Source: Acutalibacteraceae bacterium (GTDB lineage Bacteria; Bacillota; Clostridia; Oscillospirales; Acutalibacteraceae). Taken from it: 64,000 bases of DNA. A model generated the notes under the pieces. The model had not been told where the DNA came from, searched no databases, and worked only from the letters and a program-made list of their open reading frames with translations. Every line of letters starts with the position of its first letter. Positions within the stretch are counted from its first letter, which is position 1. A program made the translations under genes and the position numbers. Positions 1 to 64,000 of the stretch are shown here, piece after piece. Location: NCBI GenBank assembly GCA_045128715.1, contig JBGVRU010000017.1, positions 18,909 to 82,908 on the forward strand, read 5' to 3'.

Positions 1-991
1 TTACGATTACATTATTATATAATTTAGTTGGAGTAAACGAAGCAATAACCTTTTTTCCATCTGTAACCGAAACGGTAGTTTCAGCAGATTCGATATTATA
101 CATAAAAGACGGTTGCGTAGAGGATGGAGCAAAGGCTGTAGCCATACCTGAAGAGCCTACTATTACCGCAACACCTCCGTTAACGGTAGCTGTTCCGCCG
201 TAGTCCAATGAGCCATTGCCATTGTTTGTAGGACCTGATACTAAAAGAATACCGCCCGAAATGGTAATATCACCATTTGAGTCAATACCGTCACCTGAAG
301 CATTAACTAAGATATAACCGTCAGTAAAATTAATCTGTGCATTCGAATCACTTTCAAATGGATTTTGTCCTGGACGACCTCCCATTGAGGAGGAGTCATT
401 ACCGCCTGCAGCATTAAAACCGTCATCCAAAGCAGTAAGATCTATATCGCCACCCGATACGGTTATTGCAGTGGCTTCTATACCTTCGTAGGATTTGGTA
501 ATTTTTAATGTGCCGTTTGAAATAATAAGCTGGTCATCAGCATGAATACCGTCGTCACCTGATGATATATTAAAGCTACCTCCTTTAATTTCAAGGTCAC
601 TGTTTGAATGAATGGCATCGTCAGAAGAATCAATATTAAAATCACCGTTATCTATTTCAATTAAACTAACTGCTTTTAATGCCTTTGCACTGTCATTATC
701 AGTAGAGCTGCTTTGTCCGCCCCACATACCCCAACGATTGCCTTCACTACCGTAATTATTGCTGCTCACTGCAGAGCCGCCGCCTGTTTTGATGTTGAAT
801 TTACCATTCCTTATAAAAAGTGCAGTTTCAGCTTGGATACCGTCATTCTGAGCAGTAATGTCAAAGCTGCCCGATTCTATCAGCACATATCCGCGTGTTC
901 CGTCCTCGGTGTTGGTTGATTTAATACCGTCGGTTCCGGCATTTACAGTAATATCAGAATTAGAAATTTTAACACAATCCTTACTTATCAT
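1..991 (-). CDS. beta-helix-like repeat / carbohydrate-binding-domain protein (type associated with VTC/CotH clusters); partial, runs off the window start and lacks a normal N-terminus
   Basis: Minus-strand frame is open from ATG 991 to position 1. It is absent from the ORF track because it has no stop in the window. My translation reads MISKDCVKISNSDITVNAGTDGIKSTNTEDG...SSGDDGIHADDQL...ASGDGIDSNGDITISGG..., with a periodic DGI(K/Q/H/D)S repeat. No signal peptide follows this start. Confidence 0.6.
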   Translation of the reverse strand, partial: MISKDCVKISNSDITVNAGTDGIKSTNTEDGTRGYVLIESGSFDITAQNDGIQAETALFIRNGKFNIKTGGGSAVSSNNYGSEGNRWGMWGGQSSSTDNDSAKALKAVSLIEIDNGDFNIDSSDDAIHSNSDLEIKGGSFNISSGDDGIHADDQLIISNGTLKITKSYEGIEATAITVSGGDIDLTALDDGFNAAGGNDSSSMGGRPGQNPFESDSNAQINFTDGYILVNASGDGIDSNGDITISGGILLVSGPTNNGNGSLDYGGTATVNGGVAVIVGSSGMATAFAPSSTQPSFMYNIESAETTVSVTDGKKVIASFTPTKLYNNVIV

Positions 992-1394
992 AAATATTTG
1001 TTAAATAATTATAACCGTCTATGTAATCCGTAGCTATTCTTCTTTTGTAAACAACACCTTTAAACTTCTTTTTTATTTCTAAAAAGCAGGTACTCTTGTC
1101 ACTTGGTGTTCCGTAACATCGAAGCCGCAATTTTTCTTTATAAACAGGTTTTTCAATAGATTTCCGTATAATTCTGAAATCAGGTGTATCGAAATAAAGG
1201 TTACAGATATCACTTTCGCCGTATTTATCGGACACGGTATTTAGTGACAGCATATTTAAAGCATCATTATACTGTTCGGTGTTTAGTAAATACTTTTTTT
1301 CATAACGCTTAAAAATATATTGTGCCAAATTATCACCTCGCAAAATGTATTTTAATAGGATTTTTTCGTTAAATTGTGAATATATTTTTAACAA
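981..1394 (-). CDS. VTC (CYTH-like, polyphosphate polymerase) domain protein, C-terminally truncated fragment (137 aa; my recollection is that the family is roughly 230-250 aa)
   Basis: Contains FKRYEKKYLL, NLYFDTPDF, KPVYKEKLRLRCYG and FLEIKKKFKGVVYKRR, which match the N-terminal half of bacterial VTC domain proteins. The ORF stops where the next gene's sequence begins. Confidence 0.6.
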   Translation of the reverse strand: MLKIYSQFNEKILLKYILRGDNLAQYIFKRYEKKYLLNTEQYNDALNMLSLNTVSDKYGESDICNLYFDTPDFRIIRKSIEKPVYKEKLRLRCYGTPSDKSTCFLEIKKKFKGVVYKRRIATDYIDGYNYLTNIYDK

Positions 1395-1448
1395 GTGTGA
1401 TAATATTTTGAAAACTATTGGTAATGTCGTTTTTTGCTGAATTTTGAG

Positions 1449-1477
1449 TTGACATAAAACATTGAGAAATGTATAAT
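1449..1477 (+). promoter_or_regulatory. sigma-A type promoter (TTGACA-17-TATAAT)
   Basis: TTGACA at 1449-1454, a 17-nt spacer, TATAAT at 1472-1477; about 45 nt upstream of the 1523 start. Confidence 0.6.
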
Positions 1478-1522
1478 AAATGTGTATTTATAAAAATCAT
1501 CTTTTAAAGAAAGGGAACATGA

Positions 1523-3280
1523 ATGCACAAACTTAAAAAATCTTTTTCTTTATGTTTAGTGTTGCTTATAACGCTCACTTCAATATTCAACGGTGTTAAT
1601 TTAAATGTTTCGGCTTCTACTGTCACCACTGCTTATATAGAGGGTTCAAATATTAATGTAAGAGTAGCTCCCTCTAAAACAGATACTATTATTGAAAAGA
1701 TTTCATACACAACTGCCACTGTTCTAGAAACGGTAAATGACGGCACCTGGCTAAAAATTACTTATCATAACGGTATTGAGCAAATAACAGGATATATTTT
1801 TTATGATTCATCCTATATCAGAGTGGTAACTTATAATCCTGATGCCGATTTTGAAACCAAGCTGTTGGCTTTTCCAGAAAGCTATCGTGACGCTTTAAGA
1901 GGTCTAAAGGCAATATATAAAAACTGGGAATTTATTCCCGACCCCGTAACCATTACCTTTGCTGAGGCTGTGGCTTTAGAATCGGTTAATATGCGTAAGC
2001 AGGTGAGTTTTAGCTCACAACCTGTATCATGGCGTTCTATGGGTAGCGGTGCTTATGATTGGAATAAAGGTGAATGGGTAGTAACAAACGGCGGCTGGAC
2101 AGGTGCTTCAAGAGAAATTACCGCCTATTATATGGATCCTCGCAATTTTCTTAATACTACAGAAATTTATCAGTTTTTACAGCAGGGTTATGACCCTTCT
2201 TATCAAAATGAAGAGGGTGTTAAAAAGATAATAGCCGGCACTTTTATGGAAGTTAATTACAGCGATCCTAATGATATTGTCTACGGTGGCTCCTATGCCA
2301 AGGTTATTATGGAAGCTGCAAAGCAGGCGGGGGTAAGCCCTTATATATTAGCTTCTAAAATAAGGCAGGAAATCGGTGTTTCGGTTACCAATATGGTATC
2401 GGGTACATACTCCGGTTATGAGGGATATTACAATTTCTTTAATATCGGCGCTTCGGGAGGCGATTCGGGTACTGTTTTGATAAACGGATTGTCGCGTGCT
2501 AAATCAGAGGGATGGGATACACGCTCTAAGGCTATAATAGGCGGTGCGAAGTTTCTTTCTAATAACTATATCTCAAGGGGACAGGACACATATTATTATC
2601 AGGATTTTAATGTTCATAAGCCTAATGAGTTATGGCATCAATATGCTCAGGCAATTCACGATGCAAATTCTAAGGGTAAGCTTATGGCGGATTCTTATAT
2701 AAACGAAACCGATTTTGCACTCACTTTTAAAATACCTGTCTATACTGCAATGCCTGAATCTGTATCTCCGTTGCCGGTTTCTAATTCCAGTAAAAATAAT
2801 TATTATTTTGAAAATATTTCTGTTTCAGGCCTTACACCGTCATTTTCAATTTTTACCTATAATTACGATATGCATATTTCTGGTGACACCACGGTATATG
2901 TAAAGCCTGTAAATGGAGCTTCTTATGTAGGAGAGGGCAGTTACCAAATTAAAAATGGCAATAACACCGTTTCTCTAAAGGTTAAATCCGAAACAGGCTA
3001 TATCACAGATTATGTTTTGAATATTGATTCCTCTGTAGACTGTACTTTAACCGTAAGCTCAGGTACAGCGCCTATCCCCACGGTAAAGCGTGGCGACACA
3101 AACGGTGATGGAGCAATCACTTTAAGTGACCTTGCAAATATAAGACTTCATCTTTTAGGCAAGTTTACCCTGAGCGGTGATAATGCGTATGCAGCTGATA
3201 CAAATAAGGATAATCAGATTACATTAAGCGATTTGGCAAATGTGCGTTTACATTTGTTGGGATTATTTACAATTTCTTAG
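1523..3280 (+). CDS. secreted SH3b + GH73-type N-acetylglucosaminidase (peptidoglycan hydrolase) + cadherin-like beta-sandwich + C-terminal type I dockerin
   Basis: Signal peptide MHKLKKSFSLCLVLLITLTSIF...VSA. SH3b-like segment YIEGSNINVRVAPSK...WLKITY. Glucosaminidase-like segment YAKVIMEAAKQAGVSPYILASKIRQEIG...YYNFFNIGA. Duplicated Ca-binding dockerin DTNGDGAITLSDLANIRLHLLG / DTNKDNQITLSDLANVRLHLLG. Confidence 0.75.
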   Translation: MHKLKKSFSLCLVLLITLTSIFNGVNLNVSASTVTTAYIEGSNINVRVAPSKTDTIIEKISYTTATVLETVNDGTWLKITYHNGIEQITGYIFYDSSYIRVVTYNPDADFETKLLAFPESYRDALRGLKAIYKNWEFIPDPVTITFAEAVALESVNMRKQVSFSSQPVSWRSMGSGAYDWNKGEWVVTNGGWTGASREITAYYMDPRNFLNTTEIYQFLQQGYDPSYQNEEGVKKIIAGTFMEVNYSDPNDIVYGGSYAKVIMEAAKQAGVSPYILASKIRQEIGVSVTNMVSGTYSGYEGYYNFFNIGASGGDSGTVLINGLSRAKSEGWDTRSKAIIGGAKFLSNNYISRGQDTYYYQDFNVHKPNELWHQYAQAIHDANSKGKLMADSYINETDFALTFKIPVYTAMPESVSPLPVSNSSKNNYYFENISVSGLTPSFSIFTYNYDMHISGDTTVYVKPVNGASYVGEGSYQIKNGNNTVSLKVKSETGYITDYVLNIDSSVDCTLTVSSGTAPIPTVKRGDTNGDGAITLSDLANIRLHLLGKFTLSGDNAYAADTNKDNQITLSDLANVRLHLLGLFTIS

Positions 3281-3298
3281 TTAAGGGAGATTAAGTAT

Positions 3299-4843
3299 AT
3301 GAAAAAGATTTTAAAAACTGCTGTTGGATTAATTCTCAGTATTATAACTTTAACTTCTGTTTTAATAATAAATACTTCTGCGGCAGGTACTATTATTTCT
3401 TTCAACAAAAAATCTTTGACAGTTGGCGATACTGTTACCGTTACCGTTACTCTTGATGCCGGTGAAGCAATGTATTCGGCAGGTTGTGTGATAAATTATG
3501 ATAATAACGTAATTAACTATACATCAGGCAATGCTGTAGGTAATGCGGGTTCACTTAAAATTGTTGAGTCACCCTCTGGCGAAACTAAGGTTTCTTATTC
3601 TTTAACCTTTACTGCCGTTGCTGCTGGCAGCTCAGTTATATCTGTGGCGGACTGTAATTACGATACACTTGGTGCTAACGGTGCAGCATCTAAGGGCCTT
3701 TCCGGTGCATCTGCTACTTTAACCGTAAACAATGTCGCACTTTCTTCAAATGCTAATTTAAGCGCATTATCTTTAAGTGCAGGAACTCTTTCACCACGCT
3801 TTTCTGCTTCAAGAACAAGCTATACCGTTGCTGTTAAAAACTCTGTAACCGAATGTAAGATTTATGCTACTGCGGCTGACAGCGGTGCTAAGGTTGAGGT
3901 TAGCGGAGATGCTACACTTAAAATAGGTAAAAACATCCGCACTGTTACCGTTACCGCTCCAAGCGGCGCACAAAAAGTTTACACAATAACAATCAACCGT
4001 AGCGAAACTGATGAAGTGGTATCTTTAGAGGAAACTCCGACAGAGCCCACTGAAAACAAGCTTGAAACTTTAATAGAGGGTGTAACATATACTGTTGCTA
4101 CCGATATTTCCGCTGTGCCATTGTTTAAAGGCTTTACTGCGGCTACTGCACAGTACAACTCTCAGGATGTTGCTGTTGCTACCGATGCATATAATAATTA
4201 TAAGCTTTATTACTTAAAGGCAACCGACAGCGATATACTTGTTCCATTTACTTATGATGAAGAAAATAAGCTTTTCACAAAGCTTCTTTACTTTACTCAG
4301 GGTGAAAACACATATATTTATGCAGATATTCCTGAAGATAAGACCGTTAGCGATGGCTTTTACATAACTTCTGCCACAATCGGCGGAAATGAAGTTAAGT
4401 GCTTTGCAAGTAATGATTCTTCCTCTAGCGACTTCTATTATTTATACTGCTTTATAGACGGACGTTACGGTTTTTACCGTTATGACAGCCGTGAAAACGT
4501 AATTCAGCGTTATCCCGAATTAGAATTAGTAGATGTTGAGTTGGTAACAGATGATGAAAAGTCGGACAATATTTTCGTGCGATTTGCTTCTCTTACCACA
4601 AACGCTAAGCTTATTGTTATATCAATTATTTTGATTGTTATTTTCGCCATTGTGCTTGTTATTTTACTTATAATTAAATTTGTAAAGCGTAAGGGATCGG
4701 ATGTATATGACAATGACCAAGAACTACTTGGCGACAATGCATTCGATAACATTTCTTTCGGTAGCTTTTCAGTGAATGACAATGAAGAGGCTGACAGCGC
4801 CGAATCGGATACCGAAATTGTAAGCGAAGAAGCGGAAAACTAA
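3299..4843 (+). CDS. cell-surface cohesin-like + cadherin-like domain protein with C-terminal transmembrane anchor and acidic tail
   Basis: Signal peptide. Cohesin-like module LTVGDTVTVTVTLDAGEAMYSAGCVINYDNNVINYTSG...FTAVAAGSSVISV. Cadherin-like module NANLSALSLSAGTLSPRFSASRTSYTVAV...YTITINR. TM helix LIVISIILIVIFAIVLVILLII, then a D/E-rich tail. Confidence 0.55.
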   Translation: MKKILKTAVGLILSIITLTSVLIINTSAAGTIISFNKKSLTVGDTVTVTVTLDAGEAMYSAGCVINYDNNVINYTSGNAVGNAGSLKIVESPSGETKVSYSLTFTAVAAGSSVISVADCNYDTLGANGAASKGLSGASATLTVNNVALSSNANLSALSLSAGTLSPRFSASRTSYTVAVKNSVTECKIYATAADSGAKVEVSGDATLKIGKNIRTVTVTAPSGAQKVYTITINRSETDEVVSLEETPTEPTENKLETLIEGVTYTVATDISAVPLFKGFTAATAQYNSQDVAVATDAYNNYKLYYLKATDSDILVPFTYDEENKLFTKLLYFTQGENTYIYADIPEDKTVSDGFYITSATIGGNEVKCFASNDSSSSDFYYLYCFIDGRYGFYRYDSRENVIQRYPELELVDVELVTDDEKSDNIFVRFASLTTNAKLIVISIILIVIFAIVLVILLIIKFVKRKGSDVYDNDQELLGDNAFDNISFGSFSVNDNEEADSAESDTEIVSEEAEN

Positions 4844-4849
4844 AATTTT

Positions 4850-4879
4850 AACCGACTGTGTAAAAGCAGTCGGTTTTTT
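4850..4879 (+). terminator. rho-independent terminator
   Basis: AACCGACTG / CAGTCGGTT stem followed by a T-run, directly after the 4843 stop. Confidence 0.75.
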
Positions 4880-4912
4880 GTAATGAATTGAAAAAAAATT
4901 TCATATTTTTAA

Positions 4913-5188
4913 TTGGTGATAAATTTGAATACTTTAAAAATATTGGGAATTGTTTTAATATCCTTTTCAGCTTTTTTGATACTTATTTTTTCTTTATTGA
5001 GCAAAAAGCCTTTAGCTACTTTGCTTTTTAATAGTTTTATCGGCATAGTTTTGCTTGCAATAATTGACTTAACCTCTGGTTATTCAGGCGTTTATATTCC
5101 TACAAATCTATATACCGTTTTAGGCAGTGGTGTTTTCGGTATACCGGCAATAATCGGGTTTCTGTTGCTAAATATTATTTTTATGTAA
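4913..5188 (+). CDS. bofA: pro-sigma-K processing inhibitor BofA family protein
   Basis: About 90 aa with two TM segments; the C-terminal LGSGVFGIPAIIGFLLL resembles the BofA LLG.PG motif; sporulation genes occur elsewhere in the window. TTG start with a weak RBS. Confidence 0.5.
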   Translation: MVINLNTLKILGIVLISFSAFLILIFSLLSKKPLATLLFNSFIGIVLLAIIDLTSGYSGVYIPTNLYTVLGSGVFGIPAIIGFLLLNIIFM

Positions 5189-5252
5189 TTAATACTCGCA
5201 AAATGCTTTGGTTTATGGTAAAATTAATTTTAGTAAAATCGGTGGTGAAATA

Positions 5253-8200
5253 ATGCTTCAGTTTATTTTAGGCAAACCCTCATCAGGAAAAACCTTTACG
5301 GTAATAAAAAAAATTAAAGATTTAACTAAAATCGGTAAAGAGTCCATTCTAATAGTGCCTGAGCAATTTACCTTTGAAAGTGAGCGTCTTATCCTTAAAG
5401 AATTGGGGGACAAGGCATCTCTTAACGTATCTGTACTTAGCTTCACACGTCTTTATGATGAGGTGGGCAGAAATGTAGGTGGAATTGCAGGCACTGTGTT
5501 GGAGGATGCTGATAAGGTTATTTTTATGAGTCGAGCTTTAAATATTTTAAAGGACGAGCTTAAGCTGTGGCGAAGATATGTATCTTCGGTAAGTTTTGCT
5601 AAAACAATGCTTGATACGGTTGGTGAATTTAAAATAAATGCTTTCGGCTGTGACGATTTACTAGAAGCCGCGGAGGAAATCAAAAACCCTCCGCTTGCGG
5701 CCAAGCTACAAGAAATAGCATTAATTTACCGTCAGTACGATATGTTTGTTGGCGAAAAATTTATTGACACTGCTGACTGCCTTACAAAGCTTTACAATAC
5801 TCTTGGTAACTATAATTTTTTTGAAGGAAAAACTGTTTTTCTTGATTCTTTTAAAGGGTTTACCGGTCAGCAGTTTAAGATTATTGAAAGAATTATCAGT
5901 CAAGCAGAGAATGTTTACATAAGCCTCACAGATGATGTGTATAACAATAAACAGTTTGGTGTTTATACAAATATACGCATTGCTGCCGAGCGTATTAAAA
6001 AATTCGCTGTTTCTTGCGGTAAAACTGTGGCAGAACCAATAATTTTAAACAAAACTTTCTATAAAGCAACTGCTCTTAAAGGCCTCGAAAATTTAATGTC
6101 GAGTGGAAAATGTGTTGATTTTACCGATGATGGCAGTGTTATTATACGAAAATCAACCGATATTTATGATGAGGCGGAGGCAGCAGCACGCACTATAAGA
6201 AGACTAGTTCGCACAAAGGGCTATCGCTACCGTGATTTTGTTATAATTGCCCGTGATGCCGATAGCTGTAATGAGGCTGTTGCAAATGCCTGCAAACGCA
6301 ATGATATAAGCTGTTTTTATGATAACCGTCTTCCATTATCAGCTTTTCCGCTCTCGGTTGCAGTAGAAGCGGCTATAGCTGCTATAAAGCTTAATTCGGC
6401 AGATATATTGCGTTTCAATAAAACGGGACTTGGCTACCTTATGCCTGAAGAAATTTCCTTTTTGGAAAATTATGTTTATTTGTGGAATATAGAGGGGGAG
6501 GATTGGCTAAAAGTATGGGATATGGATCCCAGAGGCTTTACTACTAATCCTATTAACCAAATAGAATTTACGGAAAAATTAGAAAAGCTTAATAAATTAA
6601 GAGGACTGGCTATCAAGCCAATATTAAATTTTAAAAAACACTTTGGTACTAATGCAAAAATAATGGTTGAGGCTATTTTTACTTTATTCGATGAATGCGA
6701 TTTTACAACTAAGCTATCCAATATTTCGGATAAATTGGATAACGATGCTTCGGATTTCTCATTAGAGGTGATGAAATCTGCTTATGACCAGTACATTAGT
6801 ATTCTCAGCAGTATGGTGCGTTGCTACGGCGAAATGAATATTACTACTGCTGTCTTTACTGAAGGCTTGAGCCTTGCGGTTTCATTAGCCAGCGTTGGTG
6901 TTATTCCGCAAATGCTTGATCAGGTCACCTTTGGCTCAGCTGACAGAATTCGCCCGTCGCGACCTAAAATTGCCTTTATAATCGGTGCTAATCAGGGCAT
7001 TTTTCCGCAATTTACCTCGAATAACGGTCTATTTAATATTATAGAACGTCGTAATCTTATTAGTGCTGGTCTTAATATTGCGGATAATTCTGTTTATTCC
7101 TCTGTTGATGAAGAATATCTTGTTTACTGTAATGTTTGCTGCCCATCCGACAGGTTGTACATTTCTTTCAGCGAGCAAACTGTTTCGGGCGAAAGCTTAG
7201 AGCCATCTGCCTTTGTAAGAAATGCTTTGGACAAGCTTTGCCTTAATTTGGTATCAGATACACTGGAAGAGCTAAACGAGTTTAACGCCCCTCAGACTGA
7301 GGCTGCTGCATTTACCGATTATTGCCGCAATAAGCTGAGATCTCCCATTACCGCTTTAACTATTGCTTATGCTTTGGAAGCTACGGAAACAGGTGAGAAG
7401 ATAAACCATTTAAAAGATGTTACTGGAACAATCAAAAAATGTTTAGCTTCCGATACTGCTAAGAAATTATACGGCAGTAACATTAGTATGTCTGCTACAA
7501 AGTTTGATACTTATAATCGCTGTAAGTTTTCGTTCTTTTGCCGTTACGGTTTAGGTGCCCAAAAATTGCTTCCTGCTGAGTTTAACGTTATGCAAAGAGG
7601 TACTGTAGTTCACTTTGTTTTGGAGCGACTTATATCTGAACATGGGGACAATATTTCTGAGCTTACAAATGATGAGCTTGATATATTAACCGAAAAATAC
7701 ATCAATATGTATCTTGACAGTGTTAATGGTTATCGTAGCACTGAAAATGCAAAAAGCAGATTTTTAGTTTCAAGAATATCACGTTCTTTAAAGGAGGTAA
7801 TTCACCATATTGCGGCTGAGCTTAGTCAAAGCAAATTTAAGCCTAAAGCCTGTGAACTCGGAATAGGTACCGAAAATGCTGATATAAATGTTAGGTTTCC
7901 GTTTGACGAAGGTAATATTTCATTGATAGGTAGCATCGACCGTGTGGACGAATATAATGGATTCATACGTATAATTGACTACAAGACAGGCTCTAAAAGC
8001 TTCAAGCTTCCCGATATACTGTTCGGTCTAAATATGCAAATGCTTATTTATCTTTATGCTGTTATCAGGGGCAACGGCATTGATGACGATAATGCTGCAG
8101 GAATTTTGTATCAGCCGTCTCGACGTGATATTAATGATAATGGTATGGCAATGAACGGTCTGTTACCCTCCGTTCCAGAGCTGTTTTTTGCAATGGATAA

Positions 8201-8522
8201 AAAGGGCGAGGGTGAGTTTGTACCGAAACTTTCCTTCAATAAGGACGGTACGGTTTCCAAAAGGAGCAATTCTTTTATTGAAAAAGAGGGCTTTACAGAA
8301 ATTTTTGATTATATAGAGCTTTTGATGAAAAATACAGGTAATAGAATTATAGGAGGCGATATTGCTATTTCTCCTACCGATGGCAGGGAATCGCCTGCAT
8401 GTAAATACTGTGATTTCAGTTCGGTATGCGGTTTTGAAAACAATACCCCTGAAAAAGTGCCCGAGCTTAATAATGATAAGGTATTTGAAAAAATAAAGGA
8501 GGCAAAGATAAATGGCATTTAA
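5253..8522 (+). CDS. addB: helicase-exonuclease AddAB, subunit AddB
   Basis: N-terminal Walker A GKPSSGKT. C-terminal PD-(D/E)XK nuclease with an Fe-S cysteine cluster (CKFSFFC ... CKYCDFSSVCGF). Immediately upstream of and overlapping addA. Start placed at ATG 5253, downstream of RBS GGTGGTGA. Confidence 0.85.
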   Translation: MLQFILGKPSSGKTFTVIKKIKDLTKIGKESILIVPEQFTFESERLILKELGDKASLNVSVLSFTRLYDEVGRNVGGIAGTVLEDADKVIFMSRALNILKDELKLWRRYVSSVSFAKTMLDTVGEFKINAFGCDDLLEAAEEIKNPPLAAKLQEIALIYRQYDMFVGEKFIDTADCLTKLYNTLGNYNFFEGKTVFLDSFKGFTGQQFKIIERIISQAENVYISLTDDVYNNKQFGVYTNIRIAAERIKKFAVSCGKTVAEPIILNKTFYKATALKGLENLMSSGKCVDFTDDGSVIIRKSTDIYDEAEAAARTIRRLVRTKGYRYRDFVIIARDADSCNEAVANACKRNDISCFYDNRLPLSAFPLSVAVEAAIAAIKLNSADILRFNKTGLGYLMPEEISFLENYVYLWNIEGEDWLKVWDMDPRGFTTNPINQIEFTEKLEKLNKLRGLAIKPILNFKKHFGTNAKIMVEAIFTLFDECDFTTKLSNISDKLDNDASDFSLEVMKSAYDQYISILSSMVRCYGEMNITTAVFTEGLSLAVSLASVGVIPQMLDQVTFGSADRIRPSRPKIAFIIGANQGIFPQFTSNNGLFNIIERRNLISAGLNIADNSVYSSVDEEYLVYCNVCCPSDRLYISFSEQTVSGESLEPSAFVRNALDKLCLNLVSDTLEELNEFNAPQTEAAAFTDYCRNKLRSPITALTIAYALEATETGEKINHLKDVTGTIKKCLASDTAKKLYGSNISMSATKFDTYNRCKFSFFCRYGLGAQKLLPAEFNVMQRGTVVHFVLERLISEHGDNISELTNDELDILTEKYINMYLDSVNGYRSTENAKSRFLVSRISRSLKEVIHHIAAELSQSKFKPKACELGIGTENADINVRFPFDEGNISLIGSIDRVDEYNGFIRIIDYKTGSKSFKLPDILFGLNMQMLIYLYAVIRGNGIDDDNAAGILYQPSRRDINDNGMAMNGLLPSVPELFFAMDKKGEGEFVPKLSFNKDGTVSKRSNSFIEKEGFTEIFDYIELLMKNTGNRIIGGDIAISPTDGRESPACKYCDFSSVCGFENNTPEKVPELNNDKVFEKIKEAKINGI

Positions 8523-11500
8523 CCCCACCAAAGAGCAGAAAAAGGCCATAGAAACAAAAGGTAATATTCTTGTTTCTGCTGCTGCAGGCTCCGGTAAAAC
8601 GGCTGTGCTTGTCGAAAGGGTAATATCACGTCTTTGCTCTGAGACCGACGGCATCAGCGCCGACCGTTTGCTGATTGTTACCTTTACAAATGCCGCTGCT
8701 GCGGAAATGCGTTCAAGAATAGAAAAACGGTTGGATGAAATAATTTTTCAAAATCCTGATAATGTGACTTTACTAATACAAAAGCACCTGCTTTCATCTG
8801 CAAAGATATGCACTATCGATTCCTTTTGCATAGACTTGGTACGTGAAAATTTCGAAAAGGTAGGAATCGCGCCCGATTTTAAAATGAGCGACGGTGCTGC
8901 GTTGGTATCTGCAGACAGCAGGGTATTATCAGGTATTATAAACCGCTATCTTGAAAACGGTGATACTGTATTCGGTGAGTTACTGGATATTATAGGCGCG
9001 GAATATGACGAGGGAAATTTTTCCGATTTTATATTGAGAATTTATAATTACAGCCGTCAATTGCCGTTTCCTAATAAATGGTTCGAATCATTAAGTGAGC
9101 CTTACGGTAAAAAATTTACAAAAGATAATATTTGGTGGAAATATGCCTTCAAAAAAGCTGAAAAAGCATTGAAAGAGGCAATTTCTTCACTAAATCGATC
9201 TAAGGAATTATTAACTGTATCCGAAAAGGCTCACAGTAGTTTTCTACTGCCTTTTTCCGAGCTTGGTAATAATTTAGTCTCACTTTTGGAGATTGCTGAA
9301 GAGTGCGATTGGGATGACTTTTATGGCAAGCTTAAAAATCTTACAGTTCCGTCTTTGCCTGCCGTAAGGGGAGTTTCAGATATTTTTGAGGTTACTGCCG
9401 CAAAAGAAATTTATAAATCAATATCGTCAAAAACTCTTGCAGGGCTTGAAAAAATATTCTTTGCAGATTGCGAATTTATCAACAAGCAGTTTTCAAAGCT
9501 TTATCAACCTTTAAAGCTTTTAACTGATATTTTAAAGGAATTCCAGCAAGCATTGTTTGATGAGTATACAAGAATTAATACATACACTTTCCATAATACC
9601 GAGCACTTAGCGCTTTCATTGCTCTGCGAAGAAGCAGACGGTGAGGTCAAAATCAGACCCGAAGCTCAAGAGCTACTTAACCGATTTGATGAGGTTATGG
9701 TGGACGAATATCAAGACACTAACGATTTACAGGATATGCTTTTCTATGTGCTGTCAAACAAAGAGAGCAAGCTGTTTGTTGTTGGTGATGTGAAGCAGAG
9801 TATATACGGATTCAGAGGTGCTAATCCAATCAACTTTTTAGCTAAGAAGAACCGTTATATTTCTATAGAAAATTCTAATGAAAATGATCCAAAGAAGATA
9901 ATATTAGGTAACAATTTTCGCTGCAAGCCCGAGGTTTGTGATTTTATTAATTTCTTCTTTGAACGTTTTATGACTGATGATACGGGGGATATAATCTATG
10001 ATGAAGAGGAGAGGCTCATTCCTGCGTCAGTATACCCCGAAATTGATGCTGTACCAACAGAATTCCACCTTATAGGAACTAAGGGCAGTGATTTGCCTGC
10101 TACTGTTTTGGAAGCCCGTCACATTGGTGAATATATCAAAAATCTTATGAATTCGGGAAATATAATAAAAGCAGATGATAATACCTTAAGACCTACTAAA
10201 TATTCCGATTTCACAATACTTTTGCGTTCTGCGAAATTAAAGGCGCCTATTATTGCTGAGGAGCTAAAAAAGCAGGGGATACCTGTAAGCTATACTTCCG
10301 AGGAATTCATTGAAACTACCGAAATTTCCACCTTTTTATCATTTTTAAAGGTAATCGACAATCCTCAGTCGGATATAGATCTGCTATGTGTTATGATGTC
10401 TCCCATATTTTCATTTACCCCTGATGAAATGGCGGAGCTACGTATCGGCGACAGAAAAGGAGATATTTTCGGTACTGTAATAACAGCAGCGAATGGCGGT
10501 AATAAAAAGGCAGAAGCTTTCCTTAAAGCCTTGGAAAGCTACAGGCTTTTGGCAATTACCAATACATTACCAAAGCTTATCTCTGTTTTGCTTTTAAAAA
10601 CAGGATATCTAGACACCGTTGCGGCTTTCAGTGATGGTGCCAAACGCCGAAATAATCTTTTATTACTAAGCTATTATGCAGAACAATTTTCCACCGGAGA
10701 GAATTTATCACTCTCACAGTTTTTGAAGCGGATTGATAAGCTGTCTACGGGACTTAGGGCGGCAGGTGTTTCCTCTGGCGGAGATAATGTTAAGATTATG
10801 AGCATACACGCTTCAAAAGGATTGCAGTTTCCTGTATGTATCATCGCAGGTATTGGCTCTGCTTTCAATGACAGTGAGGCTCATGAAAGCTGCCTTTATT
10901 CCACAGAGTTTGGACTTGGTTTTAAGTATTTTGACGAAACCGCAAAAACCAAGTTTACAACTGTCAGCAGAGAAGTTATTCTTGATAACGCGCGTGCTGA
11001 ACGCTTGGAGGAGGAATTGCGCCTTTTGTATGTTGCAATGACACGTACTCAGGATAAATTGGTGTTTGTGGGTAATGCATCTGACATAGATAAAAAGGCT
11101 GCCGAGCTCAAATCATTATTGATTTCTTCCGATTGCAGGATAACATCAGGCATTTTTTCAAAAACGAGAACATATCTTGATTGGTTGATTTTATGCCTGT
11201 TACTGCACCCTGACGGTAAGGAGCTGCAACTTAACGGTAACAGTATAATAGTAAATCAAACCGAAAGCCGTATAACTGTTAAGCTGATAGACCATTCTGT
11301 CATTAATCTCACCGAAAATGTTAATAAAATTGCCGAAATCACACCTGATTACGGTATGGCTAAGCTGATTTCGGAAAATATCAGCTTTAAATACCCTTAT
11401 GAGGATATACTTAAAATTGAATCAAAGGCTTCGGTATCAAAGCTAGCAAATAGTGCAGAGTCTGCTAAATTTGCTTTTACTGCCCGTCCTGAATTTATGA

Positions 11501-12018
11501 ATAAAGACGGTCTTTCAGCACCTCAGAAAGGCACTGCGATGCACAAGGTTATGCAATTTTTTGATTTCCAAAAACATAGCGCTGTTGATAGCGAGCTTGA
11601 AAGGCTTTATGAATGGCAGTATTTAACCGAAAATGAGTATAACTCTATTGATAGAGTGGCTCTTAAGAAATTCTTCTGTAGCGAAACCTTTAAAAGAATT
11701 CTTAATTCTTTAAATGTTAACCGTGAAATGCGTTTTCTCACAGAATTGCCTGCCGTAAAAATTGCTCCCCATTTAGACGAAAGGTTCAGTGATGAAAAAA
11801 TAATAGTTCAAGGTGCTGTCGATGTTTGCTTTGTGGAAGCGGACGGAATTGTTATTCTAGACTTTAAAACCGACAGGGTAGAAGATATCAGTGATTTAGC
11901 AGTAACTTACGGTGAGCAACTTAGCATTTATGCATTGGCTGCCGAAAAGATTTTTGAAAAACCTGTAAAGCAGAAGATTATCTATTCTTTTTTCTGCGGT
12001 AAGGAAATTGAGGTATAA
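8512..12018 (+). CDS. addA: helicase-exonuclease AddAB, subunit AddA (UvrD-like helicase + nuclease)
   Basis: AAAGSGKT Walker A, VDEYQDTN, and a C-terminal nuclease segment VQGAVDVCF...ILDFKTD. Confidence 0.9.
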   Translation: MAFNPTKEQKKAIETKGNILVSAAAGSGKTAVLVERVISRLCSETDGISADRLLIVTFTNAAAAEMRSRIEKRLDEIIFQNPDNVTLLIQKHLLSSAKICTIDSFCIDLVRENFEKVGIAPDFKMSDGAALVSADSRVLSGIINRYLENGDTVFGELLDIIGAEYDEGNFSDFILRIYNYSRQLPFPNKWFESLSEPYGKKFTKDNIWWKYAFKKAEKALKEAISSLNRSKELLTVSEKAHSSFLLPFSELGNNLVSLLEIAEECDWDDFYGKLKNLTVPSLPAVRGVSDIFEVTAAKEIYKSISSKTLAGLEKIFFADCEFINKQFSKLYQPLKLLTDILKEFQQALFDEYTRINTYTFHNTEHLALSLLCEEADGEVKIRPEAQELLNRFDEVMVDEYQDTNDLQDMLFYVLSNKESKLFVVGDVKQSIYGFRGANPINFLAKKNRYISIENSNENDPKKIILGNNFRCKPEVCDFINFFFERFMTDDTGDIIYDEEERLIPASVYPEIDAVPTEFHLIGTKGSDLPATVLEARHIGEYIKNLMNSGNIIKADDNTLRPTKYSDFTILLRSAKLKAPIIAEELKKQGIPVSYTSEEFIETTEISTFLSFLKVIDNPQSDIDLLCVMMSPIFSFTPDEMAELRIGDRKGDIFGTVITAANGGNKKAEAFLKALESYRLLAITNTLPKLISVLLLKTGYLDTVAAFSDGAKRRNNLLLLSYYAEQFSTGENLSLSQFLKRIDKLSTGLRAAGVSSGGDNVKIMSIHASKGLQFPVCIIAGIGSAFNDSEAHESCLYSTEFGLGFKYFDETAKTKFTTVSREVILDNARAERLEEELRLLYVAMTRTQDKLVFVGNASDIDKKAAELKSLLISSDCRITSGIFSKTRTYLDWLILCLLLHPDGKELQLNGNSIIVNQTESRITVKLIDHSVINLTENVNKIAEITPDYGMAKLISENISFKYPYEDILKIESKASVSKLANSAESAKFAFTARPEFMNKDGLSAPQKGTAMHKVMQFFDFQKHSAVDSELERLYEWQYLTENEYNSIDRVALKKFFCSETFKRILNSLNVNREMRFLTELPAVKIAPHLDERFSDEKIIVQGAVDVCFVEADGIVILDFKTDRVEDISDLAVTYGEQLSIYALAAEKIFEKPVKQKIIYSFFCGKEIEV

Positions 12019-12088
12019 AAATAGTAGGATACCCAAGAGGGCGCACTTCATTACAAAGTGTGTCTTCCACGGAAATCCTACTATTTTT
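12019..12088. terminator. bidirectional terminator hairpin between convergent addA and rsmA
   Basis: ATAGTAGGAT (12021-12030) pairs with ATCCTACTAT (12075-12084); the loop holds an inner CACTT/AAGTG hairpin; T-runs are present on both strands. Confidence 0.55.
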
Positions 12089-12932
12089 AAAGTGAATCGG
12101 CAATTGCGGCTAATTGTTCCATATTTAGCTCTTCACCACGGACAGTTTCACTTAAACCCATTTGTTTTAATGTATCTCTAAGGGCGTTTTTATCAATTTT
12201 CAAAGTGTTTGAAACTGTGTTTAAAAGGGTTTTTCGACGCTGAGAAAAACAGGCCTTTGTAAAGGCAAAAAATTTCTTTTCGTCTTTTACTTCGATAGGC
12301 GGTTTTTCCCTTATTTTTAGCTGAATTACGGCAGAATCAACATTTGGTGATGGCATAAAACTTTCTCTGCCGACTTGGAATAAAATCTCACTTTCCGCAT
12401 AATAATTTACTGCAACTGTAACTGCGCCCGATTCTCTGGTGCCTACTTTGGCGCAAAGCCTTTCTGCCGCTTCAAGCTGAACCATTACCGTAATGGATTT
12501 TATTGGCAAGCGGCTTTCCAATAGCATCATTACTATGGGGGAAGTAATATAGTAGGGAAGATTGGCGCATACACAAATACTGTCACAGTCGGCAAAGTGT
12601 TCTTCTATGATTTGTTTTAAATCTAACTTCATTGCATCGCCGTAAATAATCTCTACATTTTCACAGTCCGCAAGGGTAATTGGTAAAAGCTTTTTAAGTC
12701 TCTCATCTAATTCAATAGCAACTACCTTTTTAGCTTTTTTAGAAAGCTCATAGGTCAGCACTCCAATACCTGGACCTATTTCCAAAACTCCTGTATTACT
12801 TTCACAAGCGGCTTCTGCCATAGCAGGGCAAACACTGCTGTCAATTAAAAAATTTTGTCCCAGGCTTTTTTTAAAGGAAAAACCGTTCTTATTAAGCAGG
12901 GATTTAAGTGTATTTATATCTGAAAGATTCAT
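12087..12932 (-). CDS. rsmA: 16S rRNA (adenine1518/1519-N6)-dimethyltransferase
   Basis: LGQNFL motif, SAM-binding VLEIGPGIGVLT, NLPYYI. Start moved to the second ATG (12932), which has an AGGAG RBS 7 nt upstream. Confidence 0.85.
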   Translation of the reverse strand: MNLSDINTLKSLLNKNGFSFKKSLGQNFLIDSSVCPAMAEAACESNTGVLEIGPGIGVLTYELSKKAKKVVAIELDERLKKLLPITLADCENVEIIYGDAMKLDLKQIIEEHFADCDSICVCANLPYYITSPIVMMLLESRLPIKSITVMVQLEAAERLCAKVGTRESGAVTVAVNYYAESEILFQVGRESFMPSPNVDSAVIQLKIREKPPIEVKDEKKFFAFTKACFSQRRKTLLNTVSNTLKIDKNALRDTLKQMGLSETVRGEELNMEQLAAIADSL

Positions 12933-13001
12933 ATTTTTGCTCCTAAAAGTCATTTTATTTGATTATACCCTAATAAAATACATCTTGCAATAAAATTTTA
13001 G

Positions 13002-13030
13002 GTGACAAAAGGTGAAATTTATGATAGAAT
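13002..13030 (+). promoter_or_regulatory. putative promoter (GTGACA-17-TAGAAT, with a TG one base upstream of the -10)
   Basis: Hexamers and 17-nt spacing read directly from the sequence; lies upstream of the 13046 ORF. Confidence 0.4.
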
Positions 13031-13045
13031 ATATACAAAATTATT

Positions 13046-13807
13046 TTGGATGTGAATTTTGTGGATAACAGATATTATGAAAACGTAATTAACGAGATGC
13101 AGCCTTTCCTTGATGAGCACGGCTTTAAAGTTGCCGAAGACGGCATTTTTGCAAACGAAAATAAGCGTATTTTCGTGAATTATAATGATGACAGACAGAT
13201 GTATACACTTTCTGTTGCTGACATTGGTGAGGATACTACCGTTTCGGAATTTAGAGAAATTAACGCTTGGCTTTTTGATGACAGTCAGAATGCGAAGGAC
13301 GCTACTGCTGTAGGTATTGATTTTGTAAATTCTTTACGTAAGGAATTGGGTATCAAAATTAAGCGTGCTGTAAATAATGATATTGAACTGCCGTCTGCTT
13401 CTAAGTCAGGAGCGATGACAGTTACAGGCTTTGCCAAAAAGATGCTTGACGTTTTCCCGACTTTAAAGGACGAATATAAAGAGCATATTTCTGTTTACGG
13501 AAATTTCCTTTACATTAACTTCTTTGGTGAAAATTTGGTTCCCTTAATGAATAACCTTTTTGTTACAGGTACAAAAAAGCAGATTAAAAAGCTATATGAT
13601 GTTTTTGAGGTGGCTTACGTAAAAGGGGATAGGGATACTGTTAATATTATGGTTGCTTTACTCTGCGCTGCTTCTTATAAAGATGAAAAAGCTACAGAGT
13701 CTGTAAGAGAAATGCTTTCAGAGGATTCTCATTTCTTAGCTTCCTATAATAATTTTATACCTGTCTTCGCAAATAATAAGAAGCTTTTAGCTGCTCTTAT
13801 CAAATAA
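13046..13807 (+). CDS. hypothetical protein (no family recognised)
   Basis: 253-aa ORF with no competing frame. Start is uncertain (TTG at 13046; an internal Met lies further in). Confidence 0.5.
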   Translation: MDVNFVDNRYYENVINEMQPFLDEHGFKVAEDGIFANENKRIFVNYNDDRQMYTLSVADIGEDTTVSEFREINAWLFDDSQNAKDATAVGIDFVNSLRKELGIKIKRAVNNDIELPSASKSGAMTVTGFAKKMLDVFPTLKDEYKEHISVYGNFLYINFFGENLVPLMNNLFVTGTKKQIKKLYDVFEVAYVKGDRDTVNIMVALLCAASYKDEKATESVREMLSEDSHFLASYNNFIPVFANNKKLLAALIK

Positions 13808-14325
13808 ATATTTTTTAATTAAACAAAACTATAATTATGTTAAAAAATTAAAAGTTTAAATTTTTTAAGATAATGTTGCAAACAATATCAGCTAAAATGT
13901 TTCGGGGGAATAATTATACAAGAGGTATTATCTTGTATAAATGTCCCCCTAAAAATTTTATACCCAATTATACTAAATGAATATTTAGTAGAATTCAGGG
14001 GAGAGAAATTAGTCTAATTTTCGTAAAACAGCTTCCTTACATAAATTAACCCCAAAATAGTTTTATGTTAGCTTCTATTATAAACTAATATAAATAATAA
14101 TTCCAATCAATATAAATGTATTTAAATTAAATTTTTTCTAAATCATAGCAATATATTAAATTTTACAATTTAACATATTTCTATTTTGTTTTTGAGATGA
14201 TTATTTAAATTTTCATCCACTCAGTTTTTTCAGTAGATACTTAATATCATCTTAAAAATTTCTATTTGATAATTTTTTAATAAATTTCAAGAAAACCTTA
14301 TATATTAAAAAATATTAAAAAACAC

Positions 14326-14354
14326 TTGATTTTATTTTAAACATATTGTATAAT
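14326..14354 (+). promoter_or_regulatory. promoter of tRNA-Leu (TTGATT-17-TATAAT)
   Basis: TTGATT at 14326-14331, TATAAT at 14349-14354; about 20 nt upstream of the tRNA 5' end. Confidence 0.65.
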
Positions 14355-14374
14355 CCAATAGTCAACTTTAATTT

Positions 14375-14461
14375 GCCGGTGTGATGGAATTGGCAGACGT
14401 AGTGGACTCAAAATCCACCGGTAGCGATACCGTGCCGGTTCGAGTCCGGCCACCGGCACCA
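14375..14461 (+). tRNA. tRNA-Leu (anticodon CAA), CCA encoded
   Basis: Acceptor GCCGGTG/CACCGGC, anticodon arm GTGGA-CTCAAAA-TCCAC, long variable arm, T-arm GCCGG-TTCGAGT-CCGGC, terminal ACCA. Confidence 0.9.
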
Positions 14462-14467
14462 TTTATT

Positions 14468-14498
14468 TACCGAGTACCTTTGTGTCCTCGGTATTTTT
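14468..14498 (+). terminator. rho-independent terminator after tRNA-Leu
   Basis: TACCGAG / CTCGGTA stem followed by TTTTT. Confidence 0.7.
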
Positions 14499-14577
14499 GT
14501 TATATTATGTTTTGTATAGATTGTTAATAAAATAACAAATAGGGAATTTTAAATTTTCAAGCTTAATATAAAATTTA

Positions 14578-14614
14578 ACGAGTGAGACAAATTCATTATA
14601 AATGTCTCACTCGT
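14578..14614 (-). terminator. terminator hairpin downstream of nth
   Basis: ACGAGTGAGACA / TGTCTCACTCGT 12-bp stem immediately past the nth stop. Confidence 0.6.
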
Positions 14615-14618
14615 TTAT

Positions 14619-15257
14619 TTACTGATATTTAACACATTTTTTTGGACAAATATCGTTCAAAATGCATTTTTCACAATGCGCTGTTCTTGCGGTGCAGATA
14701 TCTCTGCCGAAAAGAACTGTTCTATGGCAAAAATCGTTTGATTTATCAGGCGGTAAGAGCTTTCGCATCACAGTTTCAACAGTAAGCGGATTTTTTGAAT
14801 CCACAAATCCTAAGCGATTACAAATTCTTATAAAATGAGTATCTGTAACAACTGCAGGCTTTTTATAAATATCACCGCAAACAAGATTTGCAGTTTTTCT
14901 GCCTACTCCCGGCAACTTGGTAAGTTCCTCAATAGTATCAGGAACGGTGCCGCCATAATCAGTTATCAATTTTTTTGCTATACCGATTAAATCCTTAGCC
15001 TTTGTTTTATAAAGACCACAGGTTTTAATAAGCTCCTCTACCCTACCTAAAGATGCTTTTGACATTGCAGCGGCGTCGGGAAATTCTTTGAAAAGCTCGG
15101 GAGTTACCATATTTACTCTTTTGTCTGTACATTGTGCCGATAACCTTGTAGAAATAAGTAGCTGAAAGGCATCGGTGTAATCCAAAGAGCAAATAGCATC
15201 AGGATAAAGCTTTTCAAGTCTTGCTACAGATTCTGTTACTCGTTCTTTTTTACGCAT
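14619..15257 (-). CDS. nth: endonuclease III (DNA-(apurinic/apyrimidinic site) lyase)
   Basis: HhH-GPD segment LTKLPGVGRKTANLV and a C-terminal 4Fe-4S cluster loop CTARTAHCEKCILNDIC. Confidence 0.9.
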   Translation of the reverse strand: MRKKERVTESVARLEKLYPDAICSLDYTDAFQLLISTRLSAQCTDKRVNMVTPELFKEFPDAAAMSKASLGRVEELIKTCGLYKTKAKDLIGIAKKLITDYGGTVPDTIEELTKLPGVGRKTANLVCGDIYKKPAVVTDTHFIRICNRLGFVDSKNPLTVETVMRKLLPPDKSNDFCHRTVLFGRDICTARTAHCEKCILNDICPKKCVKYQ

Positions 15258-16302
15258 TTGTGGCCTCTAATTTAAGATCATTTGGTTTTATAAGCCTCAT
15301 TTTACGCATAGCCTCTGCTACTGTAAAAGAAATTACTGCCGGTAACACAAAGTGCATTAAAATGATTTCAAGTAATGCAACCACTGGACTGAAGCCTACA
15401 GTTAGCATACTGTCATAAGCCATAAACTGACCAACAAGACCTGCCGAGCCCATACCAGAGCCAACAGGATTACTTACCATTTTAAGCAGAGCTGAAGAAA
15501 TCGGACCTAAAATTGCACTTGAAATGATTGAGGGCAACCATATAAGAGGATTTCTTACTATATTAGGTACCTGTAGCATTGAAGTTCCAAGACCTTGTGC
15601 AATAAGACCGCCGAATTTATTTTCACGATAGCTTATAACAGCAAAGCCTACCATATTGCAACAACAACCAACAGTAGCAGCACCTGCTGCAAGACCTGTA
15701 ATACCCATAGAAACACCGATAGCAGCTGAGGAAATCGGCAAGGTTAAAATTATCCCCATAAGAACAGAAACTGCAATACCGCCTAAAACAGGATGCTTTA
15801 CAACGTTAATGTTTACAAGCTCTCCAAGCCACATCATGGCTGCGGAAATATATGGGCCTACAAAATAACCTGCGGCAGAACCTGCAATAATGCAACAAAC
15901 AGGCGTAACTATTATATCCACCTTTGTTTTACCTGAAACTAATACGCCCATTTCAATAGCGATATACGCAGCAATAAAAGCACCTAAGGGTTCACCCGGC
16001 TTGCCAATTACGAAGGCTTCGTTTACAAGATTAGGGAATGCACCTATCATACCGCAAACAGCGGCAGCAACCGTTGTGAGAGGAGATGATTTCAGCTTGC
16101 AAGCAACACCTACACCAATACCTGCACCGGTAAGTGTTTTGGCAACATTACCCATTGAATATAAATAATCAGCTACAATATTATTACCGAGGAGCGTAGC
16201 TATCTGGCAAAGAATTGTACCGATTATCAGTGTTGAGAACAAACCGTAAGCCATACCTGAAAGACCATCAATAAACAAACGGTTTATGTACTTCTTAAAC
16301 AT
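15250..16302 (-). CDS. PTS EIIC_2-family membrane protein (orphan EIIC-like permease)
   Basis: 350 aa, polytopic and glycine-rich. N-terminal FIDGLSGMAYGLFSTLIIGTIL and GVGVA motifs resemble the PTS_EIIC_2 family. Overlaps nth by 8 nt. Confidence 0.5.
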   Translation of the reverse strand: MFKKYINRLFIDGLSGMAYGLFSTLIIGTILCQIATLLGNNIVADYLYSMGNVAKTLTGAGIGVGVACKLKSSPLTTVAAAVCGMIGAFPNLVNEAFVIGKPGEPLGAFIAAYIAIEMGVLVSGKTKVDIIVTPVCCIIAGSAAGYFVGPYISAAMMWLGELVNINVVKHPVLGGIAVSVLMGIILTLPISSAAIGVSMGITGLAAGAATVGCCCNMVGFAVISYRENKFGGLIAQGLGTSMLQVPNIVRNPLIWLPSIISSAILGPISSALLKMVSNPVGSGMGSAGLVGQFMAYDSMLTVGFSPVVALLEIILMHFVLPAVISFTVAEAMRKMRLIKPNDLKLEATNA

Positions 16303-16426
16303 TGTACTTCCTCCTAAAATTTTTTATTGTATTAATTATACTGCCATTTTAAAAAATTAACAATAGTGTATATGACAATATTTTTAGAAAATACTAATAC
16401 TAATTTATCTAATTGGGGGAAATCAA

Positions 16427-17407
16427 ATGAAAACCGTTGCTTTTTTTGATACAAAAATCTATGATAGGGAAAGTTTTTTAAAATTCAGCAACGATGATAT
16501 TAATATCAGATTTTTTGAAAACAAGCTTAATCGGGACACAGTAAGTATGGCGGCTTGCTGTGATGCAGTATGTGTTTTTGTGAATGACAGTATTGATAAA
16601 ACCGTAATAGAACAGCTTGAGAAATTTGGTGTAGGTCTTGTTGCAATGCGGTGCGCAGGTTATAATAATGTGGATTTAAAGGCGACACGTGGCAGAGTGC
16701 AGATAGTAAGAGTGCCTGCATATTCGCCCTATGCCGTTGCCGAGCACGCTATTGGTATGATTTTGCTTTTGAACCGTAAGCTTCACAGAGCGTATATAAG
16801 AACTAGGGATCACAACTTTTCGCTTGAAGGTCTTACCGGCTTTGATTTACATGGAAAAACGGTTGGTGTTATAGGTACAGGTAAAATTGGTCGTGCTTTT
16901 TGCGAAATTGCAAAGGGCTTCGGTATGAATATTTTAGGTTTTGATCCTTACGAAAGTAAAGAATTTAAAGGTAAATATGTAACTCTTGATGAGCTGTTAA
17001 GTAAAAGTGATATAATAACACTGCACTGCCCTCTTACTAAAGAAAACCGCCATATAATTAATGCAGAAACAGTTGCCAAAATGAAGCAGGGTGTTTTTAT
17101 AATTAATACATCACGTGGTAAGCTTATAGACACTCAGGCTCTTATTGACGGGTTAAAATCGGGCAGAATAGGCGCTGCAGGACTTGATGTTTATGAAGAA
17201 GAAACTTCCCTCTTTTTTGAGGATTTTTCAGAAGAAATAATACATGACGATACTCTTTCAACACTTATCTCGATGCCTAATGTATTGGTAACGTCTCATC
17301 AAGCGTTTTTGACAAGAGAGGCACTTAACGCTATTGCTGAAACCACAATGAAAAACTTAGAGGATTACTTTAACGGAAAAGAGCTTGTAAATGAAATAAG
17401 TATTTGA
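16427..17407 (+). CDS. ldhA: D-lactate dehydrogenase / D-isomer-specific 2-hydroxyacid dehydrogenase
   Basis: NAD-binding VGVIGTGKIGR; catalytic-region motifs NTSRG and VLVTSHQAF; length and N-terminus are typical of LdhA. Confidence 0.75.
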   Translation: MKTVAFFDTKIYDRESFLKFSNDDINIRFFENKLNRDTVSMAACCDAVCVFVNDSIDKTVIEQLEKFGVGLVAMRCAGYNNVDLKATRGRVQIVRVPAYSPYAVAEHAIGMILLLNRKLHRAYIRTRDHNFSLEGLTGFDLHGKTVGVIGTGKIGRAFCEIAKGFGMNILGFDPYESKEFKGKYVTLDELLSKSDIITLHCPLTKENRHIINAETVAKMKQGVFIINTSRGKLIDTQALIDGLKSGRIGAAGLDVYEEETSLFFEDFSEEIIHDDTLSTLISMPNVLVTSHQAFLTREALNAIAETTMKNLEDYFNGKELVNEISI

Positions 17408-17463
17408 ATTTATAGGCAAAATTACTAAGAAAAATTTCGTGACACAAGAATAACAATATCTCC

Positions 17464-17492
17464 TTGCAAGTTATTGAATTATATGATATAAT
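17464..17492 (+). promoter_or_regulatory. promoter (TTGCAA-17-TATAAT)
   Basis: Hexamers at 17464-17469 and 17487-17492. The -10 ends only 8 nt before the GTG at 17501. Confidence 0.5.
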
Positions 17493-17500
17493 TTGGCAAG

Positions 17501-18160
17501 GTGATTATTTTGACAAGAATTTACTTAATACGCCATTGCGAAGCTATCGGCAATATTAAAAAAATGTTTCAGGGTCTTAGTGACTTTGATATTACAGAGC
17601 TTGGTTCCCGTCAATTAAAGGCACTTGAGAAGCGATTTGAAAGTATTCATATTGATCGAGTGCTTTCAAGTCCTCTTTTGCGTACCAGAAAGACAGCAAA
17701 TGCTATTATAGGTAAAAGAAGTCTTCAGTTAGAAATAGAGGAAGGGCTTATCGAGCTTAATGGCGGTGTTATTGAAGGCAGAACCTATGATGAAATTTAT
17801 GCTACATTTCCCGAATTTAAGGATATGTGGCAAAATCACCCTGAGGATTTTGCACCTGAAAATGGTGAAACGATGCTCCATGCTTATGACAGAATTTGGA
17901 ATACTGTGTTAAGAATTGCAAGCGAAAATAAGGGTAAAACTGTTGCCTGCGCTTCTCATGGTGGAGTATTACGCTGTCTTAATTGTAAGCTTTTAAAGGA
18001 CGATATTACTAAAATGAAAGAGGTTCCTTTTGGCTATAATACTGCGGTAACTTTAATCGAATTTGATGGCGATTTAAATTATGAAGTTAAGTTTTTTGAT
18101 GACGCTTCTCATATTACAGAGGAGCTTATGAATAAGGTTGCCGCTATACCAAATAAATAA
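17501..18160 (+). CDS. histidine phosphatase (phosphoglycerate mutase) family protein
   Basis: IYLIRHCEAIGN (RHG-type motif), SSPLLRTRKTA, and a later SHGG histidine. The start could instead be TTG at 17510. Confidence 0.75.
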   Translation: MIILTRIYLIRHCEAIGNIKKMFQGLSDFDITELGSRQLKALEKRFESIHIDRVLSSPLLRTRKTANAIIGKRSLQLEIEEGLIELNGGVIEGRTYDEIYATFPEFKDMWQNHPEDFAPENGETMLHAYDRIWNTVLRIASENKGKTVACASHGGVLRCLNCKLLKDDITKMKEVPFGYNTAVTLIEFDGDLNYEVKFFDDASHITEELMNKVAAIPNK

Positions 18161-18173
18161 TTAAGGTATTTAT

Positions 18174-18602
18174 ATGATTATAATGTCAGTTGATTTAGGA
18201 AAGGCGCGAACGGGAATTGCTGTCTCGGATAGTGGCGAATCCTTTGCTTTTCCAAAAAAAGTCATAATAGAATATAATGAAGAAAAGCTAATCGGTAAAA
18301 TTTGTGATACTGCAAAGGAATTATCTGCCGAGCTGATAGTTGTCGGTTATCCAAAGAATATGGACGGCAGTGAGGGCCCACGAGCACAGGAATGTAAAGA
18401 AATTGCAGAAAAAATTACGTCTCACTGCGGAATTCGGACAATTATGTGGGATGAACGTTGCACTACCCTTTCTGCCCATACAGCACTTAATTACACCGAT
18501 ACAAGAGGTAAAAAACGCAAAGAAATTGTTGATGTTGTAGCTGCTGTTATTATTCTTGAAGATTACTTGAGTTTTAAAAAAAATAATATAGCGGTTAAAT
18601 AA
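18174..18602 (+). CDS. ruvX: Holliday junction resolvase RuvX (YqgF)
   Basis: MSVDLGKARTGIAVSD N-terminus, VVGYPKNMDGSEG and WDERCTT motifs. Confidence 0.85.
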   Translation: MIIMSVDLGKARTGIAVSDSGESFAFPKKVIIEYNEEKLIGKICDTAKELSAELIVVGYPKNMDGSEGPRAQECKEIAEKITSHCGIRTIMWDERCTTLSAHTALNYTDTRGKKRKEIVDVVAAVIILEDYLSFKKNNIAVK

Positions 18603-18621
18603 ATTAAAATAATGCTTATTG

Positions 18622-18660
18622 TGACACAGCTTCCTTACGAGGTGTGTCATGTTTTATTTT
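18622..18660 (+). terminator. rho-independent terminator after ruvX
   Basis: TGACACA / TGTGTCA stem followed by TGTTTTATTTT. Confidence 0.6.
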
Positions 18661-18753
18661 GAACTTTGGTATTGATATTGTCTATGGTAGTTTGAAAGAC
18701 AATATAATGTTTCATTCTTAAAAGAAACAGAAAAAATTAGAAAAACACATAAT

Positions 18754-18789
18754 AAAACCCCTTATTTAGCTAAAAAATAAGGGGTTTTA
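18754..18789 (-). terminator. terminator downstream of larA
   Basis: AAAACCCCTTATT / AATAAGGGGTTTT 13-bp stem flanked by A/T runs. Confidence 0.7.
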
Positions 18790-18815
18790 TTAGTTTATAG
18801 CTTTAATAATTAGAT

Positions 18816-20093
18816 TTAATTTTTAACTATTACCGAAACACCGTCGGGAATAGCAATAATTTTTACATCCTGCTTATTAAGTATTTTCCTTGCTTTATTT
18901 AAAGCCTCTTCAATACTGTGAGCCGGAATCAAATGCATAGCTTCAATCAAACTGTCTGGTAATTCAGAAACATATATTACAGTTGCCTTCAATAGAATTC
19001 TTAAAAGTATCTGTGCTTCCCACTGATCAGGAAGTGTTTCATGCCTGCCACGCTTTAAAATATCCGACATACTTTTAGCAATATCCTTTTCATAGGCTAC
19101 CTGATTATAAAAATGGTCACCGCCAGTGCCGTCAAGAGAAGCTGCAAGCATAATTATAACGCCACCTTTTTTAACAGTGGCTTCAGCGGCGGTCATTCCC
19201 TTTACAGCTTGATAAATATTTTGGTCAAGAGGATATCCGCCGTTAGTTGATATTGCAATATCTGATTCGATCGCATCAACACTGCAAAGCTTTGAAAGAA
19301 AATCAGTACCCGCTTTATGCGCCATTTCAGGATCGCCTGCAGCAGCAAACAAAACTTCTTTTTCAGCATTAAGAACTACGTTTACTATAAATTTAAGCTT
19401 TGCGGTTTTTGCAGCCCAAAGCATATCCTTGTGTACAGGGTTATTTTCAAGAATTCCCGTACGTGCGTTTGGACTGTTTAAAAATTCCGAACAATGATTA
19501 CACATAACAGTGGGGCGGCTTGCAATGCCAGGTAATACACTTTTTCTCCCACCTGAAAAACCCGCAAAGAAATGTGGTTCTATAAATCCTTCAGAAATCA
19601 GCAGATCAGCTTCAATAGCTATAGAATTGATTTCACAGTCGCCACCTGAGGGGAGTTTGCCAATATTTACAAGCTTTTCGCGTTCATCACAATCGTGTAT
19701 GTAAATTTTTTCATTTTCAACGATTTGCTCACCAAATTTGGCTTTAAGCTCTTCCCTTGTGGTACCTCTGTGGCAGCCTGTGGCTATTAGTATGGTGATT
19801 TGGGCATTAGGGTTAGTGCTTCTAATCTCATCAAGCATAGCCGGTATTATCACCTTGCTAGGCACAGGACGTGTATGGTCACTTGCAATAATTACAATTT
19901 TATTTTTTTTACGCGCTAACTCTGATAGCCTTTCAGAACCAATGGGATTTTTTAAGGCTTCACGCACCAACTCTTCGCCATTTAGTTCTTCTTTATATTC
20001 ATTTATTGCGGAGGTAAGAACTCCTGAAAGCTCATTCTCATTAAAATCATAACTCAGATTAGATTTACCGTACGGAAACATTATTTCTTTCAA
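18816..20093 (-). CDS. larA: nickel-pincer-dependent lactate racemase family protein (LarA / DUF2088)
   Basis: 425 aa; IIASDHTRP and IATGCHRG motifs and an overall LarA-like layout. Confidence 0.75.
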   Translation of the reverse strand: MKEIMFPYGKSNLSYDFNENELSGVLTSAINEYKEELNGEELVREALKNPIGSERLSELARKKNKIVIIASDHTRPVPSKVIIPAMLDEIRSTNPNAQITILIATGCHRGTTREELKAKFGEQIVENEKIYIHDCDEREKLVNIGKLPSGGDCEINSIAIEADLLISEGFIEPHFFAGFSGGRKSVLPGIASRPTVMCNHCSEFLNSPNARTGILENNPVHKDMLWAAKTAKLKFIVNVVLNAEKEVLFAAAGDPEMAHKAGTDFLSKLCSVDAIESDIAISTNGGYPLDQNIYQAVKGMTAAEATVKKGGVIIMLAASLDGTGGDHFYNQVAYEKDIAKSMSDILKRGRHETLPDQWEAQILLRILLKATVIYVSELPDSLIEAMHLIPAHSIEEALNKARKILNKQDVKIIAIPDGVSVIVKN

Positions 20094-20094
20094 T

Positions 20095-20652
20095 TCACAT
20101 ATCTCCCTTGCAATTTCTCAATCGAATATTATGTATAACGTTCATAATCAATGGAATAAGTATCAACTGTAATATAATACCGGGTATAGCGTCCAAAAAT
20201 GCACCTGTAATAAAAGCAGTAATGGTAAATGCTTTATTGCCGATACCAAATAGAATTGACTTTACTATTCCCCAAATAATTCGTCCCACAACCATAGCTG
20301 ATATGAGACAAAAATACAAATATCCTATTCTTTTCTTTTTTGAGCGTGCATACAAAAATCCAATTACGAAACCGTAGGCTGATAATTCAAAAGCCATCCA
20401 TACAGCGTTTGGATAAATAGGCGGCATTGAAAATATTAAAGAACGCAGAAATGGCATCATAAATCCTACCGTAAATCCGTACTGCCAACCACATAAAAGA
20501 CCGCAAAGCATAACTGGAATATGCATAGGCAGTAATGTATCACCTATTTCCTTGATTTGACCTGTCAAAAAAGGTAAAATAATGCCTATTGCCAAAAAAA
20601 GTGCTGAGATTATCAGTTTGCTTAAATTTTTGTTTTTTACAAGTATTGCCAT
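20095..20652 (-). CDS. ECF-transporter S-component-like membrane protein (substrate unknown)
   Basis: About 185 aa, 5-6 TM segments, LLPMHIPVMLCGLLCGWQYGFTVGFMMPFL motif. Start placed at ATG 20652 after RBS GAGG. Its stop lies 1 nt before the larA start. Confidence 0.5.
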   Translation of the reverse strand: MAILVKNKNLSKLIISALFLAIGIILPFLTGQIKEIGDTLLPMHIPVMLCGLLCGWQYGFTVGFMMPFLRSLIFSMPPIYPNAVWMAFELSAYGFVIGFLYARSKKKRIGYLYFCLISAMVVGRIIWGIVKSILFGIGNKAFTITAFITGAFLDAIPGIILQLILIPLIMNVIHNIRLRNCKGDM

Positions 20653-20806
20653 ATTATACCTCAAAGTTTTTTATGCTTAATATTATATCACATAAAAAGC
20701 ATAATGTAAATAGTTAGCTTACTAAGAAATTTTGTTGACTTGCTATGATATTAGATGTAAAATAAAATTCAGTAGAATTTTTGATTAGTATGGATGTGAT
20801 AAAACA

Positions 20807-22528
20807 GTGAGAATAATAATTAGATATTTAAGGGAATTTTATGGGCGGATGACTTTAGGTTTTGTAATTAAAACAGTTGCCACTGTTGCTGAACTGATGT
20901 TACCTTATATTCTTACTCACATTCTAAAGGATGTTATGGGAAGAAAAATAACAGACATTATCCTTTGGGGCTCTCTTATGATAGTCTGCTCCGCAATAGC
21001 AGGTATATTTAACGTTATAGCTAACAGAATAGCCGCACTTGTATCGCGGAATTTTGCAGAAAATATGCGCCGTGATTTATTTTATAAAACACTTAGCCTT
21101 TCAGCGGCACAGACGGATAAATTCACAATACCCTCACTTGAATCCCGTATCACTACTGATACATATAATGTTCACGGCTTTATCAATATGATTCAGCGTA
21201 TGGGTGTACGCGCACCTATTATGCTAATAGGCGGTATTGCAATTACCCTGTTTATGGATATGCATCTTTCACTTGTAATGATTGCTATGCTTCCGCTTAT
21301 ATTTGTAACGATTTATTTTATCAGAAAAAATGGTGTGCCGCTTTATACTAAAGTTCAGCACTCTGTTGATGATATGATTAGAGTGGTTCGTGAGGATGCT
21401 CAAGGTATCCGTGTAATTAAAGCACTTTCAAAAATTGATTATGAGCACCGACGCTATGATAAAGCAAATAAATCTCTTGTTAAGGATGAAACAAAAGCAG
21501 GTATTATAATGGGTAGTGTTCATCCCGTAATGACCTTATTTATGAATATGGGAAGTGTGGCTGTTATTGCAATAGGCGCGGCAAGAATTTCCAACTCCCT
21601 TTCAGAGCCCGAAACCGTAATTGCTTTTATGCAGTATTTTACCCAAATTTCAATGGCAATGATGGCAGTCACACGTATGTTTGTAATGTACACGAAAAGC
21701 TCAGCCTCTGCACGCAGAATTTCAGAGGTGCTCTGCACAGAAGAAGATATTACCGTAAAAACAAAAACAGAATATCCCGATAAACCGACCGATGCCCATA
21801 TATTGTTTGATGGTGTTACATTTTCATATAACGGGAAACGCAATAATTTAGAAAATATAAGCTTTTGTATACCAAAGGGCGGCTCACTTGGTATAATCGG
21901 CGCTACGGGTTCCGGTAAATCGACCGTAATTCAGCTTTTGCTCCGTTTTTACGATACTGATGAAGGTGGTATTTATATAAACGGCGAGAATATTCGTACT
22001 ATGGAAAAGGAAAAGCTATATCAAATGTTCGGCTCTGCCCTTCAGCAGGACTTCTTGTATGCTGATACTATTGAGGAAAATATCCGTTTCGGTCGAGATA
22101 TTTCTGATGAGTATATAAGAGAGGCTGCAAAAATAGCACAAGCAGACGGATTTATAAGCAGCTTCCCTGATGGTTACAACCATCTGCTCTCTCCACATGG
22201 AACCAATATTTCGGGCGGACAAAAACAGCGTGTTTTAATATCCCGTGCTATAGCCGCAAAACCTGATATTCTTATCCTTGATGACAGTTCCTCTGCACTT
22301 GATTATAAAACTGACTCAGCACTAAGACGAGCTCTAAATGAGTGTATGAGTGACACCACCGTTGTGACTGTTGCTCAAAGAGTTAGCTCTGTTAAAAATT
22401 GCGGTCTGATTATAGTTCTTGAGGACGGTAAAATAATCGGAATGGGATCTCATGCTGAATTACTTGAAAGTTGTGTTGAGTACCGTGAGATAAGCGATTC
22501 TCAGATGGGAGGTGCAATAGTTGAGTAA
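20807..22528 (+). CDS. ABC transporter ATP-binding/permease protein (exporter half-transporter)
   Basis: N-terminal 6-TM domain; Walker A GATGSGKST, signature ISGGQKQR, Walker B ILILDDSSSALD. Confidence 0.85.
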   Translation: MRIIIRYLREFYGRMTLGFVIKTVATVAELMLPYILTHILKDVMGRKITDIILWGSLMIVCSAIAGIFNVIANRIAALVSRNFAENMRRDLFYKTLSLSAAQTDKFTIPSLESRITTDTYNVHGFINMIQRMGVRAPIMLIGGIAITLFMDMHLSLVMIAMLPLIFVTIYFIRKNGVPLYTKVQHSVDDMIRVVREDAQGIRVIKALSKIDYEHRRYDKANKSLVKDETKAGIIMGSVHPVMTLFMNMGSVAVIAIGAARISNSLSEPETVIAFMQYFTQISMAMMAVTRMFVMYTKSSASARRISEVLCTEEDITVKTKTEYPDKPTDAHILFDGVTFSYNGKRNNLENISFCIPKGGSLGIIGATGSGKSTVIQLLLRFYDTDEGGIYINGENIRTMEKEKLYQMFGSALQQDFLYADTIEENIRFGRDISDEYIREAAKIAQADGFISSFPDGYNHLLSPHGTNISGGQKQRVLISRAIAAKPDILILDDSSSALDYKTDSALRRALNECMSDTTVVTVAQRVSSVKNCGLIIVLEDGKIIGMGSHAELLESCVEYREISDSQMGGAIVE

Positions 22529-24323
22529 ACAAGAAAAAACAAAAAAGCTTGACAGAAAAACCGTAAAAAGCATCTTTTTGCGTCTTTGCACCTATATATT
22601 AAATTACTGGTATCTGTTTATTCCAGCTGTAATTTTAACCTTTATATCAAATCAGCTATCTCTATTAGGTCCTAAATATTCCGGAGATGCTATTGATGCT
22701 TTAGCGGCTGTAGGAGGCGTTGATTTCGATTCGGTATGGTATAATGTAGTTAAAATGATTATTTGCTATGCTTTATCATCTGTACTGTCCTACATTTTGG
22801 CAACGCTGATGATATTTATGAGTCAAAAAATAGTTTACACTATGCGACGCCAGCTTTTTGAAAAATTGACTTCGCTGCCTGTAGGTTATTTTGATACCCA
22901 CCCCACAGGAGATATTATAAGCCATATTTCCTATGATATTGATACCATTAACAGTTCCCTTTCTCACGACCTTGTACAGATAATGACAAGTATATATACC
23001 GTTATCGGTTCACTGATATTTATGTGGAATATTTCAAAACCGTTGATTATTGTGTTTGCCATAACTGTACCTACTTCAATATTGTTTACTAGATTTCACT
23101 CAAAACGTGTCCGTCCTCTCTTTCGCGCACGTTCCAAAAAGCTAGGTGAGCTTAACGGCTATGCCGAAGAAATGCTTTCTGGCTGCCGCACTATTAAAGC
23201 TTATGTCCGTGAGGATGAAATAGGACGACGCTTTAATAAACGAAACACCGACTCTATGAATGCATATTACAAGGCTGACTATTATGGTTGTACAATGGGT
23301 CCTACAGTGAACTTTATAAACAATCTTTCAATCTCACTTATAATGATACTGGGCGGAATACTTTATCTTTATTCCCAAAACGGTATTGCTAAAGCAGGCT
23401 CACTGTTTTTTATAACGCTAGGCGGTGTTTCTCAGTTCGTGCAGTACTCACGCAAATTTGCAGGCCCAATAAACGAATTTGCAAATATTATTAATGAATT
23501 GCAGTCTGCGTTCTCTGCCGCTGAGCGTGTATTCAAAATTATTGATGAAGAACCTGAGCATAAAGATTCCCAAAATGCTGTTGTTATTGAAAATATTAAG
23601 GGTGAGGTTGAGTTTGAAAATGTCGTTTTCGGTTATACGCCAGATAAAACAATTCTCAAAAGCATATCATTTGCTGTAAAGCCAGGTAAAACTATTGCGA
23701 TTGTAGGTCCCACAGGAGCCGGAAAAACCACAATAATTAATCTGCTTATGCGATTTTACGATGCAAACGACGGCAGTATAACGGTCGATGGCACTGAATC
23801 AAAAAAAATAATCCGAAAATCGCTCCGTCAGGCTTATACGATGGTGCTTCAGGATACCTGGCTATTTTGCGGTTCTATATATGACAATATCGCTTACGGC
23901 AGAGAAAACGCAACTGAGGAAGAAATAAAAGTCGCCGCGCGCGCTGCTCGCATAGATAAATATATTGAATCTTTGCCAGACGGTTACAATACGCTTCTTA
24001 CTGATGACGGCATTAATATTTCAAAGGGTCAACGTCAGCTTATAACAATTGCCCGTGCTATGATAGCTAATTCTCAAATGCTGATTCTTGACGAAGCTAC
24101 ATCAAATGTTGATTCTAAAACAGAGATGAAAATACAGGAAGCTATGGCAGAGCTGATGAAAGGTCGTACCTGCTTTGTTATAGCTCACAGACTTTCAACC
24201 ATTCAGAATGCCGATCTAATTATTGTTATTCAGGACGGAAAAATCACCGAAAGCGGAAACCACCAAGAGTTGATGCAAAAGAACGGATTTTACAGCACAC
24301 TTTATAATTCTCAGTTTAATTAA
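22521..24323 (+). CDS. ABC transporter ATP-binding/permease protein (partner half-transporter)
   Basis: Walker A GPTGAGKTT, signature ISKGQRQL, Walker B MLILDEATSNVD. Overlaps the upstream partner by 8 nt. Confidence 0.85.
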   Translation: MSKQEKTKKLDRKTVKSIFLRLCTYILNYWYLFIPAVILTFISNQLSLLGPKYSGDAIDALAAVGGVDFDSVWYNVVKMIICYALSSVLSYILATLMIFMSQKIVYTMRRQLFEKLTSLPVGYFDTHPTGDIISHISYDIDTINSSLSHDLVQIMTSIYTVIGSLIFMWNISKPLIIVFAITVPTSILFTRFHSKRVRPLFRARSKKLGELNGYAEEMLSGCRTIKAYVREDEIGRRFNKRNTDSMNAYYKADYYGCTMGPTVNFINNLSISLIMILGGILYLYSQNGIAKAGSLFFITLGGVSQFVQYSRKFAGPINEFANIINELQSAFSAAERVFKIIDEEPEHKDSQNAVVIENIKGEVEFENVVFGYTPDKTILKSISFAVKPGKTIAIVGPTGAGKTTIINLLMRFYDANDGSITVDGTESKKIIRKSLRQAYTMVLQDTWLFCGSIYDNIAYGRENATEEEIKVAARAARIDKYIESLPDGYNTLLTDDGINISKGQRQLITIARAMIANSQMLILDEATSNVDSKTEMKIQEAMAELMKGRTCFVIAHRLSTIQNADLIIVIQDGKITESGNHQELMQKNGFYSTLYNSQFN

Positions 24324-24330
24324 AAATACA

Positions 24331-24363
24331 AAACCGAAATACTAAATTAGTATTTCGGTTTTT
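24331..24363 (+). terminator. rho-independent terminator after the ABC operon
   Basis: AAACCGAAATACT / AGTATTTCGGTTT stem followed by a T-run. Confidence 0.75.
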
Positions 24364-24383
24364 ACTATTGACAGTGACAAAGT

Positions 24384-24428
24384 AAAAAGGGGCTGTCTCA
24401 CTAAGAAAAAGTGAGGCAGCCCCTTTTT
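24384..24428. terminator. strong bidirectional hairpin; on the minus strand it directly follows the partial tRNA-Lys 3'-end copy
   Basis: AAAAAGGGGCTGTCTCAC / GTGAGGCAGCCCCTTTTT, an 18-bp stem with one mismatch and U-runs on both strands. Confidence 0.7.
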
Positions 24429-24447
24429 CTGGTGATCCATCGGGGAT
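24426..24447 (-). repeat. 22-nt exact direct repeat of the tRNA-Lys 3' end plus its downstream junction (second copy at 24639-24660)
   Basis: TTTCTGGTGATCCATCGGGGAT occurs at both positions. The copy at 24639-24660 spans the acceptor/T-stem 3' end of the intact tRNA-Lys. Confidence 0.85.
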
Positions 24448-24604
24448 GAATCCGCTTCGCGTTTTCTCTGCTTGACGACCGTTTGCTTTGCAAACAGTAC
24501 CCGTCTTCGCACCGCTACGCTACAAAACAGTTCACCGAACTGTTTTGCTTAACGCTTTGCGCCCTCTCAGGGTTCGAATCCCCTCTTATACTTTTCACAA
24601 AATT

Positions 24605-24640
24605 AAAAAACCTGAAACAACCAAAAGGCCATTTCAGGTT
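24605..24640 (-). terminator. rho-independent terminator after tRNA-Lys
   Basis: Minus-strand AACCTGAAA / TTTCAGGTT stem followed by TTTTTT. Confidence 0.7.
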
Positions 24641-24642
24641 TC

Positions 24643-24718
24643 TGGTGATCCATCGGGGATTCGAACCCCGGACACCTTGATTAAAAGTCAAGTGCTCTGC
24701 CAACTGAGCTAATGAATC
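24643..24718 (-). tRNA. tRNA-Lys (anticodon UUU), CCA encoded
   Basis: Reverse complement reads GATTCAT-TA-GCTCAGTTGGCAGAGC-A-CTTGA-CTTTTAA-TCAAG-GTGTC-CGGGG-TTCGAAT-CCCCG-ATGGATC-A-CCA. Confidence 0.9.
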
Positions 24719-24748
24719 AAATGCTACCTTGAATTTGACAGCTTAAAC

Positions 24749-24777
24749 ATTATATCAAGAGTGTTCCCCAATGTCAA
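24749..24777 (-). promoter_or_regulatory. promoter of tRNA-Lys (TTGACA-17-TATAAT on the minus strand)
   Basis: Reverse complement reads TTGACA ttggggaacactcttga TATAAT, about 30 nt upstream of the tRNA. Confidence 0.65.
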
Positions 24778-24793
24778 TAGAAAGTTTCATTTT

Positions 24794-25069
24794 TTAGGAA
24801 AAAATTTTCAAAAACAGTAATATTACAGTTACTTGAAGCATAATTACAATAGGTAATCCTATCATAAATTTATTATGCTTGGTTTTATGGCGGATTATTT
24901 GCATTGTAATATACATTAAAACGCCGCCACCTAATATACTTAACAGCATTAATGTTTTTTCGCTTATACGTCTGTTGCCGTAAATCGCACTCAATTTATC
25001 AATAATGCAAACAATTGCTGACATGATATTCACGAATATTATGTAAACCAAAAAGCAAGTATAAAGCAT
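24794..25069 (-). CDS. DUF1294 domain membrane protein
   Basis: DKLSAIYGNRRISEKTLMLLSILGGGVLMYITMQIIRHKTKHNKF matches the DUF1294 core. Start placed at ATG 25069 after RBS AAGGAGA; the track ORF extends to 25138. Confidence 0.7.
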   Translation of the reverse strand: MLYTCFLVYIIFVNIMSAIVCIIDKLSAIYGNRRISEKTLMLLSILGGGVLMYITMQIIRHKTKHNKFMIGLPIVIMLQVTVILLFLKIFS

Positions 25070-25121
25070 ATCACGCTTCTCCTTAAAATTAATGAGTTGA
25101 TTTTCATTAATTTTAACATTT

Positions 25122-25814
25122 TTAAATTGCTTTTTCAATCTGTTTTTTTAGCTTGCATATTATCCTTTTTTCAAGTCTTGAAATATATGACTGTGAAATA
25201 CCTAAGGTATCCGCAACTTCCTTTTGGGTATATTCCTCATAACCGTTCATACCGAAACGCATTTCCATTATCTGCTTTTCTCTTGCAGGCAATTGATTAA
25301 CAAATCCGTTCAGCTGACAGCGCTCATCTTCAATCTCGACTCCCCTGCCTATTTCATCACCGTCGCTACCTAAAATATCAGATAATAGCAGTTCATTTCC
25401 GTCCCAATCTATATTAAGAGGTTCATCAATGGAAATTTCGTTTTTTTGTGTGGAAATTTTTCTTAAATACATTAAAATTTCGTTTTCAATACATCGTGAA
25501 GCATAAGTAGCAAGCTTGATATTACGGTCGCTGCAAAATGTGTTTACAGCTTTTATCAGACCAATTGTGCCAATTGAAATCAAATCTTCAATATTTATTC
25601 CCACAGAATCGAATTTTCTTGCTATATATACTACAAGCCGCAGATTGTGTACTATGAGCTTATCTCTTGATTTATCGGTATTTTCCGCAATCAGCTCCCT
25701 CTCCTCTTCCTGAGAAAGCGGTGGTGGCAATATTTCAGGTCCGTTTATATAATAAATAGGTTTGATTAAACCTATTTTAAGGAAAAGCCTATAAACTAAA
25801 TTAAAAAATTTCAT
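25122..25814 (-). CDS. sigE: sporulation sigma factor SigE (pro-sigma-E)
   Basis: Pro-sequence ending [14 protein letters not shown]; regions 2-4 ([32 protein letters not shown]); located directly downstream of spoIIGA. Confidence 0.85.
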
Positions 25815-25829
25815 AATATTTACCGCCTC

Positions 25830-26669
25830 TTAATTAAAAATTTTAGGATTTACTATAGCTTCATACCCGTCACAGAGAGCTTCTTTAGAAATTGCGAGTA
25901 TAGGTTTTTTTATTGTAATATTACTGCTTTGGGTTTTAATATCTGCCCTTTCGCAGCGGTAACCATCTAAAGTATCCATTCCTGTAACTGTGGTGCACGG
26001 TACAACACGGTAACGCTTTTTTAAAGAATCATCTGTGCTAATATCTCTTTCTCCGAAAAGTGAATAGTATACCGATTTATCAGCAATTATTACTTCCGAT
26101 TTACCGAATATGTCTTCGATAGAATTACCGGTATCGATAATGGCATTTAAGCTGACCTTACTTTCCTCTGCAAACAACGTTATTTCGCATTTCTCCGCCG
26201 CTTTAGATGTGCCTGAAAAAATGCGGATCAAAGCTGTAAAGGTTAAATAAAATGCTACAGTTGAGCAAATTAATATCAGCGGTGATATATTAAAGTAAAC
26301 CACCGAGTTATTTATTATCATTCCGTCAGGTTTAAATATGTGCCAAACTGCTATCATAATTCCGGCATATAAACAGGTCACACAGAAGACCGTTCCGCTT
26401 GCTTTTAAAAAATACTTTAGACTTTTATAACCGAAGGACAATAAAGTCATTACAATGCAAATTACAAGCTTATACAGCAACTCAAAAATCACAGCTGATT
26501 GCGGTAAAAATATGTAAAGCGAGGATACACCCCCGAAAGCCGCTGATAAAATAATACGAATGATTTTAGCTTTTGAACAAAGAAATCGCTTTACTGCCAA
26601 AAGTAAAAAGTAATTTACTATTAAGTTAAGAATAATTAATATGTCAGCATAAACTACCAATATAATCAC
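25830..26669 (-). CDS. spoIIGA: sigma-E processing peptidase SpoIIGA
   Basis: Five N-terminal TM segments and the aspartic protease motif AIIDTGNS; adjacent to sigE. Confidence 0.85.
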   Translation of the reverse strand: MIILVVYADILIILNLIVNYFLLLAVKRFLCSKAKIIRIILSAAFGGVSSLYIFLPQSAVIFELLYKLVICIVMTLLSFGYKSLKYFLKASGTVFCVTCLYAGIMIAVWHIFKPDGMIINNSVVYFNISPLILICSTVAFYLTFTALIRIFSGTSKAAEKCEITLFAEESKVSLNAIIDTGNSIEDIFGKSEVIIADKSVYYSLFGERDISTDDSLKKRYRVVPCTTVTGMDTLDGYRCERADIKTQSSNITIKKPILAISKEALCDGYEAIVNPKIFN

Positions 26670-26760
26670 CGGTTATATTATACATTTTTAAAAATGAAAA
26701 AAAGGTCGATAAAAAAGGTATAAAAAAATTACTTATCTGATTTTTAATCGGATAAGTAAT

Positions 26761-27336
26761 TTAAATATGCATTAATTTTGAGAATGTGGAATAATCCTTA
26801 AGCTTACCTGTATATATAAGTTCTGTATTTGGTATGTTAAGGAAATGAATCGGCTGTGGTATATCCTCAAGGTTTTCACTGCCATCAATTTCAGACTTTA
26901 CCAAGACATCCTTTATAAACTCAGAACAATAAAAACGTTTTTTAGATTTAATAACAATCTTAAACCAAGCAAACAAAAGTCCCAAATAGTTATACCCAAA
27001 CTCGCTTTTATTTGAAACCATATAATCAATACGGTCACGAATAGCATTATATTTTTCTTCAGGAATTTCAAGGCTTATAATTTTAACCTTTGTATTCGTA
27101 AAACGTCTAAATGTACCGTGGTTGGGTGATTCTAAGACAAAACCGCCCCAAAATGGATTGTATGGATTTTTTCTGCCGAAAGAGTACATACATTGCAGGT
27201 CATCGGTAAGGCCTAAAGAAGCGTGGTTATATTCAGCACCTGTAATAACTTTAAGGATACGTGAAAGAATCGTGCCGGTTTGACTTATAACAATATATAT
27301 TTTTTTAATATTTTCCTCAACAGGCATATATGTCAC
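26761..27336 (-). CDS. permuted papain-like (NlpC/P60 superfamily, YiiX/C92-like) hypothetical protein
   Basis: His (EYNHASLG) precedes Cys (RFYCSEFI), as in permuted papain-fold enzymes. The assignment is tentative. Confidence 0.4.
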   Translation of the reverse strand: MTYMPVEENIKKIYIVISQTGTILSRILKVITGAEYNHASLGLTDDLQCMYSFGRKNPYNPFWGGFVLESPNHGTFRRFTNTKVKIISLEIPEEKYNAIRDRIDYMVSNKSEFGYNYLGLLFAWFKIVIKSKKRFYCSEFIKDVLVKSEIDGSENLEDIPQPIHFLNIPNTELIYTGKLKDYSTFSKLMHI

Positions 27337-27404
27337 TTCTTTTATGAATAAATTATTAATTTCTAATTATTATACTATATTTCGTATTATATTGCAAGTT
27401 TTTT

Positions 27405-27450
27405 GTAGTATTATATCTAAATGAAATGTAGTATTATATCTAAATGAAAA
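27405..27450 (+). repeat. tandem duplication, 2 x 23 bp (GTAGTATTATATCTAAATGAAAT/A)
   Basis: Copies at 27405-27427 and 27428-27450 differ only in the last base. A third partial GTATTATAT lies at about 27384. Confidence 0.85.
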
Positions 27451-27488
27451 ATATAAAGGAGAATTAATGCTTCTTTCTTTTTTGTGTG

Positions 27489-27517
27489 TTGAAGTTATGA
27501 TTAATTTATGATATAAT
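27489..27517 (+). promoter_or_regulatory. promoter of the ZIP transporter gene (TTGAAG-17-TATAAT)
   Basis: Hexamers at 27489-27494 and 27512-27517. Confidence 0.55.
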
Positions 27518-27559
27518 TACAGAAATAAAGCATATAATCGCGGTTTATAAGGAGTAATT

Positions 27560-28312
27560 ATGGATTTAGTATTACTTACAGCTCTCGGTGTAGGCGGAGC
27601 TACTGTAATTGGTTCATTAATAGGATTTTTGTTTAAGAAAATTTCTCATAAGTTTTCGGATATCGTACTGTCTTTTGCGGCGGGTGTTATGCTGTCTGCC
27701 GCTGTGTTGGGACTGATTTTGCCCTCCTTAAATTATGGTGGAAAGTTTGGTCTGTTAATTACGGTCACAGGAATTTTTGTCGGAGCTTTATGCCTTGATA
27801 TCATAGATAAGTTAGTACCTCATCTACATAAGCTTGTCGGCACTGATACCGAGCCGCATAATAATGCAAATTTGAGCAAGGTTTTACTTTTTGTAACCGC
27901 TATTGCCATACACAATTTGCCGGAGGGTATTGCTGCAGGTGTAGGCTTCGGTTCAGGCGATACATCACAAGCACTTATTATTGCGGGCGGTATCGCACTG
28001 CAAAATATACCTGAGGGTATGGTCATTATAGGTCCGATGTTGGCGGCAGGCGTAACACCGAAAAAGACCTTTATATGTGCTATGATAACAGGACTAATGG
28101 AGGTGCTCGGTACACTTGTCGGCTATTTTGCGGTAAGTATTGCATCAGCAATCCTCCCGTTTGCTCTAAGCTTTGCAGGCGGAACTATGCTTTATGTAAT
28201 CAGCGATGAAATGATCCCCGAAACCCACGCTCACGGAAATGAGAGAGGAGCCACTTATGCGCTTTTGGTAGGTTTTTGCGTAATGCTTATAACTGATGTG
28301 TTACTTGGTTGA
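27560..28312 (+). CDS. ZIP family divalent metal transporter (ZupT-like)
   Basis: HNLPEGIAAG and QNIPEGM motifs; 8 TM segments; 250 aa. Confidence 0.8.
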   Translation: MDLVLLTALGVGGATVIGSLIGFLFKKISHKFSDIVLSFAAGVMLSAAVLGLILPSLNYGGKFGLLITVTGIFVGALCLDIIDKLVPHLHKLVGTDTEPHNNANLSKVLLFVTAIAIHNLPEGIAAGVGFGSGDTSQALIIAGGIALQNIPEGMVIIGPMLAAGVTPKKTFICAMITGLMEVLGTLVGYFAVSIASAILPFALSFAGGTMLYVISDEMIPETHAHGNERGATYALLVGFCVMLITDVLLG

Positions 28313-28352
28313 TGTTTTGATTAAAATTTCTTATTGATTTATTTAAAAAAGA

Positions 28353-28381
28353 TTGACATAGTGTATAAATTGATTTATAAT
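28353..28381 (+). promoter_or_regulatory. consensus sigma-A promoter (TTGACA-17-TATAAT)
   Basis: TTGACA at 28353-28358, TATAAT at 28376-28381. Confidence 0.7.
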
Positions 28382-28398
28382 ATTATGTAGAAAATTCA

Positions 28399-28435
28399 AG
28401 TGCACTTGATTCCTTTGGTTAAGTGCACTATTTTT
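28399..28435 (+). promoter_or_regulatory. leader element: two copies of the palindrome AGTGCACT, able to form an 8-bp hairpin followed by a T-run
   Basis: AGTGCACT at 28399-28406 and 28422-28429, followed by ATTTTTAT. Lies between the promoter and the 28457 start codon. Confidence 0.5.
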
Positions 28436-28456
28436 ATGTAAACGGAGGTATAGAAA

Positions 28457-29569
28457 ATGCCAAAGACTAACATTGTCGATTGGAAGACCATTACTGATTT
28501 TGTTATTGACTCATTTGTTGGTTACGGAGTTCCCCGTGCAGATGCTGAAATCTGTGCAGACGTTCTTTTAGAGTCAGATAAGAGAGGTATTGAGTCACAC
28601 GGTGTTAACCGTTTTAAGCCCGTTTATCTTGACAGAATTAAGGCTGGTATTCAGCAGGCTGTTACCGAAATTGAAATCGTTAAGGAAACCCCCACCACCG
28701 CTGTTATCGACGGTCATCACGGTATGGGTCAGGTAATCGGACATAAGGCTATGAGTATGGCTATCGCTAAAGCTAAGGAATACGGTATGGGTATGGTTGT
28801 TGTTCGTAATTCCTGCCACTATGGTATTGCAGGCTATTACACCTCTATGGCAACTGCTGCTGGCTGTATCGGTATGACAGGTACTAACGCACGTCCCTCT
28901 GTTGCCCCTACACACGGTGTTGAGGGTATGTTCGGTACTAACCCCTTTACCATCGGTGTTCCTACTGATGAGGCTTTCGATTTTAACTTTGACTGCGCTA
29001 CCTCTATCACCCAAAACGGTAAGGTAGAATATTATGAGAGAATAGGTGAAGCTGTTCATCCAGGTACCATAATCGGTAGCGACGGTTCTGCTGTTGAGGG
29101 CGACGCGGGTGTTGCTCTTAAAAAAATTCGTAATGGTACTGCTGCGCTTACCACCCTTGGCGGTATCGGTGAGGATTTAGGCGGTTACAAGGGTTACGGC
29201 TTTGCTTTAGCAGTTGAATTCTTTTCATCCATACTTCAGGATGGTGCTTACGGTAAGGATCTTGACGGTAAGGATAAAAACGGAAACATCCGTCCTTATC
29301 AACTCGGTCACTGGTTCATTGCTATTGATACCAATCATTTCTTAGGTGAAGACCTTGCCCGTAAAAAGGCAGGCGAGATCACTCGCAGTATCCGCGCTTC
29401 AAAAAAGGCCCCCGGTGCTGAGAGAATTTACACCGCAGGAGAAAAAGAATATGAGATCCGTCTTGCACGTAAAGACGGTGTGCCTATTAATGAGTCTGTT
29501 CAAAAAGAAATTATTGAGGTACGTGACTCATTAGGACTAACGCAGTATAAATTTCCTTGGGAGGATTAA
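28457..29569 (+). CDS. Ldh_2 family (malate/L-lactate/L-sulfolactate-type) NAD(P)-dependent oxidoreductase
   Basis: GIESHGVNRF, HHGMGQV, NSCHYGIAGYY and GTNPF motifs are characteristic of the type-2 malate/L-lactate dehydrogenase family. Confidence 0.75.
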   Translation: MPKTNIVDWKTITDFVIDSFVGYGVPRADAEICADVLLESDKRGIESHGVNRFKPVYLDRIKAGIQQAVTEIEIVKETPTTAVIDGHHGMGQVIGHKAMSMAIAKAKEYGMGMVVVRNSCHYGIAGYYTSMATAAGCIGMTGTNARPSVAPTHGVEGMFGTNPFTIGVPTDEAFDFNFDCATSITQNGKVEYYERIGEAVHPGTIIGSDGSAVEGDAGVALKKIRNGTAALTTLGGIGEDLGGYKGYGFALAVEFFSSILQDGAYGKDLDGKDKNGNIRPYQLGHWFIAIDTNHFLGEDLARKKAGEITRSIRASKKAPGAERIYTAGEKEYEIRLARKDGVPINESVQKEIIEVRDSLGLTQYKFPWED

Positions 29570-29571
29570 AA

Positions 29572-30744
29572 ATGGATATAAGACAAGAATCACTTAAAAA
29601 ACATTATGAGTGGAACGGTAAAATTGAAGTTATTTCTCGTGCGCCCATAGATTCAAAAGAAGACCTTTCTCTTGCATACACTCCTGGTGTTGCAGAGCCC
29701 TGTCTTGAAATAAATAAGGACATAAATAAATCTTACGAGCTTACCCGCCGTTCAAACCTTGTTGCAGTTATTACTGACGGTACAGCAATTTTAGGTCTTG
29801 GTGACATTGGCCCCGAGGCAGGTATGCCTGTAATGGAGGGTAAATGTGCTCTCTTTAAAGCTTTTGCTGATGTTGACGCATTCCCTCTTTGCATAAAATC
29901 AAAGGATGTTGATGAGATTGTACGCACAATATATCTGCTTTCAGGTAGCTTTGGCGGAATCAATCTTGAGGATATTTCAGCACCCCGCTGCTTTGAAATT
30001 GAGCAAAAATTAAAGGAAATCTGCGATATTCCGATTTTCCATGACGACCAGCACGGTACTGCTATAGTTGTTGCTGCAGCACTTATCAATGCTTTAAAGC
30101 TTGTTAAAAAGCAGATAGGCGATGTTAAGGTTGTTATCAATGGTGCAGGCTCTGCAGGTATTGCTATTGGCAAGCACCTTATGAATATGGGCGTTAAAAA
30201 CCTCACCTTCTGTGACCGCTTCGGTATCATATGTGAGGGTGATGAAAACAATAACCCTGCTCAGGAAGAAATTTCAAAGGTTACTAACCTTGAGCATAAA
30301 AAAGGTACACTTGCTGATGCACTAATGGGCGCTGATGTATTTATAGGTGTTTCTGCTCCTAACCTTGTAACTCCCGAGATGGTAAAATCAATGGCTAACG
30401 ATGCTATTATGTTCCCTATGGCTAACCCAACACCTGAAATTATGCCTGATGTTGCAAAGAAAGCAGGAGCAAGAGTTGTGGGTACAGGACGTTCTGATTT
30501 TCCAAACCAGATTAACAATGTTTTAGCTTTCCCAGGTATATTCCGCGGTGCGCTTGATTGCCGAGCAACCTGCATTAATGAGGAAATGAAGGTTGCAACC
30601 TCTTTTGCATTGGCATCTCTTATTCCTGATGATGAAATTACAGAGGAAAATATCATTGCTCCCGCACTTGATAAAAGAGTAGCGCAGGTTGTTGCCGAGG
30701 CTGTTGTAAAAACTGCCAAGGAAACAGGTGTAGCAAGAATTTAA
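29572..30744 (+). CDS. NAD(P)-dependent malic enzyme (short, MaeB-N-type)
   Basis: LAYTPGVA, DGTAILGLGDIG, FGGINLEDI, FHDDQHGTA and GAGSAG motifs. ATG 29572 follows RBS GGGAGGA. Confidence 0.85.
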   Translation: MDIRQESLKKHYEWNGKIEVISRAPIDSKEDLSLAYTPGVAEPCLEINKDINKSYELTRRSNLVAVITDGTAILGLGDIGPEAGMPVMEGKCALFKAFADVDAFPLCIKSKDVDEIVRTIYLLSGSFGGINLEDISAPRCFEIEQKLKEICDIPIFHDDQHGTAIVVAAALINALKLVKKQIGDVKVVINGAGSAGIAIGKHLMNMGVKNLTFCDRFGIICEGDENNNPAQEEISKVTNLEHKKGTLADALMGADVFIGVSAPNLVTPEMVKSMANDAIMFPMANPTPEIMPDVAKKAGARVVGTGRSDFPNQINNVLAFPGIFRGALDCRATCINEEMKVATSFALASLIPDDEITEENIIAPALDKRVAQVVAEAVVKTAKETGVARI

Positions 30745-30762
30745 TCCTTTATTTAAATAAAG

Positions 30763-30793
30763 CTGTCTTACTTGAATGTGAGGCAGTTTTTTT
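30763..30793 (+). terminator. rho-independent terminator after the malic enzyme gene
   Basis: CTGTCTTAC / GTGAGGCAG (9 bp including 2 G-U pairs) followed by TTTTTTT. Confidence 0.65.
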
Positions 30794-30801
30794 ATATAAC
30801 C

Positions 30802-30830
30802 TTGCATTTTATAAAAATATGTGGTAAAAT
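30802..30830 (+). promoter_or_regulatory. promoter (TTGCAT-17-TAAAAT, extended -10 TGg)
   Basis: Hexamers at 30802-30807 and 30825-30830. Confidence 0.5.
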
Positions 30831-30837
30831 AACTAAT

Positions 30838-30951
30838 GCCAAACAAAATTTAAAAGTCATACGTATAGGTATTTGTATTATTATTTTGGTAAAAATACAA
30901 ATGCTCTATTTCTGCATTTACTTGTACGTGTGATGTTAGATTTTGTTTGGC
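30838..30951 (+). promoter_or_regulatory. about 115-nt rod-like leader structure (nested long-range helices)
   Basis: GCCAAACAAAAT (30838-49) pairs with ATTTTGTTTGGC (30940-51). GTCATACGTA (30856-65) pairs with TACGTGTGAT (30925-34, 2 G-U). An inner GTATTTGTA / TACAAATGC hairpin is also present. Confidence 0.5.
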
Positions 30952-30975
30952 GACAGTAGAGCTATGTGTTTTTCG

Positions 30976-31002
30976 GTGCGTGGCTTTGCTGCGCACTTTT
31001 TT
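30976..31002 (+). terminator. terminator-like hairpin in the leader, just upstream of the micro-ORF RBS
   Basis: GTGCGTGG / CTGCGCAC (8 bp, 2 wobble pairs) followed by TTTTTT; RBS AGGAGGG follows at 31008. Confidence 0.4.
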
Positions 31003-31024
31003 AATTTAGGAGGGAAGTAAAAAA

Positions 31025-31162
31025 ATGGCAGAAAATAAATCACCTGACTACAAGCAGATGTATTTAACACTATTGAATGAAGTTGAAAATACAATACAAA
31101 AACTCATTGGTGCTCAAAATGCTTGTGAGGAAATTTACATAGATACGGATGGCGAGGAATAA
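31025..31162 (+). CDS. 45-aa acidic micro-protein (MAENKSPDYKQMYLTLLNEVENTIQKLIGAQNACEEIYIDTDGEE)
   Basis: Below the ORF-track size cut-off. My translation gives ATG 31025 after RBS AGGAGGG and TAA at 31160-31162. The unit has its own promoter, leader and downstream terminator. Confidence 0.45.
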   Translation: MAENKSPDYKQMYLTLLNEVENTIQKLIGAQNACEEIYIDTDGEE

Positions 31163-31206
31163 ACTGCACTGTTGATTTTATGGAAAATGACAGGGCAGTT
31201 ATTTTT
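31162..31206 (+). terminator. rho-independent terminator after the micro-ORF
   Basis: AACTGCACTG / CAGGGCAGTT (one mismatch) followed by ATTTTTA. Confidence 0.55.
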
Positions 31207-31213
31207 ATGATAC

Positions 31214-31242
31214 TTGAATTTATAAATGAATTGTGCTATATT
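31214..31242 (+). promoter_or_regulatory. promoter of the SPFH gene (TTGAAT-17-TATATT)
   Basis: Hexamers at 31214-31219 and 31237-31242. Confidence 0.5.
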
Positions 31243-31271
31243 AAATATATAAAGTTTCAGGAGGAATTTTA

Positions 31272-32063
31272 ATGACAAAGGCTAAAAAAATATCTAAAAT
31301 TGCTATTATTGCTGTCGCTGTAATTTTTACAGTTATTGTGATTTCAAATTGCTTTACCGTTGTTGATGCAGGTCACACAGGTGTTGTTGTGACTTTAGGT
31401 AAGGTGAATGAGGGTGTTCTGCAGGAAGGACTTCATTTAAAAGCTCCTTTTGTTCAGAAAATAGTTAAGATAGATAATCGTATTGTTAAGCTTGAGGTTG
31501 ATACTGAAGCTTTTTCAAAGGACTTACAGACAGTTGAAACTACACTTGCAATCAATTATCGAGTGGATACATCTAAATCCTACAGTATTTACAAAAATAT
31601 TGGTGCTCAGTATGAAAATGTTCTGTTAGTTCCTGCTGTTAATGAGGTTTTAAAGGCTATCACGTCGCAGTATACCGCTGAGGAAAGCGTTACAAATCGT
31701 TCCCTTATTTCAGACGGACTTATCGACGGTCTTAATGATAAGCTCAATAATATCGGCCTTTATGTAACCGATGTTAATATTATTAATTTTGATTTTTCAG
31801 ATGCTTTTATTACCGCTATTGAAGAAAAACAGGTTGCTCAACAGCAATTACTTAAAGCAGAGACTGAGAAGCAGACTGCTATCACCAACGCAGAAGCAGA
31901 AGCCGAAACCACAAGAATTAAAGCTGAAGCCGAGGCAGAAGCAAATAATAAAATTAAGTCTTCTCTTAACGAGGATGTTATTCGTTCTAAGTTTTATGAA
32001 AAATGGAACGGTGAGCTTCCTCAGGCAATGGGAAGTGATTCAATTATAACCAGCTTAGAATAA
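31272..32063 (+). CDS. SPFH/band-7 (prohibitin-like) domain membrane protein
   Basis: N-terminal TM helix; GHTGVVVTLGKV...GLHLKAPFVQKI SPFH core; C-terminal alanine/glutamate-rich coiled coil AEAEAETTRIKAEAEAEA. Confidence 0.8.
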   Translation: MTKAKKISKIAIIAVAVIFTVIVISNCFTVVDAGHTGVVVTLGKVNEGVLQEGLHLKAPFVQKIVKIDNRIVKLEVDTEAFSKDLQTVETTLAINYRVDTSKSYSIYKNIGAQYENVLLVPAVNEVLKAITSQYTAEESVTNRSLISDGLIDGLNDKLNNIGLYVTDVNIINFDFSDAFITAIEEKQVAQQQLLKAETEKQTAITNAEAEAETTRIKAEAEAEANNKIKSSLNEDVIRSKFYEKWNGELPQAMGSDSIITSLE

Positions 32064-32067
32064 TTAA

Positions 32068-32295
32068 TTAAAAAACACAATAGGTTTGACAGGCAAGAGT
32101 CGACTTCATTACGGTTTCAACTCTTACTTGCCAAACCTCTTTTTCAGATATAATAATATTAACTTTATGTATTCCCTTCCCTATTGCTTCAACAAAATTA
32201 TGCGTAAATACATTTTTAATTTGATCTATCTCTTTTTGAAAAGTTTGCAAATATAATTTTACATCTGAAAATCTTATGTTCAGTATTTTCATCAT
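32068..32295 (-). CDS. doubtful 75-aa ORF (possible gene remnant)
   Basis: Track ORF only. Its 3' third is made of the SPFH terminator hairpin, and I recognise no RBS or family. Confidence 0.15.
   Translation of the reverse strand: MMKILNIRFSDVKLYLQTFQKEIDQIKNVFTHNFVEAIGKGIHKVNIIISEKEVWQVRVETVMKSTLACQTYCVF
32082..32145 (+). terminator. long-stem terminator after the SPFH gene
   Basis: AGGTTTGACAGGCAAGAGT / ACTCTTACTTGCCAAACCT followed by CTTTTTC. Confidence 0.65.
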
Positions 32296-32313
32296 TTTAA
32301 TGTTTTAAAACAC

Positions 32314-32342
32314 TTGACGGCAATTGTTTTAAATGATATAAT
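32314..32342 (+). promoter_or_regulatory. promoter of tRNA-Arg(CCU) (TTGACG-17-TATAAT)
   Basis: Hexamers at 32314-32319 and 32337-32342. Confidence 0.65.
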
Positions 32343-32371
32343 CAATTTCACAGTTTTAAAAATTAATATTC

Positions 32372-32446
32372 GCCCCCTTAGTTAAATGGACATAATAAAC
32401 CCCTCCTAAGGGTTAGTTGTGCGTTCGATTCGCGCAGGGGGTGCCA
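32372..32446 (+). tRNA. tRNA-Arg (anticodon CCU), CCA encoded
   Basis: Acceptor GCCCCCT/AGGGGGT, anticodon arm AACCC-CTCCTAA-GGGTT, T-arm GTGCG-TTCGATT-CGCGC, terminal GCCA. Confidence 0.85.
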
Positions 32447-32447
32447 A

Positions 32448-32487
32448 AAGAACACCGCAAGGATTCAGTCCTTGCGGTGTTCTTTTG
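32448..32487 (+). terminator. rho-independent terminator after tRNA-Arg(CCU)
   Basis: 16-bp stem AAGAACACCGCAAGGA / TCCTTGCGGTGTTCTT followed by TT. Confidence 0.8.
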
Positions 32488-32514
32488 TTCCATAATTATT
32501 CATATCAATAATAA

Positions 32515-32730
32515 CATGAGATACATACACATATATGTTTACTCCCACAGTTTTAAGTGATATTGTGCCGATGGCTCAGTGATATTTTTACTTCGTGAAA
32601 GTGATATTATATTCGCCCTAAAACTCACGAAGCGAATATGACTTTTTTGTAATATCACTGTGAAGCAATATAACTCGTATTTGGCGCATATAACTGAAAA
32701 ACCTACAAGTCGAAACTTGTCGGTTTTTTG
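32515..32730 (+). ncRNA. candidate structured non-coding RNA/element (AGTGATATT repeats, pseudoknot-capable core, own terminator)
   Basis: No ORF longer than 14 aa. AGTGATATT at 32556, 32578 and 32600, with an inverted copy at 32651-32659. Helices CTTCGTGA(32591-98)/TCACGAAG(32625-32) and ATATTCGC(32609-16)/GCGAATAT(32632-39) interleave. Terminator at 32701-32729. Strand and ends are uncertain. Confidence 0.35.
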
Positions 32731-32766
32731 AAAAGGGTGTACGAATTCGATGCCCTTTTATTTTTT
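32731..32766. terminator. second hairpin (AAAAGGG/CCCTTTT with a CGAATTCG loop) between convergent units
   Basis: 7-bp stem followed by a T-run on the plus strand. On the minus strand it lies downstream of the TIGR04076-like gene. Confidence 0.5.
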
Positions 32767-32821
32767 CACCTATGTGTTCGAACCCCTACATATTTTAAGA
32801 TAGTGTTTGATGAATAAATTT

Positions 32822-33153
32822 TCAGTCTTTTGGTCTGGGACCATTGGGCAGACGGTTTCCATTTTCATCACGGTTAATGGGAGTTGCTTTGAGATGAAAT
32901 TGTATACATCCATCAGCACAAGGAATATTCATTTCATATTTTTCTTTTTCTCCTCTATATGTAAAGTCACCACCACATCGAATGACTTCACACCATGTGT
33001 ATACTTTTATCATTGTTTTAGGACACATTCCAGCAGGACATTCATAGGAAAAAACAAATTTGTCTCCTTTTTCCAAACCGAGCCTACAATGTCCTGCTTT
33101 TCCCGATATTCGGTTAATTCAAATTGCCAATCTTCAGTACACCATTTTTGCAA
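32822..33153 (-). pseudogene. TIGR04076-family small Cys-rich protein, apparently frameshifted
   Basis: RBS GGAGGA plus TTG 33153 gives (M)QKWCTEDWQFELTEY..., which runs out of family-like sequence. The C-terminal 84 aa (track ORF 32822-33076: GDKFVFSYECPAGMCPKTM...RCGGDF) continue upstream in another frame as INRISGKAGHCRLGLEKGDKF, back to a TGA at 33119-33121. A 1-nt frame change near 33110-33121 is needed to join the two parts. Confidence 0.55.
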
Positions 33154-33190
33154 ATAAATATCCTCCGTCAAATTTTTATTCGTTGGTTAA

Positions 33191-33219
33191 ATTATACCAT
33201 AAGTTATATTTATAATCAA
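33191..33219 (-). promoter_or_regulatory. promoter of the TIGR04076-like gene (TTGATT-17-TATAAT, extended -10 TGg)
   Basis: Reverse complement reads TTGATT ataaatataacttatgg TATAAT. It abuts the hairpin/12-mer array. Confidence 0.6.
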
Positions 33220-33220
33220 C

Positions 33221-33437
33221 GCTTTGCGAAGCAAAGCACATTAATTATCACGGCGAAGCCGTGTATATCATCAATTCCATAAGGAATTGCATATCATCAA
33301 AGCGGAACGCTTTGTATATCATCATTGCAAAAGAATTTTTGATGCACACCTGAAGGTGTGATGAGATACAAGGGCGGTAAAACCGCCCTTGATGATATAC
33401 AGCCTAACGGCTGATGATATACCATTGCTTTCGCAAT
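33221..33437. repeat. array of 8-9 short perfect hairpins of differing sequence, alternating with a conserved 12-mer (3 direct TGTATATCATCA-type, 3 inverted TGATGATATACA-type)
   Basis: 12-mers at 33262-73, 33288-99 and 33313-24 (direct) and at 33359-70, 33390-401 and 33412-23 (inverted). Hairpins at 33221-37, 33251-61, 33274-87, 33300-12, 33345-60, 33371-89, 33402-11 and 33424-37. Confidence 0.8.
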
Positions 33438-33441
33438 GGAT

Positions 33442-33477
33442 AAAAAAATTCGACTTGTCGAAACAAGTCGAATTTTT
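33442..33477 (-). terminator. rho-independent terminator after tRNA-Arg(UCU)
   Basis: AAATTCGACTTGT / ACAAGTCGAATTT stem flanked by A/T runs, immediately 3' of the tRNA. Confidence 0.75.
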
Positions 33478-33554
33478 TGGCACGCTGAAAGGGACTCGAA
33501 CCCCCGACCCTCTGCTTAGAAGGCAGATGCTCTATCCAGCTGAGCTATCAGCGC
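33478..33554 (-). tRNA. tRNA-Arg (anticodon UCU), CCA encoded
   Basis: Reverse complement reads GCGCTGA-TA-GCTCAGCTGGATAGAGC-A-TCTGC-CTTCTAA-GCAGA-GGGTC-GGGGG-TTCGAGT-CCCTT-TCAGCGT-G-CCA. Confidence 0.9.
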
Positions 33555-33589
33555 AAATAGAAATTAATCACATTTACACAACGTTTAGG

Positions 33590-33618
33590 ATTATATCATA
33601 TTATTTGAGAAAAGGCAA
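33590..33618 (-). promoter_or_regulatory. promoter of tRNA-Arg(UCU) (TTGCCT-17-TATAAT)
   Basis: Reverse complement reads TTGCCT tttctcaaataatatga TATAAT. Confidence 0.6.
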
Positions 33619-33645
33619 GTGTTTTTGTGATTAATTTTTATTTTT

Positions 33646-34770
33646 TTAAGATTTCCTGAAATACATAAACAGTTGGCACTTAATCATACCGTTATAAAGC
33701 TTACGGCGTTTATCGGCAGTAGAACCGAAATACTTTTCAAACTCATCATGAGGGCTTATAATATAATACTTCTGACCATCGCTGCGTACAAAACGCTCCC
33801 CCATTGTTTTATAAAGCTGCTCAGCCTCTTTAACGTCGAGCAGTCTTTCGCCGTAAGGTGGATTGGTAACTAAAAGACAACGCTCTTTAGGAGGAGTAAA
33901 ATCGTGTATATCACCTACTGAGGCCTTGACATATTTTTCAACACCTGCTTTTTTAGCGTTTGCGAGGGTGAGTTCTACACAGGCAGGGTCAATATCATAG
34001 CCTTGAGCACTGAAATCAATGTTATGGCGAATTAAATCCTGTGCGCGGGTACGTTCCTCACGCCAAATTTTTTCGTCTAAAAATCTGAAGCGCTCAGCCG
34101 CAAAATAACGACGAAGGCCTGGAGCAATATTAGCCGCCATTAATGCAGATTCAATTAGCAGGGTTCCACTGCCGCAGAAAGGATCGAAAAACAAAGTATC
34201 AGGGAAAATACGTGCCAAATCGCACATTGAAGCCGCCAAGGTTTCTTTTAACGGAGCATCGTTTGAATTACGGCGGTATCCCCTTTTGTGTAATCCGTCA
34301 CCGCTGGTATCTATCATCATAGTAACAATATTTTTATGAATCGAAAACCTTATTTTGTATTCGGGACCTGTTTCTGCAAAGCGAGTGACAGAATATTTTA
34401 ATTTAAGTCTTTCAACAATGGCTTTTTTTATAATTGATTGGCAATCGGGAATGCTGAAAAGCTGTGAATTAATGCTCCAGCCGTTTACCGGGAATGCATC
34501 GTCTTTACCGATATAATCCTCCCATGGCAGAGCCTTAACGCCGTCAAAAAGCTCTGTAAAGGTTACGGCATCAAATTCACCAACATTTATTAAGATACGT
34601 TCAGCAAACCGTGAGCATATATTAGCACGCGCCAACATATTTTGGTCACCTGAAAGTAAAACTCTGCCGTTTTCGGCGACAACCTCACTAAAACCCATTC
34701 TGCGAAATTCATCCGCTGCAATACTTTCAACACCGAATAGGCACGGTGCTACTAAATTTATTTTATTCAT
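33646..34770 (-). CDS. THUMP-domain class I SAM-dependent RNA methyltransferase (RlmL/YpsC-like)
   Basis: N-terminal THUMP-like region, SAM-binding FFDPFCGSGTLLIE, catalytic TNPPYGERL. Confidence 0.8.
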   Translation of the reverse strand: MNKINLVAPCLFGVESIAADEFRRMGFSEVVAENGRVLLSGDQNMLARANICSRFAERILINVGEFDAVTFTELFDGVKALPWEDYIGKDDAFPVNGWSINSQLFSIPDCQSIIKKAIVERLKLKYSVTRFAETGPEYKIRFSIHKNIVTMMIDTSGDGLHKRGYRRNSNDAPLKETLAASMCDLARIFPDTLFFDPFCGSGTLLIESALMAANIAPGLRRYFAAERFRFLDEKIWREERTRAQDLIRHNIDFSAQGYDIDPACVELTLANAKKAGVEKYVKASVGDIHDFTPPKERCLLVTNPPYGERLLDVKEAEQLYKTMGERFVRSDGQKYYIISPHDEFEKYFGSTADKRRKLYNGMIKCQLFMYFRKS

Positions 34771-34826
34771 AATTGACCTCTAAATAAAAAGACGGAACTG
34801 CAAAAAGCGGCTCCGCCCGAAATAAT

Positions 34827-35279
34827 TTACTTCATTGCTCCGCGTTTTGAACGCTTTGCTTCGGGATTCTTTCTCTTCAAATCAGAGAATTTCTCATCGC
34901 TGGTTTGCTTAAAACGACTCATCATCTCTTCAAAGCTGGCAGGCTCGTTTTTCTTAGGCATCCAGGTATATGAACCGTCTGGCTTGGGAGGTGGTGTATT
35001 ACGTCGCTCTCTGCGTTCACGAGGCTGTTGCTCCTGCTTTTCGCTTTCAAGAGCACGCTTTATACTTAATGAAATCTTACCGTCATCACCGATGTTTAAA
35101 ACTTTCATTTTTACAACATCGCCCACTTTTACGAATTCGTTTATATCGTTAACATAGGAACGGGCAACCTCTGAAATATGTACCAAACCCGATTTATTCT
35201 CCCCAAGATCTACAAATACACCGAAATTGGTAATACCTGTAATTTTGCCTTCAACGATTTGTCCAACATTAAGTTCCAT
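34827..35279 (-). CDS. S1 RNA-binding domain protein (YabR-like)
   Basis: GQIVEGKITGITNFGVFVDLGENKSGLVHISEV S1 fold followed by a basic/acidic tail. Confidence 0.8.
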   Translation of the reverse strand: MELNVGQIVEGKITGITNFGVFVDLGENKSGLVHISEVARSYVNDINEFVKVGDVVKMKVLNIGDDGKISLSIKRALESEKQEQQPRERRERRNTPPPKPDGSYTWMPKKNEPASFEEMMSRFKQTSDEKFSDLKRKNPEAKRSKRGAMK

Positions 35280-35316
35280 AAAGAAAAGAAATCCCCCTCA
35301 AAATTGCTTTAATATA

Positions 35317-35607
35317 CTAACTGCCTGAGTAGTCAATAAAAACCTGTTCATTTGAATAAATATAACCCAAACGTTCACGGGCAGCCTTTTCGATTATCTG
35401 TTGGTTAGATTCGGAATCAAGCATAGAACGCAATTCCTCAATATCATTTTGCTCTGCCACATATTGTTCGTTTAGCTGTGAAAGCTCTTTGCGTTTTTCA
35501 TTCAGATCGCTCCAAAGATCTGTTAACGTAACAGAAAAGTATGCACAGACTCCTAAAATAAAAAGCCGCAAAATAACGCTTTTATTCTTTTTAGTCTTAT
35601 GTTTCAT
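35317..35607 (-). CDS. divIC: septum formation initiator family protein (DivIC/FtsB-like)
   Basis: Single N-terminal TM helix, a coiled coil (LSQLNEQYVAEQNDIEELRSML) and ARERLGY; lies in the yabP-yabQ-divIC gene order. Confidence 0.7.
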   Translation of the reverse strand: MKHKTKKNKSVILRLFILGVCAYFSVTLTDLWSDLNEKRKELSQLNEQYVAEQNDIEELRSMLDSESNQQIIEKAARERLGYIYSNEQVFIDYSGS

Positions 35608-35668
35608 TAATAATCGAGCTCCGTATATTAAATTACCTGCTTAGTATACAACAATCACTGTTGCTTTT

Positions 35669-36115
35669 TCAAGAGTTTTTTAAAGTATTTGAAGCTTTTT
35701 TCAAAAAAAATGCAGTTTTTTTGTATTTTTTTCCAAGAGAGACTTCTATAGCTATTATAATCTTATTAAATACTCTAGCAATAAAGTTAAAAAAGCAAGA
35801 AAAGGCGACAAAAACTTTGGACAACAAAAGCACAAGAATTTTAGAAAGTGTGAGCTTAAAGCTGAAAAAACCAATAATTATTCCAAAAATAATATAAAAT
35901 CTTACTTCACCGTTAGTAGTGGCTAAAAGAAATAGAAAAATTACAGGCGAGGCTATAATAAAAAAGAAAATATCTTGAAAGAAAATCGCAATATCGGAAT
36001 TAAGACCTGCTTTTCTTAACGACGAGAGAACATCATAAAAAACACTTAAAATAACGCCCGTAATTATTGACCATAAAAAGCAAACCGTTTGCAGACTGTT
36101 ACTGATTTCCCACAT
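35669..36115 (-). CDS. yabQ: spore cortex biosynthesis protein YabQ
   Basis: About 150-aa polytopic membrane protein immediately downstream of yabP; conserved synteny. Confidence 0.6.
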   Translation of the reverse strand: MWEISNSLQTVCFLWSIITGVILSVFYDVLSSLRKAGLNSDIAIFFQDIFFFIIASPVIFLFLLATTNGEVRFYIIFGIIIGFFSFKLTLSKILVLLLSKVFVAFSCFFNFIARVFNKIIIAIEVSLGKKYKKTAFFLKKASNTLKNS

Positions 36116-36118
36116 AAT

Positions 36119-36403
36119 CTATTTAAACAGTCTGGAAAAAAATCCGCTGCCTTTCTCCTCTGCTGTGTATACAATGGCATTAACTTTGCCTTCACCTGCA
36201 AGATCACCTGTTTCGGCTTCAAAGGTTTGTATATGAAGTCCCATACCTTTAATAACTAAGGTACCCTGCGTGCTATCTAACATCACGGTTTCTTCATCAA
36301 AGGATATAACATCTTTTACACCGCTGAGGGTGAATTTTTTTCTGTTCTCAATAATGATGTTATTATTACTGCGTAAATTTTCTTCCAAAATAAAACACTC
36401 CAA
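36119..36403 (-). CDS. yabP: sporulation protein YabP
   Basis: IIENRKKFTLSGVKDVISFDEETVMLDSTQGTLVIKG matches the YabP/YqfC-type repeat. Confidence 0.75.
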   Translation of the reverse strand: MECFILEENLRSNNNIIIENRKKFTLSGVKDVISFDEETVMLDSTQGTLVIKGMGLHIQTFEAETGDLAGEGKVNAIVYTAEEKGSGFFSRLFK

Positions 36404-36456
36404 AATACATACTGAAGCAAACTGCTACAGTAAAATATATTTAAGGAATGCTTTTC

Positions 36457-36699
36457 TTATTCAATAATTTTGTAAAGACCTTCGGCGTCTTCTTTTTTTA
36501 CGGTTTCAGCAACGGATATTACTTGAGCTTTAAAGTTTTTGGCGCCAAAAGTAATTTCTATAATGTCATTTACCTTAACATCATAAGATGCTCTTGCAGC
36601 CTTACCGTTAACAATTACTCTGCCCGCATCGCAAGCTTCGTTAGCAACGGTTCTGCGTTTAATAATTCTTGAAACCTTTAAGAATTTATCTAATCTCAT
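36457..36699 (-). CDS. S4-domain RNA-binding protein (YabO/Hsp15-like)
   Basis: MRLDKFLKVSRIIKRRTVANEACDAGRVIVNGK is an S4 motif. Confidence 0.8.
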   Translation of the reverse strand: MRLDKFLKVSRIIKRRTVANEACDAGRVIVNGKAARASYDVKVNDIIEITFGAKNFKAQVISVAETVKKEDAEGLYKIIE

Positions 36700-36710
36700 A
36701 TAATCACCTA

Positions 36711-36738
36711 AAAAATAAGCCGCCCATAAGGCGGCTTA
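36711..36738 (-). terminator. rho-independent terminator after hup
   Basis: TAAGCCGCC / GGCGGCTTA stem followed by a T-run on the minus strand. Confidence 0.8.
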
Positions 36739-36744
36739 CAAAAA

Positions 36745-37017
36745 TTACTTTATAGCGTCTTTAAGAGCTTTACCTGCTTTGAAAGAGGGGTTTTTAGAAG
36801 CAGCGATCTTGATTTTAGCGCCGGAATGGGGATTAATGCCTTCTCTAGCAGCACGCTCTTTAACAGCGAAAGTACCAAAGCCTACGAGCTGAATCTTTTC
36901 ACCTTTCTTGAGTTCGGTAGCTACGGTGTCGATAAAAGCAGCGAGAGCCTTATCTGCATCCTTCTTAGCAATACCTGCTTTCTCAGCAATAGCAGCAACT
37001 AATTCTGTTTTGTTCAT
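36745..37017 (-). CDS. hup: HU family DNA-binding protein
   Basis: [13 protein letters not shown]...GFGTF...RAAREGINP...; ATG 37017 follows RBS GGAGG. Confidence 0.9.
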
Positions 37018-37160
37018 AACCAAAACCTCCATAATTTTTTAACATAATCGTTACTAATAATCCTTGCACATAATTGTACTATTTAAATTTACCATACTTT
37101 ATTTAAAAAATCAATAGATTTTGGTTGATTTTTTTAAAAAAACAACCAAAAGCTATATTT

Positions 37161-38876
37161 TTAATTGTTTTTTCCTGTTTTTTTAGCTTTAAAACCGTAA
37201 AATAGCTTTAAAATTTTGTTAATTACAGGTGTTTCTGCGATTTCGTCATAAGTAAAAACCTTTAAAATAACAGTAAAAATAACATAAACCAGAACGGCTG
37301 CAACCACAGATAATACAGTAATAACGGAAGATTCACCGATAAGCGAAACTGCAAAAGCTACCGCCCCGCAAATAGCCGAACAAATTATAGGCTTTATAAA
37401 TATATCGGTAACACTTGGTAAACTGTCTAATGTTTTAAATACAGATATAATATTAAGTGTAAAAATAATAATAAAGCACAAAACGGTTGATATTACCGAA
37501 CCGTAAATATTAAGAGCAGGTATACCGCAGAGCAACAGATTAAAAATTACTTTTACAGTAACTCCTATTACCACATTCTTAAGCGCTGAATTTTGATTGT
37601 CTACGGCTTGCAAAATATTGCCCATAACAACCGAAATACCTGATAAAGCAGAAGCTATACCGAACAGTAACAGCATTTTTCCTCCTATTACAGAAGAATT
37701 ACTTTCGCCGTAAATCAAGAACATTATTTCTTTATTTAAAGCAATGAAACCTATTCCTGCAGGAAAGCTTATTACGGCAGATATCTTTAAAAGTTTGCAG
37801 CAATTTTTAATAAGCGTAGGCTTGTCCCCTGTTTTGAAAGCCATTGATATATGAGGAACTGCACTTACACCTAAAAAGGCTGTCAAAGTTGGAACAATGT
37901 TATAAAGTGTATAAGCCTTACTGCGAATACCGTAAAGAAATGTCGGCAAAGTGGTAGCTTCAATAAGCTCTCCACTCGTTTTACCGAATTCATTTATTGA
38001 GCTTGCAAATATATTCGCGAAATAAGTATAATCATCTGCTAACAATCCTGATAACTGCCATCTTACGGTAATGCTGTCTATAAGACCTATTATATTACCT
38101 GAAAATGAATACAGAGCTATAGGTAATGCTATTATTACTATTCTTTTTAGAAAATCTTTGTCACATAAATCGGATTTCTTAGATTCTTGCCCAATATATC
38201 TGTTGTTTTTATAGCTTATATGAAGATAAATACAGGAAAAAACAGTGCCTAATGTAATACCGCACAAAGCTGCTGCAGCGGCAAGCGCCGCATTGTTTGT
38301 AAGCTTTATGGTGAAAAAAGCAAAGGAAAATCCCAAAATAAGCTTTGAAAGGGCTTCTATAAGGCTGGAAACAGACGGTGTTATCATATTTGAAAGTCCT
38401 TCAAAATACCCTCTGTAAGCGGATGAAAGGCAACAAAACGCAAAGGACGGTATAATAGCTAAATAGCAGTAAATACTGTTCTTTGCGGTATCCGTAGCAT
38501 AAGTAAAAGAAGCTATAAGAATTAAGGAAATTAAAGAAAGCTCAATTCCAAAAATTAAAAACAGTTTTCTCGAAATGCAAAATACCTTATTTATTTTTTC
38601 GGTATTTTTAGACGAATAATGTTCTGAAACTACTTTTGAAACTGCAATAGGAAGACCTGAAACAGAAAGTAAAATAATAGGACTTATAAGGTCATAAGCA
38701 ATAGAAAAATAGCCAAAACCCAAATCGCCCAAACAAAAATCCGATGAGAGCGGAATTTTGAATAAAGCTCCTATAAGCTTTGTAAGAATTGCAGTAAATA
38801 ATAAAATAAACGCTCCCTGTTCAAAGGTTTGTTTTTTATAATTAGATTTTATCATAACGTTATAAATCAATTTCAA
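37161..38876 (-). CDS. MOP-superfamily flippase, SpoVB-like (stage V sporulation protein B / polysaccharide biosynthesis protein)
   Basis: 571 aa, about 14 TM segments, N-terminal FEQGAFILLFTAILTKLIGALFKIPL typical of SpoVB/MurJ-like flippases. Confidence 0.6.
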   Translation of the reverse strand: MKLIYNVMIKSNYKKQTFEQGAFILLFTAILTKLIGALFKIPLSSDFCLGDLGFGYFSIAYDLISPIILLSVSGLPIAVSKVVSEHYSSKNTEKINKVFCISRKLFLIFGIELSLISLILIASFTYATDTAKNSIYCYLAIIPSFAFCCLSSAYRGYFEGLSNMITPSVSSLIEALSKLILGFSFAFFTIKLTNNAALAAAAALCGITLGTVFSCIYLHISYKNNRYIGQESKKSDLCDKDFLKRIVIIALPIALYSFSGNIIGLIDSITVRWQLSGLLADDYTYFANIFASSINEFGKTSGELIEATTLPTFLYGIRSKAYTLYNIVPTLTAFLGVSAVPHISMAFKTGDKPTLIKNCCKLLKISAVISFPAGIGFIALNKEIMFLIYGESNSSVIGGKMLLLFGIASALSGISVVMGNILQAVDNQNSALKNVVIGVTVKVIFNLLLCGIPALNIYGSVISTVLCFIIIFTLNIISVFKTLDSLPSVTDIFIKPIICSAICGAVAFAVSLIGESSVITVLSVVAAVLVYVIFTVILKVFTYDEIAETPVINKILKLFYGFKAKKTGKNN

Positions 38877-39570
38877 TAACAGCTTTTATAAGCTTGATTA
38901 TATAATCTGAAAGAAGTGTTTCGTCGGATGTATTCATTTCTCTGTAGCTGTCAACAGCATCGTCACCGGCATCATCAGAAATACGACGAAGGCTTAGGAA
39001 CGGAACATCTGCAAAATTACAAACATAAGCAATAGCGGCGGTTTCCATATCACATGACATTGCGCCGAATTCTTTTTTAAGTGTATTTCTTACCTCACTG
39101 TCGCAGATAAATCTGTCACCCGTAACTGCTGTCCCGTATTTAGCCTGAGGTAATATTTTTCCCGCTAATTCGAGCAAGAATTTATCTGCCTCATATATAT
39201 ATTTTTGAGAAGGTTTTTCACAAAGCTTATAGCCGATACCTGTAAGGTCGAAATCATGCTCCAAAAAGCGCTCGCAAAGGCATAATTCATTTCTTTTGAT
39301 TTCGCTGATACCGCCTGATAAGCCGTAATTGAATATATAGTTGCATCCAATATCAACCAAATGTGTAGCAACAGCAGCGGCATTTACCTTACCAATTCCG
39401 CAAAGAAGCGATATAACCTCTGCTTTGCCGTTTTCGGTATTTACATAAAATCTGTGTCCCGAACGTCCTAAAAAGCTATAGTCAGAATATTCACCCGACT
39501 CAATAAGCTCTGTTAAGGGCTTATATTCATCATTATCGGCAACAATAATTCCGATTTTAATGTCCTTCAT
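38860..39570 (-). CDS. mtnN: 5'-methylthioadenosine/S-adenosylhomocysteine nucleosidase (PNP_UDP_1 family)
   Basis: IGIIVA...CGIGKVNAA...CDMETAAIA motifs. Confidence 0.7.
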   Translation of the reverse strand: MKDIKIGIIVADNDEYKPLTELIESGEYSDYSFLGRSGHRFYVNTENGKAEVISLLCGIGKVNAAAVATHLVDIGCNYIFNYGLSGGISEIKRNELCLCERFLEHDFDLTGIGYKLCEKPSQKYIYEADKFLLELAGKILPQAKYGTAVTGDRFICDSEVRNTLKKEFGAMSCDMETAAIAYVCNFADVPFLSLRRISDDAGDDAVDSYREMNTSDETLLSDYIIKLIKAVIEIDL

Positions 39571-39571
39571 T

Positions 39572-39940
39572 TTAATCTTCCTTTACAAGCTTTGCACCGC
39601 AGGAACTGCAGAAAGCCGAGTCATCCTTAACATAAGATTCGCAGTGCGGGCATACCTTCATATTTTTGGTTGCATTAATTTCATCTTTAAGCTGCTTAAT
39701 TAGATCATTCTTTTCGTTGATTTGGCTGATTAAATCTTTAATTACGGCATCCTCAAGCTCAGCATCCTTTACAGCTTCATAATAAAGCTTACCTAAGGCC
39801 TCAAAATCCTTATTTCGCTTGTTTTCGATAGCAACAATATCAAACTTTTGCTTTTGGGTAGTAACAACCTCATTGGTCTTTTTGCGGGCAATATCAAATG
39901 CCTCTTTAGCCTTATTTACTGCATTGTCTAAAAAATCCAT
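39572..39940 (-). CDS. coiled-coil protein with C-terminal zinc ribbon
   Basis: CPHCESYV...CSSCGAKL CxxC pairs; the remainder is a predicted helical coiled coil. Confidence 0.6.
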   Translation of the reverse strand: MDFLDNAVNKAKEAFDIARKKTNEVVTTQKQKFDIVAIENKRNKDFEALGKLYYEAVKDAELEDAVIKDLISQINEKNDLIKQLKDEINATKNMKVCPHCESYVKDDSAFCSSCGAKLVKED

Positions 39941-39967
39941 ATTTTTTCCTCCGTAAATATAATTTGA

Positions 39968-40900
39968 TTAAAATTTGTTAAAAATCCCGTCTCCAATAAA
40001 TTCACGTATCAGAGAGGTTTGGGGTACTAACGAGCGGTCAATAGAGTTGAATTTTTCAAGAGCTTGTGCGGTACGCATAAAATATTCATAGCATACTGTT
40101 CCCTCGTTAAGCTCATCACGCAACTTTAAAATTTCATCTCTGTAAACACAGGGTTCATAAATATGCAGTGTTTTGATTCGCACATCGGCGGTATTTTTAA
40201 AACAGTAAAGGTATTTCCGCTCTCCCGCAACAACACCGTTCCATAAAGACAAGGTATCTTTCAGCAGAGTTCCCCTGAAAACACGGTCTCTGAGAGCTCG
40301 TCTTGCCAAACGTATCTGACGGCTGGATAACAGCTGTTCACCGAAATTATCTTCAATAGAACAATTAACGCTGATGTACATTTTAAAAATATTTTCCCTT
40401 GGTGCTAAATCCGTTATTACGGGGTTAAGTGCGTGAAGTCCCTCAGCGATAATAATACCACGCTCACCTACATCTGCAAATCGGTCATTTATAATGCTAT
40501 TCTTATTAGCAAAATCGTATCTGGGCAGCATAGTCTTACCATTTGTAATAATTTCAGTAAAGCACTTTTTTATAAGTTCAGTATTAAGGGAAGCTACTGA
40601 TTCAATATCTCTTGAGCCATTTTCTAAAACAGGCAGCAACTCATAAGGTAAATAAAAATCATCAAGAGAAACTACAACGGTTTTTTCACCTAATTCTTCC
40701 AAACGCTTACATAGAATATGCGCGGTTGTGGTTTTACCCGAACCTGACGGTCCTGCAAGGGCTACAATTTTAATTGCATCATTATCGGCAATAGTTTGTG
40801 CGGTATTATAAATTTCTTTAATATATTGTTCTTCAGCTTGTTTTATAAGCTTTTCGGGCTCCAATGCAGCCTTATTAATTTCACCTACTGTATTTATCAT
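39968..40900 (-). CDS. P-loop nucleoside/uridine kinase-like protein
   Basis: Walker A GPSGSGKTTTA and a PRK/uridine kinase-like layout. Confidence 0.55.
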   Translation of the reverse strand: MINTVGEINKAALEPEKLIKQAEEQYIKEIYNTAQTIADNDAIKIVALAGPSGSGKTTTAHILCKRLEELGEKTVVVSLDDFYLPYELLPVLENGSRDIESVASLNTELIKKCFTEIITNGKTMLPRYDFANKNSIINDRFADVGERGIIIAEGLHALNPVITDLAPRENIFKMYISVNCSIEDNFGEQLLSSRQIRLARRALRDRVFRGTLLKDTLSLWNGVVAGERKYLYCFKNTADVRIKTLHIYEPCVYRDEILKLRDELNEGTVCYEYFMRTAQALEKFNSIDRSLVPQTSLIREFIGDGIFNKF

Positions 40901-42341
40901 AAAACTCTGTAATTGCCTTCTTTCTTGAAATCAGTTCCTGGAAACGGTCAATATATTCGTATGGGTATTTAAAATTAAAAATTCTTTCGATATACTCACC
41001 ATTAGGCTCTCTGAGCTTTGTTACAGCCGAAGCGCCGCAAGCTAAAATTGTATGCGTTTCGTCCATAATATAAACATTGTAAAGACACTCATATCCTATT
41101 TTAGCATATCCAACATTTTCAAGATTACCTACTGTTTTGCTCTGCCTATACATATAATACGGTATTATATCGTTTTCTGCTAATTTATCGTGAGCAAAAT
41201 CTACCATATAAGAGGCCATAATACCTGTTTCGGTTTCTGGTAAAAGGCCTTTTATATTAAGCTCTGACGACCTTTTCATTGACAGTGAATGAACTGTAAC
41301 GCTCTCAGGGTTTAATTCCAAAATCTTTTTAATTGTATTCTCAAAGCTTTCGGGTGTATCTGTAGGAAGACCTGCAATCAAGTCAGTATTTATATTGTTA
41401 AAACCAACTTTTCGTGCCATTTTAAAGGCTTCTACGGTTTCTTCTGCGGTGTGTTTTCTGCCGATAACTTTCAATACGTCGTTGTTCATAGTTTGCGGAT
41501 TAATACTTATCCTTGTAGCACCGTAATTTTTAATAACCGAAAGCTTTTCTTCGGTTATGGTGTCAGGTCTACCCGCCTCCACCGTATATTCCCTTAAATT
41601 ATGTAAATTAAAATTAACCATAACAGTATTCATAATTTTTTGGAGGGCATCAGCAGAAAGCGATGTAGGAGTACCGCCGCCTATATAAACAGTTTCGAGC
41701 TTTAAACCAAGTTTATTAGCGATATCAGCTGTAATTTTTAGTTCCTCGCATAATGTATCAACATACTGTGGCATTAGCCTTTTTGCACTGTCAACTGAAT
41801 GCGATACAAAGGAACAGTAAGTACACCTTGTAGGGCAGAAAGGAATCGAAATATAAAGACTGAATGAATTCGGAGTGGAAAGCGAAGTAATTTTTTCTTC
41901 CCTTAAAAAAGTTTCCTTGCAAAGCGACAACTTTTTGTTGCAGATTTTTAAGGTGTTTTTGAAATATTGCTCGGTTTTTTCAGCACCGTCAGCTTTAACA
42001 AGCCGAGAGTAAAGCTTTGCAGGGCGAACACCTGTTAAAATCCCCCACTGCGGAGTATAACCAGATGCTTTTATAAAGCATTCAAAAAGACTAAGTGCCA
42101 ACTTTAATTCACTTTCTTTTTTAGTATCCTTTGCAGCAGGGTTAATTTCTGCTTCTTCCTCAAAAACTGTACCGTTTAAGTAGAGGGTGGATACTGCCTT
42201 ATTACTGTAAAGCTTAGTAACAGCTGAACGGTCGCTTAAATTTTCGGTTTCAAAAAATTCTATTTTTTCAAAAGGTAAGAATATTCTTACAAGCTTTTCA
42301 AGTTCATACCTGAAAGAATGATTTATAAAACAAAGATTCAT
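40881..42341 (-). CDS. hemZ: radical SAM coproporphyrinogen-III oxidase-like protein (HemZ/HemN family)
   Basis: CPTRCTYCSF radical SAM cluster motif; GGGTPT; 486 aa. Confidence 0.65.
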   Translation of the reverse strand: MNLCFINHSFRYELEKLVRIFLPFEKIEFFETENLSDRSAVTKLYSNKAVSTLYLNGTVFEEEAEINPAAKDTKKESELKLALSLFECFIKASGYTPQWGILTGVRPAKLYSRLVKADGAEKTEQYFKNTLKICNKKLSLCKETFLREEKITSLSTPNSFSLYISIPFCPTRCTYCSFVSHSVDSAKRLMPQYVDTLCEELKITADIANKLGLKLETVYIGGGTPTSLSADALQKIMNTVMVNFNLHNLREYTVEAGRPDTITEEKLSVIKNYGATRISINPQTMNNDVLKVIGRKHTAEETVEAFKMARKVGFNNINTDLIAGLPTDTPESFENTIKKILELNPESVTVHSLSMKRSSELNIKGLLPETETGIMASYMVDFAHDKLAENDIIPYYMYRQSKTVGNLENVGYAKIGYECLYNVYIMDETHTILACGASAVTKLREPNGEYIERIFNFKYPYEYIDRFQELISRKKAITEFYDKYSR

Positions 42342-42350
42342 ATATTTTCC

Positions 42351-42959
42351 TTAAATAAATGGATTGTATTGTCTTTCTAAGGCTACGGTAGTTCCCTCTC
42401 CGTGACCTGAAAGAACTGTAATGTCACCGTCTAGAGTGAGTATTTTATCAATTGATTTTCTAAGTGCCACAAAATCGCCTCCTGGGAAATCCGTTCTTCC
42501 TACTGACCGAGAGAATAAAGTGTCACCCGAAAAGAGAATATCTTCAATAAAATAGCATACACCCCCAACAGTATGACCAGGGGTAAATAAAACTTTGATT
42601 TTTATATCCCCGACGGTAATTTCTTCATTGTCCGCAAGTAAAATATCAGCTGAAAAAGGCAAAATATGCGCGTGAAAACGGTCGGAAAGATTAAAAGAGC
42701 AGTCACTTAAAGCGAAATTTTCATTTTCGCCTATAGCGATTTTCGTATTTGTAGCTTCGCGCAATAAGGGAGCGGCACCTATATGATCAAAGTGAGCGTG
42801 AGTTAAAAGTATAAGTCTTTCTTTATCAGAATTCAAAAGCAAAAAATCCTCAACAGCTTGCGATTTGAAGCCTGGGTCAATAACTAAAGCGGCTTTTTCG
42901 GTTGAAACCAAGTAACAGTTAGTCCCGATATGACCTAATGTTAAAGCTTTAATTTCCAT
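42351..42959 (-). CDS. MBL-fold metallo-hydrolase
   Basis: LTHAHFDHIGA metal-binding motif and TPGHTVGG. Start placed at ATG 42959. Confidence 0.8.
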   Translation of the reverse strand: MEIKALTLGHIGTNCYLVSTEKAALVIDPGFKSQAVEDFLLLNSDKERLILLTHAHFDHIGAAPLLREATNTKIAIGENENFALSDCSFNLSDRFHAHILPFSADILLADNEEITVGDIKIKVLFTPGHTVGGVCYFIEDILFSGDTLFSRSVGRTDFPGGDFVALRKSIDKILTLDGDITVLSGHGEGTTVALERQYNPFI

Positions 42960-43413
42960 TTTTTCTCCAAATCTCGGTATCAAAAATTATAGTGACAGGT
43001 CCGTCATTTACAAGACTTACCTTCATATCAGCACCGAAAATGCCTTCGGCAACCTTTTTAATACCCATCTCACGAAGCTTTTCACAGTATTGCTTATAAA
43101 GCTTTTCAGCATTTACAGGCTCCATTGCATTTATAAAAGAGGGCCTATTACCTTTTTTAACGTCTGCCAATAAGGTAAATTGAGAAATCGCTAAAATTTC
43201 ACCCTTCAAATCAAGTAGGGATAAATTCATTTTATCGTTTTCATCACAGAAAACCCTTAAATTTGCGGTCTTTTTAGCCAGAATTTCAACATCCTCTATG
43301 GTGTCACCCTCTGCCGCGCCAAAAAGCACCAAAAATCCTTTACCGCATTCGCCTACAATTTTACCTTCTACCTCAACTGAGGCGGAAGACACCCTTTGAA
43401 TTACAGCTTTCAT
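42949..43413 (-). CDS. dtd: D-aminoacyl-tRNA deacylase
   Basis: MKAVIQRV N-terminus, SQFTLLAD, GNRPSF motifs. Confidence 0.9.
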   Translation of the reverse strand: MKAVIQRVSSASVEVEGKIVGECGKGFLVLFGAAEGDTIEDVEILAKKTANLRVFCDENDKMNLSLLDLKGEILAISQFTLLADVKKGNRPSFINAMEPVNAEKLYKQYCEKLREMGIKKVAEGIFGADMKVSLVNDGPVTIIFDTEIWRKNGN

Positions 43414-45606
43414 TTAATTATTAATCCTTTCCACACTGAAGGCACCGTCAATTTTTTCAATTCTTAAAATAATACTGCGTAAATGTTCAACACTTTCTGC
43501 ACTAATAGTTACGGTTACCATACAGTTGCCGTCACGTGTTTCACGCGCGTTAATACTGTGAACAGGTACACGCATATTGTTAATTGCATTCATAACATCT
43601 ATTACTATACCGTCGCGGTTAATAAACATTGCCTGAATGGTTGAAGTAAAGCTTTCAGACTTTGTACCGTCCCAATGGGCGCTTATCCAACGCTCTGGTT
43701 CTTCAGCGGTTGAAATATCGTGAGGCACGTTATTACAGTCGCGTTTATGAATTGAAACGCCGTGTCCACGGGTGATAAAGCCAATAATATCGTCACCAGG
43801 TAAAGGTGCGCAGCATTTTGAAAGCTTAATAAGGCAGTTATCAATACCCTCGACTACAACACCCTCAGAGGATTTTGCAACCTTACTCTCCTGAATAGGA
43901 ACAATTTTAGGAGCCTTTGCAGCAGCCTGCTTTTTATTGAAGTCGTCCTTAATTCGTGGAATAAGCTTAGAAAGACTAATCCCACCGTAACCGATAGCAG
44001 CATAAAGCTCTTCAATATTAGCAAGCTTGCACTTTTTGGCAAGCTCATCAAAGTATGCTTCGTATTCGCTGTCATCGATTATAATATCATTACGGCGAAG
44101 CTCTTTTTCGAAAGAAAGCTTGCCCGCGGCAATATTTTCTTCACGCTTTTCTTTTTTGAACCAAGAACGTATTTTTGCCTTAGCCTGAGTAGTTACCGCA
44201 ATATTAAGCCAATCTCTTCCGGGACCGTGCCCTGCCTGATTAGTGGTTAAAATCTCGATAACTTCGCCTGTTTTAATTTCGTGGTTTATTGGTACAATTC
44301 TTCCGTCAACCTTAGCGCCAACCATTCTTATACCTACAGCTGAGTGTATTGCAAAAGCAAAATCAACTACCGTAGCGCCAACAGGCAGATTTATAACATC
44401 GCCCTTAGGGGTAACAGCAAAAACATCCTCCTGTGAAAGGTCTACCTTAATACTTCTTACAATATCACTAGCATCAGCAGTTGCAGACTGACTGTCAAGA
44501 ATCTGTCGTATCCAGGCAAGACGGTCTTCAAGACTCTTATCGTTCTTAGAAATACCCTCTTTATACTTCCAGTGCGCTGCAATACCGAATTCGGCTGTAT
44601 GATGCATATCAAAGGTACGTATCTGAATTTCAAAGGGTATTCCTGCTCTGCTAATAACAGTTGTGTGCAAAGACTGATACATATTAGGCTTAGGTGTAGA
44701 AATATAGTCTTTAAACCTGTTAGGAATAGGTCTGAACATATCGTGCATTATACCAAGAATATTGTAACAGTCAGCTACGGTATCGGTAATAATACGTATT
44801 GCATAAACATCGTAGATTTCGTCAAAATCCTTATCCTGAACATACATTTTACGGTATATTCCGTGAATGGATTTAACTCTGCCCTGAAAAGACATCGGCA
44901 CATCAGGCATTTCTTCCTTTAAGCGTTCTTCAATACGGACTCTGATATCCTCTAAAATCTGCTCACGCTCTTTTTTATGAAGCGAAAGGGATCTTTCAAT
45001 TTCACTGTAACCCACAGGGTCAAGATGCTTTATTGCTAAATCCTCTAATTCCTCTTTTACCGGACGAATACCTAAACGGTGTGCTATAGGTGCGTATATT
45101 TCAAGCGTCTCAACCGACTTATCTCTCTGCTTTTGCTCAGGCATAGCATCAATAGTACGCATATTGTGAAGTCGGTCAGCAAGCTTTATAATAATTACCC
45201 TGATATCCTGCCCCATTGCAATAAGCATTTTTCTGAGACTCTCAGCCTGCTCCTGCTCTTTGGTGGAAAAATTAAGCTTGTTGATTCGGGTAACACCATC
45301 AACAAGGAGGGCTACCTCTGCGCCAAACTGGTTTTTAATATCATCGACGGTAGCGTCAGTATCCTCAACTACATCATGAAGCAATGCCGCTGAAATAGAC
45401 TGTGAATCTAAGCCAAGGGAAATAATTATTTTTGCCACATTATATGGATGGATATAATAATCCTCATGTGACCTGCGTTTCTGACCCTCATGAGCGGTAA
45501 CACAGCATTCAAAAGCTTTTTTCACCAAATCAAAATCATAGCTGCCGCCAAAGTTTAGCATACACTGATGTAATTCATCGTAATGTTTGATTTGTTGTTC
45601 AGTCAC
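43414..45606 (-). CDS. rel: bifunctional (p)ppGpp synthetase/hydrolase, RelA/SpoT family
   Basis: HD hydrolase domain (HDVVEDT), synthetase domain (YQSLHTTV), then TGS and ACT regions. Confidence 0.9.
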   Translation of the reverse strand: MTEQQIKHYDELHQCMLNFGGSYDFDLVKKAFECCVTAHEGQKRRSHEDYYIHPYNVAKIIISLGLDSQSISAALLHDVVEDTDATVDDIKNQFGAEVALLVDGVTRINKLNFSTKEQEQAESLRKMLIAMGQDIRVIIIKLADRLHNMRTIDAMPEQKQRDKSVETLEIYAPIAHRLGIRPVKEELEDLAIKHLDPVGYSEIERSLSLHKKEREQILEDIRVRIEERLKEEMPDVPMSFQGRVKSIHGIYRKMYVQDKDFDEIYDVYAIRIITDTVADCYNILGIMHDMFRPIPNRFKDYISTPKPNMYQSLHTTVISRAGIPFEIQIRTFDMHHTAEFGIAAHWKYKEGISKNDKSLEDRLAWIRQILDSQSATADASDIVRSIKVDLSQEDVFAVTPKGDVINLPVGATVVDFAFAIHSAVGIRMVGAKVDGRIVPINHEIKTGEVIEILTTNQAGHGPGRDWLNIAVTTQAKAKIRSWFKKEKREENIAAGKLSFEKELRRNDIIIDDSEYEAYFDELAKKCKLANIEELYAAIGYGGISLSKLIPRIKDDFNKKQAAAKAPKIVPIQESKVAKSSEGVVVEGIDNCLIKLSKCCAPLPGDDIIGFITRGHGVSIHKRDCNNVPHDISTAEEPERWISAHWDGTKSESFTSTIQAMFINRDGIVIDVMNAINNMRVPVHSINARETRDGNCMVTVTISAESVEHLRSIILRIEKIDGAFSVERINN

Positions 45607-47695
45607 AGTTATCGCTCCTTTCGGTTAGTAATTTATAAGTCGGCGAATTTAAAAGGTTGGTTTTAACTCCGTTTACAGCCTTATAAAAACCCTTGGTACT
45701 TTTTTCTATAAGACCTAATTCTTCTAAGGTTAAAAGAGAAATACAGGTTTTACCGAAACCTAAATCATTCATAAATATATATTTTATTCTATCAGGTAAT
45801 ATTTCTTCCTCGGAAATTTTCTTGAAAACAAAACCTACTTCTTCTCTAGTTGGCAAAAGCTTTAAAGGATCATATACCCTGCCCGACATAAAATTATTGA
45901 ACTCTGTTACAGAATCAAACAGACTGTCATCATTAGTACCGTTAATTCTTAGTGCTTTTATTTGTACAGAAACCGAATATTCGCCTCTGAATAAATTTGC
46001 TTCTACCGATACCGCTAAATCCAAAGTGTCACCTGTTTTAAAACAAAAATTATCAGTTGAAACACCGAAAAGCATAGCCTGAAATGAATTATTGCCTTTA
46101 GTGAATAAAAGTCTTAAATGCTTATTATTGGCTACAGGGGTAATTCTTTCCAAAGCAACACCGTAAACACCGAATAGCGGCGCTTTATTACCGGCACCAT
46201 AAGGCTCTAATTCCTTTAAAGCAAAAGCTAAATCAAGGGAAAGTGCCGATGGGTTCAACCTGCAATCTAAATTAAGAACAGGCGGAATAAAGGGTAAATT
46301 TGCAGCATAGTCATTGATTCTTTTTCTAAATTCAGGAATATCATCTGGTTTAAGGCTAATACCTGCCGCCTGATCGTGACCTCCAAATTTAATTGTTAAA
46401 TCCCTGCAAGAGTTAATGGCATTGTAAAGTGAAAAGCCTTCAATACTTCTGCCTGAACCTGAAGCTAAATCACCGTCAATGGAAATCAGTACCGAAGGAC
46501 AACCATATTTCTCGGTAATTCTTGCGGCTACAATGCCCACAACACCGTGATGCCAGTCCTTGCTGGCCGCCACTATAATACGGTCATACATCAGCTTCTC
46601 AGTTTCAATTATTTGCACAGCCTGATCTAAAATTTTCTTTTCAATTTGCTGCCTTACAGTGTTTTCACTGTCAATTTCGTTTGCTATTCCGAGCGCAATC
46701 ATCATATTATCGGTCATAAGGAGCTCCACTGCCCGTTCTGCCTTGCCCATTCTGCCTGCAGCGTTTATTCTAGGGCAAAGTCCAAAAGCTATTCTAGAGG
46801 CATTTACAGAAGATTTTTCAATACCTGCTACATTTAGGAGAGCAGAAAGACCTGTAAGTGGCGCAGTTTTAAGCTTTTCAATACCGCACTTTACAATGCT
46901 TCTGTTTTCTAAGGTCAAGGGCATTATATCGGCAATTACCGCCAAGGCTAAAATATCTGCAAAATAAGGGAGTAATTCTTCTGGCTCCTTGTTTTCCATG
47001 ACGCAAATAAGCCTGAATGTTACCTCAGCGCCGCAAATTTCCTTAAAAGTAGATGGGCAGTCCTTTCTATGAGGGTCAACAACAGCATCGGCTATAGGCA
47101 ATGTATCAGAGGGTAAGTGATGGTCAGTTACAACCACTTTCATACCAAGCTCCTTAGCAAGAGCGATTTCCTCATTGCATACGATACCGTTATCAACCGT
47201 AACTATCAGCTTTGTATGCTCGTTAAAAAGCTTTTTTATTGCATTTATATTCATACCGTAGCCCTCTGTAAAGCGGTCAGGTATATAATAGCAGCAATTA
47301 GCGTCTCTGGTTTTCAAATAGTTATATAAAAGTGCGGTTGCGGTAACGCCGTCACAGTCATAGTCGCCGTAAACAGCTATCTTTTCGCCCGTTTCAATAG
47401 ACTCATTGATAATTTCAGCGGCTTTTACAATATCAGCCATTTCGTAAGGGTTCGAAAAGCAGGGGTCGTTAGATAAAAATTCTTCTAATTCGCAGGGGTC
47501 AGAATACCCTCTTGCAGAGGCTATGAGCGCTACAATAGGGTCAACATTACATTCTTCTGCCAATTCTTTAGCAAGCTGCTTATCATAGCTTGCTACCTGC
47601 CATTTTTTAAGCCCCAAAGTGTTCACCGCCCTTAATGCAATTTTGAGTTGCTTATCAATAATTATCGACAAGCAGTAAATCAATTTAAATTTCAA
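45599..47695 (-). CDS. recJ: single-stranded-DNA-specific exonuclease RecJ
   Basis: DHH motifs (VYGDYDCDGVT, VVTDHH), DHHA1 (GGHDQAAG). The true start is probably internal (TTG near 47617, giving ...GLKKWQV); the first 26 codons of the track ORF look non-coding. Confidence 0.85.
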   Translation of the reverse strand: MKFKLIYCLSIIIDKQLKIALRAVNTLGLKKWQVASYDKQLAKELAEECNVDPIVALIASARGYSDPCELEEFLSNDPCFSNPYEMADIVKAAEIINESIETGEKIAVYGDYDCDGVTATALLYNYLKTRDANCCYYIPDRFTEGYGMNINAIKKLFNEHTKLIVTVDNGIVCNEEIALAKELGMKVVVTDHHLPSDTLPIADAVVDPHRKDCPSTFKEICGAEVTFRLICVMENKEPEELLPYFADILALAVIADIMPLTLENRSIVKCGIEKLKTAPLTGLSALLNVAGIEKSSVNASRIAFGLCPRINAAGRMGKAERAVELLMTDNMMIALGIANEIDSENTVRQQIEKKILDQAVQIIETEKLMYDRIIVAASKDWHHGVVGIVAARITEKYGCPSVLISIDGDLASGSGRSIEGFSLYNAINSCRDLTIKFGGHDQAAGISLKPDDIPEFRKRINDYAANLPFIPPVLNLDCRLNPSALSLDLAFALKELEPYGAGNKAPLFGVYGVALERITPVANNKHLRLLFTKGNNSFQAMLFGVSTDNFCFKTGDTLDLAVSVEANLFRGEYSVSVQIKALRINGTNDDSLFDSVTEFNNFMSGRVYDPLKLLPTREEVGFVFKKISEEEILPDRIKYIFMNDLGFGKTCISLLTLEELGLIEKSTKGFYKAVNGVKTNLLNSPTYKLLTERSDNCD

Positions 47696-47823
47696 GTATA
47701 TACATTATACATATCCATAATATATTTAATTAATTCTACCACTAAAGACCGTGTTTTTCAACTTTTTTGTTATTTTTCGCAAAAAAAGTGAGGACTTTTT
47801 ACAGTCCCCATTTAAAATATCTG

Positions 47824-48351
47824 CTATTTTAGAATTTTTCTTACTCTACCTTGCAAAACTCTTATATACATCATTGCCATTCGGGAAATTGCAATATCAT
47901 ATAAAATAAATACAATAATCCCCAAAATTAAGAGAATGCCAATACCGTATTTGCCGTAGGAGTTAATATCTTCAAGACTTATACCAAAAATGCCGGCAAT
48001 TACATAGTAAATCAAAGAAACCGAAGATATAAAACAAGAAAGCTTTATTATCCATTCGATTATTGGTCTACGTAACTTTTCTACTAAAGCTTTAATTATA
48101 GGATAATAACCGAAAAGACCTATATACATAAGCTTGCTTTCGGGTTCGGCAAGTAGGAACACCAAAACAGCTGATGCCAAATATGCAGTAAATGCCCATT
48201 TATAATCTGTTTCAATTACTAAAATCATTATAAACAGTCCTGCTATAGCGGGTATTGCATAAGTAAGATAAGGAAAGTATGATAACAGCATAAATGCGGT
48301 AGCTAATGCTGCCATCATAGCACAAAAAGTGATTTTTGTGTTTCGTTTCAT
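47824..48351 (-). CDS. polytopic membrane protein (ECF S-component-like, unassigned)
   Basis: 175 aa, 5 TM segments; I recognise no diagnostic motif. Confidence 0.4.
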   Translation of the reverse strand: MKRNTKITFCAMMAALATAFMLLSYFPYLTYAIPAIAGLFIMILVIETDYKWAFTAYLASAVLVFLLAEPESKLMYIGLFGYYPIIKALVEKLRRPIIEWIIKLSCFISSVSLIYYVIAGIFGISLEDINSYGKYGIGILLILGIIVFILYDIAISRMAMMYIRVLQGRVRKILK

Positions 48352-48363
48352 TTTATCACCTGC

Positions 48364-48966
48364 TTAACAGCACGGAATAAGGTCGCCGCCCATACATTCG
48401 CAGCAGCAATCGGCACATATAAGATTAGTACAGCAATCACATTCATTCATACCGCCGCCATAAGAACGGTAAGGATTATACTGATTACCTGACTGACGCT
48501 GTGCGCGGTTAAGTGCGTTACGGTATTCGGGGTTAGTAGGATCCATTCTTACTGCAGTAGAAAAACTGGTATAAGCCTGATCGAACCAACCTCTGCGGTA
48601 AAGCACAGTTCCGTTAAGAAAATACCATTCAGCACTTCTTGACTGCGGAGGTACGCCATCCAATACTTCCTGTGCTTGCTCAAGTCTGCCTTGATTAATA
48701 AGCTGTCTAACCTCAGGGAAGGCTGTTGTTCCGCCTGCATTACTATAGTTGGCGTCATAAGTGTCCTTTTTACCGCTGCGGCGTTTGTTCATAATTGAAT
48801 CATAAGCCTCATTGATTTCTTTCATCTTCTCTCCTGCTAAATCAGAAAGAGGATTATCAGTATAATTATCAGGGTGGTATTTACGTGCCAATTCCCTATA
48901 AGCGTTTTTAATTTCTTCGTCTGTTGCATTTTTATCAATACCTAAAACAGAATACGGATCCCTCAT
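48364..48966 (-). CDS. J-domain protein with TPR-like middle region and poly-cysteine C-terminal tail
   Basis: J domain DPYSVLGI...[12 protein letters not shown]-terminus [27 protein letters not shown] has 11 Cys in the last 24 residues. Confidence 0.8.
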
Positions 48967-49805
48967 ATATTTAACTCCTTTTTGAAAGTATCTTCCAGTC
49001 CTAAATAGATAATATTACCTAAAATATGCTTGTGTTTTTTAATTTCTAAAAGCTCAAAGGCTTTTGCTGCCTCATTAACACAAAAATAAAGCTGCGGCAC
49101 TACCTTTTCCTTGATAATTTCCTGATTGTTTTCGGCAAGCATATACCTTAGTACATTATATGTTCCTTTTTTAATATCTTCTTCTAAATCACAAGCGGCA
49201 TCTAAAATATAAATATATCTGCCAAGGCAATAGCCAATACGCTCCAAAACTCGTTTTTCGGTTTCATTATCACTGCAAAGCATTAATAATTTGGATAACG
49301 CCTTAGCTGTAGGATCAGCAATTCTATCAATCTCGCGGCATCCGCTTTTTTCAAGCTGTGACTGTTCGCTTATATAATCGGCGACCGTTTCTTCAATCTT
49401 AGGATATTGCTTTTTAGCTTTTTTATGAGCACCGCTGAAAATTGGAAGCAGTAATAAATATCCTAATTTTTTAAAACCTTTTTCATCCTCTACATTATCC
49501 TTAAGCTTATAGTAAAGCATTATCATAGCCGCAGCAGACGGCATTTTAAGATCGTTTGTTTCTTTGCAATAATTACATTTTTTAAAAGGATTAAAAGCAC
49601 AGCGTTTACGTTCAAAGCTTGTACAGCCATCCTTTAAAGCCATATTAAGAAGTGCCAAAAATGTAAAATCATAGCTAAGTGTTAAGCGGGCAAGCAAACC
49701 ATAGTTTTTGCCAAGCTCCTTACAAAGAGAGCAATAAACCGCTTTATAAATTTCAAATTCTTTAATTTTCATTTCAGGCTTATCCGCTTTTATATAGCCA
49801 AACAT
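48963..49805 (-). CDS. DUF5685 family protein
   Basis: N-terminus [32 protein letters not shown] matches what I recall of DUF5685. Overlaps the J-domain gene by 4 nt. Confidence 0.6.
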
Positions 49806-49888
49806 TTTTACACCTCTTATCTTAACATTATATCACAATCAAAAGAACATTGGTGAATAATATGTAAATTAATGCCTTCTTTAGGACA

Positions 49889-52738
49889 TTAATTTAACAT
49901 ATTTTTAAGAAACTGACCTGTATATGATTTTTCGCATTCAGCTACCTTTTCAGGAGTACCACTTGCAACAACTGTACCGCCGCCGTCGCCACCCTCAGGA
50001 CCTAAATCAATAATATGGTCGGCGGTTTTAATAACATCAAGATTATGCTCAATTACAAGTACAGTATTTCCACTATCAACAAATCTTTGCAAAACCTCTA
50101 TAAGCTTATGCACATCAGCGGTGTGTAAACCTGTTGTAGGCTCATCAAGTACATAAATTGTCTTTCCTGTTCCTCTTTTTGAAAGCTCCGCCGCTAATTT
50201 TACACGTTGAGCTTCACCACCCGAAAGGGTTGTTGCGGGCTGACCTATTTTAACATAGCCAAGACCAACATCACAAAGGGTTTTAAGCTTTCGTGCGATT
50301 TTGGGTATACTTTCAAAGAAATAGTAACCCTCTTCAACTGTCATTTCAAGCACATCGTAAATACTTTTACCTTTATACTTAACACTCAGAGTTTCCCTAT
50401 TATAACGGCTACCGCCGCAAACCTCACAGGGAACGTAAATATCGGGTAAAAAGTGCATTTCTATCTTTAAAATACCGTCGCCCTGACAGGCCTCGCATCT
50501 GCCACCCTTAACATTAAAGGAAAATCTGCCTGAATTATATCCGTGCATTTTAGCGTCCTTTGTAGAGGCGAATAGCTCGCGAATATCCGTGAAAACACCT
50601 GTATATGTTGCAGGGTTAGAACGAGGAGTTCTGCCTATCGGTGACTGGTCGATATTAATTATTTTATCAAGATTTTCAATACCCTCAATAGATTTATACT
50701 TACCCGCAATGGTTTTTGCATTATTAAGCTTGTTAGCCAAAACCTTACAAAGTATATCATTAACAAATGAGGACTTACCGCTACCTGAAACACCTGTAAC
50801 ACAGCAAAAAGTTCCGAGCGGAATTTTGACATTAATTTTTTTTAAGTTATTTTCAGCCGCACCTTTAACGGTTAAGAAGCTTCCGTTGCCCTTACGTCTT
50901 ACAGCAGGTACAGGTATCTTCTTTCTTCCAGTAAGATAATCAGATGTTATAGATTCCTTGCAGTCCTTGAGTTTTTCCATCTCACCTGAGAAAATAACAT
51001 TACCGCCGTGAATACCTGCACCTGGGCCTATATCCACAATATAGTCAGCCGCACGCATAGTATCCTCGTCGTGCTCAACAACTATTACGGTATTACCTAA
51101 ATCACGAAGCCTTTTCAAGGTTGAAATAAGACGTTCATTGTCCCTTTGGTGGAGACCAATGCTCGGCTCATCAAGAATATAAAGCACACCCATAAGCGAA
51201 GAACCGATTTGGGTGGCAAGTCTAATACGCTGACTTTCTCCGCCTGAAAGAGTACCCGAGGAGCGTGATAAATCAAGATATTCAAGACCAACACTTTGTA
51301 GAAATGAAAGTCTTTCCTTAATTTCCTTTAAAATCGGTTTTGCTATCATACTGTCTCTTGAACCAAACTCTAATTTTTCTATAAACTCAAGCTCACGACT
51401 TACCGACATATCGCAAAATTCTTTAATATTCTTTCCGCCGACAGTTACCGCTAAATATTCAGGCTTTAGCCTTGCACCCTTACAGTCGGGACAAGCGCTT
51501 TCATGCATATAGGTTTCAATTTCGTTTCTTGAATAATCACTTGTGGTTTCCTTATAGCGTCTTTCAAGGTTGTTTATTACTCCCTCAAACGGTGCATAGT
51601 AAGTTCCTCCACCGTAATCTGTGGTACGAACAAGCTTAATCTTCGTTTCACCCGTTCCATAAAGAACAACATTTTTAGCTTCCTCGCTCAGGCTTTTCCA
51701 AGGAGCATTCACATCAAACCCGTAATGCTCGGCCAAACCCTTATAATACATTTCGGCTATACTGCTCGCATCAGGATTAAACCATGAATTAACCCCCCAG
51801 CCTGATGCTTTAATACATCCATCTAATAAGGATTTATCCTCATCATTTATTATCAGCCTTTTATCAATTTTCATAAACATTCCTATACCAGTGCAGGTAG
51901 GACAAGCGCCCATCGGATTATTAAAGGAAAACATTGTAGGTGTTAATTCAGGTATACTGATACCGTGCTCATCACAGGCATAGCTTTGGGAGAATTGCAG
52001 CTCCTCTCCACCGATAACATCAACCGCAACAAGACCGCCCGAAAGTGCAACGGCGGTTTCAATACTGTCAGTTAAACGGGACTGTATATCTTCTTTAATA
52101 ACAAGACGGTCAACAACAACCTCTATCCAATGCTTTTTATTTTTTTCAAGCTTGATTTCTTCTGCAAGGTCGTAAATATTACCGTCAATTCTTACTCTTG
52201 AATAACCCGATTTGCGTGCGGCTTCAAGCTCTTTAGCATGCTCACCTTTTCTGCCCTTTACTACAGGTGACAGAATCTGGAACTTTGTGCCAAGCTCTAA
52301 TTTCATAACAATATCAACTATTTGGTCGGTTGTTTGTTGACTTATCTCCTTGCCGCAAATAGGACAATGCGGAATACCTACTCTGGCATATAAAAGACGC
52401 AAATAGTCATAAATCTCGGTAACCGTACCAACTGTCGAACGTGGGTTTTTAGAGGTGGTTTTTTGGTCAATAGAAATTGCAGGAGAAAGCCCCTCAATAG
52501 TATCAACATTAGGTTTTTCCATCTGACCCAAGAACTGACGTGCATAGGAAGAAAGGGATTCAACGTACCTACGCTGTCCCTCTGCGTATATAGTATCAAA
52601 AGCTAGCGAGGACTTACCGCTACCCGATAATCCCGTAAAAACTATCAGCTTATCTCGCGGTATTTCAACATCAATATTCTTAAGATTATGCTCATTAGCA
52701 CCCTTAATAATAATTTTATCGTTAGCCAAATTAATCAT
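49889..52738 (-). CDS. uvrA: excinuclease ABC subunit A
   Basis: Two ABC ATPase modules ([18 protein letters not shown]), zinc-finger cysteines, 949 aa. Confidence 0.95.
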
Positions 52739-52914
52739 CCTAAGTTTAAATTTTACTCCCCTATTTTACGACATTTTTTTTTTAAAGTAAATACTTTATT
52801 AGTATTTGTTATTAAAAAAATATATACTAATTTTATCTGTTGGCTTTATTTTTGAAAATATCTATAATATACTACTAAAGTACGAATAGGGGTGTCTTTA
52901 TGGAAAAGTTTGTT

Positions 52915-53610
52915 TTAATCTAATATTTTTCCGTCTGTAGAGATAGTTACAACTCTCCACGGAATAAATTTACCACTTGTTTGCAAAGCCTGTTTAACCG
53001 CATATTCAATACCGCCACAGCAGGGTACTTCCATTCGCACGACGGTCACACTCTTAATATCGTTGTTTGAGATAATTGCGGTTAGTTTTTCGGTATAATC
53101 GCCTTCATCAAGTTTTGGACAGCCGATGAGTGTTATGCGGTTACGGATAAACTCATTATGGAAATTACCGTATGCATATGCTGTGCAATCTGCCGCAATC
53201 AAAAGATTTGCGCCGTCAAAATATGGTGCATTTATTGGAACGAGTTTAATTTGTACAGGCCATTGTGAAAGCTGACTGCTTGTAGGAACAGTAGAACTAC
53301 TGCAATCAAGGTTACCTCTGTCAATGCCTTTTGATTGTGTACCGGGGCAACCGCAAGGCAGAGTGTCTAGCTTTTTCGCTTTAGCTTCAAGCACAGCAGC
53401 TTCATCATAAGCGGGAGCTTCTCTTTCCTCAAAGGTTATTGCATCCACGGGACAAGTAGGAAGACAATTACCAAGTCCGTCGCAATAATCTTCACGAACG
53501 AGTTTGGCTTTGCCGTTTATCATTTCGATTGCACCTTCGTGGCAAGCAACGGCGCAAGCACAACAACCATTACATTTTTCTTCGTCGATTTTAATGATTT
53601 TTCTAATCAT
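52915..53610 (-). CDS. 4Fe-4S dicluster domain protein with a conserved C-terminal Cys-containing domain
   Basis: CNGCCACAVACHEGAI and CDGLGNCLPTCPVDAI ferredoxin motifs; C-terminal VPCCGG. ATG 53610 follows RBS GAGGAG; the track ORF's 23 upstream codons are discounted. Confidence 0.75.
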   Translation of the reverse strand: MIRKIIKIDEEKCNGCCACAVACHEGAIEMINGKAKLVREDYCDGLGNCLPTCPVDAITFEEREAPAYDEAAVLEAKAKKLDTLPCGCPGTQSKGIDRGNLDCSSSTVPTSSQLSQWPVQIKLVPINAPYFDGANLLIAADCTAYAYGNFHNEFIRNRITLIGCPKLDEGDYTEKLTAIISNNDIKSVTVVRMEVPCCGGIEYAVKQALQTSGKFIPWRVVTISTDGKILD

Positions 53611-53639
53611 ACACTTACTCCTCTTCAATTCTAAAGATA

Positions 53640-53652
53640 TTGATAACATCAA
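53640..53652. promoter_or_regulatory. palindrome TTGATAACATCAA (Crp/Fnr-like half-sites, atypical spacing)
   Basis: TTGAT-AAC-ATCAA lies 30-40 nt upstream of the ferredoxin-like gene start, next to a divergent Crp/Fnr regulator gene. Confidence 0.35.
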
Positions 53653-53665
53653 TGTCAGGTCAACA

Positions 53666-53804
53666 AAACCGAATTTCACCGCACTCTGCTTTAGGTGGTT
53701 AACAGCCTAAATCAGTATGACTATATGCAGTCTCCGATCTGATGCCCTCTGCTGCAGGGAAAACTGCCTCTTCTCTCAACCAACGTAATTTTGATATTCG
53801 GTTT
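53666..53804. other. about 139-nt inverted-repeat-closed structured element in the divergent intergenic region
   Basis: AAACCGAAT (53666-74) pairs with ATTCGGTTT (53796-804). Internal hairpins: TTTAGG...CCTAAA, GCAGT...ACTGC, CCCT...AGGG. The only ORF over it (53742-53954) looks spurious. Confidence 0.3.
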
Positions 53805-53822
53805 CAGTTCTATCACCTCCCA

Positions 53823-53851
53823 TTGACTTTACGGCTCAATTATAGTACAAT
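53823..53851 (+). promoter_or_regulatory. promoter of the Crp/Fnr gene (TTGACT-17-TACAAT)
   Basis: Hexamers at 53823-53828 and 53846-53851. Confidence 0.55.
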
Positions 53852-53895
53852 AAATAAAACAATGCGGTTGTTTTTACAACGGAAAGTGATGTTTT

Positions 53896-54555
53896 ATGAA
53901 AAAGTATATTTCTATCCTGAGAAGAACTCAAATATTTGCCGGCGTGGGCGATGATGAAATTATATCTATGCTTTCTTGTCTCGGCGCAAGACTTTTTACC
54001 TATAAAAAAGGAGAATATGTATTACGACAAGGTGAGCATTCAAGCGATATTACCGTTTTGGTTGAAGGAAATCTCCATATTCAAAAGGATGATTATTGGG
54101 GAAATCGCAGTATCCTTGGTCAGATAGCAGTTGGCGAGATGTTTGGGGAAGCCTACGTTGCACCCGAAAGCGGTGCATTGCTCAACGATGTTGTAGCAGT
54201 AGAAGATAGCGCTGTTATTTTCTTTGATGTAAAGAGAATTATTACCTCCTGTTCTTCTGCCTGTCGATTTCACGCTATAGTGGTGCAGAATATGTTCTTC
54301 GCAATTTCCGAGAAAAACAGAAAACTCGTGCAAAAACTCGGTCATATGTCCAAGCGTTCCACACGAGAAAAACTAATCTCATATTTATCTGAAGAAGCCA
54401 AAAAGCAAAAAAGCTCAAACTTTACCATTCCATTCAATCGTCAGCAACTTGCAGACTTTTTATCTGTTGAACGTAGTGCCATGTCTAACGAACTTTGCAA
54501 AATGCGTGATGATGGTTTGATTGAGTTTGAGAAAAATTGCTTTAAGTTATTATAA
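53896..54555 (+). CDS. Crp/Fnr family transcriptional regulator
   Basis: N-terminal cNMP-binding-like beta-roll (FGE motif MFGEAY); C-terminal HTH REKLISYL...NRQQLADFLSVERSAMSNEL. Confidence 0.85.
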   Translation: MKKYISILRRTQIFAGVGDDEIISMLSCLGARLFTYKKGEYVLRQGEHSSDITVLVEGNLHIQKDDYWGNRSILGQIAVGEMFGEAYVAPESGALLNDVVAVEDSAVIFFDVKRIITSCSSACRFHAIVVQNMFFAISEKNRKLVQKLGHMSKRSTREKLISYLSEEAKKQKSSNFTIPFNRQQLADFLSVERSAMSNELCKMRDDGLIEFEKNCFKLL

Positions 54556-54907
54556 GTGGTAAATGATGAACTTCAAACAATTTTGTGGAGTATTCTACTT
54601 TTTATGACAAGTAATTCGGATGCAATGTTATGTTAGGAATATTGATGGAACCCCTTTTAATTTAGTTGTAATTATGTTATAATATTTATCAAATTGTAAT
54701 ATGTTGTGTTATTTCGTGTTATTCTGACCCGTTTCGTATTAACCTGCTGACTTTTTAAAAACAAGCTTGTTTTTTGTACTGATTACGATTACAAAATTGT
54801 GACCCAAATTCGTGTAATTGCATATTCGACAACTTTTGAGCGAATTTTTAAGTGAATTTACAGAGTGAAAACGACAAAAAATAATCAAAAAGAGAGAAGT
54901 GAGATAA

Positions 54908-56869
54908 GTGTCGGATAAGTTTATTTTACATTCAAATTACAATCCAACAGGCGATCAGCCTGAAGCTATAGACAGGCTTGTAGAGGGACTTAACCGCGGT
55001 GATAAAGAACAGGTATTACTGGGAGTTACAGGCTCGGGTAAAACCTTTACCATGGCTAATATAATTGAAAAGGTAAACCGACCAACTCTTGTTCTCGCTC
55101 ACAATAAAACACTTGCCGCACAGCTTTGCTCAGAGTTTCGCGAATTCTTCCCTGAGAATGCGGTGGAGTATTTTGTATCATATTACGACTACTATCAGCC
55201 CGAAGCCTATATTCCTGGAACTGACACATATATCGAGAAGGATTCAGCAATTAATGATGAAATTGACAAACTTCGTCACTCGGCCACCTGCGCCTTATCA
55301 GAGCGGCGTGATGTAATAATAGTTGCCTCGGTTTCCTGCATTTACTCGCTCGGTAACCCTATTGATTACCGAAATATGGTAATCTCTTTGCGTGAGGGTA
55401 TGGAAAAAAGCCGTGACGAGCTTATTATGAAGCTTGTTGATTTGCAGTATGAAAGAAATGATATAAACTTTGTAAGAAATAAATTCCGTGTGCGTGGCGA
55501 TACAGTAGAAATCTTCCCTGCATATTCAATGGAAAATGCTATTCGTGTTGAATTTTTCGGTGATGAAATTGACCGAATTTGTGAAATCAATACCGTAACA
55601 GGCGAAATTAAGGCCTTCTTATCGCATATTGCCATTTACCCCGCCTCGCACTATATTGTGCCTCAGGATAAGCTACAGGACGCTTTGCAGGAGCTCCTTG
55701 ATGAAATGGAGCTAAGAGCTAAATTTTTTATTGAAAATGAAAAGCTGATAGAAGCTCAAAGAATTCGCCAACGGACCGAGTATGATGTCGAAATGCTAAG
55801 GGAAATAGGCACTTGCAAGGGAGTTGAAAACTATTCAAGAGTACTATCCCGCCGACCTGCAGGCAGCACACCATCTACCCTACTTGATTACTTCCCCGAT
55901 GATTTTATACTGTTTGTTGATGAATCACACGTAACTCTTCCGCAGGTGCGTGGAATGTACGGCGGTGACAGGGCAAGAAAAGAAAATCTTGTTGAATACG
56001 GATTTCGTTTACCTTCTGCCTTTGATAATCGCCCTCTTAATTTTGAGGAATTTTACAGCCACTTAAATCAGGCGATTTTCGTATCTGCCACCCCTGCTGA
56101 TTTTGAAAAGGAGCACGCAACCCAAATAGTTGAACAGGTTATCCGCCCTACAGGTCTTTTAGACCCGCAAATTTCGGTAAGACCTACCGTGGGTCAAATT
56201 GATGACCTTATCTCTGAAATAAATATAAGAACAGCTAAAAAAGAACGTGTGCTTATAACTACCCTTACCAAAAAAATGGCAGAAGATCTTACAGATTACC
56301 TTGAAAACATAGGTGTTAAAGTAAGATATATGCACTATGATATTGATACTATGGAGCGTATGGAAATAATACGAGACCTCCGTCTTGGTGAATTTGATGT
56401 TCTCGTAGGCATTAACCTATTGCGTGAGGGTCTTGATATACCCGAGGTCTCTCTTGTTGCTATTCTTGACGCGGACAAGGAGGGTTTTCTAAGAAGCGAA
56501 ACCTCACTTGTGCAAACCATAGGCAGAGCGGCACGAAATGCCGAGGGAACGGTTATTATGTATGCGGACAGTGTAACTCCCTCCATGGAGCGTGCTATCA
56601 GTGAAACCGAACGCAGACGAGCCATTCAGCAGAAATATAATGAGACACACGGAATTACACCAAAGACTATTATAAAAGATGTACACGATATTATAGAAAT
56701 CGGTAGCAAGGTTGACAAGGATAAGCCTGCTTCTAAAATGTCCCGTATGGAGCGTGAAGCTGAAATTAAACGCTTGACATACGAAATGAAACAGGCGGCA
56801 AAAATTCTTGAATTCGAGCATGCCGCAATTCTACGTGATAAGATTGAAAAGCTTAGAAAAATGAAATAG
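54908..56869 (+). CDS. uvrB: excinuclease ABC subunit B
   Basis: GVTGSGKT Walker A, DESH box, a helicase C-terminal domain and a C-terminal UVR motif ([11 protein letters not shown]). GTG start. Confidence 0.95.
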
Positions 56870-56883
56870 CATTACATCCATCA

Positions 56884-56920
56884 AAAAAATCCCGTTCGAG
56901 CAGCTCGAACGGGATTTTTT
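56884..56920. terminator. bidirectional terminator between convergent uvrB and prs
   Basis: AAAAATCCCGTTCGAG / CTCGAACGGGATTTTT 16-bp stem with U-runs on both strands. Confidence 0.85.
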
Positions 56921-56931
56921 AAGTAGCTTAA

Positions 56932-58062
56932 TTATTTACTTTCATTATACTTTGCAACAACCTTTTTAATACGGTCGGCAGGGTCAAGAAGACTGCTAAT
57001 GGAATTATCATAGTTAAGGGTTTCAACTATAAGAGCTATATACTTTGACATATTAACACTGCAATACCATTCTCGCTTCAAAAGTTCTTCGGGCTGGAAG
57101 ATAAGGTTAGTTGTGAATACCTTGTCAATAAGACCGTTCTTATAGTATTCATCAAACTTTTCAAGGCCTTCAACAAAAAGACCGAAGGTTGAAAATACAA
57201 AAATTCTACCTGCACCCTTTTCCTTAAGCTTTGCAGCAATATCAAGCATGGATTCACCTGAAGAAATCATATCATCAACAAGTATTAAATCTTTTCCTGT
57301 AATATCATTACCTAAAAACTCATGCGCTTCAATGGGGTTTCTGCCGTTTACTATTACAGAATAATTACGGCGTTTGTAGAACATACCAAGCTCTAATCCC
57401 AAAACGGAGGAATAATAGATACAACGACCCATACCGCCCTCATCGGGAGATACTATCATAGTGTGCTCTCTGTCAAGCTTAACATCAGGAACAGTTTTAA
57501 GTAATGCCTTAATCATCTGATAAGCAGCCTGAACATTATCAAAACCATCAAGCGGAATTGCGTTGTTAACACGGGGGTCGTGAGCATCAAAAGTAATGAT
57601 GTTCTTAACACCCATTGCAACTAACTCCTGTAAAGCCATCGCACAGTCCATAGACTCTCTTGTAGTTCTTCTGTGCTGTCTTCCCTCGTAAAGCATAGGC
57701 ATAATAACAGTGATTCTTCTGGCCTTACCGCCAAGTGCTGCTATAATACGCTTCAAATCCTGAAAATGGTCATCAGGACTCATAGGAACGGTCATACCGT
57801 ACATCTTGTATGTTACATTATAATTAAAACAGTCACAAATAATGTAAACATCGAGACCTCTTGCTGTGTGGTTAAGAACGGCTTTAGCCTCACCTGTGCC
57901 GAAACGTGGGCAGTTTGCAGAAACTACAAAAGACTCTTCCTCAGGAATATTGCGCCATTGCTTTAAGTAATAGTCAACCTTTGAGGAAATGTCCTCACAA
58001 CCACGCATACTGATAAGTGCTAAATCGCCGTAAGGGGTATGTTTAAAATCAATGCTTGCCAT
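56932..58062 (-). CDS. prs: ribose-phosphate pyrophosphokinase family protein (long form)
   Basis: PRPP-binding loop [13 protein letters not shown]; N-terminal Prs-like domain ([10 protein letters not shown]); 376 aa. Confidence 0.75.
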
Positions 58063-58179
58063 ATAAAAATCCTCCGCATTTTTATTTTCAGTTATATATT
58101 ACCACATTTTACTCGACAAAAAAAGACCTTTTATAAAAAAATATTAAAAAATTTTTTAAAGAAAACAATTACTTTTTTA

Positions 58180-58208
58180 TTGAATAAGAACAGATATTTT
58201 GGTATAAT
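58180..58208 (+). promoter_or_regulatory. promoter of thyX-tmk (TTGAAT-17-TATAAT)
   Basis: Hexamers at 58180-58185 and 58203-58208. Confidence 0.6.
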
Positions 58209-58242
58209 GTTGTCGAATATAATTTTGAAAGGAGAAATTTTA

Positions 58243-59016
58243 ATGGCTAAAGTATATCTTTTAGCACATACTCCAAACCCTGAGCACACCGTAGCTTCTG
58301 CTGCAAAGCTTTGCTACAGCAGTTCATCTATAAGTAATTTAACTGAAAACTTAACCGATGAAAAAGCAGCATCCTTTGTGGAGATGCTTTCAGAAATCGG
58401 TCACGAAAGTCCTATAGAGCACGCAAGCTTCACCTTTGGTATAGAGGGCGTTTCCCGCTCACTCTTAGCCCAGATTACACGACATAGAATGGCATCTTTC
58501 TCTGTTAAGAGTCAAAGATATGTGCGTGAGGGTGCTTTTGAATATGTTACCCCTCCTGAAATAGCAAGCGATCCTGAGGCACTCGCTCTTTATGAGGAGA
58601 TAATGACTGAAGACCAAAAAAAATACGATCGCATTGCAGAAATACTTAAAGAAAAGCATAAAAAGTTATTTTTAGCTGAGGGTAAGGATGAAAAAACCGC
58701 TACCCGACTTGCAGAAAAAAAGGCAATTGAGGATGCGCGCTTTGTTTTGCCTAACGCTTGTGAAACCCAGATGGTTATGACTATGAATGCCCGTTCACTT
58801 CATAATTTCTTTAAACACCGTTGCTGCGCCCGCGCTCAATGGGAAATTCAGGATATTGCTAACCAAATGCTTAAATTAGTATCAGAAGCGGCTCCAAATC
58901 TTTTCAAAAATGCAGGTCCCTCCTGTCTTACAGGTCCTTGTCCGGAAGGTAAAATGTCCTGCGGAAAAGCGAAAGAAATGAAAGAGTTTTACGGGAGACT
59001 TAAAAACAATGGGTAA
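58243..59016 (+). CDS. thyX: FAD-dependent thymidylate synthase ThyX
   Basis: ThyX motif [17 protein letters not shown] 58243 follows RBS AAAGGAGA. The track ORF's 68 upstream codons overlap the promoter and are not coding. Confidence 0.9.
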
Positions 59017-59671
59017 GCTAATAGTAATTGAAGGTCTTGACGGAAGCGGTAAATCTACCCAACTTGATTTACTATATAAAAATCTTAATGCTAAGAGTAT
59101 TGATTGCCGCAGTGTATCCTTCCCAAATTATAATGATCCCTCAAGCACATTAGTTAAAATGTATTTAAACGGCAATTTCGGTAAAAAACCGAGTGATGTT
59201 AACGCATTTGCAGCATCGGTATTTTATACCGTCGACCGCTACGCATCTTTCAAGGCAAATTGGGGTGAATATTATAACAACGGAGGAACCGTTATTGCAG
59301 GTAGATACACCACCTCTAATGCCGTTCATCAGGCTTCAAAGCTTCCTGAAAGCGAGTGGGAAAGCTTTCTTTCCTGGCTTTATGATTTTGAATACAACAA
59401 AATCGGTATTCCAAAACCAGATAAGGTTATTTTCCTTGATATGCCGGTTGAGGTTTCTCAAAAGCTTTTGACCAAAAGATACAATGGTGATAACTCCAAA
59501 AAGGACATTCACGAAAACGATTCCGAATATCTTGACCGTTGCAGAAAGGCGGCAGTTTTTACTGCTGAATATTCAGGCTGGGAAACTATTCCCTGTTCAA
59601 AAAACGGTGAAGCCCGTACAATTGATGAAATTGCAAAAAATGTGCTTGATAGCGTATTAAAGCTTTATTAA
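59009..59671 (+). CDS. tmk: thymidylate kinase family protein
   Basis: [15 protein letters not shown]-loop; overlaps thyX by 8 nt. Confidence 0.8.
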
Positions 59672-59682
59672 AGAGGAAAATT

Positions 59683-60222
59683 ATGATTTATACATTTTTG
59701 GCTAAAGGCTTCGAAGAATGTGAAGCATTGGCCCCGATTGATATTTTAAGGCGAGCTGATATTGAGATTAAAACTGTGGGTATCGGTTCAAAGACTGTAA
59801 CAGGCTCGCACGGTATATCTGTGGTTTGTGATTTAGTTGAAGACGAAGTAAGCACCGAAAATCTCCATGGAATTATTCTCCCAGGAGGAATGCCCGGAAC
59901 CTTAAATCTTGAAAACAGCAAAACCGTTCAAGGCTATATTGATTTTGCCGCAAAAAACAACCTTTTAATCGGTGCAATTTGTGCAGCGCCCTCAATTCTT
60001 GGTCATAAGAATCTTTTGTTAGGCAAAAAAGCTACATGTTTTACAGGCTTTGAAAAGGATTTAATAGGCGCTACAATTTCTGATAAGCCTGTAATAAGAG
60101 ACGGAAATATTATTACCGCTTACGGTGCGGGTGCGGCATTCGATTTTGGTTTTACCTTACTAGAAGCACTTACCGACAAGAAAACCACCGAAAAATTAAA
60201 GAAGCAAATGCGGTATAAATAA
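59683..60222 (+). CDS. DJ-1/PfpI family protein
   Basis: GIILPGG and nucleophile elbow IGAICAAP. Confidence 0.85.
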   Translation: MIYTFLAKGFEECEALAPIDILRRADIEIKTVGIGSKTVTGSHGISVVCDLVEDEVSTENLHGIILPGGMPGTLNLENSKTVQGYIDFAAKNNLLIGAICAAPSILGHKNLLLGKKATCFTGFEKDLIGATISDKPVIRDGNIITAYGAGAAFDFGFTLLEALTDKKTTEKLKKQMRYK

Positions 60223-60239
60223 AATTGAGGAGTGTTAAT

Positions 60240-61499
60240 ATGGAAGAAAATTTTAAAAATTTAAATTCCCCCGACTCCACCGAAGATATAGTATCCTCTT
60301 CATCTTCGGCAGATGAGGAATATGTGTTGGGAAAAGGTTTCAATATTAATGAAAATCCTTACGGAGACGACAACAATTCTAAAACTAAGAAGAGAACGAA
60401 AAATAATTCATTCGTTAAAAACATTATTTGGATAGTATCTATTGTTGCGGTTTCCATAGGACTAGCATTCGGTATAATTTATGCCGGTGCAGATTTTATG
60501 GGATTAGGCTTTGGCAGAGGCGAAAATGTGGGTATGAATATAGAGATGGGCACACCTGCTTCTAAAGTTGCAGAGCGGTTAGAAGAGGTTGGTGCGGTAA
60601 AAATGCCCTTACTTTTCCGTCTATATTCTAAAATTAAGGGTTATGACAGTCAGTTTAAATACGGCTTTTATTCCTTTAACACCGAATCCGGTTATGAAGC
60701 TATTGCTCAAATGCTTATAAATGAAGGGGCAAAAGCTGAAAGCATTACCGTTACTATACCTGAGGGTACAGGTGTTCACGACTACATTAAAAATGTTAAC
60801 GGTGAGGATGTTACCGTGCCGGGTATCGGAGCTCTGCTCGAAAAGGCAGGAGTTTGCTCTAAAGCTGATTTTCTTTCAGCACTTAACAATGTTAAATACG
60901 ACTCAAAGCTGCTCAAAAATGTTAATGTTGGTAAAACCTATTGCGAGCTTGAGGGCTATCTCTTCCCTAATACCTACGAATTCTTTGCATACGATTCTGA
61001 AGAATGTGCTCAGCTTGTTGTTGAAAAGCTTATAAGCGAAGCTGAAAAACAAATTACCGATACTATGTATAAAAGAGCCGAAGAATTGGGATATTCAATG
61101 AACGAAATTCTTACAATGGCTTCTATTATACAAATGGAAGCGGGCAAATCCACCGATGAAATGGCAAATGTTGCCGCTGTTTTCTATAACAGGCTAAATA
61201 ATGAAACAGAGGGCGGAAAATTAGGCTCATCACCTACCTGCTATTACGGTACTTTCCACAAAAATGATGATGACCGCTATGATACCTATAAGATTAAGGG
61301 CTTACCCCCAGGGCCCTTATGCTCACCCGGTATAGACGCTATTAAGGCAGCTCTTTATCCCACAGAGGATAGCCCCTATTTATTCTTTGTGACTGATAAA
61401 GACGGTAAGTTCTATTACCATAAAACCTATTCAGAACAGCAAAAAACCATTAGCAAGCTACAGCAAGGAAACAATTGGATTTATGAATATTTCGACTGA
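60240..61499 (+). CDS. mltG: endolytic murein transglycosylase MltG (YceG family)
   Basis: N-terminal TM helix, LEGYLFPNTYEF, ASIIQMEA and VFYNRL motifs. ATG 60240 follows RBS GAGGAG. Confidence 0.85.
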   Translation: MEENFKNLNSPDSTEDIVSSSSSADEEYVLGKGFNINENPYGDDNNSKTKKRTKNNSFVKNIIWIVSIVAVSIGLAFGIIYAGADFMGLGFGRGENVGMNIEMGTPASKVAERLEEVGAVKMPLLFRLYSKIKGYDSQFKYGFYSFNTESGYEAIAQMLINEGAKAESITVTIPEGTGVHDYIKNVNGEDVTVPGIGALLEKAGVCSKADFLSALNNVKYDSKLLKNVNVGKTYCELEGYLFPNTYEFFAYDSEECAQLVVEKLISEAEKQITDTMYKRAEELGYSMNEILTMASIIQMEAGKSTDEMANVAAVFYNRLNNETEGGKLGSSPTCYYGTFHKNDDDRYDTYKIKGLPPGPLCSPGIDAIKAALYPTEDSPYLFFVTDKDGKFYYHKTYSEQQKTISKLQQGNNWIYEYFD

Positions 61500-62721
61500 T
61501 ATTATTAAAGTACCCGAGCTTTTAGCTCCTTCAGGTGATTTAACAAGGCTTAAGGCTGCAGTTGATTACGGTGCTGATGCCGTTTATCTTGCAGGCGAAG
61601 AATTTGGTATGAGAACTGCCGCCACCAATTTTGGTGAGAAGGATTTAAAGGCCGGTATTGAATACGCCCACTCTCATGGAGTTAAAGTACACATAACCTG
61701 CAACACAATTCCTCACAATGCCGAAATGCCACGTCTACCTTCTTTTTTGGAACAGCTCAATTCCGTAGGTGCCGATGCAATTATAGCATCAGATTTAGGC
61801 ACTATGGAGCTTGTTAAAAAATATGCTCCTGATTGTGATTTACACATATCGGTGCAGTCGGGTATTTGCAACTATGAAACCGCTAAAGCCTTTTATAATA
61901 TGGGCGCCAAGCGTGTGGTTTTAGCAAGAGAGCTATCTCTCGATGAAATTGCCGAAATAAGAGCAAAAACACCCGCAGACTTAGAAATTGAGGCTTTTGC
62001 CCACGGAGCAATGTGTGTTTCTTTTTCGGCGAGATGCTTACTGTCAAGCTATATGACAGGCAGAGACGCCAACCGTGGCGACTGTGCACAATCATGCCGC
62101 TGGAGCTATTCTCTTATGGAGGAAAAGCGCCCCGGTCAATATTTCGATATAACCGAAACCGATAGAGGCACATATATCTTAAATGCAAATGATATGTGTA
62201 TGGCAGAATACCTTGATAAAATGACTGCGGCAGGTGTTGACAGTATAAAGCTTGAAGGCAGAGCAAAGTCTCACTATTATACTGCGGTTGTTACAAACGC
62301 TTACCGTGGCGCTCTTGACAGCTTGGCTAAAAATCCGTTAGATTGGAAATGCCCGGCTTGGGTTTTAGATGAGCTTAATAAAATAAGCCACCGCACCTAT
62401 TCTACAGGTTTTTACTTAGGTTTGCCACAGAATTCGCAGACCTATGAGAACGCAGGGTATGTAAGAGATTATTCTGTAGCGGCTATAGTTGAAGATTATA
62501 AGGATGGTATGATTATAGCTACACTCAAAAACAAATTTTTAAAGGGTCAGGAGTTTGACTGTTTAGAGCCAAAGGCAGTGCCCTTTAATGTAATAGCAAA
62601 TGAGCTTTTTGATGCTAAGGACAATCCTATAGATACGGCTCCTCACCCGATGATGACTGTAAAAATACCATTTCCTCGCCCTGTTAAAAGCGGCTCACTT
62701 CTCAGAATGAAAGCCGAATAA
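61483..62721 (+). CDS. peptidase U32 family protein
   Basis: ELLAPSGD N-terminus, VVLARELS and EAFAHGAMC motifs. Confidence 0.85.
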   Translation: MNISTDIIKVPELLAPSGDLTRLKAAVDYGADAVYLAGEEFGMRTAATNFGEKDLKAGIEYAHSHGVKVHITCNTIPHNAEMPRLPSFLEQLNSVGADAIIASDLGTMELVKKYAPDCDLHISVQSGICNYETAKAFYNMGAKRVVLARELSLDEIAEIRAKTPADLEIEAFAHGAMCVSFSARCLLSSYMTGRDANRGDCAQSCRWSYSLMEEKRPGQYFDITETDRGTYILNANDMCMAEYLDKMTAAGVDSIKLEGRAKSHYYTAVVTNAYRGALDSLAKNPLDWKCPAWVLDELNKISHRTYSTGFYLGLPQNSQTYENAGYVRDYSVAAIVEDYKDGMIIATLKNKFLKGQEFDCLEPKAVPFNVIANELFDAKDNPIDTAPHPMMTVKIPFPRPVKSGSLLRMKAE

Positions 62722-62726
62722 GAATT

Positions 62727-62766
62727 AAAAAACACCTCTTGTTAATACTAAACAAGAGGTGTTTTT
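62727..62766 (+). terminator. rho-independent terminator whose 3' arm contains the RBS of the following PBP gene
   Basis: AAAAACACCTCTTGTT / AACAAGAGGTGTTTTT; ATG 62768 follows immediately. Confidence 0.7.
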
Positions 62767-62767
62767 T

Positions 62768-64000
62768 ATGACTGATAATTTCTTGTTTTGGCGTGTTTTT
62801 ACAAGGAGAGCCGCAATTAGCTTTTTCGTTGTTGTATTACTATTTCTTACCTGCATTTTAAGGGTGGCTGTTACCGCCGTTTCAGACTATTCAGAAATAC
62901 AAAAAAAACAGAATTTTTTGCGACTTAAAATAAAAGATCTACGCGGTACTATTTTTGACTGTAACTTGGTACCTCTTAGTAATAATTCCAAAAAAATTAT
63001 TGCCGCAGTCTCCCCAACACCGCGTGCAGTTACTGCCATAAGCGCAGTGCTTAACGGCAAAGAATTGGAAAGTATCTTGACACGTCTTAAAAACGGAAAG
63101 CCAGTACTGTGCGAGGTTCCAAAAATGATAGAATGTGACGGTATTGTTTGTACAGAAATCTACGAAAATTCCATAGAAAATACCGTTGCAGTCCATACAT
63201 TAGGGTATACCGATACAGAAGGCAACGGTGTTTCAGGACTTGAGAAAGCATATGACAATGTTTTAAACAGTAAAGCAGAGGCTTATATTGCCTATGAATG
63301 TGACGCCAGAGGTAAATTGCTTGAGGGTGCGAAGGCTAAAATTTATAACGATTCATCTGTTGCTGCCGGTGGAGTTGTAAGTACCATTGATATAAACATA
63401 CAATCTATTGCTGAAAATGCTGCTGAAAACCTAGAGATTGGCGCTGTAGTAATTGCAGAAGCAGATACAGGAAAAATAAGAGCATCTGTCAGTAGACCTA
63501 CTTTTGATACCAGAAACATTTCTGATTATTTAAGCTCTGCTGATTCTCCACTTCTTAACCGAACAATAAGTGCATATAATGTTGGATCAGTATTTAAGCC
63601 CTGCGTTGCAGCTGCAGGTATAGAAAGCAATAAATCAAATTATTTATATAACTGCACAGGTAGTTGTGAAATTATAGACAGATATTTTAAATGTCATAAA
63701 TACGATGGACACGGTTATATGAATTTAAGGCAAGGTCTTGCAAATTCCTGCAACACTTATTTCTACAATTTTGCCTTTAATATAGGTGCAGATAAAATAC
63801 TGAAAACCGCCTCAGTTTTACAGCTTGGTAAGGCCTTAAAACTTTGTAATGGTATTGAAACTGCTAAAGGTTCAATACCAGAATTAAGCTCACTTTCTAA
63901 CATTGCACATCTTGCGAACCTTGGTATCGGTCAGGGTGAGTTGATGCTTTCCCCTGTTTCTATATTAACCCTTTACTGTGCCATTTCTTCGGGTGGAGTT
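62768..64000 (+). CDS. penicillin-binding protein 2 / SpoVD-like transpeptidase; partial, runs off the window end
   Basis: Not in the track because it has no stop. My translation reads MTDNFLFWRVFTRRAAISFFVVVLLF (TM helix) ... LRGTIFDCN ... GSVFKP (SxxK) ... NSCNTYF (SxN). The frame is open to position 64000. Confidence 0.8.
   Translation, partial: MTDNFLFWRVFTRRAAISFFVVVLLFLTCILRVAVTAVSDYSEIQKKQNFLRLKIKDLRGTIFDCNLVPLSNNSKKIIAAVSPTPRAVTAISAVLNGKELESILTRLKNGKPVLCEVPKMIECDGIVCTEIYENSIENTVAVHTLGYTDTEGNGVSGLEKAYDNVLNSKAEAYIAYECDARGKLLEGAKAKIYNDSSVAAGGVVSTIDINIQSIAENAAENLEIGAVVIAEADTGKIRASVSRPTFDTRNISDYLSSADSPLLNRTISAYNVGSVFKPCVAAAGIESNKSNYLYNCTGSCEIIDRYFKCHKYDGHGYMNLRQGLANSCNTYFYNFAFNIGADKILKTASVLQLGKALKLCNGIETAKGSIPELSSLSNIAHLANLGIGQGELMLSPVSILTLYCAISSGGV

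Follow-up and report, generated by a model that had tools for sequence, protein, structure and literature searches.

The array locus

The window, which is the whole 64,000-nucleotide stretch of DNA that was analysed, contains a tRNA-Arg(UCU) gene, a terminator, an array of short hairpins and conserved 12-mers, a promoter that reads outwards and a downstream open reading frame. The array element begins directly at the 3' end of the tRNA gene. The features of the locus are given below in order of coordinate.

32822–33171, minus strand: downstream ORF, weakly TIGR04076-like, frameshifted
33191–33219, minus strand: predicted outward sigma-70-type promoter (TTGATT, 17 nt, TG-n-TATAAT), its −35 box within the element end
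33214–33246, plus strand: extra outer unit consisting of AATCAA, the hairpin GCTTTGC-GAA-GCAAAGC (33221–33237) and a degenerate 12-mer
33247–33261, plus strand: ATCA and hairpin hp0, CGGC-GAA-GCCG (33251–33261), containing GCGAAGC; helix 1 covaries
33262–33273, plus strand: 12-mer #1, TGTATATCATCA
33274–33287, plus strand: hairpin hp1, ATTCC-ATAA-GGAAT; helix 2 covaries
33288–33299, plus strand: 12-mer #2, TGCATATCATCA, with the C at position 3 that is typical for slot #2
33300–33312, plus strand: hairpin hp2, AAGCG-GAA-CGCTT; helices 3 and 4 covary
33313–33324, plus strand: 12-mer #3, TGTATATCATCA
33325–33344, no strand assigned: array centre, TTGCAAAAG and an A/T-rich spacer; inverted repeat
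33345–33360, minus strand: central hairpin hpX, CACACC-TGAA-GGTGTG, overlapping the TG of 12-mer #4; helix 5 covaries
33359–33370, minus strand: 12-mer #4, TGATGAGATACA
33371–33389, minus strand: hairpin hp3, AGGGCGG-TAAAA-CCGCCCT; inverted repeat; helix 6 covaries
33390–33401, minus strand: 12-mer #5, TGATGATATACA
33402–33411, minus strand: hairpin hp4, GCC-TAAC-GGC, with the loop GTTA on the minus strand; helix 7 covaries
33412–33423, minus strand: 12-mer #6, TGATGATATACC on the plus strand
33424–33442, minus strand: terminal hairpin hp5, ATTGC-TTTC-GCAAT (33424–33437), with the loop GAAA on the minus strand, followed by GGATA, a partial 12-mer
33443–33478, no strand assigned: bidirectional intrinsic terminator (A-run, 16-bp perfect inverted repeat, T-run)
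33478–33554, minus strand: tRNA-Arg(UCU) gene (ARAGORN; Rfam tRNA, 65.9 bits)

An earlier note on this DNA had described hairpins alternating with 12-mers, and every item that it named was found where it had been placed, within an array that extends from 33221 to 33441. The 12-mers were indeed three direct and three inverted copies of TGYATATCATCA, and all eight of the listed hairpins were perfectly paired. Matches to the 12-mer with at most one mismatch numbered six against 0.66 expected, a count that was reached in none of 100 shuffles. The CA and TG ends of the 12-mers were confirmed to lengthen the hairpin stems, and across the family the last base of one 12-mer covaries with the first base of the next (A-T 203, G-C 8, C-G 4, other 5). 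A degenerate 12-mer, ACATTAATTATCA, lies at 33238–33250 between the leftmost hairpin and its neighbour, so the copy in the window is read as '++++---'.

The AATCA that precedes the outermost hairpin is conserved in the family, and the AATCAA of the outer unit in the window is the reverse complement of the −35 box TTGATT. The stem of hp1 (ATTCC..GGAAT) belongs to the commonest module type. Across the family 12-mer #6 always ends in CC, position 1 in the sense reading being G in 55 of 55 cases, and the stem of hp5 is extended by these CC/GG flanks and covaries between two main types, ATTGC and AAGCC (helix 8). A 9-mer in the array centre could base-pair with hp5 over its loop and 3' arm (33428–33438). 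The end structures of the arrays differ (AATCA-hairpin at one end, hairpin-GGATAAAAA at the other), while the two halves share the 12-mer in inverted orientation.

The outward promoter predicted at 33191–33219 would drive the downstream gene. The likeness of this gene to TIGR04076, to which the earlier note had compared it, is weak (29 bits against a cut-off of 33), and its reading frame is interrupted by a frameshift that is also seen in L150 and L193. The downstream ORF is probably variable cargo, because the closest relative (L110) has no such gene at the corresponding position. A plus-strand promoter for a dedicated RNA was considered and rejected, its apparent −10 box being the reverse complement of the outward promoter. 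The terminator hairpin type TTCGACAAGTTTCGACTTGTCGAA recurs beside arrays at five other loci (L019, L046, L055, L096 and L110). Exact-protein matches to genes of the window came only from the same strain, whose assemblies break up at the array or close to it.

Hairpin covariation and loop sequences

The proposal that stem pairing is kept while stem sequence varies was upheld by the alignment of 42 homologues, where the hairpin pairs were 93.5% paired compared with 75.8% in shuffles. Both sides had changed in 26 of 39 hairpin pairs, and the observed values were reached in none of 500 shuffles. Among the arrays listed, 197 of the 272 distinct segments between 12-mers are perfect Watson-Crick hairpins; 138 distinct hairpin sequences occupy 220 slots, and the repertoires of the two array halves do not overlap.

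When the 12-mer is read as TGYATATCATCA, the loops on this sense strand are GNA in 46 cases against TNC in 2 and GNNA in 45 cases against TNNC in 1, with only 23 of the 45 GNNA loops being GNRA. Loops of three nucleotides are commoner than loops of four (103 to 77), C-G closes 161 of the 197 hairpins, and the stems are nearly free of G-T wobble on either strand. The loops are strand-specific and resemble the stable DNA mini-hairpins cGNAg and cGNNAg, the DNA-type preference being judged from thermodynamic knowledge.

Family and distribution

Other copies of the array were found by a pattern scan, which gave at least 122 arrays in at least 111 loci among the 120 genome loci listed. The hosts among the matches listed are almost all Oscillospirales-type MAGs, all family copies coming from metagenome-assembled genomes, and arrays also occur in a phage lineage. 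The sole match in a cultured isolate, Yanshouia hominis (L030), lies in a coding region and was treated as chance; most viral matches besides L122, L126, L131, L137, L143, L145 and L148 were set aside as chance or coding repeats. A BLAST search of the array against isolate phage and plasmid collections gave no match.

In its basic form a unit has a short hairpin, free in sequence and perfectly paired, lying between the half-sites ...ATCATCA and TGYAT..., and because each hairpin sits between these conserved half-sites, neighbouring units share the 12-mer. The common form has three to four units on one strand followed by three on the other ('+++---'); this exact layout, with fixed polarity, was found in at least 59 arrays, and all-direct arrays with 4–9 units also exist. 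The start-to-start spacing of the 12-mer sites ranges from 19 to more than 31 bp, and the 12-mer linker is invariant across bacterial families.

The earlier note could name no repeat or RNA class for the array, and none was found to fit. Only tRNAs passed the Rfam gathering score in the window, the best non-tRNA matches around the array in a permissive search had E values of 0.004 or higher and lay far under their gathering scores, and 20 related loci gave only tRNA, tmRNA and rRNA. C/D-box-like Rfam matches near the array arise from UGAUGA. Full-text searches of the literature with the 12-mer in DNA and RNA spelling returned unrelated primers only, and keyword searches returned only general REP and HUH papers. 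This modular DNA repeat family is apparently undescribed; its members are non-coding DNA elements, modular in build and dispersed, in uncultured gut Clostridia of Oscillospirales type and in some of their phages.

Genomic setting of the arrays

In the common form the array immediately follows the bidirectional terminator that closes a tRNA, tmRNA or rRNA-operon gene, and it ends in a partial 12-mer that doubles as the −35 box (TTGATT) of an outward promoter. A stable-RNA gene lies upstream on the same strand in 52 of the 82 arrays listed, with 16 gene kinds represented, and among 88 oriented arrays listed, 41 have their first 12-mer 50–60 nt past the 3' end of a tRNA or tmRNA gene on the same strand. 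A T-run, which is read as a terminator, lies directly upstream in 82 of the 87 arrays listed. Promoters matching at 10 or more of 12 positions read out of 36 of 84 arrays listed and, on the strand that has room for one, into only 3 of the 84; most arrays have no promoter reading in and are placed between a bidirectional terminator and an outward promoter. The downstream genes are diverse (PF05635, HTH, sigma-70, transporters and others), and the same array-promoter-PF05635 cassette was found after different tRNA or tmRNA genes.

Arrays also lie upstream of terS in related phages. The TerS proteins of L197, L198 and L199 are 68–77% identical to that of L131; L131 and L197 carry the array in antisense and L199 in sense orientation, and L198 has none. 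Because the array is reversed or missing among relatives, a role as a phage pac/cos (small terminase) site was rejected.

Such a setting would suit a bidirectional insulator acting at the RNA level to the benefit of the host, in which read-through would be stopped or destabilised and the next promoter shielded from the very active stable-RNA gene. Three sense units would be transcribed first, each a GC-rich hairpin followed by UGUAUAUCAUCA, and these could cause weak intrinsic termination, or their linkers, which contain C but are poor in G, could load Rho or a similar factor. An insulating role keeps some likelihood because the dyad design lets read-through RNA from either side meet sense units first; it also agrees with the bidirectional terminators, with the array always lying between terminator and outward promoter, and with the tie to the most heavily transcribed genes (tRNA, tmRNA and rRNA-operon ends). 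The reading is credible but unlikely. Neither a Rho site nor a U-rich tract would need a linker nearly as conserved as this one, and UGUAUAU makes a poor U-tract; among the loops, triloops prevail and half of the GNNA type fall outside GNRA. Phage L199 has at least six sense units directly before the terS ribosome-binding site with no promoter between, the L131 and L197 arrays are oriented oppositely to it, and copies within one genome resemble each other, all of which sit poorly with insulation.

Possible insertion and spread

Direct repeats of the cognate tRNA or tmRNA 3' end were found 70–1400 nt past the array at L008, L027, L055, L096, L102 and L118, the tRNA 3'-end repeats (17–41 nt) being detectable in only about 6 of 44 loci. 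No target-site duplication was evident at the array ends and no empty site was found; the 41 relatives of the flanking RlmL gene had no tRNA or array downstream, synteny being lost. Two arrays on one contig share two to four of their four hairpin modules, while only 7.6% of other pairs reach two. L055 and L094 look orthologous because their left flanks (45 nt shown) are nearly identical, and despite this matching flank they carry unrelated hairpins in three hairpin slots. On the viral contig L137 the array is found beyond a 45-nt tRNA 3' half, and because of this position it may be native tRNA flank and not inserted DNA.

The survey of array surroundings covered at most 8 kb per locus. It found no gene for a transposase, an HUH nuclease or an integrase near the arrays, and a crude motif screen gave no tyrosine recombinase downstream of them. 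All-against-all clustering of about 1000 flanking ORFs revealed no recurrent protein family within 2.5 kb, the largest cluster consisting of spurious ORFs across the array itself.

The array might be the recombination site of small integrating cassettes, with the 12-mers serving as arm-type or accessory sites or with the whole array folding in an attC-like manner, and a recombinase encoded elsewhere would insert terminator-array-promoter-gene cassettes at tRNA and tmRNA 3' ends. This would explain why distance and orientation are fixed relative to 16 kinds of stable-RNA gene, why direct repeats bracket array and cargo in six loci, why the tRNA 3' half adjoins the array in L137, and why arrays occur in tandem on one contig and the PF05635 cassette recurs after different genes; the position-specific mispairs between 12-mers recall the extrahelical bases of attC. 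It is nevertheless an unlikely reading. No recombinase gene was found near any array, most loci are without a direct repeat, and neither the all-direct arrays nor the copies that precede terS in phages adjoin tRNA genes. The variable site spacing is a further difficulty, and a simple two-arm model does not predict non-overlapping hairpin repertoires in the two halves.

Protein binding, RNA folding and inversion

Two alternatives to a transcribed rod had been raised in the earlier note, namely promoter-side protein-binding sites and ssDNA hairpins for a nuclease or transposase, and these fit the data better than the rod does. Under the first, the array would be an operator- or iteron-like stretch of double-stranded DNA whose 12-bp sites, upstream of the −35 box, are bound by a transcription factor that governs the outward promoter. 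In favour of such control, a single hairpin of about 11–13 bp separates the conserved TTGATT −35 box from the closest inverted 12-mer, and 36 of 84 arrays listed have a good promoter there; but more than half of the arrays have no promoter, phage copies lack one at this place and the downstream genes are unrelated. The site spacing is not phased, and perfect palindromes with strand-specific loops have no role in a duplex operator, which leaves control of this kind very unlikely.

Both strands of the array fold far better than shuffles (z −9.5 to −12.8), and the nested rod of 12-mer helices that the earlier note envisaged is the minimum-free-energy fold, but the model of a transcribed rod gains no support from covariation. 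The rod owes its lowest energy solely to one conserved word being present both directly and inverted. The nested 12-mer pairs do not covary, being 90.9% paired compared with 91.2% in shuffles, and they contain systematic mispairs at the #1/#6 end (42 of 42), at #2/#5 position 3 (24 of 42) and at #3/#4 position 6 (20 of 42 homologues, where the G at position 7 of #4 mispairs with the A of #3). A different long-range pairing, between the segment after #3 and the last hairpin, is 99.3% paired compared with 77.6% in shuffles; perfect complementarity of at least 8 nt is present in 46 of 55 arrays, in at least six sequence variants, and this pairing is topologically incompatible with the rod. The nested rod was rejected for its lack of covariation, and comparison of the copies indicates that the 12-mer is conserved for its own sequence, mutual pairing not being the reason for its conservation.

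A stand-alone structured ncRNA, in which four-way junctions would connect three 12-bp helices into a rod, would draw on the nested fold of both strands (z −9.5 to −11) and on the covariation of the hairpins. It is highly improbable, given 12-mer helices that mispair without covarying, a covarying alternative pairing that excludes the rod, arrays that consist of direct units only and the lack of an Rfam match; a promoter reads in at only three of the arrays listed, and a terminator lies directly upstream on the other strand. The array is not a stand-alone structured RNA gene.

An invertible DNA switch, with crossover at the 9–11-bp inverted repeat (33323–33333/33428–33438) and a flip to an all-direct array, is barely credible: the inverted repeat covaries between loci, and inversion would, as reasoned from the sequence, precisely restore a complete hairpin and a regular direct array of seven units, but the flipped state was found beside a tRNA gene in none of about 100 assembled arrays listed, every tRNA-adjacent copy being in the same state, the repeat differs in sequence between copies in one genome (L086 and L090) and no invertase gene lies nearby.

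Comparison with known repeat systems

REP, BIME and REPIN sequences are repetitive extragenic palindromes mobilised by RAYT HUH transposases, and REP recognition is thought to act on the hairpin together with a conserved flanking single-stranded tag. Like them, the arrays consist of short palindromes dispersed between genes, form mosaics in which orientation alternates and linkers are conserved, and are found close to terminators at the 3' ends of genes; REPs, and probably the arrays too, reach many copies per genome. Within one genome, REP palindromes keep their sequence and bear a GTAG or CGTC tag, whereas those of the arrays are of free sequence and are joined by an invariant 12-nt linker; with 138 distinct hairpins and the flanks ATCATCA/TGYAT, the arrays were not assigned to REP/BIME. 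The RAYT gene is a hallmark of REP, and none was seen in the stretches of up to 8 kb around arrays, while the tight link to tRNA and tmRNA 3' ends is a feature of the arrays and not a REP property.

The pneumococcal BOX and the Neisseria Correia elements are likewise modular, with variable internal units, strong folding and inverted ends, and they too supply outward promoter parts and terminators and are non-autonomous, carrying no gene of their own. Their modules are conserved over 45–150 bp and have defined terminal inverted repeats, whereas the array units are about 25 bp long with only 12 nt conserved. Correia elements make a TA duplication, in contrast to the arrays, for which no target duplication was found.

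Integron attC sites share with the arrays a structure that is kept while the sequence varies outside short core boxes, an imperfect dyad with fixed mispairs, apparent strand-specific reading, and single promoter-proximal cassettes, sometimes in tandem, with the recombinase outside the cassette. The arrays have no GTTRRRY core, the conserved words being TGYATATCATCA and its complement, and no integrase-like ORF lies downstream, so the attC assignment was rejected. They have neither an integron integrase nor attI, their cassettes lie at tRNA 3' ends with direct repeats of 17–41 nt, and the array precedes the cassette gene and carries its promoter. The arm sites of attP (lambda P/P', tRNA-integrating islands) are comparable in size (10–12 bp) and likewise occur in direct and inverted orientation; in both cases the sites lie no more than about 200 bp from a core at the tRNA 3' end, the distance to this core is fixed, and the tRNA 3' end is duplicated. 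The arrays differ in having no integrase gene and in occurring also away from tRNA genes and in phages in either orientation, and hairpin spacers are not known from attP arms.

CRISPR loci have repeats of 23–50 nt, unique non-palindromic spacers, and cas genes or a leader. The arrays resemble them in the regular alternation of a conserved word with variable segments, in the varying number of units and in the duplication of unit blocks, but the array repeat is only 12 nt long, the spacers are self-complementary hairpins of 7–19 nt from a recurring pool, half of the array is inverted, cas genes and leader are absent, and no neighbouring genes recur. ToxI-like repeats of type III toxin-antitoxin systems are tandem, near-identical, about 36 nt long and directly upstream of an endoribonuclease toxin gene; the array units differ in sequence and the downstream genes are diverse. 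Iterons of plasmids and phages have constant helical phasing and an adjacent initiator gene, whereas the array spacing varies from 19 to more than 31 bp and no initiator gene recurs.

Interpretation

No known repeat family fits the array, which behaves like a spreading intergenic DNA element rather than a structured RNA gene. It is read here, tentatively and with a probability of about 0.45, as a modular repeat of a REP/BIME- or MITE-like kind, with units of hairpin and linker that a putative protein would recognise on ssDNA. The invariant linker would be the recognition site of a trans-acting, sequence-specific protein, which may read hairpin and linker together on ssDNA in the manner of HUH/RAYT-type nucleases or structure-specific recombinases. 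Units and entire arrays would spread, duplicate and be reshuffled between copies. Arrays may arrive as the tRNA-proximal end of small insertions at stable-RNA genes, and once inserted they would supply a terminator and a promoter for the following gene.

Conceivably, although the odds are against it, the arrays are the cis sites of a novel cassette system in which a chromosomal enzyme inserts, shuffles and amplifies promoter-bearing single-gene cassettes. Such an enzyme would recognise strand-specific DNA mini-hairpins, folded from ssDNA and joined by an invariant 8–12-nt linker, and its targets would be the 3' ends of tRNA, tmRNA and rRNA-operon genes as well as phage genomes. The system would be integron-like or REPIN-like with a site grammar of its own, and the frequent PF05635 gene, of the Avd-like four-helix-bundle type, could encode an accessory protein.

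If the modular-repeat reading is correct, a major group of gut and rumen Clostridia carries a dispersed repeat with a reversed grammar, in which a short linker is invariant and the hairpins are free in sequence, and which annotation pipelines and RNA family libraries miss. The repeat would mark the 3' flanks of stable-RNA genes, donate terminators and promoters, break metagenome assemblies and occur in phages. On a conservative reading, the family still marks genome plasticity and small tRNA-gene insertions in hard-to-culture organisms. The strand-specific DNA-type mini-hairpins point to a putative ssDNA-reading protein, and finding this protein could reveal a new mechanism of mobilisation or recombination and could yield a tool that recognises a 12-nt word beside any hairpin.

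Array structure and family

The array of conserved 12-mers and hairpins in the window, together with its flanks, contains the following features:

33262 and 33313, plus strand: 12-mer TGTATATCATCA, by sequence match
33288, plus strand: 12-mer TGCATATCATCA, by sequence match
33359, 33390 and 33412: reverse complement of the 12-mer as seen on the plus strand, by sequence match
33221-33237: leftmost hairpin, joined to the remainder by a degenerate 12-mer at 33238-33250
33443-33478: tRNA-Arg(UCU) terminator, a 16-bp perfect inverted repeat between an A-run and a T-run
33478-33554, minus strand: tRNA-Arg(UCU) gene
33219-33191, minus strand: promoter TTGATT-17-TATAAT, directed at a frameshifted, weakly TIGR04076-like ORF
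32822-33171, minus strand: this TIGR04076-like gene, downstream of the array and broken into two ORFs (33010-33171 and 32822-33076) by a frameshift near 33090

The array was present as the earlier note had listed it, with six 12-mer matches in 33214-33442 compared to 0.66 expected (no shuffle reached six) and a perfect hairpin in each segment separating the 12-mers. The tRNA-Arg(UCU) gene, terminator and promoter were also confirmed, but the TIGR04076 likeness of the downstream gene is weak, the frameshift-repaired protein scoring 29 bits against a cut-off of 33. The frameshift is shared by L150 and L193, two assemblies from other samples. The terminator hairpin is of a type, TTCGACAAGTTTCGACTTGTCGAA, that is present again at window 32706-32722 and follows various tRNA and tmRNA genes at many loci across different genomes, so that the terminator, too, resembles a repeated module in its behaviour.

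Species-representative genomes were scanned for two 12-mers 10–30 nt apart, giving at least 120 matching stretches. Homologous copies with three or more 12-mers were found in at least 111 stretches (111 of the 120 listed), at least 122 arrays altogether, so that the search of other genomes proposed in the earlier note revealed a widespread family. About a dozen chance matches were expected and nine were seen among the 120 stretches listed. Among the matches listed, nearly all carriers are MAGs from the guts of animals and humans, with the labels Clostridia, Acutalibacteraceae, Oscillospiraceae or Eubacteriales.

At least 59 arrays have precisely three direct and then three inverted 12-mers, and the reverse order never occurs among the matches listed, indicating that the element has polarity. 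With the adjacent tRNA gene setting the reading direction (the minus strand of the window), the layout is: tRNA gene; bidirectional terminator; TTTTTTTATCC; hairpin; GGTATATCATCA, hairpin, TGTATATCATCA, hairpin, TGTATCTCATCA, hairpin; TGTAT with an A-rich spacer; a 9-mer complementary to the first hairpin; three units, each TGATGATATRCA then a hairpin; and TTGATT. All-direct arrays of 4 to 9 or more units also occur, some with period-three block duplications.

The 12-mers are near-invariant, varying only at positions 3 (T/C) and 6 (A/C) in a slot-dependent manner. The hairpins comprise 138 different sequences in 220 slots, with zero overlap between array halves, and of the 272 distinct segments between 12-mers, 197 form perfect Watson-Crick hairpins (among the matches listed). 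In a 42-sequence alignment the hairpin pairs were 93.5% paired compared to 75.8% in shuffles, with both sides changed in 26 of 39 pairs, which upholds the earlier proposal that pairing is kept while stems vary. The last base of one 12-mer covaries with the first base of the next across the hairpin; the stems therefore take in the CA/TG linker ends, as had been suggested, leaving a single-stranded linker of 8 nt, (U/C)AUAUCAU. In the family grammar, then, the linker is invariant and the hairpins are strand-specific, free in sequence but constrained in structure, and arranged in a dyad layout.

Transcription and the RNA rod

The earlier note had envisaged a transcribed rod in which the direct 12-mers pair with the inverted ones in nested order. 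The nested pairing is indeed the minimum-free-energy fold, but this is a trivial consequence of one conserved word occurring in both orientations. No covariation was found in the nested pairs (90.9% paired compared to 91.2% shuffled; 475 of 500 shuffles equalled or exceeded the observed value), and mispairs are systematic: numbering the 12-mers #1–#6 in plus-strand order, the #1/#6 outer end is mispaired in 42/42, #2/#5 position 3 in 24/42 and #3/#4 position 6 in 20/42. In 46 of 55 arrays among the matches listed, the 9-mer that follows #3 shows complementarity to the terminal hairpin (loop and 3' arm), with at least six sequence variants; this long-range complement covaries, and its pairing would be knotted with the rod. 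Since all-direct arrays exist, the unit needs no antisense partner. Together these observations argue against the rod.

Among the matches listed, a T-run read as a terminator lies directly before the array, in the tRNA direction, in 82 of 87 cases, and a sigma-70-type promoter reads in on the other strand in only 3 of 84, so that only read-through transcripts could cover the array. Outward sigma-70-type promoters, built on the element-end TTGATT with a spacer that varies by locus, occur in 36 of 84. The array lies between a terminator and an outward promoter and is not an RNA gene.

Strand specificity and signs of turnover

The strand bearing the linker as TGYATATCATCA has, among the matches listed, 46 GNA loops compared to 2 TNC, and 45 GNNA compared to 1 TNNC. 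There are 103 triloops and 77 tetraloops, and a C-G pair closes 161 of 197 perfect hairpins; no more than 23 of the 45 GNNA loops fit GNRA, GTCA and GTTA being frequent (all among the matches listed). G-T is nearly absent from the stems on either strand. In RNA the stable loops are the GNRA and UNCG tetraloops; in DNA, mini-hairpins of exceptional stability are formed by d(cGNAg) triloops, for instance GCGAAGC (two copies in the window), and by d(cGNNAg) tetraloops. The strand-specific loops, of this DNA type by known hairpin thermodynamics, point to single-stranded DNA as the form in which the units would be read. The 'sense' units of the left half lie on one strand and those of the right half on the other.

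There are several signs of turnover. Array pairs on the same contig (three contigs compared) share 2–4 of 4 hairpin modules, whereas only 7.6% of different-locus pairs share two. The arrays of L055 and L094, which appear orthologous from nearly identical left flanks (45 nt compared), have unrelated hairpins in three slots. Ten stretches among the matches listed contain two or three arrays, and independent assemblies of the window's own strain stop at or beside the array.

Association with stable-RNA genes

The array shows a close association with stable-RNA gene 3' ends. Among the matches listed, 82 oriented arrays have sufficient sequence upstream; 52 of them have a same-strand tRNA or tmRNA gene there, the first 12-mer being 50–60 nt past its 3' end in 41 of the 52; sixteen kinds of stable-RNA gene are represented and only five arrays have a tRNA gene in a different arrangement. 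Other arrays follow an rRNA operon end or a tmRNA gene overlooked by ARAGORN. The first downstream genes are varied, with one recurrent family (10 of 62 among the matches listed), PF05635/TIGR02436, the four-helix-bundle '23S rRNA intervening sequence' (Avd-like) protein, which is elsewhere known from positions inside stable-RNA genes. It is first after the array in L033, L055, L064, L084, L086, L088, L094 and L102, and is the commonest gene behind the outward promoter, with differing stable-RNA genes upstream. One array-promoter-gene cassette was found after different tRNA or tmRNA genes.

At six loci a 17–41-nt direct repeat of the cognate tRNA/tmRNA 3' end, often followed by its own terminator, lies 70–1400 nt past the array, the mark that a small insertion into a tRNA 3' end would leave. 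In L110, the closest relative of the window copy among the matches listed (array, terminator and tRNA end 87% identical), the 450 bp with the promoter and TIGR04076-like gene are missing, and the sequence runs directly into the module located beyond that gene in the window.

Further small modules are present nearby. At the tRNA-Lys(UUU) 3' end, 21 nt recur exactly as a direct repeat (window 24426-24446 and 24639-24659, minus strand) that brackets an insert of ~190 nt with its own terminator and a T-arm-like piece, GGGGATTCGAACCCTGAGAGGGC, without a 12-mer array; this looks like another small tRNA 3'-end insertion in the same genome. A piece resembling GGGGATTCGAACCCTGAGAGGGC follows the array in L081. 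A second motif, AGTGATATT, at 32556-32659 (three direct, one inverted; 5 in the window compared to 0.86 expected), sits in a non-coding module of ~200 nt (32600-32795) also found in L110, directly after the array, and in L043, L065, L120, L068 and L058. Short T-arm-like fragments (..GTTCGAA..) follow many arrays (window 32762-32795, minus strand; L019, L040, L063, L071, L080, L096, L110). Those in L040, L096 and L008 resemble the T-arm of the neighbouring tmRNA/tRNA and are possibly copies of its 3' end that have decayed; non-cognate fragments also occur.

Arrays in phages

A phage lineage with a P22-like portal (L122, L126, L131, L197) has 4–5 units, flanked on one side by terS and on the other by a gene pair of RusA and a small Cys-rich protein. 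In the related phage L199 (TerS 77% identical to that of L131) at least six units are turned the other way and immediately precede the terS ribosome-binding site; another relative, L198 (68% identity), has no units. The element is therefore dispensable and orientation-independent at this site. On these grounds a pac site was rejected, an RNA function tied to orientation is disfavoured and insertion-like behaviour is favoured. The small Cys-rich ORF (~75 aa, no Pfam match; L131 10300-10560, minus strand; L197 2627-2854) lies between RusA and terS, with the array and a perfect 11-bp hairpin immediately following it. The viral-labelled contig L148 (1798-3761, minus strand), with an array at its start, encodes putative radical-SAM-like and three-Cys-motif partner-like proteins beside an XRE regulator, as judged by eye from N-terminal sequences.

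Interpretation

As the earlier note had stated, the array lies outside the repeat and ncRNA classes that can be named. It matched no Rfam family and nothing in isolate phage and plasmid collections, and membership tests rejected CRISPR, attC, ToxI, iterons, a pac site and any Rfam family. The closest in working are REP/BIME/REPIN and the modular MITEs (BOX, Correia). REPs are defined by conserved palindromes with a GTAG or CGTC tag, both absent here. Modular MITEs are defined by terminal repeats and a target duplication; here the two halves carry the 12-mer in inverted orientation but differ at their outermost ends, and no short duplication is evident at the ends. REPIN-type doublets, like these arrays, have halves that are 'sense' on opposite strands.

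A host-kept bidirectional insulator acting at the RNA level, between terminator and outward promoter, is unlikely. A recombination site of attP-arm or attC-like architecture is slightly less likely still, and overlaps in mechanism with a mobile repeat. That the family belongs to a new cassette or recombination system has a small but appreciable probability. A duplex operator array is improbable, and a stand-alone RNA rod a little more so, given the 12-mer pairs without covariation, the mispairs and the scarce inward promoters. An inversion switch is very improbable.

The reading we favour, at a probability of about 0.45, is a REP/BIME- or MITE-like mobile repeat. A protein would recognise the linker jointly with the hairpin on single-stranded DNA, and the arrays may spread as, or together with, small insertions at tRNA genes.
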